Assembly: GCA_036785375.1 (NCBI GenBank)
Contig: JAWMAR010000388.1
Location: 1,488,001 to 1,552,000 of the forward strand
Reading direction: 5' to 3'
Source of the DNA: Leucoraja ocellata
Taxonomy: Eukaryota
DNA: 64,000 nt
Part shown: piece by piece, positions 1-64,000 of the stretch
How the letters are laid out: the number at the start of each line of letters is the position of its first letter
Numbering within the stretch: the first letter of the stretch is position 1
Made by a program: the position numbers and the translations under genes
The notes under the pieces: model-generated
The model's input: only the letters and a program-made list of their open reading frames with translations
Databases searched by the model: none
What the model was told of the DNA's origin: nothing

Positions 1-345
1 ATTTGAAATATTTCTGTCACAGCCCCGGCTACTTCTACACTAACTTCCCTCAATGTCCTAGGGAATATCCTGTCAGGACCTGGAGACTTATCCATTTTTA
101 CATTTTTCAAAAGTGTCAGTACTTCTTTTACTTTGAACCTCATAGTATCCATAGCTACTCTACTAGTTTCCCTTACCTCACATAATTCAATATCCTTCTC
201 CTTGGTGAATACCGAAGAAAACAAATTGTTCAATATCTCCCCCATCTCTTTTGGCTCTGCAGATAGCTGTCCACTCTGTCTCTCCAATGGACCAATTTTA
301 TCCCTCGTTATCCTTTTGCTATTAATATAGCTGTAGAAACCCTTT
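1..345 (-). mobile_element. CR1-type LINE ORF2 fragment (runs off the window edge)
   Basis: Near-identical to 46431-46775, which lies inside the CR1 RT ORF 45027..47054 (DKSPGPDRIFPRTLREV region). Confidence 0.9.
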
Positions 346-1062
346 GGGGGGTATAGATGCGTTTAGAGTGGTAAGGGTGTCGAAGGGTGTCGAAATCCCT
401 CTAAACACCCTGTAAACCTCTCTAAAACCCTCTAAACATCGGTAAACCCTCTAAACCCCCTGTAAACCCCCATAAGTTACTATAACCCCCTGTAAACCCC
501 CACTAAACCCCGGTAAAACCCATGTAAACCTCCCTAAACCACTGTAAGCCTCTCTCAGCCCTGTTCTAACCTTTCACAACCCCCAGTAAATCTCTCCAAA
601 ACCCTCTAATCACCTATAAACATGTAACCCTATGTAAACCCATCTAAACCCTCTGTAAACCTCTCTAGTACTCTATAAACACATGTGACCACTGTAACCT
701 CTCTAATCCCCTCTAAACACATATAAACCCCTCAAAACCCCATCTAACCTCCTGTAACTCATTTAAAAACCCTCAAAACCTCTGTAAACCCCTTCTAATC
801 CTCTGTAAACATCTTTAAACCCCACCCAAACCACTCTAACCCACTTTAAACCTCTGTAAGCAACTTAATCGAAACCAAACTCCTCTAACCCCCTTGAAAC
901 CACCAAACTGCTCAAAACCTCTCCACACCCTCTAAACCCCTATAACCCCTCCCTGTAAACCTCATGTAAACCGCTCTAAATCCATTTGAACCACTCTAAA
1001 CGCCTATAAACCGCAATAAAGCCCGCTAAACCCCTCTAAACCCATATAAACCCTTCTAAACC

Positions 1063-1940
1063 GGGGGTTAAGATGGGGGGTTAAGATGGCGGCGCTGGCT
1101 TAACAGCTGCGGCCCACCTGCAGTCCGTCTGTTTTTTTTCTTTCATTTTGTTCCTTGTCATGTTTTAGTTAATTTTGTTTTATTAAGTTTATGTGTGTGT
1201 GGGTGGGGTGGGAGAAACATGCTTTGGTCTCTTCCTTCGGGGGATGCGACTTTTCTTCGGTCGTATTCCCCATCCTCGTCTCCGTCTGCGCCGAGGCCTA
1301 ATGGTGGAGGTGGCGGCATCGGAGCTGTAGCGGCGGCAGCAGTGGCGGAGACCCGACTCGGTCCTGGAGCTGTCGCGGCGGCAGCGGCAGCAGCAGCGGT
1401 AGCGGAGACCCGACTCGGCCACAAAGCTGTAGCAGCAGCAGCAGCAGCAGTGGCAGCGGAGACCCGACTCGGCCCTGGAGCTGTCGCGGCGGCAGCGGCA
1501 GCAACAGCAGCGGCGGAGACCCGACTCGGCCCCAAAGCTGTCGCGGCGGTAGCGGCAGCGGAGACCCGACTCGGCCCTGGAGATGTGGCGGAGGTAGCGG
1601 CAGCGGAGACCCGACTCGGTCCTGGAGCTGTGGCGGAGGTAGCGGCAGCGGAGACCCGACTCGGTCCTGGAGCTGTGGCGGAGGCAGCGACCACCCGCGG
1701 AGTTTGAACCGTCGCCTCGGCGCAGAGGGAGAACAAAGAGGGAAGAGACAGAGACTTTAAGATTTTGCCTTCCACCACAATGAGGAGGTGTTTGGTGAAC
1801 TCACTGTGGTGGATGTTAAATTTGTGTTGATTGTGTGTTTTGTCATTTTTAAATTATATGTATGACTGCAGGGAAACAAAAATTTCGTTCAGACCGAAAG
1901 GTCTGAATGACAATACACGAATCTAATCTAATCTAATCTA
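1063..1940 (+). mobile_element. Non-autonomous GC-rich retroposon with internal ~51-bp tandem array, 3' stem-loop and (ATCTA)n tail
   Basis: Head AAGATGGCGGCG..CTGCAGTC; about 7 GAGACCCGACTCGG repeats at 1320-1690; hairpin TTCAGACC-GAAA-GGTCTGAA at 1888-1907; (ATCTA)n tail at 1921-1940. Confidence 0.7.
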
Positions 1941-2795
1941 AACCCCTATGAAGCCTTGTAAACCCATCTAAACCCATCTAAACGCCCCTGTAAGCATCAT
2001 GGAAACCCCCTAAACCGCTGTAACCCCGCGTATACCTCTCTAAACATCTCTAACCCCTGTAAACTCTAAATCCCTCTAAACCACTATAAGCCCCTGTAAA
2101 CCCCCTGTAAATGCATCTGAACCCCTAAACACCTCTAAAACCCTGTTATCTGCTCCAAACCCCTGTGAACCTCTCTAAACCCCTGTGAACCTCTCTTAAC
2201 CCCTCCAAACCTCTCTAACCCCCCTGTAGACCCTGCTAAACCCCTTTAAAGCCCATCTAAACCCCCCTGTAAACCCCTCTAAAACACTCTAAACCCATCT
2301 AAACCCCTGTAAATCCCTCTAACACCCTTGTAAACCCGGTAAACACTTGTAATCCCGGTAAACCCCGCTAAGCCCCAAACTGCTCTAAACCTCTCCAGAC
2401 ACACCCAAACACCATGCAACCCCCCTCTAAACCCCTATAAAGCCACCTAACCCCATATAAACACCCTGTAAACCCCGTGTAACCCCCGGCTAACTACTCT
2501 AGACGCCACTAAACCCGTTAAACCCGCTAAACCCCTCGAAACCGCTGTAAACTTCTGTAAACTCCTGTAAACCGCTCTAAAGCCTCGTAAACCCCTCTAA
2601 ACCCCATCTACTCCCCCTGTAAACCCCATGTGAACCCCCTAAATCCATGTAAACCCCATATAACCCGCCCCTAAAATACTGTAAACCCCTCTAAACCCCC
2701 TGTAAACACCATGTACACCCCCTAAACCCCTGTAAACCCGTCTAAACATCTCTACGCCTGTAAACACCTGAAAACCCCATGTTAACCCCTTTAAA

Positions 2796-3288
2796 CGGTT
2801 CACCAGACTGATTCCTGGGATGTCAGGACTGTCTTATGAAGAAAGACTGGATAGACTTGGTTTATACTCTCTAGAATTTAGAAGATTGAGAGGGGATCTT
2901 ATAGAAACTTACAAAATTCTTAAGGGGTTGGACAGACTAGATGCAGGAAGATTGTTCCCGATGTTAGGGAAGTCCAGGACAAGGGGTCACAGCTTAAGGA
3001 TAAAGGGGAAATCCTTTAAAACCGAGATGAGAAGAACTTTTTTCACGCAGAGAGTAGTGAATCTCTGGAACTCTCTGCCACAGAGGGTAGTTGAGGCCAC
3101 TTCATTGGCTATATTTAAGAGGGAGTTAGATGTGGCCCTTGTGGCTAAGGGGATCAGGGGGTATGGAGAGAAGGCAGGTACGGGATACTGAGTTGGATGA
3201 TCAGCCATGATCATATTGAATGGCGGTGCAGGCTCGAAGGGCCGAATGGCCTACCCCTGCACCTAATTTCTATGTTTCTATGTCTATG
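2796..3288 (+). mobile_element. 5'-truncated CR1 LINE 3' end
   Basis: ORF 2820..3191 matches the CR1 ORF2 C-terminus (LSYEERLDRLGLYSLEFRRLRGDL...[10 protein letters not shown]); (TTTCTATG)n tail. Confidence 0.92.
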
Positions 3289-3419
3289 TAAACACATGCA
3301 AACCCCTCTAAATCCTTTGAAGCCACTCGAAACCTCTCGAAACACGAGTAAACACCTGTAAACACCATGTAAACCCCCCCTAAACCCCTGTAAACCCCTC
3401 TAAAGACGTCTAAATCCGG

Positions 3420-3805
3420 TAGGCGGCGCGGCTCTGGCCAGCAGCGGCCTCTGCAGTCTGTCCGCGTTTTTATTATTTTCTGTCTGTGTTTTAATGTAGT
3501 TTTTGTTATTTTTTGTTGGGGTGTGTGTGTGGGGGGGTGGGGGTGGGGGTGGGGTGGGAGGGGGGGGGGGGGGGACTTTTTAAATCTCTCCCTGCACTGG
3601 AGACCCGACCTTCTCTCGTCGGGTTTCCCTTGTCGTTGAGGCCGCAACGAGGAGCGGCCTCCAACAGGGGGAAGCCGGGGACTCAGGTGCTACTCACCGT
3701 CGCCGTCGCGGGGCTGGCCGAGTCCGGAGCGGTTGGAGCGGGTGGAGGAGCGCTGCTGCTGCTGCTGCCGCTGCTTCTGCTGAGTCGGAGGCTGCTGCTG
3801 CGGAC
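3420..3805 (+). mobile_element. 5' part of a second GC-rich non-autonomous retroposon related to 1063-1940
   Basis: Same head (GGCGGCGC..CTGCAGTC), T-rich then G-rich tract, GAGACCCGAC motif and CTG repeats. Confidence 0.6.
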
Positions 3806-3915
3806 CCCCTGTAAATCCCTCTAAACCCATGTAAACCACACTAAACCCCTCTCCACCTGTAAACACCTGTAAACCCCTATAAAGCTCTCTAAAACCCTCT
3901 AAACATGTGTAAATC

Positions 3916-4218
3916 TGTTGGCAGAGGTGCATTGTGCAGCGATTCTTGCAGCCTACCCAGTGCTAGACCAAAGATAATTCAGAGCAGTAAAAAACACAGT
4001 GGGGCATCCATCTTGTTCAAACTGGAAGAGAAACTTTATTTACACACTTGCTCACACATCAATTACAGTACCTCTCATTGGCTGTTATCATTGTCAGTTA
4101 CTATTGGCTGCTATCATTGTCAGTCATTCACCACCTGCACCAAGATATTCTTGAGTAACAATACAACATTAAGATTAACTTCTTTACAATTGAGAGCATA
4201 TTTTCATATATGTCAACA
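3916..4218 (-). repeat. Copia 3' LTR
   Basis: TGTTG...CAACA termini; matches 7638-7940; next to the PPT (AGCAAGTGGGGG on minus). Confidence 0.97.
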
Positions 4219-4308
4219 CCCCCACTTGCTCTCGCATTGTTAGCTTAACTAAAAATAAAACATCCTAAGGTTTTCTACCTTACATCATGTAGACTTTTAC
4301 ATACATGG

Positions 4309-7300
4309 TTACTCTCCAAACATAAACTTTGCAAACTCCATCAACTTAAATTTTTGTTGCAGGTTTTGTCATCACATCTGCTACCATCTGGTCTGTTGGA
4401 CAATACTCCAAACTTATTTTGCCATGATTCACAGTGGACCTCACAAAGTGATATTTTATGTCCACATGCTTACACCTCTGTCTACTTACAGGATTCTTTG
4501 CTAACGCAATTGTACCCTGGTTATCCTCATAAACCTTGGGTGTTGGGTACTGATGTCCATCAATACCTTCTAGTAATTGTACTAGGTACATACACTCTTG
4601 TAGTGTTGCGGCTAACGCCATATACTCAGCCTCACAAGTTGACAGTGCAACGGTGGGCTGCTTTTTGGTTTTCCATGAAATCTCGCAATCTATTGGTGCA
4701 TGTAGGTAGGCAGTTTTGACATCCATCTGATGTAAAATCAGGTTTTCCTGTGCTGCTTTTTGCATCATCACTCTGATACTGGTCAGGTTAGCAGTAGGAG
4801 AAAATGTCTCCTCATAGTCTACACCCAATATTTGACTGTATCCTTTGGCTACATGCCGTGCCTTGTATTTATCAGATCCATCCTCATCGTTCTTGATTGC
4901 ATATACCCATCTACCCCCCACTGCTTTCTTACCCTCAGGCAAGTTGGTTAGGGTAAATGTGTCATTTTCTCTCAGCGACTGCATTTCCTCATGCATTGCG
5001 TTAACCCATTCCTTTGAGTTAGTTGAGGTTACAGCTTCCCTGAATGTTAGGGGGATGTTACACATCAATCTGTAGCAATAATCTATGTTAATCATTACAT
5101 GATCATCACTCGCCTTGCCAGTTACATATTCACTTAAGTAACCTGGTTTCTTCCTCAATCTAGAAGGGTAACGTGCAGGCTCATGCTTGGTTTCACCTGG
5201 CTGTGCTTGGCTATTCACCTCAGGCCCAGTTACTGGATCTTGGCCCTGAGTATGTCCTGGACTCTCATCAGTATTTTTTCTCATCCTACTGGCCCTATTC
5301 TGCACCTCAAAGTCATCGTCACTGGGGGTCATGTCAGTCTGTGTCTGCCTCTCTACAATTGTTTTGGTCACAAACTTCACCAGTCTGTGCTTCTTTACTT
5401 TCCCATTGTCAGGATAGTAAACCATGTAAGCTGGGCTATTCTTGTCGTACCCGACAAAGATTCCCTTCTCACACTTTGAGTCCAGTTTTCTCTTGTCCTG
5501 TTTATAGGCATAACACTCAGACCCAAATTTTTGCATCCTAGACAGGTTGGGCCGTTTTCTTGTCAGCATCAAGTAAGGCGTCTGCTTTGTGCGCTTGTTA
5601 AAGCATCTGTTCCTCACTACAGCTGCTGTCTGCACTGCATAGGTCCAAAACTGTTTAGGTAACTCACTCTCTATTAGCATACACCTGGCCATGTCAAACA
5701 GGGTGCGCCAATTTCGCTCAGCAGTACCATTCTGGTGTGAGTATGGCGCTGAGGTCTCATGTCTAATGCAATTTCTGCTGAGTAGTGCCTGGTAATTCTT
5801 TCCCATGAATTCAGTACCATTGTCAGACCTCATACATTTAATCTTCCCGTATGGGGCTGTGTCAGCAAGAAACCTCTCGGTGGCTTGCACTGTGTCACTC
5901 TTATTCTTTAGAAAGTACACAAACACTGCACTGGAATAATCATCAGTGAATGATAGCGCATACCTGTACCCCTCTCTGGACTCTGGGTCTATCGGTCCTG
6001 CTAAATCTGTGTGTACCAACTTCAAAGCTGCTTTGGCTCTTACATCAGGGTCCCTGTTCCTAGTTTGGATAAACTTTCCCTGAGTACACACTTCACAGTG
6101 TAGAGCAGGTTTGTCTGTTTTGCCCTTAATTGCCATACCTTCAACAACATTTGGTAATTTTTGAATATCTTCATAATTACAGTGCCCTAGAATCTCATGC
6201 CATGTCTGCATATCATAACTGCTCTTACATTGGTCATCACATTCAACGTTTACCGTGTGCAAATAGTACAGTCTGTTGTACTCATGAATGTGGAATTTTG
6301 TACCGTCCTTGTGTTGTAGGACGTCTTCCCCGTCCCTGAAGATTACGGTTGCTCCGCTGGAAGTAGCTGCTTTTACAGAGAAGATGTCCTGCGGGTATGA
6401 GGGGATGTACAATGCCTGCCTCAGTGTTGTGTTGTGGCGGCGCCCTTGGCTGTCGACCAAGCAAACCTCCGCGTCTCCTCTGCGCTCCGCGACTCCATCA
6501 CACCTTGTTCCGTCAGCCAACTCCACGCAGTGTGTCTCAGACTGGAACATATCGTCGAACTTCTTGAACCTTGCTATATCAGTGATGATATGCGAAGTTG
6601 CCCCCGTATCGACCATCAGCCCTTTCAACTCGACTCCACGCTCTGACTGGATCTTCGCGTCCCTTTCACTCACCAGGAATGCATATTCCTTGTTGTTAGT
6701 CTCCCCGGAAACTTGTCGTGCGTCGTCCCGCCGCTGTTTCCGTCTGCAGGTTGCGTCCCGATGTGTGGTGCTTTTACAGTGACTACACCACTGCTTGCGT
6801 TGACATGCTCTGGCTTTATGTCCTTTTAGGCCACACCTGAAGCACACAATGTCTGCTCTCTCCGCACTTGTCGTGTCGGGTCTCACACTCGGTTGCACAC
6901 GTGCCTTCATGACATTGTCTTCGGATGCTGCTGCACGCATCTTTTCCGTGTCTTCATAGCTCCGTAATTTAGTTTTAAATTCGGCAAAAGGCATTGCCTG
7001 CTCACTTTGCGTGACATGGATAGCAAATGGTTTGAAAGATTCAGGCAGTCCCTTCAGAATCATTGCAATTAACAGTCCGTCACTCAATACCTCACCAGCA
7101 TTTCTCAATGCTGTGATGGCTGTCTCTGCCCTTATAACATATTCAGTTACACTCTCGCTGCTCAACTTTTGAAGTGAAGTCAGTTCTGTATACAGACTTA
7201 TTACACGTGGCTTTCCCTTACCCGCATAATAATCTCTCAAAATAGTTAGCGCTTTCCGCCCATCGTCTGCTGCTTCTCGCATTACCAGCGACAAACTCTT

Positions 7301-7515
7301 GTCATCCAGAAACTGGATTAGCTCAGCATATGCCTCTGCATTTTTGGCCTCGTCTCCTTCTTCATTGTCGGTAGGCTCTTCCAAGATAAATCCTTTAGCC
7401 CTTGCAACCGAAGATGGCCCAAGAATTTTGTCTCCCACAGCTCATAGTTCTTTTCATCTCCGTCAAAAACTAGCCGAGACCAGCGGCTACTCGACTGGGT
7501 GCTCCGTCTACTCAT
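4309..7515 (-). pseudogene. Copia gag-pol polyprotein, defective (frameshifts near 7390 and 4352, RT core deleted near 4680)
   Basis: ORF 7318..7515 ([12 protein letters not shown] gag N-terminus) plus ORF 4346..7438: CCHC knuckle [14 protein letters not shown], protease DTGA, GAG-pre-integrase WHEILGH, integrase [24 protein letters not shown], RNase H EAEY/DNQG/ADVMTK. YVDD is absent. Confidence 0.92.
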
Positions 7516-7623
7516 GGTGCTAGCTTAGCAAGTTAACTCTCACCGGACATTTCTCTCGGTGGTAAATCCCTGGGTAACTGTCTCTGGGTACCTCTGGGTA
7601 ACTCTAGGTAAAGCTGGGTAAAG

Positions 7624-7637
7624 CTGGGCCCATAACC
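7624..7637 (-). promoter_or_regulatory. Primer-binding site GGTTATGGGCCCAG (internal/half tRNA-iMet type)
   Basis: Directly abuts the 5' LTR; matches the PBS type known from Drosophila copia. Confidence 0.88.
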
Positions 7638-7940
7638 TGTTGGCAGAGGTGCATTGTGCAGCGATTCTTGCAGCCTACCCAGTGCTAGACCAAAGATAAT
7701 TCAGAGCAGTAAATAACACAGTGGGGCATCCATCTTGTTCAAACTGGAAGAGAAACTTTATTTACACACTTGCTCACACATCAATTACAGTACCTCTCAT
7801 TGGCTGTTATCATTGTCAGTTACTATTGGCTGCTATCATTGTCAGTCATTCACCACCTGCACCAAGATATTCTTGAGTAACAATACAACATTAAGATTAA
7901 CTTCTTTACAATTGAGAGCATATTTTCATATATGTCAACA
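7638..7940 (-). repeat. Copia 5' LTR
   Basis: 303 bp, TG...CA, followed by the AAATC TSD. Confidence 0.97.
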
Positions 7941-8072
7941 AAATCCCTCGAAACCTCTGTAAAGTCTACTAAACAGCTGTAAACATCTCTAAACCCCTCT
8001 AAACCTTTTAAACCGCTCTAAACCACTCTAAACCTCTCTAAATACCTGTAAACACATGTAAAACCCTCTAAA

Positions 8073-8338
8073 CATAGAAACATAGAAATTAGGTGCAGGA
8101 GTAGGCCATTCGGCCCTTCGAGCCTGCACCGCCATTCAATATGATCATAGCTGATCATCCAACTCAGTATCCCGTACCTGCCTTCTCTCCATACCCCCTG
8201 ATCCCCTTAGCCACAAGGGCCACATCTAACTCCCTCTTAAATATAGCCAATGAACTGGCCTCAACTACCCTCTGTGGCAGAGAGTTCCAGAGATTCACCA
8301 CTCTCTGTGTGAAAAAAGTTCTTCTCGTCTCGGTTTTA
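8073..8338 (-). mobile_element. Short CR1 3' end
   Basis: Reverse complement of ~3015-3280, including the CATAGAAA tail. Confidence 0.9.
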
Positions 8339-11300
8339 ACCACTCTAAACCTCTCTAAATACCTCTAAACCCATCTAAAACCCTCCGAACCACTTTAACC
8401 ACCTCTAAACCCCTCTAACCACCTCTAAACCTCCCCAGACACCTACACACTCCTGCAAACCCCCTCTAAATATCTCCAACACCTTCAAAGGCCCTCCAAA
8501 CCACCATAAACGCCCCTATAAACACCCTGTAAACCCCATGAAAACCCTTCCAAACCCCTCTAAATCCATCTAAACCCTCCTGTAAACACCATGTAAACCC
8601 CCTTAATCACCTGTAAACCCCACTAAACCCCGATAAAACCCATGTAAACCTCCCTAAACCCCTGTAAACCCCATAAACCCCTGTAAACCTTTCTAATCCT
8701 CTGTAAACATCATTAAAACCCACAAAATCCCTCTAACCCCCTCTAAACCACCAAACCGCTCTAAACCTCACCAGACCCCTCAAACCGCCCAACACCCCTC
8801 TAAACCCCTATAACCCCTCCCTGTAAACCTCATGTAAACCCTTCTAAATCCGTGAACCACTCTAAACGCCTATAAACCGCAATAAAGCCCGCTAAACCCC
8901 TCTAAACCCATATAAACCCCTCTAAACCACTCTAAACCACTATAAAGCATTGTAACTCCTTCTAAATCCCCTAAACCCCTGTAAACCTCTCTAAAATCCT
9001 CTAAACCCCTGTAAACCATTATAAACGCATGTAAACCTCTCTAAACATCTCTAAACCTCTGTAAACATCTCGAAATCCCTCTAAACCACTATAAGCCCCT
9101 GTAAACCCCCTGTAAATGCATCTGAACCCCCTCTAAACACCTTTAAAACCCTGATAACCGCTCTAACCCCCTGTGAACCTCTCTAACCCCCACTAAACAT
9201 CTCTAATCCCCTCCGATCCCCTCCAAACCGCCCATCCAAACACCACTAAACCACATGTTAACCCGTCTAAAACCCTGTAAACCCCTCTCAACCTCTCTAA
9301 ACCCCTATAAAGCCATCTAAACCCCCCAAAACCCAGTAAACCCCTGTGAACACCTATAAACCCATATACAGCCCTCTAAACCCCTCTAAACCCCCCTGCA
9401 AACCCATGTAGACCCCCCCAAACCCCCGTAAACCCCATCTAAACCCCCTGTAAACCTCTCTAAAACACTCTGAAGCCGTTGAAACCCCTTTAAGCCTCTC
9501 TAAACCCATCTAAACCCCTGTAAATCCCCCTAAACACCTCTAAACACTTGTAATCCCCGGTAAACCCCGCAACGCCCCAATAAACGCCTGTAAACCCCAT
9601 GTTAACCCATGTACATCTCTCTAAAACCCTTTAAACACATGCAAAACCGTCTAAACCCCTCGAAGCCACTCGAAACACCTGTAAACACCTGTAAACTCCA
9701 TGTAAATACCCCCCCCCCCAAACCCCTGTAAACCCCTCTAAACAGGTCTAAACAGGGATTTACAGGTAAATCCCTATAAATCGATGTAAATCCCTCTAAA
9801 CCCCTCCAAACCCCTATAAGGCCATCTAACCCCCTATAAACCCCATGTAAACCCATCTAAATCCCGGTTAACTACTCTAGACGCCACTAAACCCGCTAAA
9901 CCCCTCGAAACCCCTGTAAACTCCAGTAAACCGCTATGAAGCCCTGTAAACCCCTGTAAACCCATCTACACCGCCCCTGCAAACCTCATGTAAACCCCCC
10001 TAAACCGCTCTAAACCCATGTAAGCCTCTAAACCCCTGTAAACCTCTCTAATACTCTCTCAATACCTGTAAACACCTGTAAACCCCTTGTAAACCCCTCT
10101 AAACACCTCTGAACCCCCCCCTGTAAACACCATGTACACTCCCCTAAACCCCTGTAAACCGCATGTTAACCCATTTAAACCCATGTACACTTCTCTAAAA
10201 CCCTCTAAACACATGCAAACCCCTCTAAACCCCTTGAACCCACTTGAAACCTCTCAAAACACCAGTAAACACAGGTAAACCCCCCCTAAACCCCGGTAAA
10301 CCCCGCTAAACCCCAGTAAACGCCGGTAAACCACTGTAAACCCCTCTACATCCCTGTAAAGTCATCTAAACCTCTTTAAAACTCTCTAAACCCCTGTAAA
10401 CCACTATGAACCTCTCTACACCTGTAAACACCTGTAAACACCTGTAAACCCCTATAAACATTTCTAAAACCCTCTAAACATGCGTAAACCCCTCTAAACC
10501 CCTGTAAAGCCTACTAAACACCTGTAAGCATCTCTAAAACCCTCTAAGCCGCTCTAAACCACTCTCCTGTAAACACCTGCAAATCCCTCAAAACCCCTCT
10601 AAACCTCTCCAGACACCTCCAAACCCCTGCAAATCCCCTCCAAATCTCTCCAAACTACTCTAAACCTCTCCAGACACCTCCAAACCCCTGCAAACCCCCT
10701 CTAAATCCCTCCAAACCCGCCCCCCAAAGCCAACCAAACACATATAAAGCCATCTAACCCCCCTATAACACCCTGTAAACCCCATGTAAACCAATCTAAA
10801 CCGCGGTTAATTACTCTAGACACCTCTAAACCCCTATAAAGCCCACTGAACCCCTTAAAACCCCTGTAAACACCATGTAAACCCCCAAAACCACTGGAAA
10901 CTCCTCTCAACCCTTGTAAACCTGTGTTAATCTCTCTAAAACCGTCTACACATCTATAAACACGTGTAACCCCTATGTAAACCCCTCTAAACCCCCTGTA
11001 AACCCCCTGTAAACCTCTCTAAAACACCCTAAACGCCTGTAAACACTATAAACGTCTGTAAACCCCTCTAATCCCCTCTAAACACATATAAAACCCACTA
11101 AACCCCTCAAACCCCATCTAACCCCCCTCCCAAACCTCGTAAACCCCTCTAAACCCCTGTAAACCTCTCTAAACAACTATAAACCCCTCTAAACCCCCTA
11201 AAAACCCATCAAAACAGCTGTAAACACGTAAACCCTTCTAAACCCCTGTAAATCCCTCTGAACCCCCGCCAAATACCTCTAAACACTTGTAAACCCCGTT

Positions 11301-36162: not shown

Positions 36163-38491
36163 GGGTTTGTATCATTGTAAACATTGTATCGCTGTCCGAT
36201 AGGAAGCGAATATAAAAAATACCAATTATAAATTATAACCTGCAATCTATTAAAACATATCTGAGTTTGCTTCGTGACTTTAACAGGAAAAGGATTTCAT
36301 TCATATAGAGGAAGTTTACTTAGAATAGTGAAAATGCACAATGTTGCTAAATCAATGTCTTAATTAAATAAATGCAAATGTAAATTTGAACGCCACTCAA
36401 ACCCTCCTTTAAGCCATGGATTTCAATTCGCACTCTGTTCAATGATTAATGGGATACCCTGTTTTGTAATTAAAATTAAGATAGCGGAGTCAGGGGATAT
36501 GGGGAGAAGGCAGGAAAGGGGACTGATTGGGGAAGATCAGCCATCACATTAAATGGCGGGTCTAGCTCGAAGGACCGAATGGCCTCTACTCCTGCACCTA
36601 TTGTCTAAATTAGCAGAGAAAGTTCCGTTTCCAACATTCCATTTTTCCCAATTTCTCATTTTTTTTACCGCAACTATTCGTAAAACGGACATTTTTCATT
36701 AGCAATTCAGTGGAGGAACATTTTGTTTAAATGACATTTGGATCCATAGACAAACACGAATTCAAATTCGCTTTCTAATAAATCCACGGATTACAAATTA
36801 TTCAAGAACTGCATCTCCCCGTTTTCCATTCAACGCATTTTCCAAATGGGAAAACTCGTGATCTTTGACAGAAAACAGAGAAATGGGTCATTGGGTTAGG
36901 CAGCATTTGTGGAAAGAGGAAAGCAAGCATTTGCCAGGTCGACTACCGTTGGGAGAATAAACCATGGCGAATTTAGTTTCGATTAGAGATATAGCATAGA
37001 AATAGATCCTTCTGCCAACCAAATCCACGGCGACACACAAGTTCCACGTTATCGCACCCCCGACCCACCCGGGTCAATCACCCGGGTCAATTAACCTGCA
37101 AACCTGCACTCTTTTGGGTTGTGGGAGGAAAGCAGAGAACCAGTAACAAACCGCAGGGAGAACGCACAGTTCTCAGTCTGCACCTGATTTCAGGAACGAA
37201 GTCGTGTCTCTGGCGCTACCAGCTGTCATTCGGCTCCCCTCTATGGGATTTGTCTTTCGCCACAGGCTGCGTGACCCTCTAGGTGTTTGCAACATTTACT
37301 CTTCCTATTTATGATTTCTAGTAATTTCTTGTTATTTTTATTTTTAAACATATATCTTCTTTGCGTTTATTGAAATAACCGAATCGGACACTTCATACAA
37401 AACAGCAATACCCGGTCGCTGCCAATCGAATGGAACGTACAAACACGTCCAATTGCGCACCAAATATCGTCTCCCACAATGACCGGCTGAATCATACCGC
37501 CGATGGGATCAATCGCTTAACACAAATTTGCTGAAACTCTTCACAAAAATCCAAATATCTCTGTCCAAAGACCACCGAAATTCATTGTTCCATTGACCAC
37601 CGAGCCAATCATTGTTGAAATAACGAGGAATAACACAATACACGTGGATTACATAAATAACATTTCCATATAATGTGAATTACATTCAGTTCCTCCGTCA
37701 CGCTAGTTCATCTGTCCCCTATTACATTGTCATTCTGTAGATCGCGTTTCACGGAATTTGCTTTCTTAGCTTTGCTGTATCATTGGTTCACATGGCCAAC
37801 TCATTGTACTTCAAGATAGACAAAAAAAGTTGTAGTAACTCAGCGGGAGAAGCAGAGTTACTCCAGCTTTGTGTCAATCGGCAACATAAATCAGCATCCA
37901 CAGTTCCTCCCTATTCATTGTACTTCAAGATATATAACTGACGCTGAACCTTGCTGTCTGTGTTTTGCTGCAAGAACATTTTACTTCTCCCATGCAAGTT
38001 TTGTTAGCGATTGGATTAAAGTTGGCAAGGTGATTCACCAATTAATACATACACCTTAAAAACTTGAACATTTTACACCCAGGATTTATGCGTTTGTGTC
38101 GTTTGTTTCATATGCGCTGAGAAGAAACAAACTGAGACAAAGTACCTGCTGTTGATCAGAAAATACAGTTCGATGCATCGCAGATCAAGGACCACAACAA
38201 CCTCAAACAATTAGAAAGCCTAGTGAAAGCAAATTGATGCACATTTTCCCACTAATTAGGAACTTAAACAGAATCCGTTTCATAGTCAAAGGATCGAAAG
38301 TCATAGCACACAAGGCAAGTTTAAATCGTGAATCTTGCAGCGGAATCACATAACATTTTAAAGCAACATCGATCCAACATTGCAATGAATGGGTAATTAA
38401 TGTAGAGGAACAATTTAATATAATTATTGAAAATATCGAGTAAAATTACAACTGGATACATCTAGATACTGAATAGGATGAAGTTTCTTAC

Positions 38492-38541
38492 CGTTGGTTA
38501 CCGTCAACATGGTGCCTCCTCCCCAGTAGTCATGATAGTAA
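38492..38541 (-). CDS. ighj: JH segment (YYHDYWGGGTMLTVTN)
   Basis: WGxG motif; donor G|GTAAG at 38491; preceded by a 23-RSS. Confidence 0.96.
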
Positions 38542-38580
38542 CACAGTGTTACATTCTATGGGCTGCCTCACACAATAACA
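38542..38580 (+). promoter_or_regulatory. JH recombination signal sequence, 23-bp spacer
   Basis: CACAGTG (38542-38548) + 23 nt + ACAATAACA (38572-38580). Confidence 0.95.
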
Positions 38581-38905
38581 TGATCTGCACAAGGTAGGCA
38601 AAAAAGAACAAATCCTGTAATTATTCGTATTTCACATCGAAAGCGAATGACTTATTGCTCTTTGAAAACAATGAATGCGTTAAATAAATCATTTCCAACA
38701 ATAATCAGATACCACGGCTCCGTGTATTAAACAGGGCAGTGAAATGTGATAAGAATTATCTACATATAAAATACAAATTACTTCAAGTTACCTATACAAC
38801 AAAATGTGCGAAAATATCCCTGGACATGTTTATGCTCTTGTTGTATGAAATATTGAATTGAAAATATCATATACTGGCCCAGACCACCGTATTATGGGTT
38901 GTGGA

Positions 38906-38933
38906 TGTTTTTGTATTGGTAGGAACCGCTGTG
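38906..38933 (-). promoter_or_regulatory. 12-bp-spacer RSS 3' of the joined VD
   Basis: CACAGCG (38933-38927) + GTTCCTACCAAT + ACAAAAACA (38914-38906). Confidence 0.94.
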
Positions 38934-39259
38934 TACAATATAGTTCCATTGGGCCCTCGCACAGTAATAGACAGCCGTGTCTTCGATCTTCAGGCTGCTG
39001 GCCGTCACGATGAAGATATTATTCGTATAGTCTTTGGACGGAGTAAATCGGCTCTCTATCCCCGGAGGGAAGTACTTGGTGTAAGTAGAACCGTAGTAGG
39101 TAAGCAGCCACTCCAGCCCCTGCCCGGGGACCTGACGGACCAAAGCCATCCAGTAGCTGCCAACACTGAACCCGCTGACTTTACAGGTCAGTGTGATGGA
39201 GCCTCCAGGAGTGGCCGTCTCTGTCTCGGGCTGGGTTAGAACGATATCGGAATGGACAC
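38934..39259 (-). CDS. ighv: VH exon (mu type) germline-joined to D sequence
   Basis: ttgcag|..[101 protein letters not shown]+AQWNYIV; both Cys present, frame open. Confidence 0.96.
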
Positions 39260-39432
39260 CTGCAAGTTAAAAACAAGGCATGAATGGCGAGGATAAAATA
39301 TTGACCATTGATCCCCGACTCTAATTATCAAGAGGAAATAATTGGGACGGTTCTAGAGTGGGTAGAAGGGGAATGGTGTAGTGGATACACCACTGGGAAA
39401 CTTGCGTGGGGAATTTGTCCAACATCACTCAC

Positions 39433-39478
39433 GGACTATTAACGCCAGGAACAAACTCAGTGAAACCGCCGACCTCAT
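39433..39478 (-). CDS. ighv: VH leader exon (MRSAVSLSLFLALIV)
   Basis: ATG at 39478; 46 nt; donor C|GTGAGT; 173-nt phase-1 intron to V. Confidence 0.93.
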
Positions 39479-39564
39479 CCCGCTGGGAAGTGTGACCCTG
39501 TTGTTTCTGTACAGAACCTCGCAACAAACCAACTGCAAGGAAGTTGGATTTCGGCCCCTCTTAG

Positions 39565-39640
39565 AGAGAATTAAATACCCGGCAAAAGAGGGCGCGGCTG
39601 TGGGCGGGACTTGTAAACCGAGTGGTGCAGCGGGCGGAGC
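39565..39640 (-). promoter_or_regulatory. Putative VH core promoter: TATA-like TATTTAA (39571-39577) and two GC boxes (39602-39607, 39632-39637)
   Basis: About 95 nt upstream of the ATG; no proximal octamer. Confidence 0.55.
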
Positions 39641-39699
39641 TGAAACACGGCCCCCAACTCAACAGCAACATGGACTCACGCTATCACATCTATTAGACA

Positions 39700-40830
39700 C
39701 ATAGAAACATAGAAAATAGGTGCAGGAGTAGGCCATTCGGCCCTTCGAGCCTGCACCGCCATTCAATATGATCATGGCTGATCATCCAACTCGGTATCCT
39801 GTACCTGCCTTCTCTCCATATCCCCTGATACATTTAGCCATAAGGACCACATCTAACTCCCTCTTAAATATAGCCAATGAACTGGCCTCAACTACCTTCT
39901 GTGGCAGAGAATTCCAGAGATTGACCACTCTCTGTGTGAAAAAGGTTTTCCTCATCTCAGTCCTAAGAGTTCCCCCTTATCCTTAAACTGTGACCACTTG
40001 TTCGGAACTTCCCCAACATCGGGAACAATCTTCCTGCATCTAGCTTGTCCAACCCCTTAAGAATCTTGTAATTTTCTATAAGATCCCCCCTCAATCTTCT
40101 AAATTCTAGCGAGTACAAGCCGAGTCTATCCAGTCTTTCTTCATATGAGTCCTGACATCCCAGGAATCAGTCTGGTGAACCTTCTCTGTATTCCCTCTAT
40201 GGCAAGAATGTCTTTCCTCAGATTAGGAGACCAAAACTGTACGCAATACTCCAGGTGTGGTCTCAGCAAGACCCTGTACAACTGCAGTAGAACCTCCCTG
40301 CTCCTATACTCAATTCCTTTTGCTATATATTGCTTATATTTTGCTTATATTGTGTAAGGGGCGGAAAAGCACGCTGTTTTATTAACCTCTTGTGCATCTG
40401 TATCAGCAAGGAGCATTCGTAATAAGGTGGATGAGTTGAATGTGCGGATAGCTATTAATGACTATGATATAGTTGGGATCACAGAGACATGGCTCCAGGG
40501 TGACCAAGGCTGGGAGCTGAACATCCAGGGATATTCAATATTCAGGAGGGATAGACAGAAAGGAAAAGGAGGCGGGGTAGCGTTGCTGGCTAGAGAGGAG
40601 ATTAACGCAATAGAAAGGAAGGACATTTGCTGGGAGGATGTGGAATTATATGGGTAGAGCTGCGAAACACTAAGGGGCAGAAAACGCTAGTGGGAGTTGT
40701 GTACAGGCCACCTAACAGTAGTAGTGGAGTTGGGGATGGCATCAGACAGGAAATTAGAAATGAGTGCAACAAAGGTAAAACAGTTATAATGGGTGACTTC
40801 AATCTACATATAGATTGGGTGAATCAAATT
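39700..40830. mobile_element. CR1 3' end (minus, ~39700-40325) plus inverted CR1 endonuclease fragment (plus, ~40385-40830)
   Basis: CATAGAAA tail at ~39700-39715; DIVGITETWL, GGGVALL, VVYRPP and MGDFN APE motifs. Confidence 0.85.
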
Positions 40831-40844
40831 GCCATAACTGCACT

Positions 40845-43016
40845 ATGAGACGAGGGACGTAAAGCGGTGGTCCGACCAGTCAGAGGCCATGCTGCAAGAT
40901 GCACTGAGTGATGTCGACTGGAATATGTTCGAAGCAAGTTCCAGTGACGTCAGTGAGTTCGCGGAAGCAGTCACGGACTTCATCGCAACAGTAACCGACA
41001 ACATCGTCCCCACGGTAAGGGTAAGCACCTTTCCGAACCAAAAACCCTGGGTAGACAGGTCTGTTCATGTGGCCCTGAATGCTCGCACTGCTGCCTACAA
41101 CTCGGGCCTGACATCAGGAAACATGGACGTCTACAAGGCAGAGTCCTACCGACTGCGAAGGGCGGTGAAGGACGCAAAGAGAAGGTACAGGGACAAGATG
41201 GAGTTACAGATGGAGCAGCAGGACACCAGAAGCCTGTGGCAGGGGTTACGGATTGTAACCAACTACCGGAGCACCCCTTCCTCATCCGCAGGTGCCGGCA
41301 CCTCCCTAGCTGACGACCTGAACTCCTTTTACGCTCGTTTCGAGAGGGGCAACACCACTCCAGGTCTGCCGACTATCGACAATACTGCCAGCGGGCTGGC
41401 TACCAAAGCTGAAGGGAGGAATATGCACACATTCTCGCAGTCCGAGCACGACGTGAGGAGGGCACTGACACGGGTGAACACGAGAAAAGCTGCAGGCCCG
41501 ATGGCATCTCGGGGCGAGTACTCAAGTCCTGTGCTACGCAGCTAGCTCCAGTGCTGACTACATTATTCAACCTCTCCCTGGACAAGTCCGTGGTCCCTGC
41601 CTGCTTCAAAAAATCCATCATTGTACCGGTACCAAAAAATGCCTCCCCAGCCTGTCTGAATGACTACCGTCCGGTGGCCCTTACCTCGGTAGTCATGAAA
41701 TGCTTTGAGAGGCTGGTGAAGAATCACATCTGCGCCTTCCTCCCTCGGAACATGGACCCGTTGTAGTTCGCATACCATCCGAACAGATCCACGGACGATG
41801 CGGTCTCCCAGGTCTTGCACACCGCTCTCTCCCATCTGGACAGCCAGAAGGGGGGCTACGTGAGGATGCTGTTCATAGACTACAGTTCAGCCTTCAACAC
41901 GATAGTCCCCACCAGACTGGCCGGGATGCTAATGGAATTGGGGTTCAACACCTCCCTGTGTGCCTGGGTCCTGGACTTTCTCACCGCCAGGCCCCAGGTA
42001 GTCAAGATGGGAGGGAATACATCGGAGTCCCTCACCCTGAGCACAGGATCGCCCCAGGGTTGCGTCCTCAGCCCCCTATTGTACTCCCTGTACACACATG
42101 ACTGTGTGGCTAGGTTCAGCTCCAATTCAATAATTAAGTTTGCTGATGACACTGTGGTGGTGGGCCTGATCTCAGACAACGACGAGAAGGTGGCTGATCT
42201 AGCACTCTGATGCCAGGATAACAGCCTCCTCTTGAACATCAAAAAAACGAAGGAGCTGATCATGGACTTTAGGAGGGCACATCATCCGAGGACGTACACT
42301 CCATTGAGGATAAATGGGGATCCTGTGGATAGGGTGAACTGTTTTAAATATCTGGGAGTCCACATCTCCGAGGATATGACATGGGCATCACACGCCTCAG
42401 CACTCGTGAGTAAGGCAAGGCAGCGCCTTTACCACCTCAGGCAATTGAGGAAATTCAGAGTGTCTCCGAGGATCCTCCAGTGCTTCTACGCAGCGGCGGT
42501 GGAAAGCATCTTGTGCGGGAACATTACCATCTGGTTTGGGAATTGCTCTGCCAAGGACAAGAAGGCTCTGCAGAGAGTAGTGCGTTCGGCCAAACGCACT
42601 ATGGGAACTTCACTCGCCCCCCTGCAGGAACTATACAACAGGAGGTGCAACTCCAGAGCAAATAAAATCATGGGAGACCCCTTCCACCCCTGCAACGGAC
42701 TGTTCCAGCTGCTACGGTCAGGCAAACGCCTCCGTTGCCATGCGGTGAGAACGGAGAGGTTGAGAAGGAGTTTCTTCCCAGAGGCAATTCGGACTGTAAA
42801 CGCCTATCTCACCAGGGACTAACTCTACTGAACGTTTTTCCTTCCATTATTTATTATGTAAAAGAATATGTGTGTTATGATTGTGTTTATAATTTGTTTG
42901 GTTGTTTTGTTGTCTGTCTTTTGCATAAAAGTCCGCGAGCATTGCCACTTTCATTTCACTGCACATCTCGTATGTGTATGTGACAAATAAACTTGACTTG
43001 ACTTGACTTGACTTGC
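40845..43016 (+). mobile_element. Rex1/Babar-like LINE, 5'-truncated, with stops and frameshifts
   Basis: [32 protein letters not shown] and KFADD motifs; (CTTGA)n tail. Confidence 0.9.
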
Positions 43017-43636
43017 ATCTGTGAATTTGTCACGTGTGGCATTCATATGTATGCAGAGAATGTTATTAATCCCAGCCATTGTTGGTAAATAAAGAGATAT
43101 GATACATGTTCTCAGTAAACCTAGCTTTGTAGAAATATTATTGACTAACATCATCCATATGCACTTCAACTTTATTTTTACAGGAGAGAACGTTGACAAT
43201 TTAAAATAAATGTCTCTGGTGTAATCTGTTCAGAGATTTGCATTTCTTTCTCACTTTATCTGTTTTCCGCCTCTGGGGAAACATTGCTTCTGTTTCTGTC
43301 CTTCAGTAAACGAACCTGGGTCTGGGGCTGTTGAAATCACTGTTTATTTAAATCAGCTCATCTCCGTTTCCAGCCATTTTTAGATCAACACAAACAAGGC
43401 AATGAAGATATCATTCTCGACGGCGATTATATGTTTTAACAATATTAGCAGTTGGCGCGAATCAACTGGATTCTCCGAGGGAGTCTATTTTATCATATCT
43501 TGTTCAAATAAAATGGTGCATTTATATTACAGATTCACCAGAATATTTTGCTGTCCACTTGAATCTCCACTTGAAGAAATGTCTAAGCAAGCGAGGTCAA
43601 TGGAGGAATCGAGTGCTTTCCACACCTCCACTGTAG

Positions 43637-44028
43637 NNNNNNNNNNNNNNNNNNNNNNNNNNNNNNNNNNNNNNNNNNNNNNNNNNNNNNNNNNNNNNNN
43701 NNNNNNNNNNNNNNNNNNNNNNNNNNNNNNNNNNNNNNNNNNNNNNNNNNNNNNNNNNNNNNNNNNNNNNNNNNNNNNNNNNNNNNNNNNNNNNNNNNNN
43801 NNNNNNNNNNNNNNNNNNNNNNNNCACACACTCNNNNNNNNNNNNNNNNNNNNNNNNNNNNNNNNNNNNNNNNNNNNNNNNNNNNNNNNNNNNNNNNNNN
43901 NNNNNNNNNNNNNNNNNNNNNNNNNNNNNNNNNNNNNNNNNNNNNNNNNNNNNNNNNNNNNNNNNNNNNNNNNNNNNNNNNNNNNNNNNNNNNNNNNNNN
44001 NNNNNNNNNNNNNNNNNNNNNNNNNNNN
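43637..44028. other. N runs around CACACACTC (probably masked microsatellite or gap)
   Basis: N at 43637-43824 and 43834-44028. Confidence 0.95.
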
Positions 44029-44134
44029 GCACGATCCACTGCCATGTACGTCCAGGCCCAAGTAAGAATTTATTTGTAGCGCTCTCGGCACTTATGAAAA
44101 TTATACATTCTTGATACTTGACGCGTCATGTGTT

Positions 44135-47100
44135 AGAAACATAGAGGAAACATAGAAAAATATGTGCAGGAGTAGGTCATTTGGCCCTTCGAACAGGGAC
44201 CATTCAACATAATCATGGCTGATCATTTAAATTCAGTACCCCATTCCTTCTGTTTCCCCATATCCCTTGATTCCATGTCCTAAGAGCTAAATCTAACTCC
44301 GTCTTGAAAAGATCCAGTGAATTGGCCTCCGCTGCCTTCTGTGGCAGAGATTTCCACAGATTCATAACTCTCTGGGTGAATTTTTTAATCCTCATTTCAG
44401 TCCTACATGGCCTATCCCTTATTCTTAAACTGTGACCCCTGGTTCTGGACTCCCCCAACGTCGGGAACATTGTTCCTGCATCTAGCCTCTCAGTCCCGCC
44501 ATCCCGGGAATTATCCTGGTGAACCTATGCTGCACTCCCTCAATAGCAATAATGTCCTTCCTGAAATTTGGAGACCAAAATTGCACACAATACTCCAGGT
44601 GTGGTCTCACCTGGGCCCTGTACAACTGCCAGAAGGACCTCCTTGCTCCGAAACTCAAATCCTCTCACAATGAAGGCCAACATGCCATTCGCTTTCTTCA
44701 CTGCCTGCTGTACCTGCATGCTTATTCAGTGACTGATGTACAAACACACCTAGGTCTCGTTGCACCTCCCCTTTTCCAAATCTGACAGCATTCAGATAAT
44801 AAACTACCTTTCTGTTCTTGCCAATAAAGTGGATAACCTCACATGTATCCCCATTATACTGCATCTGCCATGCATCTGTCTTATTTTAAGTCACCTTGCA
44901 GCCTCATAACATCCTCATCGCAGCCCCCATTGCCATATAAACCATATAATATAAACCATATAACAATTACAGCACGGAAACAGGCCATCTCGACCCTTCT
45001 AGTCCGTGCCGAACACATAATCTCCCCTAGTCCCATATACCTGCGCTCAGACCATAACCCTCCATTCCCTTCCCATCCATATAACTATCCAATTTATTTT
45101 TAAATGATAAAAACGAACCTGCCTCCACCACCTTCACTGGAAGCTCATTCCACACAGCTACCACTCTCTGAGTAAAGAAGTTCCCCCTCATGTTACCCCT
45201 AAACTTCAGTCCCTTAATTCTCATGTCATGTCCCCTTGTTTGAATCTTCCCTACTCTCAGTGGGAAAAGCTTTTCCACGTCAACTCTGTCTATCCCTCTC
45301 ATCATTTTAAAAACCTCTATCAAGTCCCCCCTTAACCTTCTGCGCTCCAAAGAATAAAGCCCTAACTTGTTCAACCTTTCTCTGTAACTTAGTTGCTGAA
45401 ACCCAGGCAACATTCTAGTAAATCTCCTCTGTACCCTCTCTATTTTGTTGACATCCTTCCTATAATTAGGCGACCAAAATTGTACACCATACTCCAGAAT
45501 TGGCCTCACCAATGCCTTGTACAATTTTAACATTACATCCCAACTTCTATACTCAATGCTCTGATTTATAAAGGCCAGCACACCAAAAGCTTTCTTTACC
45601 ACTCTATCTACATGAGATTCCACTTTCAGGGAACTGTGCACAGTTATTCCCAGATCCCTCTGTTCACCTACATTCTTCAATTCCCTACCATTTACCATGT
45701 ACGTCCTATTTTGATTTGTCCTGCCAAGATGTAGCACCTCACACTTATCAGCATTAAACTCCATCTGCCATCTTTCAGCCCACTCTTCCAACTGGCATAA
45801 ATCTCTCTGTAGACTTTGAAACTCTACTTCATTACCCGCAACCCCACCTATCTTAGTATCATCTGCATACTTACTAATCCAATTTACCACACCATCATCC
45901 AGATCATTGATGTACATGACAAACAACAGTGGACCCAACACAGATCCCTGTGGCACCCCACTCGTCACTGGCCTCCAACCTGACAAACAACCATCCACAA
46001 TTACTCTCTGGCATCTCCCATTCAGCCACTGTTGAATCCATCTTGCTACACCATTAATACCCAACCATTGAACCTTCTTAACCAACCTTCCATGAGGAAC
46101 CTTGTCAAAGGCCTTACTGAAGTCCATATACACAACATCCACTGCGTTACCCTCATCAATTTCCCGTGTAACATCTTCAAAAAATTCAAGAAGATTAGTT
46201 AAACAAGACCTTCCAGGCACAAATCCATGTTGACTGTTCCTAATCAGACCCTGTTTATCCAGATGCTTATATATATTATCTCTAAGTATTCTTTCCATTA
46301 ATTTGCCCACCACTGACGTCAAACTAACAGGTCTATAATTGCTAGGTTTACTCTTAGACCCCTTTTTAAACAATGGAACAACATGCGCAGTACGCCAATC
46401 CCCCGGCACTATTCCCATTTCTAATGACACTTGAAATATTTCTGCCATAGCCCCTGCTATTTCTACACTAACTTCCCTCAATGTCCTAGGGAATATCCTG
46501 TCCGGACCTGGAGACTTATCCACTTTTATATTTCTCAAAAGTGTCAGTACTTCCTCTTCTTTGAATCTCATAGTTTCCATAGCTACTCTACTTGTTTCCC
46601 TTACCTCACATAATTCAATATCCTTCTCCTTGGTGAATACCGAAGAAAAGAAACTGTTCAATATCTCCCCCATCTCTTTTGGCTCTGCAGATAGTTGTCC
46701 ACTCTGACTCTCTAATGGACCAATTTTATCCCTCGTTATCCTTTTGCTATTAATATAGCGGTAGAAACCCTTTGGATTTACTTTCACCTTACTTGCCAAA
46801 GCAACCTCATATCTTCTTTTAGCTTTTCTAATTTCTTTCTTAAGATTCTTTTTACATTCTTTATACTCCTCAAGCACCTCATTTACTCCATGCTGCCTAT
46901 AATTATTGTAGATCTCCCTCTTTTTCCGAACCAAGTGTCCAATTTCCCTTGAAAACCATGGCTCTTTACAATTTTTACGATTTCCTTTCAACCGAACAGG
47001 GACATACAGATTCTGTACTCTTAAAATTTCACCATCCAGCTTTGTCTCATCCATAGACTTACCTTGGAAATTACATATTTAATTCCCTCGTCTAAATCGT

Positions 47101-48300
47101 TAATAAATATTGTAAATAACTGGGGTCCCAGCACCGACCCTTGCCGCACATCATTTGTTACTGCCTGGCATTCTGAAAAGGACCAGTTAATGCCTACTCT
47201 TTGCTTCTTGTCTACCAACCAGTTCTCTATCCATATCAATACCCTTCCCCCAATACCATGTGATCTAATTTTGCACACTAATCTCTTGCGTGGAACCTTG
47301 TGAAAGGTTTTTTGAAAGTCCAGATACACCACATGCACTGGCTCTCTCTTATCCTCAAAAAATTCCAGAAGATTAGTCAAGCCTGATCTCCCTTCATAAA
47401 GCCATGTGGACTTCGACCAATCCTGTCACTGCTTTCCAAATGCGCTGCTATAACATCTTTAATAATCGATTCCAGCATCTTCCCCACTACTGATGTCAAG
47501 CTAACGTCTATAATTCCCCGTTTTCTCTCTCCCTCCTTTCTTAAAAAGTGGAGTTACAATGGCTACCCTCCAGTACACAGGAATGGATCCAGTCGGGAGA
47601 ATATTGGAAGCTGATCACCAATGCATTCACAATTTCTAGGGCCACCTGCTTGAGTACTCTGGGATGCAGACCATCAGGCCCTGTGGATTTATCTGCCTTC
47701 AGTTCCAACAGTTTACATAACACCATTTCCTGGCTAACGTGGGTTCCCTTCAGTTCATCCCTCCCACTAAATCCTCAGTCCCCTAGTATTTCTGGGAGAT
47801 TGTTTGTGTCTTCCTTAGTAAATACTGAACCAAAGTACTCGTTTAACTGTTCTGCCATTTCCTTGCTTTCCATTAGAAATTCACCTGTCTCTGATTGTAA
47901 ATGACCTATATTTTCTTCACTGATCTTTTCCTTTTTACATATCTAAAGAAGCTATTGCAGTCAGCTTTGATATTCCATGCAAGCGTTCTTTCATACTCTC
48001 CTTTCCCGCCTTAATTAACCCTTTTTTTGTCCCCTGTTGAGTTCTACATTTCTCCCAATCCTCTGGCCAATTTATATAACCTCTTCCTTGGATTTAACAC
48101 TATCCTTGATTTCCCTCGGTAGTCACGTTGAGCCGCCTTCCCCATATTATTTATTTCTCTAGCCGGGGATGAACACATTTTGGAGTTCATCCATGCAGTC
48201 CTTAAATATTTGGAATTGCATCTCCACCATCAACACTTTAAGTATAATTTGCCCGTCTATCCCAGCCAATCCCGACTCATACCCTCAATGTCTCTTCTTA
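44135..48300 (-). mobile_element. Old CR1 LINE (~44135-44930 and ~47035-48300) interrupted by a younger CR1
   Basis: RT motifs continue across the insertion (VYLDFQK, QGSVLGP..ISK, then MQYN..CEVIHF). Confidence 0.8.
44933..47032 (-). mobile_element. Young 5'-truncated CR1 with an uninterrupted RT frame (ORF 45027..47054, no endonuclease)
   Basis: [19 protein letters not shown] and YADD motifs; (CCATATAA)n tail. Confidence 0.95.
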
Positions 48301-48779
48301 GTTACTTAATAACATTTGGCTTGGCTCTGTATATAAAAGATGCTTCAATCCCTTTTGTTATTACATATGGTCTTGGAAACAACACATCATTCCTCCACAG
48401 TGAACATATTATAATCAGTTTCCATTTAAATCAGAAAAGGCATTTCCCTCACATTTGATCCTCGCTTACCAACTTAAATCCATTTTAATTCACGTGAAGT
48501 CGCCACCATTCAATGATCATCAATGATAGGCTGTTTTATACAATGTTGCTAGATTCTGAAGAAAATTGATGTGCTGAGGGATCTTGGAGTCCAAGTTCAT
48601 AGCTCACTGCATTTGGCAGCACATGTAGATGGTAAAGTGGATGTATGGTATACTTGCGTTCATTGCTAGGGGTGTTGAACATAAGGGTCATAAACATGAT
48701 GCAGTTCTATATGAGTTTGATGAGGCAGCAATTGGAGTATCGAGTACAGATCCGATCGCCCCATTAAAGGGAAGAAATT

Positions 48780-51700
48780 AGATTCAGATTCAGATTCAGA
48801 TTCAGATTCAGATTCAATTTTAATTGTCATTGTCAGTGTACAGTACAGAGACAACGAAATGCATTTAGCATCTCCCTGGAAGAGCGACATAGCAAACGAT
48901 TTGAATAAATAATAATAAGTGTCCGGGGGGGGGGGGGGGGTTGGTGATTGGCAGTCACCGAGGTACGTTGTTGAGTAGAGTGACAGCCGCCGGAAAGAAG
49001 CTGTTCCTCGACCTGCTGGTTCGGCAACGGAGAGACCTATAGCGCCTCCCAGATGGTAGGAGGGTAAACAGTCCATGGTTGGGGTGAGAGCAGTCCTTGG
49101 CGATGCTGAGCACCCTCCGCAGACAGCGCTTGCTTTGGACAGACTCAATGGAGGGGAGCGTGGAACCGGTGATGCGTTGGGCAATTTTCACCACCCTCTG
49201 CAATGCCTTCCGGTCGGAGACAGAGCAGTTGCCATACCATACTGTGATGCAGTTGGTAAGGATGCTCTCGATGGTGCAGCGCTAGAAGTTCACCAGGATC
49301 TGAGGAGACAGATGGACCTTCTTCAGTCTCCTCAGGAAGAAGAGACGCTGGTGAGCCTCCTTGATCAGAGTAGAGGTATTGTGGGTCCAAGAGAGGTCAT
49401 CGGAGATGTTGACTCCCAGGAACCTGAAGCTAGAAACACGTTCCACCTCCGTCCCGTTAATGTGGATGGGGGTGTGCGTGCCGCCTCTGGACTTCCTGAA
49501 GTCTACAATGAGCTCCTTGGTCTTCTTGGAGTTAAGGGCCAGGTTGTTGTCAGCGCACGATGCTGCTAAGTGCCGGACCTCCTCCCTGTAGGCCAGCTCA
49601 TCGTTGTTGCTGATGAGGCCAATCACCGTTGTATCATCTGCATACTTGATGATGGTGTTAGTACCATGTACAGGTGTGCAGTCATAGGTGAAGAGGGAGT
49701 AGAGGAGGGGGCTCAGCACACAGCCCTGTGGAACGCCAGTGTTCAGGGTGAGGGTTGAAGAGGTGTGCTTGTCTAACCTCACAGGCTGGGGTCTGTTGGT
49801 TAGAAAGTCCAGTATCCAGTTGCAGAGGGAGGGGTCGATGCCCAGGTTACCAAGTTTGGTGATCAGTTTTGATGGTATAATGGTGTTGAATGCTGAGCTG
49901 TAATCGATGAACAGCATTCTTACGTAAGTGGCTCTGTTGTCGAGGTGGGAGAGGGCGGAGTGAAGTGCCGTTGAGATGGCATCCTCCGTACTCCTGTTCT
50001 TGCGGTAGGCAAACTGATAGGGATCCAGTGTGGGGGGTAGGCAGCTTTTGAGGTGTGCCAGGACCAGCCTCTCGAAGCACTTGGTGATGATGGGGGTAAG
50101 TGCAACTGGGCGGAAGTCGTTGAGGCTTGCCGCAGTGGAGTGTTTTGGCACTGGCACAGTGGTTTGCAGTGGTTTTAAGGCAAGTGGGGACAACTGCTTG
50201 GGCAAGCGACAGGTTGAAGATGTCAGTCCAGACGTCTGTCAGCTGCGCAGCACAGGCCCTGAGCACGTGCCCGGGGATGCCGTCAGGGCCAGCAGCTTTA
50301 CGTGCATTAGTCCTACTCAGTGCCATGTATACGTCGTAGGGGGTGAGTGTGAGCGGTTGGTGATCGGCAGGTAGCACAGCCTTGATGGCTGTCTCTAGAT
50401 TGTCCCTGTCGAAGCGGCCATAGAAGTGATTAAGCTCCTCAAGGAAGGAGGCGTCGCTGGATGTGGGGGTGATGTTGGAGGGTCTGTAGTCCGTGATGGC
50501 CTGGATGCCTTGCCACTTGCGTCGGGGGTCGGAGTTGTTGTAGAAGTGCTCCTCAATCCTGAGCTTATGGCAGTGCTTGGCCTTCCTGATGCCCTTCTTC
50601 AGGTTAGCCCTGGATGAACTGTAGGCTCGAGCATCGCCTGACCTGAAAGCGGTGTCCCGTGCTTTCAGCAGTAGCCTGACCTCGCTGTTCATCCATGGCT
50701 ACTGATTCGGGTATATGGTCACCTGTTTGAGGGAGGTGACACTATTGATGGTGGAGTTTATAAAGTCCAGAACAGAGGAATCAATGTCCGTGTGGGAGTC
50801 AAGGGTGGCCTGGGCTGCAAACGCCTTCCAGTCAGTGTTTCCAAAACACTGCTGAAGTGTGAAGTCCGCTTCCTCTGACCAGACTTTAACTGTCCTCACA
50901 GTTGGTTTAACCCGTCTGATGAGTGGGGAGTACTTAGGGAGCAGGAACAATGAGACGTGATCAGACTGACCAAGGTGGGGGAGGGGGATGGCTTTGTAAG
51001 CTTCAGCCATGTTGGTGTAGACTTTGTCCAGTGTCTTGTCTACTCTAGTGGGGAAGGATACATGTTGGTGGAATTTGGGGAGTACAGTCTTCAGGTTAGA
51101 GTGATTGAAGTCACCCGCAACAATGAAGGCTGCCTCGGGGTTGTGAGTCTGTTGATTGCTAATGGCAGTATGCAGCTCTTTCATTGCAAGCTTGGCATTA
51201 GCGTCAGGAGGGATATAGGCTGCAGTCACAACAGTGGAGGTGAACTCTCTGGGCAGATAGAACGGTCTGCATCTAACCAAGAGGAACTCAAGGTTAGCTG
51301 AGCAGTGACTCTCGATGATGGTGGAGTCCGTGCACCATGCTTTGTTTACATAAATGCACAGACCCCCACCTCTGGTCTTACCAGAGTCTGATGTCCTGTC
51401 CGCTCAGAGTAAATGACGCCCCGATAGCTGGATGGCGCTGTCAGGAACGTCAGTGTTGAGCCAAGTTTCCGTGAAAATCAGGATGTTGCAGTCCTTGATC
51501 CGGTTGTGGGAGGTGATCCTTAGCCGGAGTTCATTCATTTTGTTTGCCAGTGAGTGCACGTTGGCGAGGAAAAGGCTAGGAATCGCTGCCCTGTGTGGGG
51601 CTAGCTCTAACCTGGCCTTTAACCCACCTCTGCGTCCTCGGCGGTGTTTTTGTACGCGTCGCCGTCTGTTGGTGCTTCTGGTGGGCCGAGCTGGCTTGCC
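48780..51700 (-). mobile_element. Near full-length Rex1/Babar-like LINE (APE endonuclease + RT), disrupted, nested in an old plus-strand CR1 (~48560-48775 and ~51700-52140)
   Basis: [31 protein letters not shown] and YADD motifs; (GAATCT)n tail at 48780-48816. Confidence 0.92.
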
Positions 51701-52279
51701 TTTTGGAGAGGGTACAAAACAGGTTAACCAGAATGCTGCCTGGATCAGCCACAGGGAGAGAGTGGATATCCATGGATTGTTTTCTCTGGAATGTCGGAGG
51801 TTCGTGGGAGACTTGATAGAAGTATATACAATGATGAGAGTCATTGATAGGGTAGACAGTCAGTGTCATTTTCCAGGATGGAAATGTCCAACACCAGAAG
51901 ACGTAGCTATAAGGTGTGAGGGGGAACGTTTAATGCAGATGGGAAAGGCAAGTATTTTACACGGAGTGTGGTACGGAGCAGGAACGCATGATGGTGGTGT
52001 GGGTGGATATGATAGCGGTGTTTAAGAGGCTCATTGTAGGTACATTGAAGTGTAGAGAGTACAGGTTAACCAGAATGGATATGGATATGGATCAGGACAG
52101 GCAGATCAGTTTAATTGGGCTTAATGTTCGCCACAAACATTGCCTTCCTAAGGTCCCGTTACAGCCAATATTCAATAAATCTCTGCACCTGTGCATATAT
52201 ATTTAGTCTGTTTTCTGTATTCACCACAATCAGAGGCAACATGCATTTTACCCGTTGTTGTTTATTTAATCTCACAATA

Positions 52280-52960
52280 TCATAATCAGAATTATACTTT
52301 ATTAGCCAAGTATGTTTTACAACATACGAGGAATTTGATTTGCCATCCAGTCAAACCAATAAAAAGCAACAGAACACACAAAATACATTTTAACATGAAC
52401 ATCCACCAGTGACTCCTCCCCATTCCTCACTGTGATGGAAGGCGAAAAAAAGTTCAACCTCTTCCCTTCTTTGTTCTCCGGCGGTCGGGGGCCTCGAACT
52501 TCCGTTGATCTTGACTCCCGTAGCCGGCGGCGGTCCCTACGCGTCAGGGCGATCAAGCTCCTGCATCGGGGGGATCTCAGCTCCCCGCGCCGGGCGATCT
52601 GACCCCCGGGTCGAGGCTGGTCAAACCTTCTGTGTTGTTGGAGCTTCCCGACGTCGGTCTCTCCCGAGATTACGAGGTCTTTGATGTTAAAGTCCGCAGG
52701 CCGCGGTTGGAGCGTCGATCCCAGGCAAGGAATCAGCTTCGATGTAAGTCCACGTCCCGCGGTGGGGTTCAAAGTCAGTCCTGAGCAAGGCCGCCAGCTC
52801 CATGATGTTAGGCCGCAGAGTGACTAGAGATATGACCCGGAAAACAATCGCATCTCCGGCAAGGAACAAAACTTTCCCCCGATCCCCTCCCTCACCCCCC
52901 ACATAAAACAAACCAGAGAACATTAGCACAAATTTCAAAACACACAAAAAATAATAAATA
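52280..52960 (-). mobile_element. GC-rich non-autonomous retroposon of the same family as 1063-1940, with a different 3' tail
   Basis: Minus-strand core GCCTTCCATCACAGTGAGGA..TCACTG..GTGGATGTT matches 1767-1817; T-rich/G-rich 5' tract. Confidence 0.65.
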
Positions 52961-53099
52961 CGACGGTATATTGTCCAACTTCTTGTATTACCTAAGCTTG
53001 TCTTTGCCCCGCATAAACCATGTTAGACCCAGCCTCCATATTCATTAAACTCACTGGACATGAAAAGAAAATAATGATCATGGGGAACAAGGACCGCTC

Positions 53100-53700
53100 T
53101 TTTCACAATGAGCCCTTGGACCACCGCGCCCACGCCGACCAGTGGTGCCCATACACTAGCACTATCCAACACACTAGGGACAATCTACATTTGTTTCCAA
53201 AGGCAATTAACCAACAAACCTATACGTCTTTGGAGTGTGGGAGGAAACCGGAGCACCCGGTGAAAACGCACGAGGTCACATGGAGAAGGGACATACACCG
53301 TATAGACAGCCTCCAGTCAGGATCGAAACGTTGTTTCTGGTGCTGTTAAGGGCCTGTCCCACGAGCATGCGACTGCATGCGGCAAGCGCGACCTAACATG
53401 GTCGCTTGAGCCGTATGGCCACGCGGGGTCGGTCCCACTTTGATCACTGGAGCCGTATGGAGTTGTGAGTCCCGACATCGCGCGGGGCTCCGGAAAACTG
53501 ACACTGTCCAAAAATTCCGTGCACCGCCTCGACGGACGTGCGCAGCGTCTCGACGCGGTACGCAGCGTTTTGATGGCGTACGGGATCACTCGACCTCCGC
53601 GTGGCCCCCGCTTCCGAATTGGTCACGCTTGCCGCATGCTGTCGCATACTCGTGGGACAGGCCCTTAAGGCAGCATCTCTACCACTGTGCCAGCCTGTCA
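53100..53700 (-). mobile_element. V-SINE/HE1-like SINE interrupted by a MITE
   Basis: Core GGGAGGAAACCGGAGCACCCGG on + at ~53238-53260; tRNA-like head at 53669-53692. Confidence 0.7.
53350..53664. mobile_element. MITE with ~44-bp TIRs flanked by TTAA
   Basis: GGGCCTGTCCCACGAG..GACC vs its reverse complement (3 mismatches); TTAA at 53346-53349 and 53665-53668. Confidence 0.92.
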
Positions 53701-54729
53701 CCCCATATGCCACTGTGCCGCCCCTATATCTACTATAATAGGCAACGTCATTGTTTATGGGCTGTATTTATTTATATGATATTTTGAATCACTAAACTAA
53801 AAAAATAAATTAACTATAGTACCATGTTCTGAAGCACAATTCTATGTCACGTTAGGCCTTACGTTTCCATACTTTATATTGAAACACGTATCCATCTGTC
53901 GAGCCCAACGTCTGTATTTGCTTAAATCACAATCTGCCTCAGCCTTCTGTACTCACTCCACAATAGTCTTGCAAAGACACTATATAGCCCATAGAAATGT
54001 ACTGTAGTTACATGCCTTTCAATTCACAATCTCTCTACAAAATATAATGCCAAGATAAACCAATCTCACCTACGTGCAAATGATTCACATCCCGCCACTC
54101 TCTGCATATCCATATGCCTGTCTAAATACTTCTGGTGCATTACACAATGTGTTTCAAGCACCTATCCACTTCATATGCTGCACTATGTCAACAATAATTA
54201 CACCCCAAATTGCTGCTGACTCTAAAGCACGAGGGCGCATCTATATTTATTTCAGACTTCACTAAAAACTGAATTAATCCTACAGAGACTGTAGCAGTCC
54301 AGAATAAAGTTATCCGTGTTGGCAAGTTGGGTTAAGGTCACATATTTTCTCAGTTCCACTACCGGATCTGGGCTGCGCCACTTTTTGTGCAACAAATATA
54401 CAAAAAATACAAGTATTTGAAAATTCTGAATAAACATTATCAACTGATCTCATCACTTTGGTGTTCAAGAAGAGACTGCAGATGCTGGAGAATTGAAGGT
54501 AGACAAAAGTGCTGGAGAAACTCAGCGGGTGAGGTAGCATCTATGGAGCGAAGGAAATAGGCAACGTTTCAGGCGGAAACCCTTCTTTAGACTGGTTAAT
54601 CACTTTGGTTCTCTGTTAAAAGAAAGATGGAAACCTGCAATGATGGAAATACTGCATCTTGCATCTATTTTAACATCACCGTAAATTATCTAAGCTTATA
54701 GATGCAGAAAATCTCAAAGCACTTGACTT

Positions 54730-55390
54730 TGTGGCCATGTTAGCAGATGATATGAACATAGGTAGAGGGACAGGTAGTGTAGAGGAAGCAGGGAGCCTGC
54801 AGATGAACTGGACAGGTTGGTAGAATTGGCCAACAAGGATATGGAAAATGTTGAGCCGAGTTTGGGCCCATACAGTATCTGAGGAGGGATAAGCTGGACT
54901 TGGAGAGGGATCCGATGAGGCTTAGAATAATGATCCCGGGGACGATTGGGGTAACGTTTGATGAGCGTTTGACGGCGGTAGACCGATGCACGCTGGACTT
55001 TAAAAGGATGTGGTGAGACCTTATTGCGACTGATTGAGATTGAAAGGCCCGAGGAGGGTTGATGTGGAGAGGATGTTTCCACTCATTGGAAAGTCTAGGA
55101 CAAGAGAGCACAGCCTCAGTGTAAAAGTACATAGACTTAGAAAGGAAATGATGAATTTATTTAATCAGCGGTGAATCTGTGGAATTCATTGCCACGGGCA
55201 GCCGTGAAGGCCAAGTTATATGGTTCTGTTTTAAAGTGGAGATTGGCAGATTTGTGTTTAGTTAGGGAGTCAAGGGCTTTGGCGGAAAGGCAGCAGAATG
55301 GGTACGAGAGAGAAAGATAAGTCAGTGGCGATTGAATGGCAGAGTAGACTCGACAGGCCGAATGATACAATTATGCTGCTATGATTCATG
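54730..55390 (+). mobile_element. Highly decayed CR1 3' region
   Basis: Remnants such as GTGAATCTGTGGAATTC and the RGDL-coding region. Confidence 0.6.
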
Positions 55391-55549
55391 AATATCTGAA
55401 CTTATGAAAGTACGCTGAATCACCAGAGAAAATGTAGTAAAATAATGCGCTAGACATCGACAAGTCACCTGGACCCAATGACTTGAATGTGAGAGTTAGA
55501 AATAAGTAGATGTAGACAAAGAGAGAGTATGGATTATAATATATTAGAA

Positions 55550-58500
55550 AATAACAATATAACAATTACAGCACGGAAACAGGCCATCTCGGCCCTACAA
55601 GTCCGTGCCGAACAACTTTTTTCCCTTAGTCCCACCTGCCTGCACTCATACCATAACCCTCCATTCCCTTCTCATCCATACGCCTATCCAATTTATTTTT
55701 AAATGATACCAACGAACCTGCCTCCACCACTTCCACTGGAAGCTCATTCCACACAGCTACCACTCTCTGAGTAAAGAAGTTCCCCCTCATGTTACCCCTA
55801 AACTTCTGTCCCTTAATTCTGAAGTCATGTCCTCTTGTTTGAATCTTCCCTATTCTCAAAGGGAAAAGCTTGTCCAGATCAACTCTGTCTATCCCTCTCA
55901 TCATTTTAAAGACCTCTATCAGGTCCCCCCTTAACCTTCTGCGCTCCAGAGAATAGAGACCTAACTTATTCAACCTATTTCTGTAACTGAGTTGCTGAAA
56001 CCCAGGCAACATTCTAGTAAATCTCCTCTGTACTCTCTCTATTTTGTTGACATCCTTCCTATAATTAGGCGACTAAAATTGTACACCATACTCCAGAATT
56101 GGCCTCACAAATGCCTTGTACAATTTTAACATTACATCCCAACTTCTATACTCAATGCTCTGATTTATAAATACTAGCATACCAAAAGCTTTCTTTACCA
56201 CCTTATCTATATGAGATTCCACCTTCAAGGAACTATGCACGGTTATACCCAGATCCCTCTGTTCAACTGTATTCTTCAATTCCCTACCATTTACCATGCA
56301 CGTCCTATTTTGATTTGTCCTGCCAAGGTGTAGCACCTCACATTTATCAGCATTATACTCCATCTGCCATCTTTCAGCCCATTTTTCCAAATGGCCTAAA
56401 TCACTCTGTAGACTTTGGAAATCCTCTTCATTATCCACAACACCCCCTATCTTGGTATCATCTGCATACTTACTAATCCAATTTACCACACCTTCATCCA
56501 GATCATTGATGTACATGACAAACAACAAAGGACCCAACACAGATCCCTGAGGCACCCCACCAGTCACTTGCCTCCAACCCGATAAACAGCCATCCACCAT
56601 TACCCTCTGGCTTCTCCCATTCAGCCACTGTTGAATCCATCTTGCTATTCCTGCATTTATACCCAACAGTTGAACCTTCTTAACCAACCTTCCATGAGGA
56701 ACCTTGTCAAAAGCCTTACTAAAGTCCATATAGACATCATCCACTGCTTTACCCTCGTCAATTTCCCTAGTAACCTCTTCAAAAAATTCAAGAAGATTAG
56801 TCAAACATGACCTTCCAGGCACAAATCCATGTTGACTGTTCCTAATCAGACCCTGTTTATCCAGATGCTTATATATATTATCTCTAAGTATCTTTTCCAT
56901 TAATTTGCCCACCACTGATGTCAAACTAACATGTCTATAATTGCTAGGTTTACTCTTAGAACCCTTTTTAAACAATGGAACAACATGCGCAGTACGCCAA
57001 TCCTCGGGGACTATTCCCGTTTCTAATGACATTTGAAATATTTCTGTCATAGCCCCGGCTATTTCTACACTAACTTCCCTCAATGTCCTAGGGAATATCC
57101 TGTCAGGACCTGGAGACTTATCCCCAGTAGCCTTTGCAAATTTCCCCGCCAGGATATTGGTCCCCCTCGGGTTCAAGTGCAACCCATCCTTTCTGTACAG
57201 GTCCCACCTTCCCCAAAAGAAGTCCCAATGATCCAGAAACTTGAATCCCTGCCCTCTGCACCAGTCTTTCAGCCACGCATTTATCCTCCACCTCGCTCCA
57301 TTCCTACTCTCACTGTCGCATGGTACAGGCAGTAATCCTGAGATTGTTACCTTTTTGGTCCTTTTCCTTAACTCTCCTCACAAATCCCTAAATCCTCCCT
57401 TCAGGACCTCTTCCCTTTTTTTACCTATGTCATTGGTACCTATATGTACCACGACCTCAGGCTCCTCTCTCTCTGATTTCAGGATATCTTGGATGCGTTG
57501 AGACACGTCCGAGACCTTGGCACCAGGGAGGCAGACCACCATCCTGGTCTCCCGACTGCGTCCACAGAATCGCCTATCCGACCCCCTAACAATAGAGTCC
57601 CCAATTACTATTGCCCTCTTTTTTTCCCTACCTTTCAGAGCAACAGGGCTGGTCTCTGTGCTGGAGGCCCGTCCGCTGTCGCTACCCCCGGGTAGGCTGT
57701 CACCCCCATCCGTACTCAAACAGGAGTACTTATTTGCGAGGTGTACCGACATTGGAGTACTCACTCGTTCCTGCCTCTGCCCCTTGCACTTCCTTAGTGT
57801 GACCCACATGTCTCTCTCCCGTGGTTTTGGAGTGACCACCTCCCTATAACTCCCCTCTATGACCTCCTCACTCTCCCTGATCAGACAGAGGTCATCGAGC
57901 TGCTGCTCCAGGATCCTAATACGGTCCCTTAGGAGCCCCATCTCTCTGCACCTGGTGCAGATGTGGACATCTGGAGGGCCATCCGACACCATGACCTCCC
58001 ACATCTGACATCCAGAACAGTACACTGATCTGGCTGTCATTCTCCCGCCTTACCCTGGATCCGATACCAGTATAATACAATAGAAACTGCTGGGAGGAAT
58101 CAGCAGGTATCTGACTCACAACAGCTGCTCCCTCTTGACCTTTAAACTGCACCTTTATTATATAAACAAAAAGCACTGTACCTTTAGCCCACTGTACCCT
58201 TGGCTCACTGTACCTTTACTAAAGCACTGTACCTTTAACCCACTGCACCCTTGGCTCACTGTACCTTTACTAAAGCACTGTACCCTTCGCTCACTGTACC
58301 CTTGGCTCACTGTACCTTTACTAAAGCACTGTACCTTTAGCCCACTGTACCCTTGGCTCACTGTACCTTTACTAAAGCACTGTACCTTTAACCAGAAAGC
58401 ACAAATGCTAACCTGAGGTTGCACCCAATTAGCTGCTTCCCCTAGTCTGCTTCCACCAATCAGTGGCTTCCACCAGAACCCTCCCTATGGAGTGTGGAAC

Positions 58501-58645
58501 GTTACGGATTTTGGTAAAAGCCCTGACCCTCCTCCACACTCTCCAACGGTCCCGGGCCTCTGTGAAATAAAGCCCCGCGCCCGATTTAAGTACTCACCGC
58601 CCTGACCCTCCTCCACACTCTCCAACGGTCCCGGGCCTCCGGGAT
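55550..58645 (-). mobile_element. CR1 LINE with 5'UTR and ORF1 (zinc finger, coiled coil, SGNH esterase), with the ORF2 endonuclease deleted
   Basis: ORF 57378..58040 (CxxC..CxxC, IGDS, HIGTND); ORF 56073..57182 fuses the ORF1 end HLNPRG..KATG to ORF2 DKSPGPD; premature stop at 56073. Confidence 0.9.
58169..58391. repeat. 51-bp (3 x 17) tandem repeat in the CR1 5'UTR; also a 41-bp direct repeat at 58520-58560/58599-58639
   Basis: Unit AAAGCACTGTACCTTTAGCCCACTGTACCCTTGGCTCACTGTACCTTTACT, about 4.3 copies. Confidence 0.93.
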
Positions 58646-59918
58646 TGTAAATGTAAATAACATTTACAAATGATGTAACATGGCGGAAAAACTCTAATTG
58701 AGTTAAAATTGCAAAAGTGACTACGATTAAGAAGGAGGAGAGCCAGAAATGAGCACGAAAAATGTCAAATAGTCAAACATCTATCAGAGGGGAGATATTG
58801 AATGCCATGATTAAGCAGATAATATCCGGATGCTTAGGGTTCATAAGCGCTTCTAACAGATTGTTTATCATTTTTTGAAAAAGCAACGGTATTTGACAAA
58901 GTTGTTGTGAGTCTTTGAAGATGGAATGTGTGTCCTGGTTTGTTTTTGGATGAGGTACTTGCATAGATCAGTGATGATATGTCAATTGTTTACAATGCAT
59001 ATTAATAACTTCAATAAATGGTTGCCGTGTTTAGGCCTTTTGACAGCACACACAGTGTTCCGGTGAGAAGTGTCAGGCTAACACAAAGAACCTGCAGTGT
59101 GATGTGTACAATGGGTACCAAATTGGACGATGCTTTATGAAACATTGAAGACATCATATTGGAAATGAAGAAGGAAAGCAAGTACTGACAATATTATTTC
59201 AGTGAGGTATACCTTCAAAATTTTGTGGCGCAAACATTTCTGAGCAACCAGATTATGACACACAAAATATTAACCGGAGGTGCAGCAGCCGTCTTGGGAG
59301 GCTAATGGAATGAAGCTTGTATTGAAGTGGGATAAATAAGCAGTTTGTGGTTCCTGCTGAGATTATTTCCTCCATTAACTGGTGAATAGAGGTGGGGACT
59401 GGATAAAGCCTGGGAAGTGATAAGTGGAGGAAATGTGTAGGGAGGATCTGCAATTACTGGTTTACAAAGAGGATAGACACAAATGGCGGAGTAACTCGGG
59501 GGCTCAGGTCGCATCTCCGGCGAAAACGAATCTGTGACTTTCGGCTCCAGACCCTTCTTCTTCAGACTGAGAGTCAGAGGAGAGGGGCAATAGTAGATAT
59601 ACTAATATTGGATAACATTCTTACTTTTTTGGCTTAAACATCAAGGGAGGGGGGGAAACTAGAGGCATGTAGGGGTACAAATAACAAGTTAATGAAAGTT
59701 ACGAAAAGAACAAATCAAAGCCAGCCCAACGATCAAGGAATGGTGGAGCCCACAATGGCCTCTTGTTGGCTGTGGAAAAGGTGATAACAAGTGCATACAA
59801 GCCATAAAACTAAGCAGGATGACAGTGAAACTAGTAGGATGACTGGGTGGGTGAGGAAGGGGACTGATGGATTGCAACGGTTAGAGGAAATAAGGAAGAT
59901 CAATATTCCTACCGCTAT

Positions 59919-59950
59919 GGTTCGGGATAGGGTTAGGGTTAGGGTTAGGG
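59919..59950 (+). repeat. Short interstitial telomere-like repeat
   Basis: TTCGGG ATAGGG (TTAGGG)3. Confidence 0.7.
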
Positions 59951-60584
59951 AGAGTGCAGGTGAGGATATCGATTGGCACATGGCTGGAGGAAGGATACGG
60001 ACGATGGGACGTTTTATAGGTTTCTAATGAGATCATGTCTGGAGACATCTCTAATACCGAAATACAATGCTTGGGACTATTGTAAGGATGGTAGTGCAAG
60101 GTTCACTAAGCTGATTCTTGCATGACAAAATGATGTGGCAGATAAACAGAAAGAGGCCAATAAACAGAAAGAGGCCACTGCATAACATTTCAAAGACTTA
60201 GAGATGACCTTACTATTGTTAATATTCTGACTTGGGTTGATGGGCTAGCTGTTGAGATTATTTTTTCTACAGTGGTGTTCAGGACTAAGGAGCATGGATT
60301 CAGAATAAGGGGTAGCCAATGCAATTGGTGACTAAAAGTAATTTGTGACAAGGAGTCGTGGCACTTTGGAATTCTCTATTCCCGAAAACAATGGATATGA
60401 ATATATTGACAATATTTCAATTGGATGCTGGTGGAGTTTAAAAAAAATCAAATAAGGCAAGGAGTACGTGTAATGAGCGGAAAGGTGATGGGGATTCTTA
60501 GACGGCATCCGCCGTGATATTATGGAAGAGCGAAGCGACCACGAATGATGGGTCAGCATCTTTCTGCAGTGTTTCTCGATTGAC

Positions 60585-61092
60585 AATAGACAATAGACAT
60601 TAGGTGCAGGAGTAGACCATTCGGCCCTTTAAGCCAGCACCGCCATTCACTGTGATTATGGCTGATCATCCACAATTAGTGCCCCGTTCATGCCTTCTCC
60701 CCATATCCCCATGACTCCGCTATCTTTAAGAGCTCTATTTAACTCTTTCTGGAAAGCATCCAGAGAATTGGCCTCCACTGACTTTTGAGGCAGAGAATTC
60801 CACAGATTCACAACTCTCTGGGTGGGTAAGCTTTTTCTCATCTCCGTTCTAAATGGCCTACCCCTTATTCTTAAACTGTGGCCCCTGGTTCTGGACTCCC
60901 CCAACATCGGGAACATGTTTCCTGCCTCTAGCGTGTCCAATCTCTTAATAATCTTATATGTCTCAATAAGATCCCCTCTTATCCTTCTAAATTCCAGAGT
61001 ATACAAGCCCAGTCACTCCATTCGTTCAACAGTCCCGCCATCCCGGGAATTAACCTCGTGAACCTACGCTGCACTCCCTCAATAGCAAGAAT
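60585..61092 (-). mobile_element. CR1 3' end
   Basis: ORF 60656..61006 ([22 protein letters not shown]); (CAATAGA)n tail. Confidence 0.88.
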
Positions 61093-61274
61093 CTCCTCTT
61101 TTCAAGCAATACACAAACTGATGTAGCATTTCAGCGAGCCAATGAACGTCTATGGAGGGGCTGGACAGATGACGTGTCCTAACGGGATGCTTTCTTCTGA
61201 GTAATTGCCGTCGGGGTGGGGAGAAAACTGGAAAAGAGTGGGTGCGGCAGGAAAAAGTTTGGCAAACAATAGGT

Positions 61275-63065
61275 GGAAGATAGACACAAAATGCTGGAGT
61301 AATTCAGTGGGACAGGCAGAATCTCTTGAGAGAAGGAATGGGTGACGTTTCGGGCTTCTTCAGACTGATGTCAGGGGAGTGGGCGTTAAAATGTAGTTGG
61401 AGCCAGCAAGACCGGTGGGAGAACTGGGAAGGGGAAGGGAATGGCCAGAGAGGAAAAGCAAGAGCTGCTTGATGTTAGAGAAGTCAATGTTCATACCGCT
61501 GGGGTGTAAGCTGTCCAAGCATCATATGTTCCTCCAATTTGCACTGGGCCTCACTCTGACAATGGAGGAGGCCCAGGACAGAAAGGTCAGTGTGGGAATG
61601 GAGGGTGAGTTAAAGTGTTGATCAACCGGGAGATCAAGTAAGTTTAAGTGGACTGAGCAGAGGTGTTCTTCAAAATGATCGCCGAACCTACGCTTGGTCT
61701 CGCCGATATACAAGAATCCACACCTGGAACAGCGGATACAGTAGATGAGGTTGAAGGAGGTGAGTGAAACTCTGCCTCACCTGACAAAACTGCTGGGGTC
61801 CTTGGATGGAGTTGATGGGGAGGTATAGGGACAGGTGTTGCAGGGAAAAGTACCTGGATGGGAAGGGAGGAGTTGGCAAAGGATTTGCGATGGGAGCTGT
61901 CTCTGCGGAAAGCAGAAAGGGGTAGAGATGGGAAGATGTGGCTAGTAGTAGGATCCTGTTGGAGATGGCGAAAATGTTGGAGGATTATGTGCTATATGCG
62001 GCAGCTGATGGGGTGGAAGCCGAGGACAAGGAGGAATCTGTCCTTGTTACGAATGGGGGAAGGGAGAGCAAGAACGGAGCTGCAGGATGTTGACAAGATC
62101 CTAGTGAGAGCCTCATCTATAATGGAAGAGGGGATCCCCATTCCCTGAAGAATGAGGACATCTCGGATGACCTGGTATGGAACACTTCATCATGGGCGCA
62201 GATGCGGCGTAGGAGGAGGAATTGGGAGTAGGCAGAGAGTCTTGACAGGAAACACGCTGGGAAGAATCTGGATAGCAATGAGAGTCAGTGGGTTTGTCAT
62301 AGATGTCAGTCGATAGCCTGTCTCCTGTGATGGTGACGGTCAGATCTGGAAACGACATGGAGATGTCGGGGATGGTCCAAGTGAATTTCAGTGCAGGATG
62401 TAAATTTGGTTGTGACGTTAATGGTCAGTGAGTGCTGCATTGGTGCATGAGGTGGCACCGATGCAGGCGTTCATGTAGCACAGGTAGAGTTTTAAAATTT
62501 AAATGACGAAGGTGACTTGAGAGCTGGGGGCTGGGGAGTAAAATATGGGCACAAGAATGAGGAAGAGAGCGTGTGCAGGGTGCTATGATTCTAAATTGGA
62601 GAAATCGGTGTTTATACTGTTCCATTGAAAGATATCCAAGCGGATCATCATCGGGTGCTGCTCTCCACTGTGTGTGAGGCCAAGATTGACAATGGAAGAT
62701 GCTCGGTGTGGGAATGGGAAACAGAGCTTAACTGACTGTGAACTTTACAGAGAGAGCATAATGGTCATCAAAACGGTTGCCTGGTGTACTCTTGGTCTCA
62801 CCAATGTACACGAATGAGCATCACGGGAAACAAATGCTGCACACGTGATCTGCAGAGGTGGATATGAATCTCAGTCTGAACTGGGATGACGGCCTGTGTG
62901 GCTGGTGGAAGTGAAACAGGAGCTGTCGGGCCAGGCGTTACATTCCATGCGGATGTAGGCGAAATGCTTGGGAATGGAGCGGTTTCGGTGGGGAGAGATG
63001 AGCAGACCAAGCAACTGCGAACAATGTGGTCGCTCTGGAAAACGGAAGGGGCGGAAACGGAAAGA
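61275..63065 (-). mobile_element. Decayed Penelope-like elements (RT C-terminus, GIY-YIG, terminal repeat)
   Basis: YIGETKRRFGDHFEEHL (ORF 61522..61713); DLTVTITGDRLSTDIYDKPTDSH (ORF 62113..62358). Confidence 0.8.
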
Positions 63066-63074
63066 TAGAGACAG

Positions 63075-63700
63075 AGAAACATAGAGTGATACAGTGTGGA
63101 AACAGGCCCTTCGGCCCAACTTGACCACACTGACCAACAATGTCCCAGCTACACTTGTCCCACTTGCCACAGAAGGTAGTTGAGGCCAGTTCATTGGCTA
63201 GATTTAAGAGGGAGTTAGATGTGGCCCTTGTGGCTAAAGGGATCAGGGGATATGGAGAGAAGGCAGGTATGGGATATTGATTTGGATGATCAGCCTTGAT
63301 CATATTGAATGGTGGTGCAGGCTCGAAGGGCCGAATGGCCTACTCCTGCACCTATTTTCTATGTTTCTATGTTTGCTGCGTTTGGTCCATAACCCTCCAA
63401 ACCTGTGCTATCCATGTACCTGTCCAACTGTTTCTTAAACGATGGGATAGTCCCAGCCTCATCTACCTCCTCTGGCAGCTCGTTCCATACACCCATCACC
63501 CTCTGTGTAATCTTTCACAACCATCTTCACTTTCTGCAAAACCACCCACTTTTGTATCATCAGCAAACTTGCTAATCTTGCCCTGTATGTTCTCATCCAA
63601 ATCATTTATGTAGATGACAAACAGTAACGGGCCCAGCACCCAACCCTGAGGCACACCACTAGTCACAGACCTCCAGTCCGAGAAGCAACCTTCCACCATC
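63075..63700. mobile_element. Mosaic of short CR1 fragments in both orientations
   Basis: Plus-strand 3' end at ~63165-63372 with TTTCTATG tail; minus-strand GVPQG..KFADD at 63496..63747. Confidence 0.75.
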
Positions 63701-64000
63701 TCCCACTGTTTCAGTATTTCCTCGACGGTAACCCTGACTGCTGTCATGACACTTCCTGTGACTGGACGCGACTGGAGATGAGATCACGTTGAAGATATTG
63801 GAAATGTCGGAGAATTATATATTATATGTGCAGGCTGGTGTGGTGAAAAGCGAGGTCCAGAGGAACATTATCCTTGTTCCGTCTGAGGAAGGGCGAGCGA
63901 GAGCAGAACTGCGAGACACAGGGAAGATATGGATGGAGGTGTAATCCACCACTTCCAGAAGTGGCGGTGCTGTGAAACGGCTGCGGCTCGCCTGCAGTCT

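What the first reader, a model, noticed from the sequence alone, without database searches (positions are those of the whole stretch)
38492..39478. Germline pre-joined VD(D)-J IgM gene needing only one somatic rearrangement
Seen: after YYCAR there are 21 extra in-frame nt (GCCCAATGGAACTATATTGTA, AQWNYIV) followed directly by a 12-RSS. There is no V 23-RSS, no free D in the ~325 bp before J, and J has a 23-RSS. Established: cartilaginous-fish mu clusters are V(23)-(12)D1(22/23)-(12)D2(12)-(23)J, and germline-joined genes attributed to RAG activity in germ cells are known in sharks and skates. Inference: this is an inherited V-D1-D2 (or V-D2) coding joint that fixes most of CDR3 in an otherwise intact cluster. 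The phenomenon is known; this particular gene may be undescribed.
Basis: partly seen in the sequence, partly recalled or inferred. Interest (0 to 1): 0.8.

Follow-up and report, generated by a model that had tools for sequence, protein, structure and literature searches.

The report
Inherited pre-joined antibody gene, flipped D
This is an intact shark/skate-type IgM heavy-chain gene, present in four diverged copies with most of its third antigen-binding loop already joined in inherited DNA (a known kind of gene), but its joint lacks the normal D end and likely arose by an unusual germ-line recombination that flipped the D pieces.

Summary
V runs in frame into AQWNYIV, then a 12-RSS, a 325-bp spacer, a 23-RSS J and intact Cmu exons. 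The joint is inherited: four intact copies carry it unchanged while their flanks differ by 0.4-1.4%. In this VH family 20 of 40 clusters are partly or fully pre-joined. Such genes are known from horn shark and little skate.

D2's 3' end is missing: the standard parse scores 0 bits, against 13-30 for the five other VDD-J lineages. At least 11 of 22 nt are unassigned, against 0-4 elsewhere. The last 9 nt equal an inverted D1-D2 joint flush against the heptamer (4 of 1000 shuffles; post hoc).

Best reading: germline inversion of the D's, then re-ligation of the 12-RSS (about 45%). Rivals: open-and-shut (25%) and direct hybrid joint (20%). A sister cluster (L044) has a D-less V(23)/(12)J layout. 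Expression is untested. Verdict: new variant of a known kind.

The parts
39433..39478 (-). Leader exon (46 nt, GT donor)
38956..39259 (-). VH exon up to the trimmed V end (YYCAR); no 23-RSS
38934..38955 (-). Germline junction, 22 nt, in frame (AQWNYIV), identical in 4 copies
38943..38955 (-). 13 nt not assignable under the inversion parse (inferred N region)
   Evidence: no template found
38939..38942 (-). Inferred inverted 5' end of D2 (TATA)
38934..38938 (-). Inferred inverted 5' end of D1 (reverse complement of TACAA), flush to the heptamer
38906..38933 (-). 12-RSS, the D2 3' RSS of unjoined clusters, unchanged
38581..38905 (-). D2-J spacer, 325 bp, collinear with unjoined clusters
38542..38580 (+). 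J 23-RSS (faces the 12-RSS)
38492..38541 (-). JH, with 2 extra nt (TT) at the RSS border relative to most clusters
34042..34338 (-). Cmu1 exon
32364..32681 (-). Cmu2 exon
31613..31915 (-). Cmu3 exon
30109..30500 (-). Cmu4 with secretory tail and stop
26052..26179 (-). TM1 exon
25909..25917 (-). TM2 coding part (two codons and stop)

Best explanation
This is an intact IgM heavy-chain cluster whose V is already fused in inherited DNA to 22 junction bases and a 12-RSS, present in four diverged copies, and the joint likely arose in a germ-line cell by RAG inverting a joined D1-D2 piece into V and re-attaching D2's 12-RSS behind it. Shown: anatomy, intact exons, four copies, loss of D2's 3' end. 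Inferred route, each step obeying 12/23: (1) ordinary D1-D2 joint, D1 trimmed by 8 nt, no N; (2) V 23-RSS pairs with D2's 3' 12-RSS, which points the same way, so the block inverts; V is joined to the trimmed D2 3' end with about 13 N bases, and a V23/D2-12 signal joint stays in the chromosome; (3) D1's 5' 12-RSS, now pointing downstream, recombines with the V 23-RSS in that signal joint, which deletes the spacer and leaves D1's 5' end on the D2 heptamer (pseudo-hybrid joint). The gene was then duplicated. In B cells one 12/23 deletion to J would finish it, giving CDR3s predicted to start AQWN(YIV). A 5-nt in-frame microhomology with J would favour one public CDR3 where TdT is low. Confidence: inherited 0.97; some non-standard RAG joint at this RSS about 0.9; this route 0.45.
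For: Four exact copies of the junction on contig C388, all with intact exons, 0.38%, 1.3% and 1.4% diverged from the window copy over 15-17 kb. Standard parse 0 bits against 13.4-30 bits in 5 of 5 other VDD-J lineages. With the D alleles of its own subfamily only the inverted parse beats shuffles (4 of 1000). The strict run of 9 nt, both D 5' ends untrimmed, adjacent and flush to the RSS, was reached by 9 of 100000 shuffles. One contig of run X19 (organism A) reads as a signal joint between D2's 3' 12-RSS and D1's 3' 22-RSS (loose end at 38937, against the spacer), so this RSS is used in inversional pairing. L044 has D1's 5' 12-RSS directly on a trimmed J, a second hybrid-like joint. Re-use of a chromosomal signal joint after inversion is described in mammalian systems (PMC1820826, passages).
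Against: The strict statistic was defined after seeing the sequence; four parses were scored, and more were considered by eye. TATA is a palindrome in an AT-rich string. If a D2 allele found only in the other subfamily is allowed, a forward parse does as well (7 of 400 against 3 of 400). Pseudo-hybrid joints typically lose bases at the RSS side; here heptamer and D1 end are both untrimmed and have no P bases. Three events are needed. No intermediate occurs among the 40 clusters, and none of 96 signal-joint-like 14-mers lies at a cluster. 13 nt stay unexplained, and germline joints are reported to show little TdT activity (PMC2193156). The X19 joint is one contig and uses D1's RSS, not V's.
Confidence: 0.45

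Rival explanations
1. Forward V-D1-D2 coding joints with N bases, then RAG cut D2's 3' RSS in an abortive D-J attempt and closed it again (open-and-shut joint), trimming 2 nt and adding 4.
For: 7-nt exact match (38944-38938) to a D2 allele; 7 of 400 shuffles with all alleles. Indels flush with retained RSS heptamers are enriched in this family: 3-4 events against 0.14-0.28 expected (P about 0.003 for 3 or more). The partner J of this gene has 2 extra nt at its RSS border.
Against: That D2 allele occurs only in the other subfamily. With own-subfamily alleles the parse is at chance (633 of 1000). No convincing D1 remnant. The J insertion is shared with lineage C (L007-L009), whose D2 end is intact.
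Confidence: 0.25
2. One-step hybrid joint: V's coding end was joined straight to D2's 3' signal end (or D was trimmed away completely), and all 22 nt are non-templated.
For: Needs one event and predicts the precise heptamer. L044 is the mirror image with no D bases. A germline hybrid joint is documented in horn shark (PMC2193153, passages). D trimmed down to 2 nt occurs in L032.
Against: 22 N bases at one joint, against 0-4 unassigned in 10 of 10 other joints scored. It leaves the 9-nt inverted-D match as coincidence.
Confidence: 0.2
3. An ordinary VDD joint whose D bases were later altered by mutation, conversion or selection.
For: Germline CDR1/CDR2 vary far more than intron in this subfamily (10 of 30 and 20 of 33 columns against 11 of 161). 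Other VDD-J lineages carry single changes in D2. The nearest V relative, L014, is V-D1 joined.
Against: It needs at least two insertions and a substitution in D2's last 9 nt (read from the sequence, best allele) while flanks differ 2-3% from other clusters. The junction is identical in all four copies.
Confidence: 0.07
4. A somatic rearrangement from lymphocyte DNA, or an assembly artefact.
For: VDD-J intermediates are common somatically in nurse shark thymocytes (PMC2435157, passages). The copies on C388 lie in a roughly mirrored order, so some may be alleles.
Against: The same joint sits in four copies with different flanks and V substitutions; a somatic event hits one allele once. A contig of run X1 matches V plus 15 of the 22 nt exactly (weak, possibly the same sample, and short of the tool's 31-letter bridging rule).
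Confidence: 0.03

Closest known systems
Partly germline-joined IgH clusters (VDD-J, VD-DJ, VDJ) of horn shark and little skate (1988 work as summarised in PMC2193153; originals not held)
   Same: V fused in the germline, 12-RSS and J 23-RSS left, one somatic step remaining, mixed with unjoined clusters.
   Different: D2's 3' end is not on its RSS; long unassigned region; likely inverted D's; four intact copies. I could not read the original junction sequences to compare.
Germline-joined NS4 light chains of nurse shark (PMC2193156)
   Same: Joined genes nested among very similar unjoined ones, several independent events, trimming and P bases (seen here in L012, L013, L045, L047).
   Different: Those show little TdT activity and no RSS left; this joint has at least 11 unassigned nt and a retained RSS.
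Germline hybrid-joint inversion between D1 and D2 in a horn shark cluster (PMC2193153)
   Same: Non-standard RAG product fixed in the germline; an RSS attached to a coding end that is not its own.
   Different: There the spacer is inverted and both D's stay free; here the D's are inferred to be inverted into V and the spacers are gone.
Pseudo-hybrid joints from re-cleaved signal joints in mouse and human lymphocytes (PMC1820826)
   Same: Inversion, then a second rearrangement through the signal joint, leaving an RSS on a coding end.
   Different: Somatic, and usually with loss at the RSS side; here inherited and precise.
Nurse shark IgM1gj (PMC5192425, passages)
   Same: Germline-joined mu-type heavy chain.
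   Different: IgM1gj is germline-rearranged with three C domains and expressed in neonates; this gene has four C domains, still needs D-J joining, and its expression is unknown.

Membership tests
Cartilaginous-fish IgM heavy-chain cluster | One L-V, one J, Cmu1-4 with secretory tail and TM exons in one minilocus | tested here: met
Cartilaginous-fish IgM heavy-chain cluster | Unjoined relatives are V(23)-(12)D1(22)-(12)D2(12)-(23)J | tested here: met
   20 of 40 clusters
Partly germline-joined IgH cluster (VDD-J layout) | V fused, V 23-RSS and both spacers gone, 12-RSS and J 23-RSS intact | tested here: met
Partly germline-joined IgH cluster (VDD-J layout) | Inherited rather than somatic | tested here: met
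Standard V-D1-D2 coding joint | Forward D remnants with D2's 3' end kept on the 12-RSS | tested here: not met
   0 nt flush, score 0; 5 of 5 control lineages pass
Standard germline coding joint | Few or no N bases | tested here: not met
   at least 11 unassigned nt against 0-4 in 10 other joints
Hybrid or pseudo-hybrid joint | RSS attached to a coding end other than its own | tested here: inconclusive
   inverted D1 end flush to the heptamer, 4 of 1000 shuffles, post hoc; open-and-shut not excluded
Pseudo-hybrid joint | Loss or P/N bases at the RSS side | tested here: not met
   heptamer intact; feature from PMC1820826
Pseudo-hybrid joint | Prior inversion with a chromosomal signal joint | tested here: inconclusive
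   none in this assembly; a related D1/D2 signal joint in one contig of run X19
IgM1gj | Fully joined VDJ and three C domains | tested here: not met
   J unjoined, four C exons
Functional germline-joined gene | Rearranged and expressed transcripts | tested here: inconclusive
   searches gave no test

The most novel reading that the evidence does not exclude
RAG, together with TdT, acted repeatedly on one cluster in the germ line. It inverted a D1-D2 joint into V, re-cut the signal joint and built a new 7-residue CDR3 stem from antisense D and N bases, which was then amplified to four working genes. With the D-less V(23)/(12)J cluster L044 and the RSS-border scars, this genome preserves a recent record of germline RAG rebuilding locus architecture by hybrid, pseudo-hybrid and open-and-shut joints.
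Probability: 0.4. Interest if true: 0.72.

Novelty: new variant of a known kind. Interest (0 to 1): 0.52.

Why it matters
Germline joining in sharks and skates is accepted, but what I could read describes ordinary trimmed joints with little TdT and a single hybrid-joint case. An inherited joint with a long N-like region and a re-attached RSS would mean that the cell of origin had TdT and that RAG acted there several times. That bears on which cell makes these genes, and on the idea that hybrid joints reshaped antigen-receptor loci. The 40-cluster census supplies 13 distinct joined lineages beside 20 close unjoined templates, so these questions can be tested. The gene also predicts a fixed CDR3 stem that repertoire data can check at once.

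Tried and rejected
Template for the junction: none found. The longest exact matches in 9 clusters were 7-8 nt (chance level by my estimate). The 2 non-Ig genome hits with 2 mismatches are near the 0.84 expected, and their flanks are unlike the gene.

Forward D1 plus inverted D2: not above chance (53 of 400; 209 of 1000). Inherited signal joint at this RSS: 96 pattern hits, none at a cluster.

Selection on the junction: identity in four copies is unremarkable for 22 nt at 1-2% divergence (my estimate), so no claim is made. Order of events from trees: three regions gave conflicting trees with moderate support, and the output was cut; not used beyond naming L014 as nearest V. No dating was done.

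Expression: no RNA holder listed. Raw RNA runs X22 and X24 laid 0 reads, which is no test. Runs X2, X3, X4 and X17 have no contig over the junction; a hole proves nothing. 8 of the 24 listed runs were laid.

Earlier scan findings: none. Papers not held: PMC454840, PMC330358, PMC332511, PMC2569000, PMC2590587; PMC2191167 gave no passages. No supplements were read; the junction figures of PMC2435157 could bear on N length and D inversion. Scripts 15 and 17 stopped part-way and 18 timed out; the work was completed. Other VH families and IgW were not surveyed.

Full report
Observation. On the minus strand the leader (39478-39433) splices to a V exon that reads through YYCAR into AQWNYIV without a stop and meets a 12-RSS at 38933. 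A 325-bp spacer, a 23-RSS and J follow. Downstream lie four C exons, a secretory tail and TM exons, all with open frames and AG/GT sites. CH4 matches human IgM best. The cluster layout marks a cartilaginous fish; no call names the species, and its likeness to skate IgM is my recall.

Census. A V-end pattern found 40 places and a J pattern 39, and I fetched all 40. 20 are unjoined V(23)-(12)D1(22)-(12)D2(12)-(23)J. 4 are VD-D-J (L014, L031, L032, L047). 13 have the window's layout, in six junction lineages (L001-4, L005-6, L007-9, L010-11, L012, L013). L045 is VD-DJ, L022 is an out-of-frame VDJ, and L044 has D1's 5' 12-RSS directly on J. Counts are lower bounds and cover this VH family only.

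Inheritance. The 22-nt junction occurs exactly four times, all on contig C388. All four genes have intact exons. They differ from the window copy by 0.38%, 1.3% and 1.4% over 15-17 kb and by V substitutions. The roughly mirrored order on the contig means some may be alleles, but one joint on different alleles or paralogues cannot be somatic, although VDD-J intermediates are common in shark thymocytes (PMC2435157, passages seen). One contig of run X1 matches V and 15 junction bases with no difference. It does not reach the RSS and may come from the same animal, so it is weak support. The D2-J joint of L045 appears as a loose end in runs X3 and X4 of two other studies, so at least one such joint is shared across samples.

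The joint is not standard. A V-D1-D2 joint leaves D2's 3' end on its RSS. The five other VDD-J lineages fit that parse at 13.4-30 bits; this one scores 0. Ten other joints have 0-4 unassigned bases under exact matching, several of them P bases or later point changes; this one has at least 11. Little TdT activity is also what was reported for germline light-chain joints (PMC2193156, parts 3 and 4 of 7 read). No template for the extra bases was found.

Which route. Four parses were scored against shuffles. With all D alleles: forward D's with a free D2 end, 7 of 400; inverted D2 then inverted D1 flush to the RSS, 3 of 400; forward D1 with inverted D2, 53 of 400. The D2 allele behind the forward match is confined to the other subfamily. 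With own-subfamily alleles the forward parse falls to 633 of 1000 and the inverted one stays at 4 of 1000. Its 9-nt run (38942-38934) equals the reverse complement of D1's first five and D2's first four bases, adjacent and untrimmed; 9 of 100000 shuffles reach it, on a statistic defined afterwards. This is the order expected if a D1-D2 joint were inverted into V through D2's 3' RSS and the signal joint were then re-used, a path described for mammalian substrates (PMC1820826, passages). One contig of run X19 reads as a signal joint of this same 12-RSS with D1's 22-RSS. I infer its first four heptamer letters from the laid part.

Against this route: it takes three events; both ends are precise, unlike typical pseudo-hybrid joints; 13 bases stay unexplained; and no intermediate is in the assembly. 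Open-and-shut joints look real in this family. There are 3-4 indels flush with retained heptamers (J +2 nt; J -3 nt in L043; D2 -3 nt in L047; -4 nt in L045) against 0.14-0.28 expected from 43 gap runs in 3700 columns. This junction, L044 and the ambiguous L048 were left out of that count; L048 was left out of the background and L013 of its J-C part. A direct hybrid joint with 22 N bases is simplest and has a mirror image in L044. My odds are inversion 0.45, open-and-shut 0.25, direct hybrid 0.2, mutated standard joint 0.07, somatic or artefact 0.03. The first three all need RAG to have cut at this RSS in the germ line.

Function (inferred). Both remaining RSSs match those of unjoined clusters, so one deletion should complete the gene, with diversity only at the last joint. 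A 5-nt sequence shared in frame by junction and J would favour one in-frame join. Expression was not tested successfully.

What is known. Partly joined VDD-J clusters in horn shark and little skate, and one germline hybrid-joint inversion, are described in PMC2193153 (passages); see also PMC5192425 (passages). Eight searches listed no paper whose title, abstract start or passages I saw describes an inherited inverted-D joint or a D-less V-J heavy-chain cluster. The key 1988-2008 primary papers and all supplements were not seen, so absence from print is not established.

Verdict. The gene works like a VDD-J gene and shares its layout, but it fails the test for a standard coding joint. New variant of a known kind; interest 0.52.

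Noticed in passing
L044 (G000:C1356, about 249750-250730, minus strand): IgM cluster with V(23-RSS) and D1's 5' 12-RSS placed directly on a J trimmed by 5 nt, with no D bases: a light-chain-like V-J heavy-chain locus. CH1-CH4 and TM1 translate without stops. Looks like a germline hybrid joint.
   Followed up: partly
L043, L045, L047, L048, L001-L004, L007-L009: Small losses or gains exactly at coding ends whose RSS is still attached, as open-and-shut joints would leave; enriched over background indels.
   Followed up: partly
window 38905-38937, run X19: One contig reads as a signal joint between D2's 3' 12-RSS and D1's 3' 22-RSS, i.e. inversional D-D joining in organism A; somatic or inherited is unknown.
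   Followed up: no
L045; runs X3, X4: The same D2-J germline joint appears in contigs of two other studies.
   Followed up: no
L031 and L010-L011: L031's V-D1 joint is the exact start of the L010/L011 VDD joint, suggesting stepwise germline joining; the 5' tree does not make them sisters.
   Followed up: partly
L010, L011, L013: The last D2 base next to the heptamer is A instead of G in two separate lineages; the site fits an AID hotspot motif (motif recalled, not tested).
   Followed up: no
window V exon, FR2 start (MALVRQ): The conserved FR2 tryptophan of VH domains is Leu (Met in L022) in 40 of 40 clusters.
   Followed up: no
window V exon CDR1 and CDR2: Germline CDRs are hypervariable among 13 close clusters: 10 of 30 and 20 of 33 columns vary against 11 of 161 in the intron.
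   Followed up: partly
L014 and L022: L014 (VD-D-J) has frameshifts in C exons and looks like a pseudogene; L022 is an out-of-frame germline VDJ with intact C exons.
   Followed up: no
G000:C388 25 kb-2034 kb: The six IgM clusters found on this contig are all of the VDD-J layout and lie in roughly mirrored order (B, A, A, A, A, B); true inverted duplication or merged haplotypes is unresolved.
   Followed up: partly
window 17003-22330 and 34749-35176: Broken LINE-like reverse-transcriptase and Penelope-like ORF pieces around and inside the gene; labels recalled from motifs, no family search run.
   Followed up: no
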